DNA of 56,093 nt, counting the filler, from Sphacelaria rigidula (Eukaryota): NCBI GenBank assembly GCA_964200075.2. It is 7 parts of 7 records of this genome, joined end to end, with 100 filler letters (N's around TTAATTAATTAA, not from the genome) between each part and the next. Parts side by side here need not be neighbours in the genome. Positions count along the whole stretch, not along the records: positions 40,141 to 48,067 come from CAXNAA020012952.1; 6 more parts are not named here. One strand, written 5' to 3'. Position 1 is the stretch's first letter. Every line of letters starts with the position of its first letter. This document shows positions 1 through 56,093 of this stretch, one piece after another. The translations under genes and the position numbers were made by a program. The notes beneath the pieces are model-generated. The model did no database searches, had not been told where the DNA came from, and was given only the letters and a program-made list of their open reading frames with translations.

Positions 1-680
1 GAGCATAGCCACGGGAGAATTCGTGTCTAGTTTGCTGCATCGGTGTGTTTTTTTTTCGAGTTCGTTAGTTTCTCTCTCTCCTTGTCTCGGTAGCCGGTAG
101 GAAGTGAAAAGGGGTGTGGTTCATTCTTTCTCGCTCACTCCTTTTGGTTGGCGGCGTACTCTTTCGTGAGTTTTGTTTCACACCAAATGCCGCACCTTCT
201 TAGTTGCGTTGGGTGCAGGTGTATCCTTGTTTTTCTTGTCGGGAAGGTCTCTCGCCATGAGCAACTTTTGTGGCCGTACTGCTGCTGTTGTGCCAGTAGG
301 ACAGGAAATGATCAACCTGTGAACAGGATCAATCAAATTAAATGCGAAAAACAAAAAAAATCGGGTCAAGTTCTGCTACCCCGAAACCTTACGCGACGTA
401 TCATATCGAAACCCCTTGAAACATAGGTCCTCGTCCGTTTTCTGCTTCCGTTGGTCCCACGAAGGGCAGGGGTAGCACTGTACGAACGGACGGTCGCCAG
501 TAGTGTTGGAACCGGTACTACTGAGGTATTGAGAGCTTTCAATTGCACCTGTTTTGGCACTTTTCAGAGTAGTGCCGGGTTCTCTGAGTAGTGCCGGTGT
601 CCGTGGCGGGCACATACCGGCACTAGTGAGAGCCCCCCTCTGTATATATAACATGCATATAGTGATCGTCGAGTCTGCAT

Positions 681-776
681 AATCGAGCATGAATTCCACG
701 TTGCGAGCATAAATCGAGCATAATTTGTTTGAACATGCGAGAATGAATCGAGCATGAATTCCACTTTACGAGCATT
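681..776 (+). repeat. Short direct repeat (aatcgagcatgaattccac..cgagcat, period ~65 bp) with extra tcgagcat motifs
   Basis: Near-identical 30-mers at 681 and 746. Confidence 0.6.
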
Positions 777-3003
777 ATTTTTGGTGGTATTAGAGATTTT
801 CGGAAAACCCTTCTTTGCCATTTCAGAGTGCAAATATCTCAGGATCAGAGGGTAACGAAACAATAGTTCCCCCTCCGTCAAATGTGGTATCCCCTTGACT
901 TCTTTTCGATGATGAGTGGTTTTTTATTCATCTGCACTCTGCTCCTGAGATATTTACAATCTGAAATGAAAAAAAAAGCGTTTTGCGAAACTCTCCATCA
1001 CTAGCATAAAAATGACCTTCCTAGCATCACAAGTAGAATCATCCTTGTAAGATAGGAGTCAAGTGCCGCTTCGTGCCTTTTGACCGCATGTTTTCAATCT
1101 CAAACGATTGTTTTATACCTCGTTGTATTCTTCTCCGCGCGCCGCTAGTTTTTAATTTTGAGTTGAAGTCTTCAAGGAACGTGAATGCGGCGGGCCTATG
1201 AGATCGGCAAAAACAAATTCGACCGCATTTTTTCGATCGAAAACAAAAGTGCGGAGACACGCCCTCAGAGCTCCAAGGAGTCGATGGATCAAAGGTGCTT
1301 GACCCTAAAGAGGCAGCAGAGCTAGGAAAGGTGCAACGAAGGCCTTCTGCAGATGGCCTCATGCAATTCTGCGGTTCTATTCTGACCAACCGGACGAACC
1401 CTTCGTTTCTAACTGGCCAGGTAGGTTTTTCACTAAATCGCACTTCCTGAATCGAACCAGCCTGGGATTGATTCGGCTACGTACCTCTCTTTCATCGTCT
1501 AACTCTCCCAAATGCCAACTAACCTTCACCAGGTGAAGCTGGCGGAAGCGCGCGACTTCGTCGTGTCAGACGGCGGTTTACCCGGATGCGGTGATCAAAT
1601 AGGCGACACGCCGAGCGTGTTCGAAGCCATTTGCCAAGGATGCAAGCCTCACGTGCCAGCGAACTGGCCGGACACGCGCCAGCAACCTCCAACTGGTTTT
1701 GCTTGCGCGAACATTTGTAGGGATATCGTGGAGGCGCCACGTTACTTGCTCCGTAGACGACCACAGCCTGCGGACGAAAACGCCCGAGCAATCTGCGGCT
1801 TTGCGTGACCCAGCTATCTTCATGGTTCCTCACGGAAATAGTAGAACTCTGCAGGCCGCCGTGATTGATTTCTTTTCGGGAAATACTTGTCTTGACTTTT
1901 TTACCCCGGGACGGGAGTTTGTCCTTCATGCGGGATCATCCCATCGGACATGTGTTTTTGGAATTTCCTGCCTTTCTCGGCTATCAACGCCCCCGACCGC
2001 CTATTTATTTCGTCGAGTGCTGCTGCCGTCGACGCAGTCGTTGATGTTTCCCCCGACGCGCCCGAGACTCTCTCTTTAGGCGTAGAGCACTCCTTGATCT
2101 CGGTTGTGTAACTCATCTGGGTGGGCGCCCACAACGTCACGCAGTTCCGTTTGCAGTAGAAATGGCTCAAGTACGATTGCACTACTGGGGGAGGCACTAG
2201 CGCGTTTGCCTCGTTCGATGCCCACTGGCATTCCGGGACACACGTGTTGTACGTGTACGTCAAGACGGATCTATAAGTAGTGGCCAGGGGTAGATCGAGA
2301 GAACCTAGCGGGAACTTGCCGAGCGACGACTCCGGTCTCAGCTCCGCCTTCCTGCGCAGCCTTGCGCACGTGGAAGGATGTCACTCGGACTAGAACGACA
2401 ATGTCTGGAATTTGCGTGGTGCGATGCGCGAAATAATTGTCATCGCCAATCTATGGACCTTACTTTATTTCCGTTCCTTCTTCTGCTTGTATGCCGTTCT
2501 CGCTTTTCTTCATTGAGGGCGTCTGTCTCTTCTGTCCCTTTTTCATTCCATTCCACTGTGAGCAAGGATAGGAAAATTGGAAGTGTGATGCGAAGCAGAG
2601 CGATCTATCAACTTACAGTGCACTGGAGCAGAGCTTGCAGGTTAATATTTCGGTGACTGCCTGACCTGTATTTCGACCAGATTTTTCCCCTGCAATATAT
2701 GTGAAAAATGTACCCAACCGTGGACAAGACAAATCTACAGACAGTACGAACATGTGGAAAGTGTATTGCGCAACGTCGAGTGTGCTGTGTGTGTTGTTCC
2801 ATAAATTCTGGACGCCGGTCTCCACCTTTCGGTATATGTGGGCGCACCAAGCGGACTATTTTACCATACAGCTTCGCCCATGATGCAGGAAGCCACTACA
2901 GCGGCGGAAGCGGCCTTTCACTTCTTCCTGCGCCACCTGGGGCAAATGCCCGCTGTAGCTGCAACACGGACAGCTTCACAAAATGTGACGAAGCAATATA
3001 GCG

Positions 3004-3300
3004 CGCACGGGTGGCCACTGGGGTCTATAACCTGGCCTTTTTGGGACCTTTTCCATATTTGGTAAGGTCCGCGGATTAGGTGGACAACTGAAGAGCATTC
3101 GCACAGCATGGACAGGTTCGAAACAAGACATGTTCCATTCTATAGGGGAGTCACCCGCCTATAAACTGGGACATGTTTTGTTTCGATCCTGTCCATGCTG
3201 TGCGAATGCTCCTCAGTTGTCTATCCAATCCGCGGACCTTACCAAAGTTGGATAAGGTCCCAAAATGGCCAGGTTACAGACCCCAGTGGCCACCCGTGCG
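3004..3300. mobile_element. ~300-bp foldback/MITE-like element
   Basis: Arms cgcacgggtggccactggggtc... and ...gaccccagtggccacccgtgcg pair along nearly the whole length around a short loop at ~3147-3157. No clear TSD. Confidence 0.8.
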
Positions 3301-4654
3301 TGGCGAGGAGGTTTATATCCTACGTACGCCTTGGCTGCGATACAACGGCTGCACTCATGGTGTGGCGACTTGCACAGGACGACGCGAAATCAATGCAGGA
3401 CAGGGATAGACCAAGGATGCGACGTCCTGCGGTGTGCTTTGTCACCCTGAACCCTGCCGCTGTGCAGTGAGCAGGTATTACCGCCGCAGGCGTCACGCGT
3501 GCCACGCCGCGGTTGGTACAGAGTATCGGCTCCACACCCAAAGGGTAACCTCTGCATTGAAATTAATAAAACGCTCTGGATTAATTTTCACGGGCGGAGC
3601 GCGTTATTTTCGAGAAGCACGCGCGCTAGCGTTTCCGTGTTGCCGACACCGTGTCAGCGCGCTTGTGCGCTACAGCGTTGTACTCTCCTGTGGCAGCCCA
3701 TATCGGTATTGCTCCTCATATTTCATGACGCGTTATTCGAACGCACGCAGAAAAGATGCTGGCGAGTCCATCGTTGTTGCACTTGGAGGTGTGGTGTACC
3801 AGTGTTTCGATGTAGTACTGCCGCATGCTCCGTGCTGTACTAACTAGTATACCGTATCAATTCAAAAAATGATATGCATGAAATAAACGCCACCGACATG
3901 CTCTGGTTATCATGAACTGCACTGTGTACGAGGCGCGGGAACCGTAGTTTTCGGCAAGGGATGCAAGGACGCAACCATACTGCAGTACAGGTAGTTTTTT
4001 CATGCAACACGTGATTCGAACGAGACAAAAAACAAAGCATTTACATGATGATGATATCTGGGCGTTTTGGTACTGAAACGAGTCCACTGGTCCCTCCACT
4101 ACCTATCGTAAGGAGATAAATACCACGTCTGAATTCCAATTTCACAAAGTGAAGTTGATTTCTGCTGCGGGAAAAAATTCGACTAAGAGGTTTTCTGCGA
4201 CTCCGTTTTTGCGTCGTGATTTTTGCGATCGAATCCTTGCGATAGTTTTTTTGCTAGATTTTTCCATTCTAAAACCCTTATCGATTTCGGGTTTTTGGGG
4301 ATAACTTCGCCAAACTAACACCAAACGCATCCTGCTCCAAGGGTCACCTGGTCACACAGCAGTTACCGCTGTCTACATAGTATCATGCTCCAAATCGAAG
4401 TCTTGAGTGAGAACCCCCAGCGTTTGGTGCTCATGTACAAGGAAGGGTGATCTTCATCTATCTAGTATCATGCTCCAAGACGTTCCTGACAAGGGGATAA
4501 CACCCCCGTACAGACAGAAGGAATGCTAGCGCATCCTACGTCCTGAGAGTCTGTGACAGTCTGGCAGCTGGCAAGGTGGCTATGGTAGTGTCCTTCTAGC
4601 GATGTCAACTTACAGAGCACTGGAGCAGAGTTTGCAGGTGACCAGCGCAACAGT

Positions 4655-5834
4655 GGCCATCACTCGTAAGGTGCGTGGGTGTTGTCGCACGGTCGAAACG
4701 CGGACCGTCTACGATGAAGAGCAGCAGCAGCAGCTGTAGCATCGGCACCGGGTGATTCAGAACCACCCCCAACCGTACAAATTTATTGGCAATAAAAATG
4801 CTGCTGCTGCTGCTGTTACTGCTTCTTCTTCTCCTTCTTCTTCTCGTGCAGGAGGCGGTCCGCGTTTCGACGTGCGACAATACAGTACCCATGCACCTGG
4901 CGCGTTATTTCCTCCTCCCACTTGAACTCGATCATGATCTATTTGCGTGTTGTTATCCTTACATTGTATCAGTATACTTGAGCATTTCAGTACGAGTACA
5001 TATTATCACTTGATTTCTCCTGTATCGGACGCTAGCTTTATTCTTTCAACGCCATCACCAGCCACGCGTGCGAGACACACCCGATGTGCCCAGCTCGCAC
5101 AGAGAGACGCGCACAGCTGTATCTTCTAGCACTAGCCTGGTGAGGAAGCATTGACTTATGAGCGGGCAGTACGAACAAGCGCTTTCCGGCATGGTGGCTA
5201 TCACGCGCAAGGTGCGTGGGCGTTGTAGCACGATTGAAACGCGGACCGTCTCTCGCATGAGGAAAAACGGCAGCGGCAGCGGCAGCGGCAGCAGCAGCAG
5301 CAGCAGCAGCAGTATCGGCACCGGCTAATTCAGACCCACCCCCAGCCGTACACATTTACTGGCAATGAAGATACTGCTAGTGCTGCTGGTGCTGCTGGTG
5401 CTGCTGGTGCTGCTGCTTCTCGTGCGGGAGGCGGTCCGCGTTTCGACGTGCGACAGTACCTATGCACTTGGCCCGTTAGTGCCCGCTCCTATAGTAGTAT
5501 TTAAAGTAGATTACGATCTGTTTGCGTGTTGTTACCCCCGTACAGTAGTAGCACTTTCAGTACGAGTACATATCACTCGTTTTCCCCTGTATTGGACGCT
5601 GGCTTCATTCCCATCACCAGCAGCAGCCACGCGTGCGAGACACGTCCGACGTGCACATCTCGTACACAGAGATGCGCGCAGCTATATCTCCCAGCACTTA
5701 GCCTAGTGAGCAAGCATAGACCTATTGACGGGTAGTACGGACTAGCGCTTCCCAGCAAGGTGGCTATCATGTGCAAGGTGCGTGGTGGGCGTTGCAGCAC
5801 GATCGAAACGCGGACCGTCTCTCTCATGAGTAAG

Positions 5835-5865
<31 letters not shown>

Positions 5866-6030
5866 ATATCGGCACCGGTTGATTTAGACCCACCCCCCAG
5901 CCGCGTACATCTACTGGCAATAACAATGCTGCTGATACTGCTGCTGTTGTTGCTTCTTCTCGTGCGGAAGGCGGTCCGCGTTTCGACCTGCGACAATACC
6001 CATACCCCCTTGCGAGTGATTGCCGCCCTC
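4655..6030. repeat. Tandem array of ~540-570-bp units, each a long hairpin with complementary (CAG)n/(CTG)n stems
   Basis: Three hairpins (~4665-4902, 5206-5471, 5773-6023) with gaaacgcggaccgtc pairing to ggcggtccgcgtttcga. The linkers 4900-5200 and 5470-5770 are homologous. Confidence 0.9.
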
Positions 6031-6592
6031 CTTGAAGTCGCTAGTCTATTCGCGTGCTGTTTTATCGTTTCTGTATTACTTGGTTCCCACCCTAGCATAT
6101 TCGATTAAAACGGCGCGTGGTTTTTCGTGATAAATGTAGTTGTGAACCGTCACTTCACCATCACTATCACGAAATAAATGATCATCATTTTCCTTGTTTC
6201 GTTAAAACACGACCATATTAGACAGGAGTGAGGTTTTCGCGTTTTGTGGAAACCGGCGAGGGTTGGAGGCGCGTGTTTGCGATCATAGCACATTACTTTG
6301 AAGCAAGTACTCATCGCCACGGCCATCGATTGGGATGCGACTTTTTGCATCTTCTGCGCCAAGACGACAGCTACAATTGTACCGGATGAATTGCTTTTAC
6401 TTCATCAGGATGCGAGTTTTAGGCCGTTTCTTCCGGTTCGTTTTTTCTCCTCGTTTTTTGCAACAAATTATGAGGATAAAATACCGCTGGGAAAATACCA
6501 TGTATGAGAGATGTTGACCCTAGCTTACGGTTCCAGATATATTTTTTAGGGGGGTGGGGTACCTAAAGTACCGTCAACGGAATTCAAATGGA

Positions 6593-7012
6593 GAGCCTGG
6601 ATCCGTGTTTGAGGTTCAAAATTTTAATGAGTTTCAACTCCAAAACAGTGCTTTCCCTGACCTAAAGTCATGACCAATGAATTTCACATGGACGACCTCA
6701 TACCCCCCGACCTCCTTAAAACTATTCTTGGGGGTTGCCCGTCTTCCGTGCCCCCAAAGTGTACATGCGGAAGCACCAATTTCGGGCTGAAAACGCCCCC
6801 TTTTTCGCCCCGATATCGAGGTGAAAAGGTGCTCTCGCACAAACGCTTTGGGGGCACGGAAGACGGGCAAACCCCAAGAATAGTTTTAAGGAGGTCGGGG
6901 GGCATGAGGTCATCCATGTGAAATTCATTGGTCATGACTTTAGGTCAGGGAAAGCACTGTTTTGGAGTTGAAACTCATTAAAATGTTGAACCTCAAAAAC
7001 ATATTCAGGCTG
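6593..7012. mobile_element. MITE/foldback element, copy 1 (termini resemble CAGCCTGG)
   Basis: Near-perfect ~180-bp inverted arms; homologous to 19943-20347. Confidence 0.9.
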
Positions 7013-7928
7013 TTGATGGGTGCGTACGCCAAAGCGAGGTACAAACACCTGAAGACCTCGCCATGCCAAGCTCCCTGTGTTTGTGTAAGAAGACGTGAAA
7101 CATAGACCTCCCCCGATCGCTGCTGGCCCAGCTCCCTCTGTGTGCAAACTGACACCTTCCATCTATACTGTCGTATTCCGTGTGCGGCAGTACAGACAGT
7201 AGAGTTTAACGTACCAATTAAGGTACGCTTAAGGCACCTGACGGGAAAAACTCTGGTTCGTGGACACCACGACACGTAGAACAATGCCCAGAGTATCCGG
7301 AGAGAGGTAATTTAATATTTCATCACCTAAGCTTCTCAAAGTTGAAAAATAATCAAACTAAGTCGCAGGAGTAGATGTGGAGTATGGCTCTACTGACGTA
7401 AAAAATGGGGCAAAAACACCCCCTGTTTCAATTACGGTACACTTTACGCAGCAATTGATTTCTCGCGACCGTAGACGTCTCAGACCTTCTCCTTTGGGAC
7501 AAATGTTTATTAGATTAGTGTGGTCCGTTTTACAAAAAAAAAAAGAAAGACAATTTGAATCCGGGGATGAAAATTGCCTATCCCTTGTTTTTCGGAACAA
7601 ATTTCGCCATTAAGTCGGTGTTTGGCTACGCCGTACTCGACGAAAACTAATGTTTTCTTTTTGTTTCTTTTTCAACCCGTCGACATACGTGTTGATAGTA
7701 ATCTCCCAAAATTTCGTGCTCATCGGTTGTGATTAAGGTACTCTATCACGCACGTTGAGTGGTGCCCCCTAATCATTCATTTTTCGCCAGAAATCGATAG
7801 TGACTACGAAAATGGGACACCTGGGACCTTTCAGGCCTCCTCTTTTGGTACAATTGTGTATGACACTAGTGCAAACAGTGTTTCCGTGAGATTGAGAGTA
7901 GATGATACGATTGAGAGTGAAAAGCGGT

Positions 7929-8028
7929 NNNNNNNNNNNNNNNNNNNNNNNNNNNNNNNNNNNNNNNNNNNNTTAATTAATTAANNNNNNNNNNNNNNNN
8001 NNNNNNNNNNNNNNNNNNNNNNNNNNNN
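7929..8028. other. Artificial contig linker N44-TTAATTAATTAA-N44
   Basis: Identical 100-bp spacers at 7929, 15957, 23985, 32013, 40041 and 48068. Confidence 0.98.
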
Positions 8029-9731
8029 TTGTGGTGTATTGGTGCTCGCAAACTCTAGCAATATGCCTGTCTGCCGGCAGTACGTTCTGAAATCGTTGCC
8101 AATAAACTCACCCCCTTTGTCTGCCCTGAGTCGTTCGAGCCGAACGCCGCCGGTCTCACCCATGGTCATGACCAGTTGCAAGGTGCGTTGCACTTTGTTG
8201 TTGGCTGTCTTCGAATGGACTAGTTGATGGCTTTTCCCAACAGCACGAATATTTCAGTCTAGGACAGATCCACCGAAGTCCACCCCGTTACTTTTGACGG
8301 TTTTGAGAAGGTCCAAACTGTTTCTGTTCAAGTGCCCCATCCGCCGATGCCACAGCGTTGCGGCGCCCGCAGCTTGCATAGCCAGTCCAGGCGCGTCGTT
8401 GCCGCTGCTTACTCTAGAGAAAAGGAGTGTGACGTGGCTCGGTGGTATAGTGAGTTCCCAAACATCAACCAGACGTAATGAACCACGGCTATTATGGCCA
8501 GCACGCGGACTATTGGGGAAAGTGCCTCCTTGATTTCCCCAAATATGTTGTGAGCCCTGCGCCGGAACTCCAGACCCCCGGCCTCCTCGGTCCCGTTCGC
8601 CCCTTCGAAGGCACCGAACAGTCCACTGCCGTCAAATGAAGCAACGGGTTTGTTTATTGGAGAAACGGCCAAAGGTCGTCCGTTTCCCGGGGATCTTGCG
8701 TTCTGGGCGCTTTTAAGGCATTGAAAGAAATGGCCGGGATCTGCTCCCTTGCATCGGCGACTGGTGGGTAACCTGACCAATGCGCGAGATTTGCTGCCTG
8801 CTGGTTGTTCGCTGCCTGCTGGTTGCGCCGTTGCAAGAAACGGCACTCTTCGTCGCTGTGGGTTGTTGACATGTGGAAGGAGCACCACTTGCCTTCTGTC
8901 CCTTTGTTCTTGTCTCCCCCTGTCAGTGCTTTGGCCGCGTTTCGAGCAGGGCAATTTCTTTTAACGTGGCCTCGCTTCCCGCAGATGAAGCATGTTATGT
9001 GGTTTCTTCTATCACCACTACTTCCACTGGCCTGCATGCCAACCCCGCGGCCTGCGACCAAGTTGGTGGCATCTGGGCGAGAGAGATAGTCGGTATACAT
9101 GGTGCTGACCATGTATCGGAGATCCGCCAAATTAGATTCACGCCTCTCGCAGCTAGCAACACGAACCCTTTCGTACTCGGCAGGCAGGGCTCGGAGGACA
9201 ATGCCCTCGTACCGCTCGTCGGGTATACATTGTCCCATTTCATCTAGGCGATCACGGTAGCCGTCCATGACAAACAGGGAAGTCTTCCGGATCATCTCCG
9301 GACTGCATCGTTGTGTTGTGGAGTTTGTCGTGGAACTCTCTTCGTGCCTCTTTGCTGTTGCCGTCAAATTTGTTGTGCAGCGCTGCCCACGCTGCTTGTC
9401 CGTTCCCAACCCCATCCTGTGGGGTTTTCCCCATATGACGTCTGACGGTATTGTTTGCTGATGTTTCCGTGCTAAAAAACAGAATACTAAACAGATCATT
9501 GTTTGCACGGTCCCACGCCACTGAAGTTGTCGTATCACAGGGTGGTTGGCCATCATTAATTACGCTGGGCCTGGGTCTTTGCTGCCCCTGCAGGATTTCT
9601 GCGGCCGCACTGTGGTGAAGGGACAGGATCACCCGGAGTTGATCTTTGAATTCCCGGAAACTCGCTTTGTCTCTGCCATCAAACTTTGGACAGAGTTTCA
9701 GTACCCCTCGAATACCCTCACTGTCCGCCAT
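8029..9731 (-). pseudogene. Ty1/copia gag-pol, frameshifted and internally deleted, truncated at the contig end
   Basis: ATG at 9731. Copia-type Gag (WDRANNDLFSILFF, AWAALHNKF, VLRALPAEYE), zinc knuckle CFICGKRGHVKRNC, GAG-pre-integrase LWHRRMGHLN, and integrase core RLRADKGGEF..FASTNTPQ. Frameshifts near 9270 and 8660. Confidence 0.93.
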
Positions 9732-10431
9732 GTGAATCCTGTTCGTTGCTGTGCTCCAACGTCACGAGTAAAGATAAAGGGTGTTCAAGTATAGGCTCCC
9801 CACCACACAATCGGCTTGCTCATCGCCGCTTGAGCTGTCGGTAGCGCAAAAACAAATGTGTACTGATGAGCAGCAACCGGACAGGTCCCCCTCCGCTGCA
9901 GCATCCTCCACAGATGCCGCTTGACTTTGATTTCTCGACGCGTCTGGACAGGATATTGATGTACAGGATGTTACAGTAACCGCAGCGGCTGTGCACTTGA
10001 AAAGCAAAAGCTTACAGTTTCCCCCCCAAAAGGATCGGACCACTGACATTTTCCCGAGGTCAGCCGTGATGTCGGGCGCGCTGTTGTCGATTTCCCTTCC
10101 AAACATAGATCACACACCCTACTCGGTTTCGGTTGTGGTCTCCTGCTGTAGCGCCAGACGAGAACAGATGCGTGCCGTCGCTGTTACAGGGTTACTACCG
10201 TACCGTATTCTACGATTGTCCTGCTTTTTTAAAATCACGTATATTACCAGGTGCGCACAGAAAAGTGCCGTCCTCACTTTGTGGCACACTGTCGCAGTGC
10301 CAGTGCCAGACCCACACAGGTGTAGTGCCGTCTTTACTTTGACTCAACTCACGTTGTTTTCCAGCAAAGATCCTTCTTTTTTGCTGCTGTCTTCCTTCTC
10401 CCAAAGTTCGCTCCGTACACGCCAGCGACGA

Positions 10432-10444
10432 GGCTCATGAAACC
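10432..10444 (-). promoter_or_regulatory. Putative primer-binding site (GGTTTCATGAGCC), half-tRNA-iMet type
   Basis: Lies directly inside the LTR end and resembles the copia-type GGTTATGAGCC PBS with 2 extra bases. Confidence 0.55.
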
Positions 10445-10766
10445 TGTTAGAAAAGTGTCGCTATGACCCCTTTGACGTGATCGCTAGAGTTGGCGCAATG
10501 GCACTTAAGCCAAGCAAGCAGACAACCTGCTTTGGAGTGTAGACAGAAGATGATGTTCAAGGTGCCTCTTGCGGGCAAGACAGTCCAAACAACCCACCGT
10601 GTTGAACGGTCAACCGAGGAGAGCAGGAGCAACCCGACTATCAGCTGCGCTCCATATCAGACCAACTATCGTAAGCAGTACCGGCGATCGACACAATGCC
10701 TCCATACAAATACAATACCATGCGAAGCGTTGACAAGAGTAAACCCCACAGTCTTATTTTCTAACA
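10445..10766 (-). mobile_element. 5' LTR (322 bp) of the copia element
   Basis: Perfect 10-bp terminal inverted repeat tgttagaaaa...ttttctaaca. PBS on the inner side; Academ sequence resumes on the outer side. Confidence 0.88.
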
Positions 10767-13700
10767 GACCGAACGTGAGATACGGCACCGCAATCAGTCT
10801 CAAGGTAAGAGCACCATCATACCCCTCGTGCATTATTACCGTGCGAAATAGAAGTGCTAAAGATCCAGCTCATCCGACCGCTTTCCTCTTGCTCCCGCTG
10901 ATGACTGTGATATTTGAACTAAATTGAGGATGCCGACGTTTCGGGATATCACCATTTCACACGAACCCCTATCTTTTACAAGCTAAGAAGAAAAGAAGAC
11001 TGCGCGACTGATACGTTGTGTCAATCTATCATCTTCCCGTTAATTCCGGGCAGGTAATAAAGTGTCTGCACCACTGTCGCCTCCATCCCGACCGACACGT
11101 GCCACACCCACGGTTGAAAGCAGATCTCTCCTAACGCACTTCGAATGTGCAGCACAGGTGGAAAATGTGAGGGACATCGCCGAGGGTCACACCGGCGAAC
11201 GCGTCAAACCGCAAAAGTGGTTGAGCCCCCGTTCCTACGGAAAAGATACGGCGACTGTGCTATTCAGTGCGCCGGAGGTGTCCTTCGCGTCCAGTCATGG
11301 CGCATCTGTAGAAAAGCAGAGGTTGGAGGGGTGCAATGACCATCCGAGTGCAGAAGGTAGTACCTTCAAATTTCGATCGGCCGGGGAAGGCGCGACTTGT
11401 GAAATCTCCATCACCTCAGCGTCAGAAAACAATGTACGGGAGGTGTTACCACGGAATCCGCCGACAGTACCTCTCAAGGAAGTGGGCAACATCCCCCGCA
11501 AAATCCGGAGAGCTGCCGGTGGTAAAGTCCCGGAGGTAAAAAATTCAACTCCATCGGCCAAGGCCAAGAAAAGACGTACACCGCCCAAGTCCGGCAGAGG
11601 CACACCACCACATACTGGCATACGTGCATCGAGGCGCAAGAGAACATCGCGCGCGCGGTGAAAGAGGGAAATTGACGACGCGACGCAGTAGTTCTCAAGG
11701 TCCCCCTGGGAATCGTGATAGCTGCAGGAGGGTGCGTGCTGCGCCGGCAGGGTCTACCCCTGTTAGTGGTTTGAGTAGGGGGAAAGGACATAAGCGGGTT
11801 TGCAGTCGTGATGTGTGTGGCATGAAGTTCCCCGTCTTTGACGACGAATGCAACACGTGCTCTTCTTGCGGTCAAATACACGACCCGGCATCGCGGCTGT
11901 GCTTCGCCTGCCATCGACCAGGGCCTGGGGAAGGCAATACCTGGCGTCATCTTGGCGCGGCGCGAATCATGGAGGCTCGGCAATTTCTGAAGTCTGTGCG
12001 GCTGATGATGGTGTACACCCGGCTGCGCTTGTGAAAAACTATTAACCGAGTTCAGATTGGTTGTGCAGCCGGCATGATTGTTTTTGGCGCCCCATCGAGC
12101 GATACAGGATAACGAGTACTAGACGGAAGGCAAATTCCCTCCCTCCGGTTAGCTGCACACCCGTGACTGTTGGTTTAACACCTCCCCCTACCCCTGCCGA
12201 AGCGGACTTTGTTGCAGAGGTACACCAAAAAGTGATTGCGGCCGTTGAGGAGGGACGTTTAGTGGGAATGGAGGATGTTCAATCCTGGCTGACCGAAGCC
12301 AGAACCGCCCGGGCTGTTCAAGACAAGCGTACCAGGGAGCAAGCGCTGAGAATTGTCGATGCGGTGGCCGCGGACGGCGCAGTCGACGCCAAGCTTGAGA
12401 AGATAAGCGGGGCTGATGCGGCTGTATGCGATGGGCGGCGCAAGTTCATCTATCTCGTTCCTTCCGTGGTGGCGCCCGAGGTAGCCATTGCGGCCGACGT
12501 TGCACTTCACAATATGCGTACGAGGGTACGAGAGTTGGAGCATTCTGTCTCCCGTCTCACCGCTGAGATCGAGACTGGTCAGCCTGTTGAACACGTACTC
12601 CAGCGAGGGACAGCTGCCGGTTCGGAGGAGGATAAACGGGCCGTGGTCATAGCAGCTGGGTCTATCGATAGGGTGGACATCGAAAGTGCACACGAACTGA
12701 GGAACGCATCGGGGGATAGGGACCAGAAATGCGCCGCCGGCACTGTTGGCATTGCTGAGCGGTCTGTGCCATTCGCAAGTGTCGAGTGATGATCTGGACC
12801 TGCTTTTTCCGACAGTGGATGAAGCAAGGAGCGGTAGGCAAGGGGATTCTATTCATGCGCCTCGCACGGCTGGGGCGGATGATGTCGACATGTCGGTGAC
12901 GCGGGATGGCGGGGCGGGTTTGATGGGCACCGCAAGCAGGTGTGGTGGTGGAACGGCTCGACAGGAACACGGGGGCGTAGCTCAAGGGGGATCGGTGATG
13001 CTCCTCGTCAGCGCAAGAACACACGGATCGACCCCGCGGGAAAAGGCACTGCGTAAGAAGATGAGGAAGAGGAAGAGGCGGATTGGGAAACTGTACATGC
13101 TCGTGCAAAACCTCGTCAAAACTGTTTCAGGCCGAGGTTTTCGAGCAATGCACGACTTCCATCTAGCACAGGTGTTACAAACACACGGCACACCCGTGGC
13201 TGTCATCGACTACGTCGCCGCCCATGGATTCTGCATGACAGAGTCGACGCAGTACAAGCGGGAACAGTTCTACGTGAAGTGGAGGATGGGCAGACATGCC
13301 ATGGCCCTCGCATTACGGGTTGCTGCGATTGCTTGGGACAACTGCGATTTTCGGTCGACGACGAGTGTCACGGGGGTCGGGGCACATTCAAGTACTATAA
13401 CGGCCACCGGCGTGGCCGTGGAGAATCTGCATGGGCATCTACCGCTCATGCACGCGCACCGCCGGCAAGGCGATCTGGTGGCCGCGGATATCACGACGGG
13501 ACCCTCCTACCACAGGGACTGTCAGCAATGGGAGCGTTTCTTCTCCGTTTTCGACGATGCAGCATTCCCTTGCGCGATGGCGAGGATCGCAGGTGAAGGT
13601 GGCCACATCGAAACGTGCTTGGAGATCGAACTCAGACAGATGAACAGAGTTAGCAATTTTCGGGTGCTCAGTAGTTGGTCGGGATATTAGGGTCGAAAGA

Positions 13701-15870
13701 TGGCGAGATCACGCACCTGTGCGTGAGGCGCAGTGTTGCGTCTGACATGATAATATTTAGGTATTGGAGCTGAGCTCGCATCAACATCAGGCTGTTTGCA
13801 CTTGATCTAGGGCTAGGGTTAGGTGACGACATAATTTTGCGCGGACGCCGGGCACGGGTAATCCAACTGTATTTGCTCGTACCGAGTAGGTTAGCAAGGT
13901 GCGGATTCGAAATCCCTAGAGATGCCGTTTCTGCGTTTTCTACCCGGTACTGAGACTTCATCGTAAACCATTCCCGAGCAAGAGAAAAGGAGAAGAAGGG
14001 TCTGTGGAAACATTTCAGACAATGTTCGAGTGCTTCTCCCCTATCCGATGCAAAATTTAAAGTCGCGCGCAGCGGGAGGCATTTCATGGTGCGATGTGCG
14101 CGCCTCACAGAATGGCATGGGTTAAAGGTGTGAGGGTGGACAGATACCTAACGGAGTGTATACCCTGCATCATCCGCGCTCGTGTGATCTCATCCTCGAC
14201 TTTCCCCACTAGGCGATACCGACGATGCAGAGGGAGCCGCAGGTGTTCAAGTACCTCTTCATGCAACTGAGCACCACGAAGAGTTGGTTTGACTCGAAGG
14301 CCACCATCGACCGTCTTGCTGATATATGCCACGTGGACGAGAGGGGTGCGGCGGCGGCATGCATAGTTGCCGGCGATGAGGAGAAATTTCGCTTCATGTA
14401 TCACCTGATTCGGTGTAGCCCCGGCCACTATCACTGGCTCAGAATATACGTGGGTGACTGGCACGTTCTGTACCACATGGCGAAGGCCATCATGAACCGG
14501 TTTTGGGGGAAAGGGATAGAGTTCATCGCAGAGGCACTTAGCGTGGACGGAACCAAAGCATCGGAGGCTAGCAACTATCGGGTGGCGCACCATACCATCA
14601 GCGTGTGCTTCAAAGCAATGTGGGGTAAAATCGTGGCCATGTACGGCCCTTAACCCTAATCGTGTGAACCCTGAGATACGCGTGCAAGCCGGAAAGGGCG
14701 GCGCAAAGAGGTCGCCAGTGCCAAGATTGCAGATGTTTTGGGAATTTTACGCTGAGCTACGATTGCCAGGGCCGCTGCTTTTTACCCTCACCCCCTGCCC
14801 CAGCGACCGACGCTACTGCTATAGGTGATTCCGCCGGAGGATATGTCGATACATCCCGCCGACGTCGTAAGGGGAGGGGCGGATCCACGGCGAACCGTGG
14901 AAGGGGCGGGTCAGCGGCGAACCATGGAAGGGGCGGGTCAGTGGCGTTGCGTGGCGGGGGGCAGGCGAATGGAGCGAGGAAGGCCCCGGGGGCAGGTGTT
15001 GATAGTAGTCGTGGTGAGGAGTGCTTCCGACGAGATGGCGGGAGGATGGCGAGGGTAGCGGGAGGGGAATCGGATCCGGGACCAGATCCTAAGAGTCACA
15101 GCTGTTGCAACGGCGGTCTAGATGGTCCCACAGAAGGCGGGTCGAAGCATGCAGCCGGGATCTGGCTTGGAGATCCAGACTCCGAGAGTAGCGACTCAGA
15201 GGTAGAGGATTCGGCATCGGAAGCGGGCAAAGACCACGACGACGAATTCGCGTTTTGATTGTACCTGTAGCGAAAGTCGTGGACATGTTTCTTGGAGATG
15301 AGTTGCGTAGGCATATAAGTAACCGTGGGAGTTATCTTCTACAGACGCAAGTTATGACCCTTGCGTAGGGTTGATGCGGAAGTTGTAGAGTGCTTGGTGC
15401 AGTGCGCCCTTGCGTGCAGACGTCTACGGCGGTCGTCTGGCTTCACCCTTGGGCGAATCGCCGGTTGTATCTCAAGATAACGCGTGATACTAATGGAACG
15501 AACGACTAAGAAAGCGAAAATGATGATGAAGGCGTGGTGTTGCAGAGAACCTTATGGAATACTGTGCAACACGACCACCGCACGCGCATTGACTCCAGTC
15601 GTGAGGCGGCGTTCAAAGCGCTCTGCACAGCGGGCGAACTGCCACGAATATTTGGTATGATTGATAACAAGCGATTGTGAAAATTGAGGACAACGGTTTC
15701 CATTGACGATGATAAGTCGGTTTATACAGTCTTCATATGTGTGGACCAATTTTTCGAAATATGTCTGCATTCCTTCACGTACCGATAGCTATCACCAATT
15801 TCTGCATGCCATATAAGATTGAAATCCGATAACCGAATTTCTGGGTTCCTATGTGTATATGTTCTGTGGT
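10767..15870 (+). mobile_element. Academ-like DNA transposon, deletion copy A (zinc finger + DDE core + CXC + acidic tail)
   Basis: Homologous to 32805-33072 and 35590-36538; coding motifs listed in the next feature. Confidence 0.75.
11690..15258 (+). pseudogene. Decayed, probably spliced Academ-type transposase
   Basis: Cys-rich N-terminal region (CSRDVC..CNTCSSC..CFAC). AIAWDNCDF near 13325-13350. IVAGDEEKF..LRIYVGDWHVLYHMAKAIMNRFWGKGI at 14365-14520. Degenerate CXC near 14670-14780. Acidic tail ending DDEFAF* at 15258. Confidence 0.7.
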
Positions 15871-16260
15871 GATCGGGGGGGGGGGGGGGGGGGGAGATGA
15901 GAAAAGAGAAAAAAAGAAAAACAGCGCGCACGCACAAAAGAAGAAGTAAGAGTCGANNNNNNNNNNNNNNNNNNNNNNNNNNNNNNNNNNNNNNNNNNNN
16001 TTAATTAATTAANNNNNNNNNNNNNNNNNNNNNNNNNNNNNNNNNNNNNNNNNNNNTCTAATCTCAGAAATTATTTCTGTACCCCTACCGTAGCATCACT
16101 CTTGAGATAAAGGGCTTCTAGCAATTTTAACCTCAAAAAAAAATTGTGCACCCCTACCGTAGCATCACTCTGCCGGCAGATGGACGTATTCATGTTTTTT
16201 CCTCTCATAAATGATCTGATTTATGTTTTCGTCGTTGGAAAAACGCAAGGACGTGAGCAG

Positions 16261-16293
<33 letters not shown>

Positions 16294-16979
16294 TACACGG
16301 TTAGGACGAATCATCACGACCACGAATCACCAAGTCCAGATTTCTCTTCGGCCTGATTACCCAAAAGGGAGAAAAAAGTTAAGCGCTGGTCCAAGGGGTA
16401 TCCACGCAACGTTTGCGCCATTCCACGTGTCAGGGCTGCGTGTACCTGGGTTGCAACGCTGAAATGAAGCCCAGGGATTGATTCGTACGATTCCAATCGA
16501 TTATATTAAAACCAAGTAATTTCCAGACGAATCATTATTTGTCCGACCCTTGATATATTAATTAGACGCGAGTCCACGCGACGCGGGAGTGCTGGTCATG
16601 ATCCAATCCGATCTACGATACCAAAATACAAGGCGTGTGCCGTACCGGGGGAGAGCTGGAATGGTATCTTCACACCCGGGACAATAGATTACATAATCAA
16701 AAAGTGTCGCACTTGAGCTGACTCTCAAAGGATCCAGCTGTGGTCACATGATATAGACAAGTGCGTACAGTATGAACTCGTTTGTCTGTTGCAATAGACG
16801 CGACGGTCGATATTGCACAAAGTACAGTTTTTTGGCAGTGTACTATGTTTGTCATTATCCAGAGTGTGTGTATCTTCGAGACCACGGCCTGGTGCCGAGG
16901 AAGGGGAGGGTTTGAAATGAAGGTGTGACGGAAGAAAAAAAGAAGCAAAACACCATAGGCAGAGAGTTTCTTTACTCAC

Positions 16980-17096
16980 CGCTTGGACCTTCTCCTTGAC
17001 TGCCTCAGGCTGGAACTGCGGCAGCCACCAGCTGGTAGACTTGAGTTCTTCTTGCTTCTCCGACTTCGTCCTGAGGATCGCTGTCTTGGTCAGGTC
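16980..17096 (-). CDS. NOSIP-like protein, internal exon (DLTKTAIL..EELKSTSWWLPQFQPEAVKEKVQA)
   Basis: CAG acceptor, GTGAGT donor, 39 codons. Resembles the NOSIP S-FW-[LI]-P-xx-TP-E-A motif. Confidence 0.7.
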
Positions 17097-17824
17097 CTGG
17101 AGGATGATAAAGCAATACAAGCTTCATTAGTAGTAACGAACGATGGCTGGGTTCGTGACGGATTCAGTTTATGTACGACTGTGAATGAATGAATGAATGG
17201 ATCGATCAATGACATGTATCGAGCAAGAAGATGTATCAGCCGCCACGCCCCGGTGGTCTAAGGTCACAACCGACACTTCTAGGTGACATTTTCTACGATA
17301 GCCCCCCCCCCCCCCCCAAAAAAAATGCCTGGTTTGGGGAGGAAAAATCTCTACGTGAATCAAAATGGGAAAAGCCGAGCACAACAAACAGCTAGGAATT
17401 CCCACGCTTGGGTTCGTTCTCGCCAATGTCGCCCATATGAGGCGCTTGATGCACCAGCCTGAACCCAAACATCAGGCGCTGTATGTCGATTTTTTTGGTG
17501 ACACTTTTGGGCTGGTTCTGGGGGGGCAGAGCTATCGTAGGAAGAGTCAGGTGCGGAAGAACGGTTCACTTCCCGCGAGATGCGTTTAGTTTTTTCTTGT
17601 ATTTTTTCACACAGGTATCTGAGTTCGGTCGTTGGAAACGTGAAGACATGAGCAGCATGAGAGCTTATTTCACACTGTGCCTACGAGGTATTTGACTGCT
17701 AATCCAATCCAATCCAATCTACGACCCCATTATGCAAGGCTTGAACCGTACCGGGGGAGAGACAGGCTGATCCCGTGGAGGTGGCTTAGCCGGAGTCGGG
17801 CTACATTATATCCATGCTTGATAC

Positions 17825-18048
17825 ATTTTACCAGTATTGCCGACCCTAACTCTAAACCCAATCCCAACCCAAGGCAAACCGAGAACCCTCGAGCAAGGCA
17901 GGTACATGGGGTTTCCCTAGGCAAAGTTTGGCGTTGGTAGACCTCAAATCGGCGCCTTTGGCGCTGATGCGGACGAAAACGCGTTCTGGGCACGCTAGGT
18001 GCACACGGGACTGTCAAGTCCCACACAAAATCCGATTCTCGTTGTTCA
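17825..18048. repeat. Half copy of a foldback family containing CCCTAA-like motifs
   Basis: Homologous to 40389-40590 (inverted) and 40780-40945 (direct). Confidence 0.7.
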
Positions 18049-18285
18049 CACTCGAATCAGGTAATCCAAGTTTGTAGACCAACTCCGGTTAACGCTACGA
18101 GCTGGGCCAGCAGTAAATCCCGCATTTGCATATCACACCAAAACTTATCAAGTTCACCAAATCAGCCCGACTTGAGTATATCGGTGTGACCTGCAGATCA
18201 ACGTGGTAACGCACGGCACCGCCGCTGAATGAGAAAAAAAATAGAAGAAATGTACTGCATAATGTATCACCCGACCGACGGGACG

Positions 18286-18363
18286 AAAAAAATGAATCCG
18301 TCGGGATTTGAACTCGTGACCTCCATAACTGGAGTCAACGTCATCACTTGGATTAGAGAAGCG
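18286..18363 (-). pseudogene. Degenerate tRNA-like (Pol III/SINE head) sequence
   Basis: On the minus strand: A-box-like taatccaagtga, B-box gagttcaaatcc, small stem ctcca/tggag and a downstream T7 run. The acceptor stem is poor. Confidence 0.45.
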
Positions 18364-19942
18364 CAGCCGTGCCACACGGAAAATTGGATGCTGCGCCAAA
18401 TTTCTGGATTCTTTGGCCGAAATTGTACCAGGATCTCCTCCACACAAGGACGCACAACTACACTAGGGATGCCCCCGTATTTCTTTTATTTTCACGGAGT
18501 GATATCATTTTCTAGTTTTTGCAGAAACTTCAAATCGCTCTAACTTTCCGGGATTTTTTTCGGCATCCCCGGGAAGGTTGCACATAGTGATGATAAACAT
18601 GTTGTGTCAAAATTTCAGCGCCCAACGCTTCGGATTACCCACCGCCCGGCCCGGATATATTTGCAAATCACTGCCAGCTGGCCCGGCTCGTACTGATCCG
18701 TGAGACCGCGGTCCCGCCCCGAGAAAGGAGACGGGCTCGAAACTGTGACGACAAAAAACGACCAGAAAGTGAGCATTTGATCCGAAATGCCACGTAGAGG
18801 CGTCCGCTCAATGATTTACTTTACTCTCCATTTTGTTCTGTGCACAGCACCCGTTTACGGGAATACAGAGCGACATAATAGTATCCAAAAGAAGTGTTCG
18901 ACAAATAACAATAACAACAGCAACAAACAGCAGCAGCATCGACCATGCGTAAAACTGGCATCTACTGTATACTGTTCCGTTTGCCTGTGGAGGAGGTGAG
19001 CAGCTCGACTAGAGGTGAGTGCATTGCCTTTGCGCTATGTATGACACAGAGTACAACTCCCGCCGAAGAGTGCCGTCATTCTGCTTCACCGTTCTCCATC
19101 AATGAGTATATGCTCGCTAGTGCGTGTGCCGTCTCTCTCAATTGTTTTTTGTTTTTCGTTTCCGTGGGTACCTGGGGATGTTGCCTCGTTTCTGGCGTGG
19201 TATCTGCATATACTCTCTTGGGATATGCTTCTTTCTCGTTTATTGTACTCACCATCACTTCTCTCGAGTTTGTTTGCTTCATTGACATATCTGATTTGCC
19301 TGTAAATTTATCAAAACACCTCCGACGAGCTCGGGAGGATTTTTTGTTCTCCTCTTGCTTTCTTGACCACTCTCTCGCATTGTTCCATGTGGCTTTCTTC
19401 TAGAGTCTCGGAAGAAGCCGCTCAACAAGCACTTTGATCTCGTGTACGGATTAGCGGTGACGGTACTGGAAAGACACGCCCACATCTGTGACTACGGGTC
19501 CCAGAGATCGGGCTAATGTGCGGAAATAATGGATGGAAAGAGTATACTTCGTGTTTAGTACACATAAAAAAGTAGAGAAAAGAACCACATTCCTTCAACT
19601 ATGAGACGTCGCAAACACAAAACAATGCAACAAGGTGGGTGCTAATTAAACCAATAACAAAAACAAACACCTGTAAAGGTCGTGAGACTCCCGGTGACGG
19701 TAGGAACCGTCGAAAGGTGGCCAATGATTTTCCTCGTGTTATGTAGTCAAAGATTGACCGTACGTCGTGGGGTTCAGGCGAGTGGATCACTCGGGAAAGC
19801 TCGACGAGCGCGAGCGAGTTAGCACTGAGAAGAAGTGATCCCCAGGGATCGACCGCAGTTCGCTTCACAGATACCCGTTACCTTGAGGTCCCAGATCCGG
19901 CTGTACAGATATGTGAGTTTCGGGGCTCCTGCGAACTACCAA

Positions 19943-20347
19943 CATCCTGGCTCTGTTTTTGAGGTTCAACATTTGGGTGACGAGGGTCATCTCGAAAACA
20001 GTGCTTTCCCTGACCTTACGTCATTATCAATAAATTTCATATGGACGACCTCATGCCCGCCGATCTTCTTCAAAAACATTTTGGGGGTTGCCCGTCTTCC
20101 GTGCCCCCAAAGCGTACGTGCGAAAGCACCTTTTCGCCTCGATATCGGGGCGAAAAAGGGGGCGTTTTTAGCCCGAAATCGGTGCTTTCGAATATACGCT
20201 TTGGGGGCACGGAACATGGGCAACCCCCGAAAATAGTTTGAAGGAGGTTGGGGGGCATGGGGTCGTCTATATGAAATTCATTGGTCATGCCTTTAGGTCA
20301 GGGAAAGCACTGTCTTCGAGTTGAACCTCGAAAAAGGATCCAGGCTG
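19943..20347. mobile_element. MITE/foldback element, copy 2, in a NOSIP-like intron
   Basis: Same family as 6593-7012, with the internal loop in the opposite orientation and more diverged arms. Confidence 0.88.
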
Positions 20348-20825
20348 TTTACCCCGGTAACAGCCATTCACTAGGTTACACGTCATGAAAAAAAATCTCT
20401 CCGCACATGCCCAAATGCCGATCTCCACACACCTGCATGATGAGATGTGCAACCTCAATCTTCTCTTGAGGGTGCTGAGATCATAAGCATATCCCGATAA
20501 TCCAAAACTGGGCGACACGTCGACCGCAATTCGCGCTAGTTCTCAACTTTTTATGTTTGAAACATTTTTGATTGTGCGTGGGAGATGACTGCTTGCCTCC
20601 GGCTGTTGCTTGCCTTTTCAATTTATTGACCTTGACGGTCGTTGCAAAAACATTATTCGGACCATACTGCGGTGTCAACAAAGGATCGAACAAGAAAAAA
20701 AACTTTTTTCCTCTACACTTCATGCATGTACCAACCGAAACATCGCCATACCATCACATACTCATGTGACTCAATCCATTCAGATCACATTCCAGAGCAA
20801 AATGAACGAAACAGACGCGTCTAAC

Positions 20826-20942
20826 CTTCTCCACTTGCGCATCATCTTTGCCGACAGCCGCCGCATCGTCAGCCCCAGCCCCAGCCCCAGCCCCGCTAGC
20901 ACCTCCTACGGCATCTTCCCTCGACCGCTTCTTGCCTTTGCC
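20826..20942 (-). CDS. NOSIP-like protein, low-complexity exon (GKGKKRSREDAVGG..DAQVEK)
   Basis: AAG acceptor, GTTAGA donor, phase 0/0, compatible with both flanking exons. Confidence 0.6.
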
Positions 20943-21470
20943 CTTTAGTCCTCGAGTAAAACACAAGGCAGCGGTGGGAAGCAAACTAGGACATGTTTCT
21001 GGTGTTGGGAAATCCTCCGCGGACTCCTGTCGCTCGCAACCCGAACGGTGCTGCGATTCGGGACCCTGCTTGCCACAACCAAGTCTTGCGTCTGAATGGG
21101 AAACACGTGGTCTTGTGCTACACCAAAACCAGCGGGCTGTGTAGCAGGAAAAAAAAAAAAGCGCTTCCGGCGTGCGACATCAAGGAGTAGTTACGAATCA
21201 AAAGCAAAGTAAAAACGACGAAAGAAAAAAAAACGGCAAGAAGAAGTGGAAGAAGCATCGCATATTCCTGTATATTGCTTTCCCCAACTGATGATGTGTT
21301 CATGTACTGCAGAAAAAATCAGCGCTGTATGTGTGTATTTCGTTCTTGATAAGGATTGGCAGCGACAGAAAAAAAAAAAAACACCCTGCGAAACATGTAT
21401 CATTATAGAAAAAGTAACCAAACCCGAACCCAATTCAGAGTTTCACGGGATTCGGAATCATTCAACCTAC

Positions 21471-21592
21471 ATTTGTCCCTCCTTCTCCGTCTTTCGCAGA
21501 TGGCTTCACGACGACGAGCGACGTCGACGACGACACGAACGCACTTTGGGCTTCCAGTTGTCGGGCTTCGTCTGCCTTCGCCCCTTCGTCCA
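21471..21592 (-). CDS. NOSIP-like protein, coiled-coil exon (DEGAKADEARQLEAQSAFVSS..)
   Basis: CAG acceptor, GTAGGT donor, phase compatible with the next exon. 5' exons not found. Confidence 0.6.
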
Positions 21593-22507
21593 CTGGCGAC
21601 ATTTCAAGGTTATTTTGGCAGGATTCAGAGGCAGCACCGGCGAGAATGGAGGGAGGCAACACACACACACCATATTTCCAGCCATGAGAGCTACTTAATT
21701 ACGCCGTTCCGGAGTTATTTTCCCTGCGCACATTCTGTTTTCGAGCAATTGCTGTTATCGTATTTGGTGGCGCTGAAGAAGATGACGTTTTCGAAACATA
21801 AACCAAAGGTTTGCATGTGTTGCGCACAACCCAGGTGTTGAGTGTGTCAGAATTTCAGAATCGTTCCCGGAAACTTGGACCGCACAAATGATTATTTTTT
21901 TCCTGTGGAAGCACCCACAACGTGAGGTACGTAAGGCGATTCGAGGAACATGACACTGATGTTTATGGTTGGTAGTGCACAGGAAATACGACGACCAAAA
22001 CAGGGACAGCGGTTGCACGTAAAGACAGACAGAGGCGTGCCATGCAGTGGCTGGCTGGTGCGTGTACCAAGCGAGAGACAAAACAAAGACGGGTGTGATG
22101 TCGTCTACTTGCATGATGACATCACATGAACCTTTGGCCATTGCTAACGCGTTCCACCGTATTCCATCACGGTTCCCCTGACCTATGGCTCTCCTCGCGT
22201 ACGTCCGCATGTAGCGTATCATCCGAGCAAACAGACAAGAAGAAAAAGAAACTGTGCGTCATTCACTCACTCACTGTTCGTGTTTTCCCTCTCAACCGAC
22301 CCTAATCGACCATTGCATGGAGGAGGTACAACTCAAGAGCCTCCGTACAATCGAATAGACAACCCCGCTGAGGTTGATTGGCAAGCCTGATATCCTCAGA
22401 CATAAACCCGTTGAGCACCCGCAAATACACACTTTGGTGTTAGCAGTCATGTTCCATGTGACCCCGACTCAACAGGTACACCGAGTGGCCCCATATCGGG
22501 AAATAAC

Positions 22508-22738
22508 GGTAGCACCTCCCCCCCCCCCCAGGCCGCAAAAACCTTATTCTGGGGTCGGAGGAGGGGGGGGGGGGGGGGGGGCCCGGTTTTTTGGGGGTGC
22601 CCCCCCCTAGCGCCGGGGGGGGGGGGTTGTAGGTTGTTTTCTTNNNNNNNNNNCCCCCACCACGGCCCCGCTGCGCCCCCTACCGACAAAAACGCGGCGG
22701 CCCCCCCCCCCCCCCCCCGGCGAAAAACCCTTTTTTGT

Positions 22739-22773
<35 letters not shown>

Positions 22774-22776
22774 ACC
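22508..22776. repeat. Poly-C/poly-G inverted-repeat element, low-quality sequence
   Basis: Mirror-arranged C and G homopolymer runs with internal Ns. Confidence 0.5.
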
Positions 22777-25005
22777 CGATTTTATGGGGTTACCCCCCCT
22801 GATCGCTGGATGATGGCGATAGTAGTTGCTGTACTGCACCGCACGTGTATGCCGGTAGCGTCGGCCTGCGCTGGGTAAACCGACACGGTAGGTGGCGGGG
22901 GTACGTCGAGGCAAGTAGAGAAGAACATGTCCGTAGAAGCAGCGAGTGACGAACAAGCGAGGCGGCGAATCGGATGATCTTCCCCGTACAGCACCTTTGT
23001 TGGCAGATATGGCTTTGCAATTTGGTGGAAATGAGCCGGCCCAACACACCTATTGTGCAGACAAGACAGACCAGCACTACTGTATTGTCTGTACTGTCTG
23101 TGTACTGCCTGTATATTGAATACAACTATACAAGTACTGCTTCACGTAGATTTCATTTAGGATCTGCCACTACCTCGATGTTGGATACTTCCTTGAACGT
23201 CCACAATATTTCCCTTTGCAACCTCTCCCTGTCTTGTGTTGCAGTTGGGTACAACGGCGACATGTAGATATACGCGTTGTACGAACACGGCTGTCTGCCC
23301 AAACGCGGGCAAAGTACGTGATCATGTGCAATTCACACATTGTACATATTTATAATATCATAACATTTTCATGCCGGCTGGTAACACCGCGTAGTCAAGT
23401 TCCAGCATATACATTTCATTCAGTAGCAGCACAGAACTACTCGTCGTACACCGCCTTCTCCAGCATAGCGACCGTAGCACTGCGATAGTGCCACGTCTGT
23501 AATAACCACCAGTCTTGCCAAAGCCAGCGCGTCTCAATACTCATAATCCAGTGATCACCGCGACGCAAAATTCATTATCCAGCCGGCAAATTTCCTCCCC
23601 GCAGGTAAAAAAAAACAAATAATACACCGAAACTCTTCGGTTTTGGGCTACTCACGTCGAGGCGAACCCTGGAGCAGTGCTACGATAGGGATTGCACTTT
23701 TTGTTTCTGGGCCTTGTTTTTGTAGGAGCCCAAATATATGGGGCTTACTGTGCTACCCAAATCTCCGGGGACAGGACATGGAAATGCACACAGGGGCCTT
23801 TTCGTGAATCGGCATCATTTTAAGTTTTTTTCCAAGTGAAAATGATGCCGATTCTCGAAATGATCCCTGCGACACCTTGAGAAACATTTCGCTTAAAAAG
23901 TGCAACCTTACCGAGGCATCACTCCCTGCGTGATCGAAATGATCATTCAATTGTATGTACTGGTGAAGAAACAGGAACACTAAGNNNNNNNNNNNNNNNN
24001 NNNNNNNNNNNNNNNNNNNNNNNNNNNNTTAATTAATTAANNNNNNNNNNNNNNNNNNNNNNNNNNNNNNNNNNNNNNNNNNNNTGCGGTGGTACCCGTA
24101 CAGCGCGGAAGAGCATGTGCAAAGCCGTGCTATACGATAGGTTGGGTGTTTAATTCCAGGGAAAAAAGACTCTAAGATGATCCGGATAACCTGACTCACT
24201 CGCCGCGTGCTTGTATCTGGGTAAAACGGCCTCAAGCAGTACAGTACTGTACGGATTAGCGTTCTTTATCGGTAACGCGCGTTCTGGAGATGGTTGCTCC
24301 TAAAATCGATTCGAAGTTGAATTTAGTGCAAGCACGGCACAGAATACCCCCCGTCCTATCCTAGCACCACTTTACATGTTTGTGCTATCCCTGTCTCGTT
24401 GAATACGCGACAGCAGTATATTCGACTTAAATGTCGACGAGGGAAAGGGGCTGCTGAACCCCCCTCGCGATAAAATATAGAGGCAAGCACCCCAGAAGAA
24501 AGATGGAGTACTAAAAATAAACACATGAGGAAAAAACCTCCTGGGTTGGCCTTCATCCTGTGTCACCCCGACTGGTGCGCCCACATATACCGAAAGGTGT
24601 AGACCGACGTCCAGAATAGATGGGACGACAACTCACACACAGTATCGTAAACACAGCCGCCGGATACCAAGCCGGCACAGTAGACAGCGTTGGGCACATA
24701 GGCAGTGCACCTCGGCGCCCGCTAGTCATTCACAAGTGCTGCACATGTCGGTGTCTGGTACAGCACTATCGAGTTGAGACAGTTGAGGGTTGTACTACTA
24801 CTGTACTGGTGCACTGTCTGTAGACTGTCTTGTATACTTTCGGTAGGAAGTGTTCTGTACTGTACCACTCAGACTGTCTGTACTACTATACTACTATTGT
24901 CTGTAGTACAAGTGTGCACATGCCTATGCGTGTCCGTTTGCATACGTCGAGAAATTACAGTAGTTCTCGATAAAGGTTCACCACAAGCAGTAATCCTAGC
25001 TGCGT

Positions 25006-25269
25006 GAAGGCGAGAGGGGGAACGGAGACACCTGTCGACCGAGCTAAATATGACGTGGAAGGGCTGAAGTGGGCCACCTATGCAGCCGCTACGGGGATCT
25101 CGACAAAATGGCCACCCAACGGTGGTGTAACTGCGCGAGCTAACGCAAGCTTCACGTTGGGTTGCCATTTCGTCAAGTCCTCATAGCAGCTGCTTGAGCG
25201 GCCGACTCCCGCCCTTTCGCATCATCATAAGCCAGGTCGACTGGTGTCTCGGCTCCCCCGTTCGCTTCC
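25006..25269. ncRNA. Candidate pre-miRNA / long imperfect foldback
   Basis: ~115-nt arms (25006-25121 and 25155-25269) pair almost without gaps, with scattered mismatches and many G-U-compatible differences. Confidence 0.5.
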
Positions 25270-25700
25270 AAGTGTTCCTCGTAGTTTTGGGTCACCCTTG
25301 TGAACGAGCTGCCATCACCAGTGCTGTCGCGGGCGTTCACGACATCCGCCACCGCCTCACTTATGATATTTGTCCTACGGCTGTGTTCTGTAACCTTGGT
25401 CGTTATGGGGCAGGGTGTCTAGTTCCGTTTCATAGCCCTGAGTTTGGCACCAACGCTTTGGGGTGTGTACCAACTCAGGGTTTTTTCGAAAAATTGAAAA
25501 TTAAACCTGAGTTGCTGCGCATGTCTCTTCTCAGGGTTCCGTTTTCGGGGTTTACCTATGGGAATTCGTCATATCCTGGCCTTAAATCCCAACTTTCTTA
25601 ATAATCCCTGAGTTTTTTCTTATCCCTGAGGTCTGATTTGTGTTTCCGAAACTCTCTAATGAAGAAGTACACCCTGGAGAGTAGATTATATTGTAAAAAA

Positions 25701-25772
25701 ATGTACTGCGTACAGTATGGAATCTATTGTCTGTTGCAATAGACGCAATAGTCGAAACTGTACGCAGTACAT
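25701..25772. repeat. Short (~70-90 bp) hairpin repeat family
   Basis: atgtactgcgtacagt...actgtacgcagtacat. Related copies at 29331-29419 and, more decayed, ~16761-16835. Confidence 0.8.
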
Positions 25773-26782
25773 GTTTTGGCTGTTCTTGTCCAGGGTGTGG
25801 AAAAAAGGAGTTATTTCGATTTCGATTCCAATTTCTGGTTATTACGACCCCTCCATCACCGTCTGGGGATGATGATCTCAACCCCTCACATCATTGATTG
25901 ACGGGGGAATAAACCCTGCACGGCCGAAAGACCCTCCATGGATAAAAACAGATGTCGTCACCACATGGGGTAGATGAAAAAGCCTCTCGGCCAACGCTTT
26001 TTTTCGTGATACATTCGACAAGCGTTGGACGAGGGACAGAAATTACTCACAGCTACAAAAAGCCGGATGCGGCAAAACCTGCGAGACACAATCACGTTAT
26101 CGGGGTGGAAGATGGAGAGAAAATCAATGGAAGACGGGTATCTGGGTAATATGCAAGGATGATGACGTCATGCTCGTTTGTTCAAGTTCTTTATTTTGTG
26201 CCCACGCCACAACACTGCGTCAATTGTGACATGTGGTGTACAATAGTGTGCAAGTTCAGTATTACCCACCCTCCCCATTCCCTCCGCTCCTCACCCCTTG
26301 CCGGCCAAAAAATAATCTCATGGCGAACTCTAGTAAGTGTACGCCTTGGACGATATATGGTCAATAGATGCAATATGTCTATACTTTACCCAGTACATTT
26401 TTTGTCTGTTGCATCTAAACCGGCAATAGTTGCAATATGCCTATACTTTACCCAGTATATTCTTGTTTATTGCATCTATTTACCACACACTCTGTTCAGG
26501 GTTTGAACAAGTGCGGCCATAGACCTCGAGCTAGTCTCCAGCTACATGATGACGGAAAAAATAAACACAGCCATCAAACGGGAGCTAAGCGTACAGCGGT
26601 ACCATACCACCTAAAGAGGGAGCGGCCCGTAGGTACATGGAGGGGGAAAAACTGAGATGCACGGACACACGGCATTCGAAGAGCAAACCCTTGGTGAAAA
26701 AGAGACACTTGCCGCTCTTGGGCGCGAACTATCCCTGTCGTTCTAGCAAATTCTAGCAATGTTCCGGTGTAGACTGGCAACT

Positions 26783-26851
26783 TCCCCCCCCGCAACCTCC
26801 TATGAGTACCCCCCCCGCAACCTCCTATGAGTACGCCCCCCGCAACCTCCT
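26783..26851 (+). repeat. ~24-bp minisatellite (cccccccgcaacctcctatgagtac) x~3
   Basis: Direct tandem copies visible in the sequence. Confidence 0.85.
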
Positions 26852-26869
26852 CCCCTTCCCGTCAACCTC

Positions 26870-27114
26870 AGAAAATAAAGCAACTGATTGCAGGCTGCCA
26901 TCCAAACGCAAGACAATCAGTACGCTTCGGGTCGAACAATCTTAGCAGGACGCAGCTGATGCGATTCGCCGAACACATCCGTAACTTCGCGCTCAATGAT
27001 TGATTACGAGCCTTGTCCGGCGAAAACCCGGCGTGCTCCGTCCCGGCTTTGTCGGGATGCGAGATCAACGATCTCATGACTATGGCATGCAAGACCATGA
27101 GTACAACCTCCCCC
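26870..27114 (-). repeat. ~245-bp dispersed repeat, inverted relative to 27858-28100
   Basis: Reverse complement aligns with 27858-28100. The same 5' end recurs at 31955-32012 and 48022-48067. Confidence 0.85.
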
Positions 27115-27306
27115 TCGGCGCACCTACCGTAGATTACCAGGTGAAACATTCCATCCGCTGATGATGAGATGATAATTTTTCGACCTCGTAGGCGTTACTG
27201 TAAAAACCCATCTCATGATATATCTGTTCCTGTGCAAGGGTCCTTTAGGCGGTGCAGACCACCTCGTCCGAGTAGAAAAAAAGAGCTTCACAATTCAGTC
27301 CCATCA

Positions 27307-27573
27307 CGGGGGCGGGGGGGGGGGGGGATGATACCCTCATACTCCACGCTAACCGTGTACGCCCCACCCCGCACCCACACATACCCCGACTTTTCCCCAT
27401 AAAAAAATCCCCGCCTCGCGGGACGGGGCAGAGAAAACGTGCTCCCGACGCCGGCCCCGGTACGGGGGGGGGGGGGGGGGGGGGATGATACCCTCATACT
27501 CCACGCTAACCGTGTACGCCCCACCCCGCACTCACACATACCCCGACTTTTCCACATGAAAAAATCCTCGCCT
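27307..27573 (+). repeat. Tandem duplication, period ~157 bp, each unit headed by poly-G
   Basis: atgataccctcatactccacgctaaccgtgtacgccccaccccgca occurs at 27328 and 27485. Confidence 0.85.
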
Positions 27574-27591
27574 GAACGAGAAATGAACACA

Positions 27592-27827
27592 TCAAATCTC
27601 TCCCTCCTCCGTCCCCGCCGTCGGCGCCGCCGCGCTCGTCCTGGAAGAGCGCCGGGCGGATGTTCTAGTCGCTACTACCGGCTTTCGGGTGGGGGTTTTG
27701 GGTCTTTCAACGGAGGATGTCGGGGCTGCTGCCTTTTCCGCATCTCCGTCGTTGGCCGATGCCTCAATCGCTCCTTCACCACCACTAGCAGCTGGATTCT
27801 TCTCGTCTTCTCGAGCTTCTTCTGTCC
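27592..27827 (-). CDS. Terminal exon of an unidentified protein (acidic/disordered C-terminus ending EEGEI*)
   Basis: CAG acceptor after a C-rich tract, open frame to TGA, phase 1 matching the 28760 donor. Confidence 0.65.
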
Positions 27828-27857
27828 CTGGCGGGCGCACGGGGGAGGAGGGGGGGG

Positions 27858-28100
27858 GGGGTGTACTCGTGGTTATGCATGCCGTAGTCATCTATCTGAC
27901 CATTGACCTCGCCTCCCTACAAAGCCGGGACGGAGCACCCCGGGTTTTCGCCGGACCAGGCTCGCAATCAATCACCAAGCGCGAAGCACCGTCGTGTGTT
28001 CGGCGAGTCGCGTGAAGGCACCCTGCTAAGATTGTTCGACCCGAGGCGTACTGATCATCTTGCATTTGGATAACAGCCTCCAATAAGTTGCTCTTTTGTC
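27858..28100 (+). repeat. ~245-bp dispersed repeat starting gggtgtactc
   Basis: Same family as 26870-27114. Confidence 0.85.
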
Positions 28101-28759
28101 TGGTATCGCCACTTCTAGAGACAGCCACGTCTTTTACACTGCCTCATGGGTGTCTCACCATAGGGAGGGAGGGGGGGGGGGGCACAAATACGCGGACATG
28201 TTGATTGATGAGCCATCAACGTGCTGAAAAAGATCATGTGCTATACTAGGGAGGGGACATGGGCCAAACTCATCGACCGCAAACTACACCCGTTTCTGCT
28301 ATCTACACGCACACAGAAGGCATCACTAACTAGAAAGGGTCAGCATGGGAAATGATGCATGCACTTTTGGAAGCGCATGGTAGTGTAGCTATACTTTCAT
28401 GGTACAGAACAAACAAGATCAAGAGACAACTTTTGCCAGAACATCGAAATATCTGGGAAACCCTAGTTTTCTCAACGTGAAAAAAAAAAGGGAAAAAATT
28501 GCGGCGTCTTCTTTCTTCTTTGCTGAAAAAACAGCTTTGATCGTTTTTCAGCATCTCCGGGAAACTAAGCAACAAGGAGAGATGGGTAACAATACATCGT
28601 ACGTGCTGAACGCAAACAGCATCTCATGTAGAAACACCTGTCACGGGTAAGGCGGACAGAACAGGGTACACGCCACGTTTGATTCCAAAGTAGATGTGGC
28701 CATCGCCTTCGCAACCAGAGTAGCTACATGTGCAGCATCAGCAAAATCAGTCCCATCAC

Positions 28760-29132
28760 CTTTTTCGGTAGAGTTTTCGGTGCCCGCCGGAACAGCACTC
28801 TCTTCCGAAACTACCATAGGATCTGCATCGATCCTCTTCGGATCCTCTTTGAGCCCTTCCTGCTCCTCCCCGTTTCTCTCGACAACACCTGCCTCCGCCG
28901 CGCTACGCTCTTCCCGGCCTGCTTCAACCGCTGAGGTCGACCCTTCACCACTTCCGCCCCCAGTAGCATTATTGTCTTGTCCGCCTCCCTTGTGTTTTTC
29001 TGGGTCATCTTCTATTGCCATATCATTGCCGTTACTGTTATCGTTGTTGGCGTTGGCGTTGTCTTGTGCCTGTTCAGCCTCTTCCGCCTTTTCGGTCGCT
29101 CTTTGCTTCTCGGCGTCCAGTCTCTTCATCAC
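28760..29132 (-). CDS. Penultimate exon of the same protein (VMKRLDAEKQRATEKAEEAE..GTENSTEKG)
   Basis: T-rich tract plus CAG acceptor, E/G/N-rich open frame. The AAAG|GTGATG donor is inferred; the exon may extend further. Confidence 0.65.
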
Positions 29133-29600
29133 CTGCTCATGCACAAAAAATAGGGTAAAAAAAACAAAACAGCGGTTGGTGTTGCTGCAGAGATCGGAAA
29201 TGTTGGATTTGTTTGACGATATGTTCGTGGTGAGTATGGTGGGATTCATTCATCGATTCAATGACCGATTGGTTCATTGATCGTGCTTAGTAGTTTGATC
29301 ACGGCTTTGGTGGATTTCAATAGATTACCTTGTCAAAAGTGTACTGCGTACAGCATCGACTATTCCATCCATTGCAATAGACAACATATTTCATACTGTA
29401 CGCAGCACAATTTTTGACAGTGGAATATTTTGTCATTACCCACGATGTGGTGGATTACGGTCGCGCAGGGCGTTGCGGGGGTGATCCTGGCATGCAAGCG
29501 CGTGTGAGCAAGGGGTGCACTTTGCATGCGGGGTGTGGTAAACCGTGTCTGAACTAAAACCACAAAAAAAATAAAATGAACGACTCCATTTTACACTCAG

Positions 29601-29634
<34 letters not shown>

Positions 29635-32126
29635 ATACCACCAGTAGCACCAATACCAACAACGGCACCTGCACCAGCAACAACGATCACCATCCTGAAT
29701 CGCTACTCGATGAAGCGCACCGCCCTCGACAGGACACGCGACACCGGCTGACTGAAATGTCGTTTGACGATGAGCGAGCAGGGCTGCGAACCTCGTCTTG
29801 CGGTCATCATATTTTCGATTTACAACACAACATGCTCGCTCTGTTGAAATACTGCATACCTCACCGCCCTATAAATATCGAAATACTGTCCAACACAGTC
29901 GAACATGGGTAAAATCGTAGGGAGTATCACACATGGGCGGTGTCTAGCTATACCGCATCAGATACGGTAGAAACACTGTGTTGCTCTTCTCTTTGAATTT
30001 CTACAAGTATAATTTATCGCCCGCCGCACTCCAACTCCATAACATGGAGCTTCCACATGCTGCATGGTTCGTCAGTGACCCGTGCTTACTGGAGATTGAC
30101 TGTCACACAAAATTTGCGGAAGACATTGTCAACTTGAAGCCGTGTTGCAGAGGATGACCATTTTTTTTTTCTTTTTGTTCCTTCAGTCCACTACATGACT
30201 TTGTCTCCTTCACTTTACTTTTGTCTGATCTGGGTACGTCTATCTTGTGGATAATGACCGCGCCGGGGTGGGTACCTCGGCGATCACTTAATGTGCGATA
30301 CAGAGCCCGACAGATGTTGAGAAATTCTTGTTTAGAGCTAGGCTCGGCGTCTCTTACTTTCTCTCCGATTTCAGCAAAAATGCTCAAGTCCGAATTATTT
30401 TTGTTCGAAGAGGCGCAGAACGCCAAATGCTTAGTTTTGAAATTCTTAATTTGCACAGGCATAGAGGTAGGAAGCATATCCAGGATACAGTGCCCCCTAC
30501 TCTCATCCTCTGCCAAAAGGGACTGCAGGTATAGTACTGTACCGTGCGCCAGCAGTAAGCAGTACATAATACAGTACAGTAAACTGCACGAATTTCGTAC
30601 AGACTGCCATTATCCATGGGGTGTCCCCGTAGAAGTCAATGTTGCAGGGGCAGGTCGAGTAGAGTATACTCGATTGCGGGGTATTATGAAACTCGTACCC
30701 AAAGTACACAAATGGGGGGTAGGGTTTTAGGGATCGCTTTCCAGTTATTTTTTGGATACGACTCCAAACACTCTACCCTAAGTTGAGTACCTCAAGTACG
30801 TCTTTCAAAATACCCCTTTTTTTATTGAGTATGCTCTACTCGACCTGCTCTTGCAATGTTGTTTGCCAGTTGAAGAAAGGAGGCAGCGGCTTGCTTGAAG
30901 GCCTGAAGTAGCCGTGGTTTTTTGTGGAGGCATTTTTGTTATCGTTCTGAGGTGCAGTGCATTCTTGCACGTTCTTACCTGCCGATCCCCTTGCACTTTC
31001 CGATTTCTGATTTTTATTTTCAACTCGAGTTCAGCACAAATGCTTGCCCGTGAATACTTGAATTTCAGAAAGAAAAAAAAACGAGCCTGAGATTCTCAAC
31101 TGTGAAATTATTAACATATGTCGCGCTCTGTAATCAAACTCATCAATCACATGCTTCAACGCACAGTGATCAGAGAACAGTGGACTAAAATGGCAGTTCC
31201 GTGCCGTAATGTACGCAAAATTTACTTTGATTGATTGTCGCACTTTGACTGAGCGCCCAGGGATCCAGCCGTGGTCGCATGATACATGTACCTGAAACAC
31301 TCGCTGAAAAAAAAAAGAAACAGAAAAAGTCGAACAGAACGAAATAGTAGACTAAGACGCAAAAAAAAAAAAAGTCAACAAAGAAAAACATACACACAAA
31401 GAAATGGCCGGTCTAAAACAAAAACGAAAAAAAAGAAAAAGAAAAGACTAGTGCACGTATATCGACTATATGTTCTCGCGTGTGTTGTATGTAATGGTGG
31501 ACTAAAGAGGCCAGCCACTTCTATTTTTTCCCTCCTAATTTCGGATACGCTTGTTATAGATACCTGACGCTCATTCATGCCGATGAACATCGTTTCGAAC
31601 CAAATACAAGCGCACTGCGAGTGTGGTAGGTCGTCTGACACACTTACAAGCCTCTTTTTTCGTGCAATTAAATACCCCCCCCCCTATCGTAGGATGACTC
31701 TTCCCTTCTCTTCCCTTCCCTTCTTTTCTCTTATTTTCTCTTCTTTGCTGTCCTTTCCTTTCTTTTCTCGTCCATTCTACCTTTTCCGTATTTTTCTTCC
31801 TTCTTCTTCAGCGAGCGATTCAGTTTTGTTTTGTCTCGGATACGTCCACCACGTCAACACGGCTGCAACCCGCGCGGGGGGCGTACTCATTTGTTGCTTG
31901 CCTTAGCCGTTTGACCATTGACCACGCATCCCTTTCGAGACGCGGGGGGGGGGAGGGTGTACTCATGATCATGCATGCCATAGTCATCAGACCATTGACC
32001 TCGCATCCCTACNNNNNNNNNNNNNNNNNNNNNNNNNNNNNNNNNNNNNNNNNNNNTTAATTAATTAANNNNNNNNNNNNNNNNNNNNNNNNNNNNNNNN
32101 NNNNNNNNNNNNCCGTTGTAGTTGTG

Positions 32127-32452
32127 TGACGGTCTTGTCGAAGCCACCCGCATTCGCGATGAGCGACATGCGGCCGTGGGTCATGTGTAATTGTGCGGGT
32201 TACGTACTCCATGAAGGAAGGTTTTCATCCCACCTGGTGCCCTTTTATTGCGCACGTATTGTACAGCCTGTGAAGTGGAATATTCGGGTATGACCAGCGC
32301 CGAGTGCGGGGAGAAAGAGCATGTACTGTACTAGACTACATGACGGTCTTGCACGATGAGCGACATGCGGCCGTGGGTCATGTGTGATTCTGCGGGTTAG
32401 GTACTCCATTAAGGAAAGTATTGATCCCAAATGGCGCCTTTTTATTGCGCAT
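32127..32452 (+). repeat. Tandem duplication, period ~197 bp
   Basis: gagcgacatgcggccgtgggtcatgtgt occurs at 32161 and 32358. Confidence 0.8.
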
Positions 32453-32804
32453 CGATGGCATGTTGGGATCGTGCACTCGGGTTCGGACGACCCCCTACGT
32501 GGAGCAAGATTATCAGACTCATAAACGACACAGATTTCGAGTTGTGAACTCGGACAGTACATCAGTACGACGATCACACGCAGGATCATGACATTAGATG
32601 GCGCGGCAACCAAAACCCCGTTATCGTTGGACAGTACAGCACGATAAGCGCACGATTGAAGATATCTGTAATAAAAATAGTTGACGTACGATCCTACACG
32701 CATCTACTCCCATGCGCATTCGCTGACCGTAGATGTGGAAGATCCCCAAGACTCACAGTTGGGGTGCAACGTCTGGAGCACTATTGAGACGCCGGCTGGG
32801 GCAG

Positions 32805-35800
32805 ACCGAACGTGAGATACGGCACCGCAATCGGTCTCGAGGTAAGAGCACCTCGATACCCCTCGTGCACTCTTACCGTGCGAAATAGAGGTGCTGAAGA
32901 CTCAGCTCATCTGACTGCTTTCCTCTTGTTCCCGCTGATGACTGTGATATTTGAACTAAATTGAGGATGCCTACGTTCCGGGGTATCATCATTTCACACG
33001 AACCCGTGTCTTTCGCAATCTAAAAACAAATAAGGCTGCACGACTGATACGTTGCGTCAATCTATCATCTTCCAGGAGGAGAAGAAGAGGGTACTTCTCA
33101 AGCTCGGAGGGTCCGTCCCATTCATCATTCTCAATTCCAACGGAGGTGAGAGTAATACCTAATGCTGACCAGACTTGCAGTGGACACAATACCGGGAAAC
33201 GACCACATTCACATCGCACTCGGCCGTAGGCAGCTTGCACTTTGGCTGTGTCTGACCCTGGGGATTTATGTTACCGTCAGTACACTAGTGCCGGATGCTT
33301 TCGCACATATTTGTAGTGATCATTCCCAACGGCCGTCAGATCGATATTGTTTCTACCCTCACGCACAGTCATCTTCTGCCATACCACCCCTTTTCTCTCA
33401 TCACCGCACCCCCACGTTGCCTACAGGTTTAGGGCATTCCAACAAGAGCGTCGCGAATCAGTGGATACGATCCGCCTGTCCCGATGCCGAGTAGCTCGAC
33501 CCGTTCTACGTAGCTCAGGGTCATGCCGTGGACTACGCGACGGAGGTCCACCGCGAACCTCCTCAGGCCGCGACTGAGGGCGGTTACCCAGCAGTGGAAG
33601 GCTACCATGTCGACAAGGTGCATACCGAATGGACCGACGCCGGGACCGAGCTATTGATACTTGCTCACGACGACCCCGATGCCGTGCGAATCATCAAAGC
33701 CCATGAGCAGCGAGGGCGGACAGAAAAGATGAGAAAGGTCAGACGAAATTCCGTCCCTCATCGACCACGGCCCTGCCCCGCGAGTCGGGCTTCCAGAGCT
33801 GGCTGCGGGAAAACAGCAAACAGGCGAGGAAGTATCTAGCCAGCCGTGTATTCGAACGAATATTGATCGAAAATCACTATGGACCCTTGATACTGACGTA
33901 CGGTAGTGAAATACCGCCCGCCGGAAGCGGCTCCACGCCAAGGCTTCCGGTAGAAGAAATGGCAGTGGTGTTGGCGGCGGTGGCGGCGGAAGAAGTGGCG
34001 GTGGCGGTGCGGCGGCGGCGGAACAAGAGGCGCTGGCGACGGCGGCGTCGGTGTTACCGGGCGAAGGAGGGGCCACGACACCGGCGGCGATCATGGCATA
34101 CGCGGTGGGACGCGCCGATGCTCTTGGACGCACAGACGAGGGTGGGGCCCAGCAGTGGGATGCGACAATGGTGATGGGCGAGCTGCCGGGGGGGGCGGTG
34201 GACACGGAAACGGCGGTAGAGGCGTCGAGTGCGAGTGGTTACGGCGATAGTGTTTCGGTGGGGGCCAGCGGGTGCAATTCAGCGGCGGCGTCGGTCGAGG
34301 AGGGGGGGGGGGGGGACCGGCGGTGCCGTGGGTGGCGGTAGCTGCGGCCGGCGGAGGTGTCGATTGCAGCGATCTGGCAAGGGCGCCCCCGCGGACATAT
34401 CTTGAGGTGGTGACAGGCAAGAGAACAGGTGAGGCGGTGGCGGCGCCGAGGAGGGCGCCACGCGCTGGTGTCGGCGCCGACGGGGGGGTCTGGACGACTC
34501 CATTTTCGTCTCTCGCGGCGTCATCAGAGAGCGGGAGAGTGGACACAGCGGCGGCAGCACAACCATATTCACCACGTGCGGGGGGGGGGGCACCGTTCAA
34601 TTGGTGACTTGCAACCCCATCTGTTGTGGTGGCGCGATGGCAAGGGGCCTGACCGGAGCATCCATAGCGCAGTCGGGCCCGGCATAGGTAAGAGGGAGAT
34701 GTCCGCAGTGCACTTCGTCATTCACTCCGGGACGTTATTTCAGAAGCATTTGAAGAAATGGCTCGTAACGTCCACTGATACTGATCAGTGGATACTTGTC
34801 CTGTTGGCCATGTCCTGCGGGCATATCGAGCCACAAGGCTCCAACGCGGTGCAGGTAACTGTCCTACGCGTTGTGAACGGATGTCCCTAGTACATACTGG
34901 TGAACAGGGTGTACCGCACCATCGTGACTCTGAGGGACGGGAGCGAAAGTACTTGGCCTCCCGACGGACTGTATGATTGGCTGACGCATCCTGTAAAGGT
35001 GGCGCTGTTCGTGTTCACTCATCTATCGGCTGGCTGCGACTTCCTGCCGCGTGTATCCGGGATTCGCTTCCCCAAGATGTGGGAATTCGTTCTGAAGGCA
35101 CTGAGAACGCCGAATCTGTTCACGAAAGCGATAGTGGTGATCGACGAGGGTAGGGCGAGGGTGGAGGTGGACGAGGGGGTCAAGCTACTGTCCAATCTTT
35201 TTCTTCAGGTACGAAAACGCGTTTGCGCAAGTCGCCGCGGATCTTGGACATGTCTTCACTACGACCGGGCAGAATCTGGAGTCTTTCGTGAACAAGATTC
35301 GTCTGTGCATCACCACAGTACATGGGCACATGCCTTCCCGGTGCTGCCCGGACTTGGACGCCTGCCAGAAGCACGTGGATAAGGCCGACGCAGTATTGGA
35401 ATACTGGGGGGGGTCTTTGGGATGAGCATGCCCACAGTGAACTTCGACGGGCGCGGATGGGGCGTTGAACCAGAAAAAAAGACTCGCCACGAGGGTGGGG
35501 TAAAGGCGGCGAGCAGAGGGGCGGTGGAGCTTACACGGGACAACATAGTTGTATACTTGTCAGGCCACACGTATGTCGATACATCCGACATTGTGCGAAC
35601 CCTGAGATGCGCGTGCAAGCCGGAAAGGGTGACGCAAAGACGTCACTGGTGCCGAGATTGCAGATCTTTGGAGAATTGTACGCTAAGCTGCGGTTGCGAG
35701 AGGATGGCGAGTGTAGCGAGAGGGAAATCGGATCCGGGACCAGATCCTACCAGTCGCAGTTGTTGCGACGGCGGTCTAGATGGTCCGCCATAGGGCGGAT

Positions 35801-36538
35801 CGAAGCATTCAGCCGGGATCTAGCTTGGAGATTCAGACTCCGAGTGTAGCGACTCAGAAGAAGAGGATTCGGCATCGGAAGCGGGCAAAGACTACAACGA
35901 TGAATTCGCGTTTTGATTGCACCTGTATCGAAAGTCGTAGACATGTTTCTTGCAGATGAGTTGCGTAGGTATATAAGTAACCGTGGGAGTTATCTTCAGC
36001 GGACGGAAGTTACAACCCGTGCGTAGGGTTGATGGGGACGTTGTAGAGTGCCTGATGCAGTGCGCCCTTGTGTGCAGACGTCTACGGCGGGTCGTCCGGC
36101 GACACCCTTGGGCGAATCGCCGGTTGTATCTCAAGATAATGCGTGATACTATAATAGTGGAACGAACGACTAACAAAGCGAAAATGATGAGCAAGACGCG
36201 GTGTTGCAGAGAACCTCATGGAATACTGTGCAACACGACCACCACACGCGCGTGGACTGCAGTCGTGAGGCGGCGTTCATAGCGCTCTGGACTGCGGGCG
36301 AACCGCCACGAATATTTGGTGTGGTGACAACCGATCGTGAAAGTTGAGGACAACGATTTTCATTGACGATGATAAGTCGGTTTATTACAATCTTCATTTA
36401 TGTGGACCATTTTTTTTTTCAATATGCCTGCATTCCTTCACGTGCCGATAGCTACTGTATCACCAATTTCTGCATGCCATACAAGATTGAAATCCGATAA
36501 CCGAATTTCTGGGGTTCGATGTATATACGTTCTGTGGT
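32805..36538 (+). mobile_element. Academ-like DNA transposon, deletion copy B (XPG/PIN nuclease + CXC + acidic tail); left end may extend towards the contig start
   Basis: Shares 5' and 3' blocks with 10767-15870. Confidence 0.75.
33427..35916 (+). pseudogene. Decayed XPG/FEN1-like nuclease domain plus Cys-rich CXC finger
   Basis: After a CTACAG acceptor: GHSNKS..AVDYA..LAHDDPDAVRIIKAHEQRGR, then VTSTDTDQWIL, SAGCDFLPRVSGI and LRCACKPE..CRDCR..NCTLSCGC. Several stops and frameshifts. Confidence 0.72.
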
Positions 36539-38583
36539 CATGGTCGGGGGGGGCGGGTACGTGACAAAGATGGAACATGTAATCCATCCTCCATTTCGCA
36601 GCACAGTGGTTCCAAGTGCTGCACGATGGAGGAAGATCAGATGCTGTTTTCCGTCTCTAACCCTTCATTATTACCCACCAAACTTCGGTCCCCATCACAC
36701 CGCACAGTCGATGTGACTACATGTGCTTCGAAGCAAACCCTGAAGCAGTTTCCATGGTATGTCTTTTGTTTCCGACAGCTTACAGTATTACTGACGACAC
36801 AAGGAATCGGCAGACCGTGAGTGTTTCTTTTCTTTCCTTTTTTTTCTCTGATCACGAGCTGGAGTGTTGCAATCAGCTACGTAATGCGCGATCATCTTTT
36901 CGTGTTGCTCGTGCTTGTGTTTGTGTTGTGTATGTCTTTGTTCGTCTTTATTTTGTTGTTCTTGTTGCTTGGTGGTGGTGGTGGTGGTGGCGGTGGTGTT
37001 TTTTTGTTAATATCACTGCGCCCTTTCTTTCCTTTCTGAGGCCGTTGCTCCTGTCTTTTTCTGGTCCTTTCTTTCTTCTTTATTTTTATTATTCTGTTTT
37101 ATTTTTGCTGCTCCTAACCACGGGCCGGATTGTAGCAATCAGCTAATGTGATATAATCAACCAATCAATCAATCAAGTGTGCGTTTACACCTTGCGCGGC
37201 GATCCCGTAGGCACGCTTCATGCGCCGCCCCAGCGACTGTGACAAGCACATGTCTGGAATATCTTTCCCACTGGCGGCCAATGTTAATTGTTGCATGTAT
37301 GCCTGCGGGAGAAGATATTCCCCACGCTGTAAACCAAATGGACGCGGCGCAATTACTACCTGCTCAATGTGGATATCACATGTGGACCGATGGGTTTTCA
37401 CGCCGCACCTCACATGTTTTAACATCCGCCACCGAGATGGCAATATTTCAACGCACACGGCAGCTATCGACACAAATCGAATTGATCTGTATAGAAAAAC
37501 GCGTACCTACCAGTCCTCCACTTCTTGGCGGCCAGCACTCTTGTCACAGAATTGGAAGTTGGGGTGAAGTGAAGATAATCTACTTCAGATATTGCACTGT
37601 TTCGACACTCAATTGAAGTCTGCCAGGGCTTGAACGACGGCTAGTGTTTAGTAGAACCTGCCTCTAGAGTTTCGGCTTCGTGACGTCCGTCAGTGGTGAT
37701 ATTCTGTCGCGTGAAGGACGGATATGTTGGAAAATGACTCTCTCGCTCGTACAAAAAAGCAGTACTTTTTTTAGGGATATCCATCGCTGTTTTGTGAGCT
37801 GTACTGGGTGGAATCGAGCCGGACTCGGATGAGAAGGTAGCTCCAGATACATACTACAGTCGTGTATCGCTTTAGTTGCTATATAACCTTATGTACACTT
37901 CTTAGACTCCGTCACGTCTTCATTTTGGGGGGTGGTGGAAAACGTGACACTAACCCCCGGCGTAAAATTGTTCTGTTTGTTTGTGAACACCAGAATGGAA
38001 AATGGCTTGTGAAATTGTACAAAAGGTGAAACTGCTGGGCTAGATTTGGAAGTTATTGAGCGCCATTTTATGCGCTGTGGTGATTCATGTATTAATAGAA
38101 CTGAAATCTTCAAGGATGTGGTTTGAATCATGATCTGCGGGGGTTTGTCATTATTATTGTATACTCGCTGTATGTATTGCTTTCAGTGACTGATTACCCG
38201 CAATGGCTATTTGCCTGAAGTCGGTAAAATCTTCAGGGCGTGGTAAAGAGCGTGACACTAGCAAACGGCGCCACCGCTCGCATCACTTGGCAGTCACAAG
38301 GTGGTTATCTACAGCGCGCCTCGGTACAACCGATGCATCATCAGTATACACAACAATGAGGGCACAACAAGATAAGTAGCTAGAGTGAACATCTAAAGTG
38401 AAGAGGTGAATAGCCGAGGGTACGCAAAAAACACGGTTACGTGGACATAAGCGCGAAAGCTGGCCGACCCAAGCTCTCAGTTGAACGTTAGGCTGTCTCG
38501 ATTGCATGCCTGCTGTGTACCCAGGAGGTAACACGCAACACGGAAGAAAAAATGCTGGCGCACACCCGCGCAAATAAGCTTAC

Positions 38584-39089
38584 CTGAACTTCTCGAGCGA
38601 AGATTTCGTAGCATGGCCGATGTCGAAGCACTCCCCTGTGGACGACATGCGTCCCTCCTCGAACCAAGACAGGTATCGCGCCAATTGATCTCGGGGGTCG
38701 TGACCGGACGACTCGATGAGGCTCTGTGCCAGGCACAGGGCCAAGCTGGTATCATCTGTCCACTGACCCTTCTCAAGTCGGTGTGCGCCACCCCCGACCA
38801 TGTCTGTAACAGGAGGAAATGTGCCTCTAGTCTGAAACTCCGAGGTGCAGCCAACAGCGTCGCCGCATGACAGTCCTAATAAGACGCCGGCAACTCGGTC
38901 TGCGGTTGAGATGGCACCATCTTGTCGCTGCTGTTGTACCGCAGACGCGGACATCGTGAGTCTTGCCTTATACTCGACTGCAGGGTGCGCAAATGCTACT
39001 ACCGTACGGTACGCCAGCGACGGGTTCGCTGCTCCAGCGTTAACAATGGCGAGACAGGTGGTGGTGGTGACTATCACGCCCGTGTTCAT
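38584..39089 (-). CDS. ADP-ribosylglycohydrolase (DraG/ARH family), first exon
   Basis: LLGLSCGDAVG..EF, GQWTDDTS and GRMSSTGECFDIG motifs. ATG with an upstream in-frame stop; GTAAGC donor. Downstream exons not found in the contig. Confidence 0.88.
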
Positions 39090-39571
39090 TTCACCCTACT
39101 TGCTGCGGTTACCCTGGACTGGCTTAATTTTTCTCAGAATTTTCCTGCAGAACGGTAATATCTGTAGGAAGTGAGTCAAGCAGGTACTGTCTGTCGTATA
39201 CTAATAAAAAACGGTGATGCCAGGAACCCGAAGAACGTTCCGAGGGTGTCGATCATCCCCCCCCCGCAATACGTAGTATGCCTTCTGCTATCCGCTGGGA
39301 AGAGGTTATGAGCTGCTGTGTGCACAGATATTTGGCATATACGCCCTTGACACGGTGGACACGCCCCTCCCTAAGCTCATCTTGCGCAGCTCACCTTACC
39401 AAGATTACATTTTTTTATGAGCTCATGCTGCTCCGCGTCGAGTGTCGAGTGCCTCGAAAACATACCTGCAACCCGGATAAGTTTGACAAGGCGTGATATA
39501 TGATGTTGCTAATCTGGGTACAGGCTGTCGCTACGAGCTGGGCCAGCCTAGAGGCGGATTTGAAGTTTGCC

Positions 39572-39835
39572 GGCCCATGCTCTTTTATACATTTAGAGTT
39601 GGACCCTGAAATTTGGTATGGACAACGCATGGGGCATTAAAAAAATAAAAATCGGTACCAAAAGTTTTTTTTTCAAGAGTTGAAGGCATTTTACTTGTGC
39701 CTGAAAACTGATTATTGCCCTTAACTCATGAAAAGAAAAAACCTTTGGTACCGAGGTAATTTTTTTTTCATGCCCTGTTCATTGTCCATACCAAATTTCA
39801 GAGTCCAACTCTGAATGTATAAAAGAGCATGGGCC
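39572..39835. mobile_element. MITE with GGCCCATGCTCTTTTATACA termini (PIF/Harbinger-like start)
   Basis: Long inverted arms, perfect over the first ~22 bp. No TSD visible. Confidence 0.8.
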
Positions 39836-40388
39836 TATCAAGAACCGGGTCGGTAGAAATTCGGAACAGTATTTCGCAGGCCACTCACCGGCCCACGTTT
39901 GGTTTTCGTGTATTGAAATTTTGTGTGGGCGCTCTCTAAGGCATAATTAACAAACAGAAGTGGGTCAGATTGATTTTTTTCATTTTTTTTCACTGGTTTA
40001 AGGCGTGTTACTATGGTAAAGACCATTTCTTCACGAGAACNNNNNNNNNNNNNNNNNNNNNNNNNNNNNNNNNNNNNNNNNNNNTTAATTAATTAANNNN
40101 NNNNNNNNNNNNNNNNNNNNNNNNNNNNNNNNNNNNNNNNGTTTTAGGCTTGAACCTCATCTCGGAGGTACACCTCAATTCTCACAATTTGTTGTTTATT
40201 GTTGTTTTTCTCGATATGAAAGGGCGAGACATCACACGCGAGTCATCAACCGGCGCATTTAGCCTTGATAGTCTTTCGTCTCGGGCTCGTGAACCCTATT
40301 TTTGGGGCACCCGTTGACAATTTATTTCAGTCGAATTCATCGGCTTTGGGGATACGTTTCAGAATGGCTGATATCACTTGATTTTCAT

Positions 40389-40945
40389 GTCAACTACGAG
40401 AAGCGGAATTTTCGTGAGGCTGACAGTCCCGTGTGCCCCTCGCGTGTGCAGAACGTTTCATTGAAATGGCGCCGATTTGGGGTCTACCAAGGCCGCACTT
40501 TGTAGAGGGAATGTATCTTCCGCCCTTGCCCGAGGGCTCTCGGTATGTGTTGGTTGGAATTAGGGTTAGGGGTAGCGATACTTGTAAAATTGTGCCACCA
40601 TTCTGAAACGTAGACTAACAACCGTTGACCCTTCGACCGCGGTGCGGGTAGTTCATCTGGATCACGCATACTTCTTTGAAGTAAAAATTGATGCCGATTC
40701 AGCAGGTGACCTACCCTCGCGGTCTAGGTGAGAGGACCTGAAGAAATGTTTGTAGATGATGGTTGATGAGGAACAACATGGAAATTTACAAAATAACACT
40801 AACACCAACACTAACCCTAACCCTAGCCCCGACCCAAGGGGCACAAGACCCTCGGGCGAGGAGGGTGCATAGATTCCCCTAGGCGAAGCGTGGGTTGGCA
40901 GACTTAAAATCGTCGCGGCAGGCGCCGATTTCGACAAAAACACGT
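40389..40945. repeat. Decayed foldback with TTAGGG/CCCTAA motifs in its arms
   Basis: Arms ~40440-40590 and 40780-40945 are inverted homologues and are related to 17825-18048. Confidence 0.65.
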
Positions 40946-40947
40946 TT

Positions 40948-41000
40948 CGGAGGAGGAGGAGGAGGAGAAGGAGGAGGAGGAGGAGGAGGAGGAGGAGGAG
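40948..41000 (+). repeat. (GGA)n microsatellite
   Basis: Read directly from the sequence. Confidence 0.95.
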
Positions 41001-41239
41001 CTGGGTCCACTGCTCACCTGCCTCAAACCATATATTTTTTCAAAGCTTTATCAAGCATAAAACCGAGTAGCCATCCCTGTCAACTATTGTGTACGAACTT
41101 TTCTTTAGGTCTACTGCTCCAAGGTTCAACTAGCCTCTTACTTTGCTGAAAGCCAACGTGTCTTGTAACAATTTGAAAGGTGCATGTGACCGCCGTTCGA
41201 ATAAACTGGTCGTTCTCAATCATATCTTCAACTCTCAAT

Positions 41240-42380
41240 CGCACGAAAACATTTTGAATCGGTGATCGGCTCTTGTACTACACTAAAACGGTATTTCGTA
41301 TCTGCAGCCACTCTCCACAATTACAACACCACATGGATTGCAAAAGAGCACCAGCTATTGTATATACACTCATCACACGGATTATAAAAGAGCACCAGCC
41401 ACTAACACGGGACTTTACACGTTGGGGATACATTTTTCATTGGGGATAAAAACCCGCGGAATTCAATTCTTCGTATCCACACCAAATCTTCGGGATATGG
41501 TTCCATTTCCTCAATTGCTGGTAGCTATTGACAACTACTTCACGCCATAAAAAAAATGATTTCAATAACCGAAATATTGGGGTCCTGGGTAAAACAAATA
41601 TTTGGGGTCCGATCGGATCACCTGAATTCCCCAATATTGGTTTTTCACCTAGGACCCTAACATTTCGGTCATCAAAATCCCAAATGTATGGTGTGTAGAA
41701 GTCATCTATAGCTACCAGCAAGTGAAAAAATGGGACTATATTTCGGAGAGTTGTTGTGAATATGAAGATTTTAGTTCTCCGGATGCTCATCCCCAATAAA
41801 AAATCCATCCCCAATTTATTTGTAAAATCTCGTGCTCACAGCAGTACTCCATTGCTCAATCGCTTCATTGCACAATCGCTGTCGTCAGTGTGGTGCACGA
41901 CGATAGTACTGTAAGTTCGAACGTTTATATTGCCCACGGTATCGCAAATTGACTTTTAATTTAAAATCTATTGAAAGAATTGGCGATCGGCTCTCGCACT
42001 ACACTACAATAGTAGCTCATATTTGTAGTCGCTCTCACGAAGCTGGCATCACCTCTAATCAAGCCGGTTGGCGTGTTATGCTTGCCTCTCTCAACAAGTA
42101 CGACACCACATGAACTGTAAAAGAGCACCAGCTATATATGCTCACCACACGGATTATTAAAGAGCACTAGCCACAGCAGTACTTTATTGCTCTGTCGCTT
42201 CATACCTACCACAACAAGTGTGGTACTTTATTGCTCAGTCGCCTCATTGCACAGCCGCTTTTGTCAGCGTGGTGCATGACAGTACTATAAGTTCAATTTT
42301 TATACTGTACACGGTACATGAATTCAATATTGAACGGTATTGAAATTTGGAACTTTATATTTCAAATCTATTCAAAGATT
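41240..42380 (+). repeat. Diverged tandem repeat, ~300-340-bp unit
   Basis: gatcggctct..aaaagagcaccagcta..cacggattat at ~41265 and ~41985; cacagcagtac at 41837 and 42172. Confidence 0.75.
41404..41836. mobile_element. 433-bp foldback MITE inserted into the tandem repeat
   Basis: Termini aacacggga/tctcgtgct with imperfect pairing along the length. Flanks cact/caca. Empty site gccacagcagt in the next unit. Confidence 0.82.
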
Positions 42381-42526
42381 TAGTTTTTGAAATCCATATC
42401 ACGGGTCGATCCAGGAATCGTGCCAGGTCCTAAGGCAGCATTATGCCTTCCTCCATTCGCTAGGGTTAGACGTGTGTCATGTTCCAGTTTTGAGCAATCA
42501 GGGGGGGTTCCGAGCCCACTGGGATC

Positions 42527-43296
42527 ACTTCGTTGTCCAGACTTCTACTTGAGTCTAGACCTAGCATCAACAATCAATACACGACACAACGACTCTCCAA
42601 TCCTGCGATTTGTCTTGTACTGCTTCCACTGCCTCATTACCGAAGATCCGCTGACCACATCTCTAGTGAGCTCCCGGGTCAACGATCTTACATCGAGAAG
42701 GCAATCGCATGCAGATACCTTGTAATGGTTTGGGGTTACGTGCAAGACATCTAGAGGCAGCCAGCTGTACATCCAGACAGCTGCTATCGAGAAGCCTTGC
42801 CAATACTCTGGGTATGCGCTAGTCTTTTCTTAAGATATGTTCCATGGTGTCCAATCCGAGAATCGAACTCAAGTTTCCACAACCACAATGGACTAATTAT
42901 ACTAATTATATTTATTATAATATAGTACACCACATTGTGGTTGTGGAGACTTGAGTTCGATTCTCGGGTTGGACACCATGGAACATATCTTAAGAAAAGA
43001 CTGGCGCATACCCAGAGTATTGGCAAGGCTTCTCGATAGCAGCTGTCTGGATGTACAGCTGGCTGCCTCTAGATGCCTTGCACGTAACCCCAAACCGTTA
43101 CGAGGTATCTGCATGCGATTGCCTTCTCGATGTAAGATCGTTGACCCGGGAGCTCACTAGAGATGTGGTCAGCGGATCTTCGGTAATGAGGCAGTGGAAG
43201 CAGTACAAGACAAACCGTAGGATTGGAGAGTCGTTGTGTCGTGTATTGATTGTTGATGCTAGGTCTAGACTCAAGTAGAAGTCTGAACAACGAAGT
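42527..43296. repeat. 770-bp palindrome: ~364-bp arms with a 42-bp AT-rich spacer
   Basis: Arms 42527-42890 and 42933-43296 are highly similar reverse complements. Confidence 0.95.
42923..42978 (+). pseudogene. 5'-truncated tRNA-His(GTG) copy with encoded CCA; shorter antisense copy at 42845-42890
   Basis: CCACA-TTGTGGT-TGTGG anticodon arm, AGAC variable loop, TTGAG-TTCGATT-CTCGG T arm, GTTGGAC-A-CCA 3' end. Confidence 0.8.
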
Positions 43297-43698
43297 ACAA
43301 CGAAGTTCAAGAAGTCTAAAGAGTCGTGCTTCATGAACGGCAATTGCGGAATATGCACCAAAGTAAAGGATCCTGGCACATGAAACGGTGCCTGGGATAA
43401 AATTCATGTTGCACGAATGATGGGTGAGAACAAATGCAGTTTGATCCATGTGCATGAAAATGAGAAGTGGGGAATGTGTACGCGTGATCCACGCAGTCCG
43501 ATTGACATGTTGAAATAATGTACGCTTCAGTCATACCGCACGAATGACTGATGTGAATCTTGTACGGCAACAGTTCGGAGCTTGATGCATGAAAGACGCC
43601 GCCGCGGCCTTTTCTTTTCGTGTTTCCACGAACATGACACCGCATACAACGCGGATACATACTGTATCATACTGTATTTCACAAAACGAATTAATAGG

Positions 43699-44418
43699 CT
43701 ACTGATCGTCCTGCGACCCGGGCATACTCAAGTCTAGAGGTGGTACTATATGCTCTCTTGTCATCATCGCTGTCGTGTTTCCTTCCCTTCTGGTATGTCC
43801 ATTCGTTTGCTGCCCCTTCGAATCCCGCCCGTCCTCGCCATTGACGGACCTTCCATCATTTCTCCTCCCTCTATCGCCTACATCTACGCTCCCGCCGTGA
43901 TCCCGGCACCGGCCGGACCCACTCCCCCGCCCTTCGTCATCACCACGGTCTCTGCTGTCGTCATCGGTGGTACTTATCTCAGCCCGACCGGTCCCACCGT
44001 ACGCACGCCCGTCTCCCTCTCCGTGCGCATCACTACCCTTAACTACTTTCCCTGCCCCGGCTGCCACCGCGGGCGCCTCCACCTCTGAGTCTTGCCCCGA
44101 CCCAGCTAGAGCGATATTGGTGGCCTGGCTCGCTACCCTATCCCAGACGGCGACAGGAGGGCGGGCGCGTGGGGGCGGCGGCGGCCGACCGTCCCGTCCC
44201 GAGTAATCTTGGTTGGAGATCACGTCAAAACCGGCACGTAGTCGATCGGCATGCCGTCTGTAGGACGGGCGGTTAAGGGCGCGCTCCTCGCTGATGACCT
44301 CGGCCTGCTGGTGCCGGCGGACGTTTTGCTCGCTAACTTCTCTTCCCCGTGTGCGCTTGCTGAGGCCGCGCTCTGCCACGCATTTTGCTTCCTCGGACTG
44401 CTTGACTTGCCCCTTTGA
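43699..44418 (-). CDS. Conserved unknown protein, probable terminal exon (EERALNR..GFDVISNQDYSGRDG)
   Basis: CAG acceptor in phase 0, 240 codons to TAG. Confidence 0.7.
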   Translation of the reverse strand, partial: SKGQVKQSEEAKCVAERGLSKRTRGREVSEQNVRRHQQAEVISEERALNRPSYRRHADRLRAGFDVISNQDYSGRDGRPPPPPRARPPVAVWDRVASQATNIALAGSGQDSEVEAPAVAAGAGKVVKGSDAHGEGDGRAYGGTGRAEISTTDDDSRDRGDDEGRGSGSGRCRDHGGSVDVGDRGRRNDGRSVNGEDGRDSKGQQTNGHTRREGNTTAMMTREHIVPPLDLSMPGSQDDQ

Positions 44419-45472
44419 CTGCTTGTGAGTAATAGCCGTGGGTCAGATATTCAACACGACGGATTATTTGCGATTGTCGAACAGTGCGTCGTGTTCCATG
44501 TCCATGTGTGTTGTTCGTCGATGATGGTTTATTGTGCAGATGCGATGCGGTGCCAGAAATACCGGCAAGCGTTAGTCGTTCGGGGAATAAGAGAGGGAGG
44601 TGAAGGATCAGTACGGTCAGCCTAGAGATCATTCGGTTGAAGGGGGGGGGGAGGGGTATAATCCAGGATACGATTCCAAGCATGTCAAAACCCTGAGAGG
44701 CTGGGTGTCAGCTGACTTCAGCTTCGTACTCATGGCTGAGAGCTGAGAGAATGCTGTCATGCTCATACCTAAGCACTCAGCTCTAACTTAATCTAGCTGT
44801 TAAATTCCTCGTTTTCATCCAACCCTGAGCAAAGTGGGTCAATGTGATCACTTGGTTATAGATGTCTGTCTACACTAGCCATCATATTGATGCATCTTCT
44901 CAAGGAAGCTTATCCCTAAGCGTATAGTACCATCGAGCATGCCCATTTGATACCATTGCAAAAATATGATGCCTGGACCGAAAAAATAGGATTCTCCAGT
45001 GTAAGAAGGGCGAATGGCCCACTCTCCTCAGGAACGATGAAGGCCATCCACCAAACCACTCCAATTTTCGCAACAACAAAAGTTCATCACAGACACACAC
45101 ATTCATGTACGTGCGTATCGTGTCTGAATGTAACAGAATCATGATACGGAGGAACGGTACTCGAAACGAGCGTACCGTTGAATATTGAGATCTCTAGATC
45201 ATATCAATAGATTCGGAGCTGCATCGAAATGTATCTAGAGCTGTGGGATATATCTAATATCCCGCGGGCGAAGACTATGCCGCGCGGGGCAAAACAATGT
45301 CCCGCGGGACTTCGATACGCCACGCGGGACATTTGGTTGAGGTGTGGTTCCAGTCGTTGTAGATTAGAGTTGCCGGCGCCCTCTTGGTTCACTTCCTTTT
45401 TATCCGTCTCAATGAGTAGTACATGAGAGGGTCACGTTCATGATTTCACATTCACCGGACTTCGGTTTCACC

Positions 45473-45506
<34 letters not shown>

Positions 45507-45523
45507 CACACACACACACACAC

Positions 45524-45773
45524 CTCCTTGTTGATGATATCATACTCGTTTCCCTCGCCATACCGAATGCTGGGTGGCAGCCGGTGTTTTTGGGCCTTGC
45601 CCTGCATTGCCTCCAACCTTTCCCTAGTGCGGACGAAATCCTGCTCCTTTTCACGGTCGTAGTACGTACCGGCGATGAAATTGTAGTCGTGCGTCCGGCG
45701 GTACTTTTCTTCGGCCTTCTCGCGTAGGAACTTGGCTTCCTCCAACATGCGCTCATCGTGCTTTTCCAAGTAT
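45524..45773 (-). CDS. Same gene, exon (YLEKHDERMLEE..THDYNFIAGTYYD..YDIINKE)
   Basis: TAG acceptor and GT donor, phase 2/0; joins to give VLSNR-YLEKH. Confidence 0.82.
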
Positions 45774-45809
45774 CTATTTATCGTTGTTGTGTCACCCGAT
45801 TTGCAAAAC

Positions 45810-46042
45810 GAGAGACAGGAAGGGGTGAGGGAGAGAGGGGAAGATAGACAGAGAGAGTGGGGGCACACAGAGAGAGTGGGGGCACACAGAGAGTGGGAGG
45901 CAGAGACAGAGACAGAGACACAAAAGAAAGACACACAGACCCAGACACAAAGGGACACACAAACACAGAGACAGAGACAGGCAGAAAGACAGGCAGGCAG
46001 GTATGCAGACACACAGACACACAGACACACAGACACACAGAG
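45810..46042 (+). repeat. Intronic GA/CA-rich low-complexity microsatellite
   Basis: Read directly; (CAA)n(CA)n also present at 45472-45523. Confidence 0.9.
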
Positions 46043-46406
46043 ACGTTCACATCCTAAGATACGTATACGCAGTACACCGGAGTAGAGAACGGCAGCTAAC
46101 AAATAACTGCACGGTTAAGTGATACCGACAGCTTTGAGATTTTGGCACACGTGAACTGGGTCGTGATACTTGTCGCTTTTTCCCGTACACGTGTGTATTC
46201 CTCATGAAATCGATCAACGAACGAAAACGGGGTGGACCTCTAAGGTGAGACGAGAGATGAGCGAAACCCCGCGCTCGATCGACTGCGCTGGAGAGATGTC
46301 CACATAAAAAAAAAAAACACCAAAGCAGCGACCTGCAGCCATATATGAAGTACCACGAACGACGAGTATTTTTTCCCTGTTATTTTCGTGCCTGCCTCTC
46401 TCGCAC

Positions 46407-46618
46407 CTATTGCTTAGTACGTCCACGTCGCGCTTAAGGTGACTATGTGGCTTCTTGCCACCCCCCAATGTCACCGGCTTTTGTAGCAACACCTCGGGCG
46501 ACTCGCCCTCGGGGTAGATGAGGGCCAAAGAGTGGGATTTCTCCCGCGGTACATGGTTGACGATATCGTATGCTGTTCGTGTGTCCGGATGACGCTTAGG
46601 CTTTACCCTGCCTGAATC
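46407..46618 (-). CDS. Same gene, exon (DSGRVKPKRHPDTRTAYDIVNH..RDVDVLSNR)
   Basis: CAG acceptor, GTGCGA donor, phase 0/2. Confidence 0.8.
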
Positions 46619-47266
46619 CTGTACATGTATTGCAAAGGTAGAAGCGCGAGACGTGAACAGTAATGGAGTCGGGCTTCCTTGCATAGGTGGTAAAGAGCGC
46701 TGACGTGAGTGATGAGCCTCGCGCGGACTGAACCATGGCCTATAGCTTGACAATTTAGATAGACGCTAGCACGTGAAATCGATATAAACACAGAAACAGT
46801 ATGGCGAACAAGACGTGCTGGAGCATAGGGTAACTGAATGGCGTCATTATTGTCTTACAACACTCACGCGGCCTCACAATAGGTAGGAATATGCTGTTTT
46901 GACGCTCACGTTGATTATTCCGAAAGACTACTGAACGAAATACTGTGGCTCTCGCGGTGTCAGTCCACCGGGAAGAGAGGGTCTACATCCGACCGAAAAC
47001 GCATGAAGGTGTCTTTCCCGAACCTCCTCACAAACATGTACCACGGGGATATAGTGATGATGTTATACCGGCCCGAATCGCGGGCGGCACTTGATTCTTC
47101 GAAGAGATAAGAGCATTCTGAAACACCGTTGCACGCAGGAGATCGAAAAATTGAGGCTTCTCCTTAGTATACACGGTTCATGTCGCGTATTTATACAAGT
47201 ATGATACCTACGATCCGGCACAGTTATGACCTTGCGAAAGCCATACGTGCATCCAATATCACCCAC

Positions 47267-47414
47267 CTCCCCTGCTGCTTTTCCCAGGTGCGAGCGGTGG
47301 TTCACAATGTCGTACTTCTGTTCCACTCTCAACTGGCGACTCTTCGCATTGTTCAGCGCCGCTCGCAGACGCTCCTCCTCTCGCTGTTTCCTCTTCGCTT
47401 CCTCTTGAGGATCC
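47267..47414 (-). CDS. Same gene, exon (DPQEEAKRKQREEERL..EQKYDIVNH); 5' exons lie off-contig
   Basis: CAG acceptor, GTGGGT donor, ends in phase 0. Confidence 0.78.
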
Positions 47415-48190
47415 CTGAAGTTTGCCCGGCAATGGTAGTAGGAGTACCAACGATGCGAAAGATTCTGGTGCTGCACAGTGGTTGAGCGATGAAACTGTCT
47501 TTAGTGTCACCACTAAAACTTCCACATCGTTATAGCTACGAACACACGTGAAGGAGCAAGGGATCCGCTGCGAACCCACCAGCGGTCAAAAGAAGGTACA
47601 CGAGTCCAAGGCGCAATATTAAACGGAAACACCTGCGCAAGAAAGCTCGAGAAAATGGAGGGTACGAAAAAAAGAAAAAAGACAAACACAGTAAACTGAA
47701 GAGAAAAACAGGAAAGAGGGGAGCACAACAAAAGGTAAGGGTAAAAGATGGTGAAACAATACGAGAAAAGAGATGAGGGAAGTACAAGATGAGAGGCAAG
47801 CTACGATGTAGGACCAGTTCCAAAAACCTCCGAGGGAAAATGCCGACCGGCCCCTGCCAGGGTTTCAAGCAAGAAAGCCATACAAAACGTATTGCCGTGG
47901 AAGCAGTCAGATGACTGTTCATGCGCACTAGTCGGGTAGGTGCTCTCACCCGCAAGCCTTTCAGGAGCGAGAAACAAACATAAAACGCGGCTCAGGAGTG
48001 GTGCTAAGATAGGGAGGGGTAGGGGTGTACTCATGATCATGCATGCCATAGTCATCAGACCATTGACNNNNNNNNNNNNNNNNNNNNNNNNNNNNNNNNN
48101 NNNNNNNNNNNTTAATTAATTAANNNNNNNNNNNNNNNNNNNNNNNNNNNNNNNNNNNNNNNNNNNNCAGTATCGTTTTTGTTGGGTACG

Positions 48191-48266
48191 TATATCATGA
48201 GACCACGGCTGGACCATGACTACCTGGGGGTCAGTTAAAGTGCGACAATCAATCAATCAACCAACC
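48191..48266 (+). mobile_element. Retroposon-like 3' end with (AATC)n tail
   Basis: gaccacggctgg..tcagt..aagtgcgacaatcaatcaatc. Related copies at 16704-16754(-), 31227-31284(-) and 37116-37176(+). Confidence 0.6.
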
Positions 48267-48493
48267 AGTGTCCCTGCAAATACCAGAACACAAAAGTGCG
48301 GTCAAGTTTATTTCTTGGTCAGAGTACCTCGTGAGGAAAATGCGTAGTGATGGCCGAAGCTCGTGACTGGAATCCAAATTTGGAAGCACTCGACCCCTTG
48401 AATTCTTCTAAGCCTGCCCTGCTTTGCACGGGCTTGCTTCCACCTGTGCGGCTGACTAATCTCATCTCACGTTGCGCTCCACCCTCTCGACAG

Positions 48494-48630
48494 ATATTTC
48501 GATGGTAACAACGACGAGGACAAGATTCCTCCGGCTGATTTTGCTGCCGAAAGAAACGCGTCCAACCCCGAAGACTCTTCTTCCACTGTCATCGTGGCGT
48601 CCGCACTCTTCGAGATGTTCCACATGACCG
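48494..48630 (+). CDS. GH88 unsaturated glucuronyl hydrolase-like protein, exon
   Basis: CAG/GTGAGA boundaries. YFDGNNDEDKIPPADFAA..EDSSSTVIVASALFEM matches the GH88 D-xIP-WDF..D-SAAAI-ASAL-EL region. Confidence 0.75.
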
Positions 48631-49219
48631 GTGAGACATTCGTCACTTTCCATGGGGAAATCCGGCACATCGAAGGCGCTGTGGGGTTGATCGTACCTGT
48701 TGCGTTTCCCAGTTTCTGTTTTTCACAGGTGACGTGACTACTATACGAATGATCTTTGTCCTCCAACACGGAAGCGGGTCTTTGTCCTTCACCGCGAGTA
48801 GTGTAGTCTGCTTGAAAACTCTTTGCTTGCTGTGGAAAATGTGTTCGGTCTATCTTCCACTATCCAGCGCTGTGCCATGGCACACATGCCGAATGCTGCA
48901 CGTCGACCATTCCGGCAGTGTCCTCTCTGCTTTACTTGTTTTCTGTACACACACCTATCTGCAGGGAAGTAGATTAATTGGAATAAGTAATAACCAAAAA
49001 CCGAGCTGAATTCGGCACTTTTTTTCTTTGAGTTATGAGGAAAGAGCAAGTTTTCACGACGTGCTTTTATTATTCATCTGCCATGCACTCCTCCGTCTAT
49101 CTGTAGTTCGATGATGAACACCCTACCCTCTTTTTTGCCCCTCACAACCCCTTCTCTCAACCCGCTCACCATCGCACATTGTATCGCACCGCACCGTTTG
49201 TCCCCCTCAAACACATCAG

Positions 49220-49416
49220 AGGACCCGGCACACCTGGAAATGGCGCTGCTGTACTTGACGTCGGCTCTGCAATCGACGTACTATGAGCCAGATGCTGATG
49301 ATGGATGGCAATCTATCCTGCGTAGAGCTTCCTCCGAATACGATTCTCCTGAAGTGGGAGCGGTATTCGGCGACTACTACTGCCTCGAATCTATGGCGAG
49401 TCAACCGTTCGAATAA
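49220..49416 (+). CDS. GH88-like protein, C-terminal helix exon
   Basis: Phase-matched CAG acceptor. ..QSILRRAS..EVGAVFGDYYCLESM resembles YGDYY[FY]LEAL. Ends at TAA or splices onward. Confidence 0.75.
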
Positions 49417-51000
49417 TATTAGGATGCTTCGCATATTATGGAGCCTGCGTTACCCACCATATTTTTCGATCTCACGGATTCCACCGACACATCGAGTCGA
49501 CTCTCCCGCACGACGCATCGGCATACGGAAATAGCCGGTTAAAATCTCACGGCCTCGAGCGGACTGCAGCCGATGCGCAGCTGTACCCGTTGCGACCGAC
49601 GTCTCGTATTTGCATTTGCCGTTGCGGGAGTGGGAATACCCAAATTCATGAGTCTTATGCCTGAGGTACAGTTGGACCACAACGAGAACTCGACAACCGT
49701 CGCTACGTCGATAACTAGCAGCAAGACGACCACGGTCCGCAGCACCATGGCTGTGAGCGTATCCAGTGTGTTCTGCCAGAGTACCTTGGTCACCGGGTTC
49801 GTGCGGTGTGATGTCTGGAACGTGATGGGTGTGGACTACGGTGCAGGAAAGTCGCCATGTGGTCACTCGACGAACTGAAAGAAACAGAACATGCATGCTC
49901 CCTTGCAAATAGTCACCCGCCCACATGACAACACCCCGCCGTTTTTGATAATGATAGAAATCGCCCGGTGTACTGGATTGTCACATATTCGATTATGCAG
50001 GTGCGGTACACCACCATGGCCCCGTCAATCCTGCTGCGCGAGGCGACGGCTGATGTTGTCTCCATCAGCGATAGTGACTCGCAGGTACTAGAAGATAAGA
50101 CGTCAACTGCGGGTGGACCTCGACGCGTCGATTTACCCCAGCTAATGATGTTGCCTGCTAATATTAATAGAACATGAACCCCTTGTTCATCCTCCCATCG
50201 GGGGCTTGACTGGTGAATAGTCAGATGGCGACGATTCATCCAACCGATGAATGCCCAATGATGATTACATCGATCACGTACCCTTGCTTTTCTGTCGTAA
50301 TAGGTGTTGCTCGATGGGTGTTTTTTTGGGTGCATCGAATGTTGGATGGACGGGATGAAGTGTTGAGTGCGATGGGCCTGCTGTCTCGGTGGTGTTTCTG
50401 ATCGCTGCGAAATAACAGCCCCTGTCTTGTTGTCCCGTTGTTTCATGGCCACTTTGCGGGAGTCAGCTCAGCGACGACGCGAGCGACACCGTGACGGCAA
50501 AAGCGACATTCACGGCCGAAGATCTAGTCGACACTGATTTCTCCAGAATGAGCGCCTATTCTGATGTTTTGGTGTGGTGAGTGGCACAGGTAGAGTTGGT
50601 CGGGCAAGGACCACAGGCTTTGAAGGGTGAAGCGAAACCTATATATCCGAATGTGCACGTACGTAGAACCCACGACGTCTTGCGAGATTACAGGGGCAAG
50701 TTTACCGGAGTGTATCCTGTCAGATTGTGTGCTCCAAGAACCGCCCTTTCGGGTACTGGTACAAGTCATCAATCGATCGTGTGAGCTCGCGTTGGCATCT
50801 ATGGTGGTATGTCTGCCCGTCGTTGTTAATGTGCCGTAGAGATAGAACAAGGCTACGGGAGCTTGCCGGCGTGTAAGGATTGGTACAATGCTTCGTCGGG
50901 CAACGTACGGCTGTACTGCCTATCACCCCGTGAAACAAATCGCCTTGGTTGTTCCTCACCTCGATTGTTGTTCGGGCGGACTCTTGCTGAGATTATGCAG

Positions 51001-51123
51001 GTATGGAATTACGCTCGCGAGCACGGACATAGTGCCCACTGCGTTTGAAATCGAAAGCGAAGATGCCACGTGCACGGGGACAATTTGTGCACCCGCCGAT
51101 GGCTGGACGGTCGGGGAGAACAC
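51001..51123 (+). CDS. Possible exon (YGITLASTDIVPTAFEIESEDATCTGTICAPADGWTVGEN), unassigned
   Basis: CAG acceptor, GTGAGT donor, open frame. Other weak candidate exons at ~49640-49820, 50001-50112 and 50590-50760. Confidence 0.4.
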
Positions 51124-51899
51124 GTGAGTGCGCTGCGATTGTTGGATCAGTATTCAGATCAACAAGGGAAAATCCTTGCATCAAGGACAGACGCGTTGAT
51201 CTTGAAATGAAAAGAGACAGATGACTATTTTGTTTCATGTTGCTTCTCGGGTCTAGTGGTGTGTTGACACAATGAATCAATCATCTCTACTTTGATGCAC
51301 GTCGTGAAGTTTTCTCCCCGCGTCGACTCCTGTCAAGCGAACTTTTCGGTACTCACGTACTCGTGTTCCAAAGACGGGGGGCGGATAATTGCTCAGAAAC
51401 GAAACAAACGAAACCGATGCACCCGTCGAGAGTAAATCCGCAGTTTCCCGTCTCAGCTGGTTTTATGGAAAACCATGTGGAACATCAATGTGCTCTGGGC
51501 AACAGTGCCAAAGGAATGCCATTGCGCATTGGGCGACAGTAGCAAGTATTTGAGGAATGTACAGAAACGGGTACATCATCATGTGTTTGGAACAAAAGGG
51601 GAACCGCGTTTTTCGGCTCGGGGGGTGCGGCGTGGACTGAGGACCTCGACACGTACCAGTGCTTCAGCCCCACGCCCAAGGTGCCTGGGCAGCATGCCCA
51701 TATATTATTTTCACACATGACATTAGGCTCAACTACGGCGCGGAAAAGAAGAGACTGTTGATGCACTCTTTCTTGTCGACAAATCAGGGGGGTACACCCA
51801 ACTCTCTCGTTGAGACAAACTGTTCACTTGTGTACCGGTTTGAGTGAATTTTCCTGAATATTTTCTGCGTTCCAAAATTCAGTGCGTGACGTGTTGAAC

Positions 51900-52600
51900 G
51901 TAAACACGGCAAAATGCTACTTCCGTTCCTGCGCCCTAACACGCTGAAATGGCATTGTGTTATTTGAGGTAGACTTGCTGGGCACGCAAACGCTACACAC
52001 ATACTCACAACGGTTCTTACGTGTTCCGCTCGTTTCGTCTCGATATACTCGATGAAATTTGTCCTTCAGAGGGGTGTTGAGCTTTGAGGCCGGAAGCCTC
52101 GGGTGCGCTGGGATCACTGCTGTGGGGGCTTCGATATCGTTTTCGGAAGTTGATGGCACAGACTCTACCGACGTGGTTACCATCAACCATCTGATTTTGG
52201 GACATGCCCTGGAACTTTGAGCACCAAATAATTTGTTGCATTTATTGTGCTTTTGGGTAGGTGAAAAAGGTAGCTGTGCTTCAAGGCAGGCGCCAAGTAG
52301 TTGTCACAGTAGTCTTGCCTGGTGTATAGGTTCTTTTCTTCTTGGTACCCACGTTCTTTTCCCCACGCTGCACTCTCCGCGTTTGCCTGTGTCGCTACCT
52401 TGAGTTTGTGCTTGATAGCTCAAAATAGGCTAATGGTTTAGGCGATTCTTTTCATCGTGCTGGTGTTTACGTGCTCCGGCCGCTTGAGAGTCCGACTGCA
52501 CCGGGCGATGCCTAGATATCCTTGGATCTCCTGTATCGTATGTGCCGTGGTGAAATTCATGTTTTGTGGTTGCGAGACTCGTACGTTCGAAAGTCAGGTC
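51900..52600 (-). pseudogene. Heavily decayed coding remnant, possibly MULE/SWIM transposase
   Basis: ~75-codon open stretch at ~52185-52420, then KDKFHRVY..EYVCSVC and QCH in shifted frames. Confidence 0.25.
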
Positions 52601-54215
52601 GGCGTAGATGAAGAAAGTGGTGTTGATCGTGTGCGACTTACGACCAAGATTTTGTTCGGGTTCCGTGTGTTCGTCGACGGGCATGATGCGTGTTCGTCAA
52701 CGGGCATGATAAGCTCAAGGGTAGGCAGAACGCTTTCTTGTCAATCGTTGGGCATGATTAGCTCTACGTTGGAGAGACTCCTCCCAACATCGAAAGCTTC
52801 ATCTGTAGTTTTGGTTGTTGATTGTTTTCCCCACAATTTGTGTGGATGAGGATGGTGTGACAATGGTAATCGAATATACTCACACTCAAGTATGATATAC
52901 ATGGTTGATTAGATTTGCCTGGAGTATGTTTGTACCTCGGTTGAGGATCGGGTATAAACGGTCAGTAAGTACAGGTACTGTTTGCGACGGTTAAATTGGG
53001 CGAAAAATGAGAATATCTCCCATGTGACACATGATAATTCCTGGTGTAGGCACGGTCGCTTGTGGTGTTTAGCAACAACCACGATTATGGTACTTTGTGT
53101 GTCCATGTAAGATTATGGTGTTTGACGCAATTATAGGATGTGTGGTTATGTTGCGCTCGTGTGATTGATGGCTGGGAAGAGAGATGAGTTTTGACGATTT
53201 GCGCGGTTGGGTTTCCCCACAGTATTCAGTTGTTGTTATTGTTGTAGTTGTTGTGTTCGTCCAAGTCCGTTCCAGTCTGTTCCAGTTCAATATATAATAT
53301 ACATCAATGAAAAAATATACATCAAGGATTCTGCCTACGGGCTTCTACCCGAATGACCCTCTCTGCGCCATCGTGGAGGACCTCCCGGAGTGCCTGGATT
53401 TACGTGCATTCAATTGAATGGTTCCCTCTTACAGCAGTAATTGTCAAAAGAAGACAGAGCTGCAGTGCGATTTCAACTCAATTTCGTGGTCAAAAGTACT
53501 CGTTTCACGCTGTGCACGAAAACCCGTTCACGATTATTTCGTGGTGGTTTCAGTTTTGTAGTCGTTTCATTATTTCAATGTTCATGCTATTTTAGTCTTT
53601 TTTCGTTTGCTTGCGTCAGGAGGATGCATGCGTTTCACTAACTGTGTGGTGTTTTACATGAAAGTGTTCCCCTGCTTGTTTGTGTGGTGCCGGTCGTTTG
53701 GAATGCCATACCCCACTGCCATTTTCACTGCCCGCCGGATCTCGAACTTCTTCCATGTCTCCGAAATGCCCCTCCGCGAGGTCCGATATGCTTCTGTAGT
53801 AGCTCGCCACTGAGGCCCTAGATACCCCTGAGAAAGATATCGACGTGTAGCTGTAAGCACACGCCAGTGATGGAGGTAAAGAAAAGCACACACTGGATCA
53901 AAAGTCAGCCAAGTTAAAGCGAATGATCAAAACCACTGTCAATCAGCGCTCTACTCTCAATCTCACGAAAATGTTGTTATACTTCTCGTGTAATGAGCGT
54001 GAAGTAATGCATGCCAATATGTATTGGATATGGACTTGGTCAAGAAAACGAAACGTTCAATATATTGTTCATGTCGGCCGTGTATAAAAATATGTTCACG
54101 AGGTCAGGAACGACTCCTCGTTTCCGGAACGAGTTCGAAATTAGAATTTCGCACATTGTAATGCGTGAGATGACCGCGTACTTAGAGGACCGCATCGAAA
54201 TTTGAACATCCGTAT

Positions 54216-54245
54216 GGTTAGGGTTAGGGTTAGGGTTGGGGTTAT
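54216..54245 (+). repeat. Interstitial (TTAGGG)3 tract
   Basis: ggttagggttagggttagggttggggtta. Confidence 0.8.
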
Positions 54246-56093
54246 GGTCAGGGGCGCGGTACCTCCAGGGACTTACCCGATTGGTTTTGAAAAACGTCGA
54301 TCCTGAGGCGTTTTGAACAACAGCGCGGTCCTCTCAGCACGCGGTCCTCTCACGCATTACACACATGATCGTCGTTCACTCTCAGGCAAGCAACTCTGGG
54401 TCGACCGAGGCTTTCGTTGAGGACGTTTGTTTTCTTTTGTTGAAAGCTTGTAAACAGAAGAGAGATGAGTTCGTTCGAAAGGTGACTGGGATTAGCGGCG
54501 GTGTAAAACCAAGAGAGAGACGACGCCTTTGTTTCTCTTTGTATCCTGCACTAGAGACCTCTGTGTGCTGTCATCAGTCAGCATTGGGGCGTGGGGCACA
54601 AGGAGCAGGCTGCTAGCAGAGCCTCTTCTGTGTAGTCAGAATAGCACTACTGTAGGCGCCTGCAGGTAGATGTACTCCACATCACTCCTACCTCCGTCCA
54701 ACATGCACAATGACCAGCAGAGATCTGGTCTGGATTTTCGTACGCCATCGCGTATGATGCAATAACTGCCACTACTGTACAGTTATTGCCCGGTACCGAA
54801 ATGGAAAGCGAGCTAACATACCGGGAGCTGTCCGGTGATCATTCCCTTAAACAAGCTCGAGCAGAGCACATGGCGGCACCGAAACTACTGCGGGTCAGGG
54901 GCCACATATGGAGGACTACACCCTGTCTGCGCTCGGTATGCTCATACCGCACGCCCATCCAACCTACGGTAGTAGTACTGTCTTGTTCACATTCAGTGTT
55001 CTCTGTACTGCACTTGTGTTGGTCTATACTGTACGGCATTGTTTTGTTTTGAAAAGTATTGGCTCGTGTGGCTCTGCGTCACACGACAGTATTGCAGAGG
55101 CTCGCACAGTAGCGGTAACGCTACGTTGCGAGGTGCAGAGAAGAAAAAGTCGGATGGTTTTCTGGGGCGCTTCTGGCCGAAACAAGATCAAGAGTCATGC
55201 TACGATAGGGGAGGGAGGGCGTTCGCTTCCGCGAAAAAAAGGGGCCCACAGGTGTCAGATGACCTAACACAGTCGCGGTGCACATGTATTTAGGTAAAAA
55301 CGGGTTCAATCGGTATTACTGAGCGTTATCTATCGGCAACAAGCGCGCTTGAACAACCATTGCTGCTTTCAACGAAGATTTGAAATATAATTTCGTGGTG
55401 TCAGGTGATTGGATTGTCACCCTAGCTGCTGAGGACAGAGAGGAATGATCACAACCTGGAATCACAATTTCTCGGTAGAATGCTTGCTACAGTTGGATAT
55501 ATATTAAGCAGGTGAGACCTGTTAACCAAACATGTACAAGAAAGCAAGGAGCCGGAAAGGAGAAACAATTTTTTACACCTCGGAACTTTTGGATAGTCTC
55601 GTTCCTGAGGGCTCGAACACCGAAGAAAGGCGCAGCTGGAGTCTATCAGACGCTGGACGAGGTGCTGATTAATCCTCCACTGTACTGTTGAGATCCCTGG
55701 GACGATGAATGAGTGCTATCGAGGGGGGTTCGTGCGGGGGACTCGGCATCCCCGACCCCAAAGCATATCTTCACTCAAAGTCATAACTCAATTCAAATCC
55801 AATCGAGCCTACTTCAAGCCTAAATACTGTCGTTGAACTCCTATAAATCCACGTTATTTAACGCGATAGTGACCAGCGACGCACGTGTAACACGAACAGC
55901 TGTCTGGTGGTTGATCTACATGCCGCTGAAATATTTGTCATGGTACGATACTTACCACCTGGGTAGGAAGATGCCAGTTCAGTGGGCACCGGGGCTAGCA
56001 GGCCCAAACACAATCTTTAGTATCGCAACCATTGAGTTCGATATTATCGAGTGCAAAGTCAGCCACCGCACCAGTGGTCGGGTGGCATGCCAT

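Follow-up and report, generated by a model that had tools for sequence, protein, structure and literature searches.

In retroviruses and LTR retrotransposons, the 5' LTR is a CA-ended repeat that is directly followed by the primer-binding site (PBS), which consists of TGG and further complement to the 3' end of a tRNA including its CCA. tRNA-derived SINEs are built of a tRNA-related part and an unrelated body, and according to an old proposal some of them arose from tRNA-primed strong-stop DNA, an origin that predicts a CCA end. As a rule, plus-strand strong-stop synthesis stops once 18 nt of the tRNA have been copied, a single base short of m1A58, and where this stop is lacking the enzyme copies more of the tRNA; lentiviruses also exceed the 18-nt complementarity, which in their case reaches a second reverse transcriptase (RT) stop at position 54 (passages of PMC8599865). 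Of the 55 cytosolic isodecoders of yeast, no more than 33 have m1A58 (data from a part of PMC10275265).

Short non-autonomous LTR elements known as Helenus/TRIMp3 carry tRNA-like sequence, some of it His-like, and some of their families use a tRNA-His primer. As portrayed in the sections of PMC10886601 drawn on here, the tRNA-like part of Helenus lies inside the LTR and has A and B boxes, while a separate PBS and polypurine tract (PPT) are found between the two LTRs, and target-site duplications (TSDs) are 4–5 bp long. Among brown algae, the most abundant TE of Ectocarpus, RTEX-N1_Ec32, is a ~600-bp non-autonomous retroposon with a 5' head of unknown origin and a C-rich, RTE-X-like 3' end (excerpts of PMC12477816). 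In the text and tables of this survey that were examined, neither tRNA nor PBS is mentioned, and in the open-access literature we found no description of a contiguous PBS of at least 37 nt or of tRNA-His-primed elements of brown algae. In yeast, fold-back of a DNA end gives rise to inverted duplications with a tiny loop, the fold-back insertions being mostly 5–34 bp long, and cDNA captured at chromosomal breaks is inserted independently of integrase and without a TSD (both from portions of PMC11724301 and PMC11372161).

Here we describe a 770-nt palindrome in Sphacelaria rigidula, located in a joined stretch of 56,093 nt (hereafter the window), in which each arm consists of a repeat body and a tRNA-His-like part. 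Like the 5' LTR-PBS region of retroviruses and LTR retrotransposons, it has a CA-ended repeat followed by TGG and complement to a tRNA 3' end, CCA included, and, as in those systems, one tRNA-complementary core is found behind many repeat ends. Unlike them, the contiguous tRNA copy extends over 37 nt in the common core and over ~66 nt in the palindrome, as compared with 8–18 (or 22) nt, and it is this length that is the unusual feature. The locus also differs in that it lacks both an internal region and a 3' LTR, that the copy is mirrored, and that the LTR status of the repeat family is putative. It departs from Helenus in having the tRNA part with CCA abut a CA end, in its degenerate A box, and in having neither an LTR pair nor a TSD. 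With tRNA-derived SINEs it shares the tRNA-related part followed by an unrelated body, and its CCA end is the one predicted by a strong-stop origin; it is unlike them in that the commonest core is without the A-box half, the bodies are diverse, there is no tail or TSD, and the 5' acceptor strand is absent. RTEX-N1_Ec32 can be compared by description only, and a C-rich RTE-X-like 3' end of its kind was not seen here. The resemblance to the yeast fold-back duplications lies in an inverted copy that starts at a DNA end and leaves a tiny loop, although the inverted copy is ~380 nt long here. We propose, at roughly even confidence, that the locus is the fossil of the end of an LTR-type, tRNA-His-primed retroelement with an over-long primer copy, made palindromic by one fold-back.

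Geometry of the palindrome

A repeat search located the inverted repeat in two arms at 42527–42890 and 42933–43296 (364 nt each, 98% complementary, 42 nt apart), a palindromic repeat of a length that far exceeds chance. When the arms were aligned with each other, 9 of the 364 positions were mismatched, every one by a transition. Moreover, with three small gaps (6 nt, all absent from the left side), the pairing of the arms extends through the 42-nt spacer as far as a symmetry centre at 42908/42909, where a loop of ~6 nt is left. The self-complementarity score of the spacer, in which ACTAATTAT is present twice in tandem, is 22 vs. 13.8 ± 2.4 for shuffled sequence, and only one of 300 shuffles scored as high. 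The spacer is a degenerate palindrome, and the whole structure is a near-complete palindrome rather than two units placed around unrelated DNA. The features of the locus are collected in Table 1.

Table 1. Features of the palindromic locus, in coordinates of the window.
Feature	Position	Strand	Evidence
Outer extension of left repeat copy, outside the arm	42400–42526	+	Contigs at ~85% identity across the arm edge
Body of the left arm (318 nt), interpreted as the 3' portion of an LTR/U5-like repeat with the end ...ATATGTTCCA	42527–42844	+	
Left-arm tRNA-His complement, PBS-like: TGG (CCA complement), acceptor strand, T arm, variable loop, anticodon arm	42845–42890	+	
AT-rich centre, into which the palindrome continues in degenerate form; small deletions on the left, 6 nt in all	42891–42932	.	
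Right-arm sense tRNA-His(GUG)-like copy, positions 8–76	42913–42978	+	Rfam RF00005 and sequence reading
Right-arm body, inverse of 42527–42844	42979–43296	-	Repeat search and alignment
10-nt tandem duplication (ACAACGAAGT x2), outer edge of right arm	43287–43306	+	Sequence reading

These data bear out the 770-base palindrome of the initial annotation and the joining, in each arm, of a ~320-bp body directly to the 3' portion of a tRNA-His, as the two bodies measure 318 nt and no base intervenes. A further proposal, that tRNA had been copied to different extents and two products joined across an AT-rich spacer, does not agree with arms that pair down to a centre of ~6 nt and are 2.5% apart. The ACAACGAAGT duplication may be a trace of whatever terminated the inverted copy.

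As RNA, the 770-nt palindrome has a predicted folding energy of ~−740 kcal/mol. Matches to microRNA families within it all fall below their gathering scores and simply mirror the hairpin. In addition, the segment 42400–42486 was considered as a second copy of the body end, with which it shares ATGTTCCA, and was rejected on an alignment score of 22, vs. 20.4 ± 4 for shuffles.

The locus in public sequencing runs

Contigs of five public runs (X1–X5) from two studies were mapped over 41900–43900 at a likeness of at least 82%. The sampled 31-mers of the stretch were present at a fraction of 0.64–0.86 in X1–X4 and of 0.19 in X5. Exact contigs run from the unique right flank to 43256, which is 41 nt inside the right arm, in both X1 and X3, two runs that come from different studies. 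At the centre of the palindrome, position 42904 is covered in X1 at a depth of 32, and one X3 contig bearing a variant of its own (A>G at 42904) crosses the centre with at least 63 nt to either side; no contig lies over 42904 in X4 and X5, both of low coverage. Over the centre, sequencing depth drops to roughly half the value of the unique flanks (32 vs. 64 in X1 and 14.9 vs. 27.6 in X3), which may reflect heterozygosity or a second allele, or else a coverage bias at the hairpin.

Fold-back chimeras, arising in assembly or sequencing, are common in long-read data, and such an artifact would agree with the halved depth at the centre in X1 and X3, with the uncovered centre in X4 and X5, and with the fact that none of the contigs listed spans the entire structure. 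We nevertheless regard it as very unlikely indeed and give it next to no weight, because the arms differ by 9 mismatches and 6 nt of indels, and because exact contigs of X1 and X3 cover the right edge and the variant contig of X3 covers the centre. The recovery of the 31-mers in X1–X4, across two studies, likewise speaks against it.

In X3 only, one contig with a depth of 30.8, approximately that of a single copy, joins 42399 to 42999 on opposite strands. Expressed in left-arm coordinates, this joint is a jump from the outer end of the repeat family to a point 21 nt before the CA–TGG border, and it may represent a paralogous locus or an alternative allele.

The tRNA-His part and its junction with the body

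In both arms the body and the tRNA part meet with zero bases between them. The body end, ...GTTCCA, abuts TGG at 42845–42847, with the mirror-image CCA at 42976–42978, and the CA at 42843–42844 is followed by TGG and 43 further tRNA-complementary bases, beginning at 42845. A CA end behind which, within 0–5 nt, TGG and complementarity to a tRNA 3' end begin is the anatomy of an LTR-PBS border, and the suggestion that the body ends in an LTR-end/PBS-type junction was therefore well founded.

The Rfam tRNA model RF00005 aligned 42913–42967 to its positions 8–63 with a score of 20.7 bits, which falls short of the gathering score of 29 (E=0.017 for a 96-nt query). The alignment comprises a 5-bp anticodon stem, the loop UUGUGGU with anticodon GUG (His), a T arm and a degenerate D arm, and beyond the aligned portion the sequence continues through the 3' strand of the acceptor and the discriminator A to the CCA, which ends at 42978. 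ARAGORN called no tRNA on the palindrome because the 5' acceptor strand is absent. A 23-nt pattern taken from the tRNA part matched, at up to three mismatches, in two places where 0.00 were expected, and the 56-kb window holds no other copy of the tRNA part. That the copy includes CCA suggests a mature tRNA, and not a tRNA gene, as the template.

The ungapped repeat includes 46 nt of tRNA in either arm. Taken in full, the right arm holds ~66 nt of tRNA (positions 8–76), and the left arm holds the same stretch minus three small deletions that amount to 6 nt; the two arms were therefore not set by separate stops of reverse transcription. The earlier figures of ~56 nt on the right and ~46 nt on the left thus differ through the small deletions of the left arm and not through different end points, whereas the claim that the tRNA part contains the CCA complement and extends far beyond 18 nt stands.

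The tRNA-part pattern with CCA had no match in viral, prokaryote-genome or metagenome contigs, and a protein-level search with the ORF spanning the palindrome centre returned no relatives. Without CCA, the pattern hit seven metagenome loci, which proved to be two tRNA-Pro genes and five chance matches, none of them a tRNA-His.

Other copies of the body and of the tRNA core

Judged from contigs of four runs, which represent both studies, the body belongs to a multi-copy family, with bin depths of 6–32 times the flank in X1. The 23 non-exact arm pieces listed, beyond which there are 781 more, are 10.6–17.2% different from the palindrome sequence. Far greater depths are reached around the body/tRNA border, where the bin 42838–42904 has a summed depth of 27366 in X1, 9166 in X3 and 3560 in X4, vs. 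flanks of 64, 27.6 and 12, respectively. A 39-nt core at 42843–42881 stands at ~300–430 times the flanks, the highest value in the stretch, keeping in mind that a summed word depth is not a copy number. This core is composed of CA and the complement of tRNA positions 76–39, and it is framed by the best-supported branch points.

On the body side of the core, sequence that differs before 42843 yet keeps CA–TGG was found in 12 contigs of X1, 12 of X3 and 5 of X5 (agreement 0.51–0.61), and one contig each in X1, X3 and X4 has another CA-ended sequence (...42496) joined straight to 42845. Diverse CA ends in front of one PBS form the pattern that would be expected of different LTR ends on a shared primer-binding site. 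On the other side, five contigs each in X1 and X4 depart after 42881, i.e. after tRNA position 39, and continue with G, vs. A at the present locus. A canonical D arm is found in front of 42924 in three contigs of X3 and four of X4; in these other copies it is preceded by ACTAAT, which is also present in the palindrome centre. The loose ends considered here are the best-supported ones listed, and there are 402 further ones, among which contigs departing at the canonical 18 nt may exist. Finally, in a 3.4-kb contig shared by X1 and X3 the body begins at 42977 and no tRNA part adjoins it, which would fit a 3' or a solo LTR.

At the outer side of the body, contigs at ~85% identity cross the edge of the left arm (42399–42627 and 42417–42657), and family similarity stops at 42399/42400, where loose ends occur in five contigs of X1, two of X3, two of X4 and one of X5. 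As the similarity continues past the left arm edge to 42399/42400, the right arm, whose body ends short of the outer end of the family, is a truncated copy. In one contig each of X1, X3 and X4 a joint skips 42465–42532. An LTR start had been placed at 42475 (TGTCATG), which is not supported by a similarity that extends to 42399/42400 and by copies that skip the segment around it. The apparent outer end of the family reads T/CACGGG, with no TG start, and some copies seem to continue there with other sequence, so that the designation of the body as an LTR is putative.

The same copies bear on a different reading of the locus, namely a retroposon of Pol III type with a tRNA-His head, either a SINE or an element resembling Helenus/TRIMp3. 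It would consist of the head plus a body of ~450 nt and be present either as two head-to-head copies or as one copy folded back at its 5' end. Read on the tRNA-sense strand, the order is indeed that of SINEs, the tRNA-like part first and the body after it, and the T loop is B-box-like. The three to four contigs with a canonical D arm, which corresponds to the A box, and with ACTAAT before it, a motif shared with the palindrome centre, would suit a SINE head, and a Pol III-type head would equally accommodate element sequence lying 5' to the tRNA part; a weak further sign is that TTTT is absent from the tRNA-sense strand of the 318-nt body, where ~1.2 occurrences are expected. Related elements are also on record: LTRs that hold tRNA-like sequences, some His-like, are described in the sections of PMC10886601 used here, and the most abundant Ectocarpus TE is ~600 bp long and non-autonomous, the origin of its 5' head being unknown (excerpts of PMC12477816).

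Such a head is, however, at odds with the CCA and the CA-end complement that adjoins it, and with the commonest shared core, which begins at tRNA position 39 and so has no A box. The A box is degenerate in both arms, and a head with intact A and B boxes from tRNA position 1 was not found in either arm, the D loop being degenerate and the 5' acceptor strand absent. A SINE body ought to be conserved, whereas the sequences past CCA+TG are diverse, and at 42400 neither a TSD nor a tail of the A-rich, simple-repeat or LINE-like kind was seen. Against a Helenus/TRIMp3-like element it further counts that the copies at the locus are inverted, that no direct LTR pair exists in the stretch, and that neither a separate PBS/PPT nor a TSD was found. 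The initial annotation had made the tRNA length across copies the point on which a SINE would be told apart. This length does vary, with five contigs leaving after position 39 and three to four carrying the D arm, and the varying extent argues against a fixed SINE head. Cumulatively, we consider a tRNA-headed retroposon unlikely, and less likely than an LTR/U5 end joined to a primer-tRNA copy.

Proposed origin by fold-back of an over-long primer copy

According to the reading that we prefer, the left arm would represent, on the plus strand, the 3' end of an LTR/U5-like repeat followed directly by a DNA copy of primer tRNA-His. The copy would have been made in plus-strand strong-stop synthesis by a reverse transcriptase that met no stop at position 58. 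In this lineage the enzyme would usually halt beside G37, and in the ancestor of the locus it would have continued until close to the tRNA 5' end. Eukaryotic tRNA-His is described as carrying m1G37. If the primer has C38, the G observed after position 39 could be the copy of position 38; this putative link between the 38/39 end and m1G37 draws on a 30-letter consensus with an agreement of 0.54–0.56.

We hypothesize that this linear DNA subsequently formed a fold-back at its end and served as its own template, which would yield an inverted copy of ~380 nt. This could have happened by snap-back self-copy by the reverse transcriptase or, alternatively, by repair synthesis at a chromosomal break that captured the fragment, the latter route being inferred by analogy with the yeast fold-back insertions and cDNA capture. 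The product may have been fixed without integrase, because no target-site duplication was seen at the locus by eye. The nine transitions and the three small deletions near the centre would be later changes. The divergence between the arms is 2.5%, vs. 10.6–17.2% for the paralogues listed; since the arms are each other's closest relatives and the symmetry reaches the centre, one fold-back event is the most economical origin. Of the interpretation offered initially, the LTR/PBS junction and the over-long tRNA copy are thus retained, and the two joined products and the position of the LTR start are given up.

Two independent head-to-head insertions at one site, for instance through a target preference for the element's own tRNA-like end, would account for a right copy that is shorter than the left one. 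Retroelements that target Pol III genes are reported (PMC5006619). Yet the arms are 2.5% apart, when the paralogues listed differ by at least 10.6%; two insertions would not result in pairing through the spacer to a ~6-nt centre, and TSDs were not seen. On these grounds we consider this origin improbable.

We judge as very improbable a foldback or MITE-like DNA transposon with terminal inverted repeats of ~364 bp, in which the tRNA-derived sequence would be present by chance. It would explain the long inverted arms and the tiny loop, and brown-alga genomes are rich in DNA transposons according to the portion of PMC12477816 used here. The arms, on the other hand, are not flanked by a TSD at 42526/43297, the resemblance among family members extends past the left arm edge as far as 42400, the body is also found outside palindromes, for example in the 3.4-kb contig, and the tRNA core is found with many other partners. 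Copies that share both arm ends and have TSDs were not present among the contigs listed.

With regard to the remainder of a retroelement, the surroundings of the locus contain neither gag/pol nor a polypurine tract with a 3' LTR, and the body is not repeated there in direct orientation. A direct LTR pair around an internal region was not found, and outside the palindrome the body does not recur in the 56-kb window. A Pfam search of 260 ORFs of at least 80 aa returned, as the only retroelement trace, a decayed Copia-type gag, with no other gag/pol.

A more general proposal, which we put forward tentatively and consider on balance rather doubtful, is that the tRNA-His-primed LTR elements of this lineage regenerate a PBS of 37–38 nt and that the palindrome is fixed snap-back strong-stop DNA. 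The primer would then have no effective stop at position 58, synthesis would halt beside the modified G37 and would occasionally run to the 5' end, and the palindrome would be a natural record of RT stop sites on a modified tRNA and of the fate of read-through. If this were true, the genome would keep hundreds of natural read-outs of how far RT copies its primer tRNA and would link tRNA modification (position 58 vs. 37) to PBS length in a lineage with barely described TE biology; the outcome of read-through, whose products retrovirology treats as dead ends, would also come to light. Should the reading fail, the locus would be an ordinary inverted duplication of a transposon fragment.

Neighbourhood of the palindrome

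An ORF at 43699–44442 (−) ends 403 nt from the right arm and has no Pfam match. The palindrome had been said to lie ~400 bp past the stop codon of a gene; the distance is confirmed for the end of this ORF, and the status of the ORF as a gene is putative. Putative read-through from it could give a long hairpin RNA, and the locus is a candidate source of such RNA next to an ORF. The palindrome itself probably has no function now, being most likely a defunct side product of retrotransposon replication and not a working gene, and would form a long hairpin if transcribed.

Further along, at 45455–47500 (−), several ORFs share a repeated, charged motif containing (Y)DI(V/I)N(H/K), interrupted by GT/CTG-type microsatellites; a single gene, located upstream of the ORF at 43699–44442, probably includes them as its exons. 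Immediately to the left of the palindrome, 41837–42381 contains direct repeats ~380–400 bp apart with 72–88% identity. The bin 42034–42100 has ~46 times the flank depth in X1, and another repeat family is therefore present on this side.

The stretch overall has short ORFs and sparse Pfam content. Its N blocks at 7929–8028, 15957–16056, 23985–24084, 32013–32112, 40041–40140 and 48068–48167 (paired 44-N, at ~8-kb intervals) are filler between the joined parts, and a 10-N run at 22644–22653 looks like masking and not biology. The decayed gag, of Ty1/Copia type, lies at 8257–9559 (−), 33 kb off along the joined stretch. Adjacent ORFs there match zf-CCHC (E=1.2e-5) and, weakly, gag_pre-integrase, and the gag is cut by the N block 7929–8028; the region upstream of it contains no tRNA-His-like PBS. 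At 38583–39095 (−) there is an exon of an ADP-ribosylglycohydrolase (Pfam E=3.8e-26), for which the best named eukaryotic relatives are brown-algal, from Scytosiphon and Hapterophycus at 67–68% identity, and many bacterial relatives score about equally.
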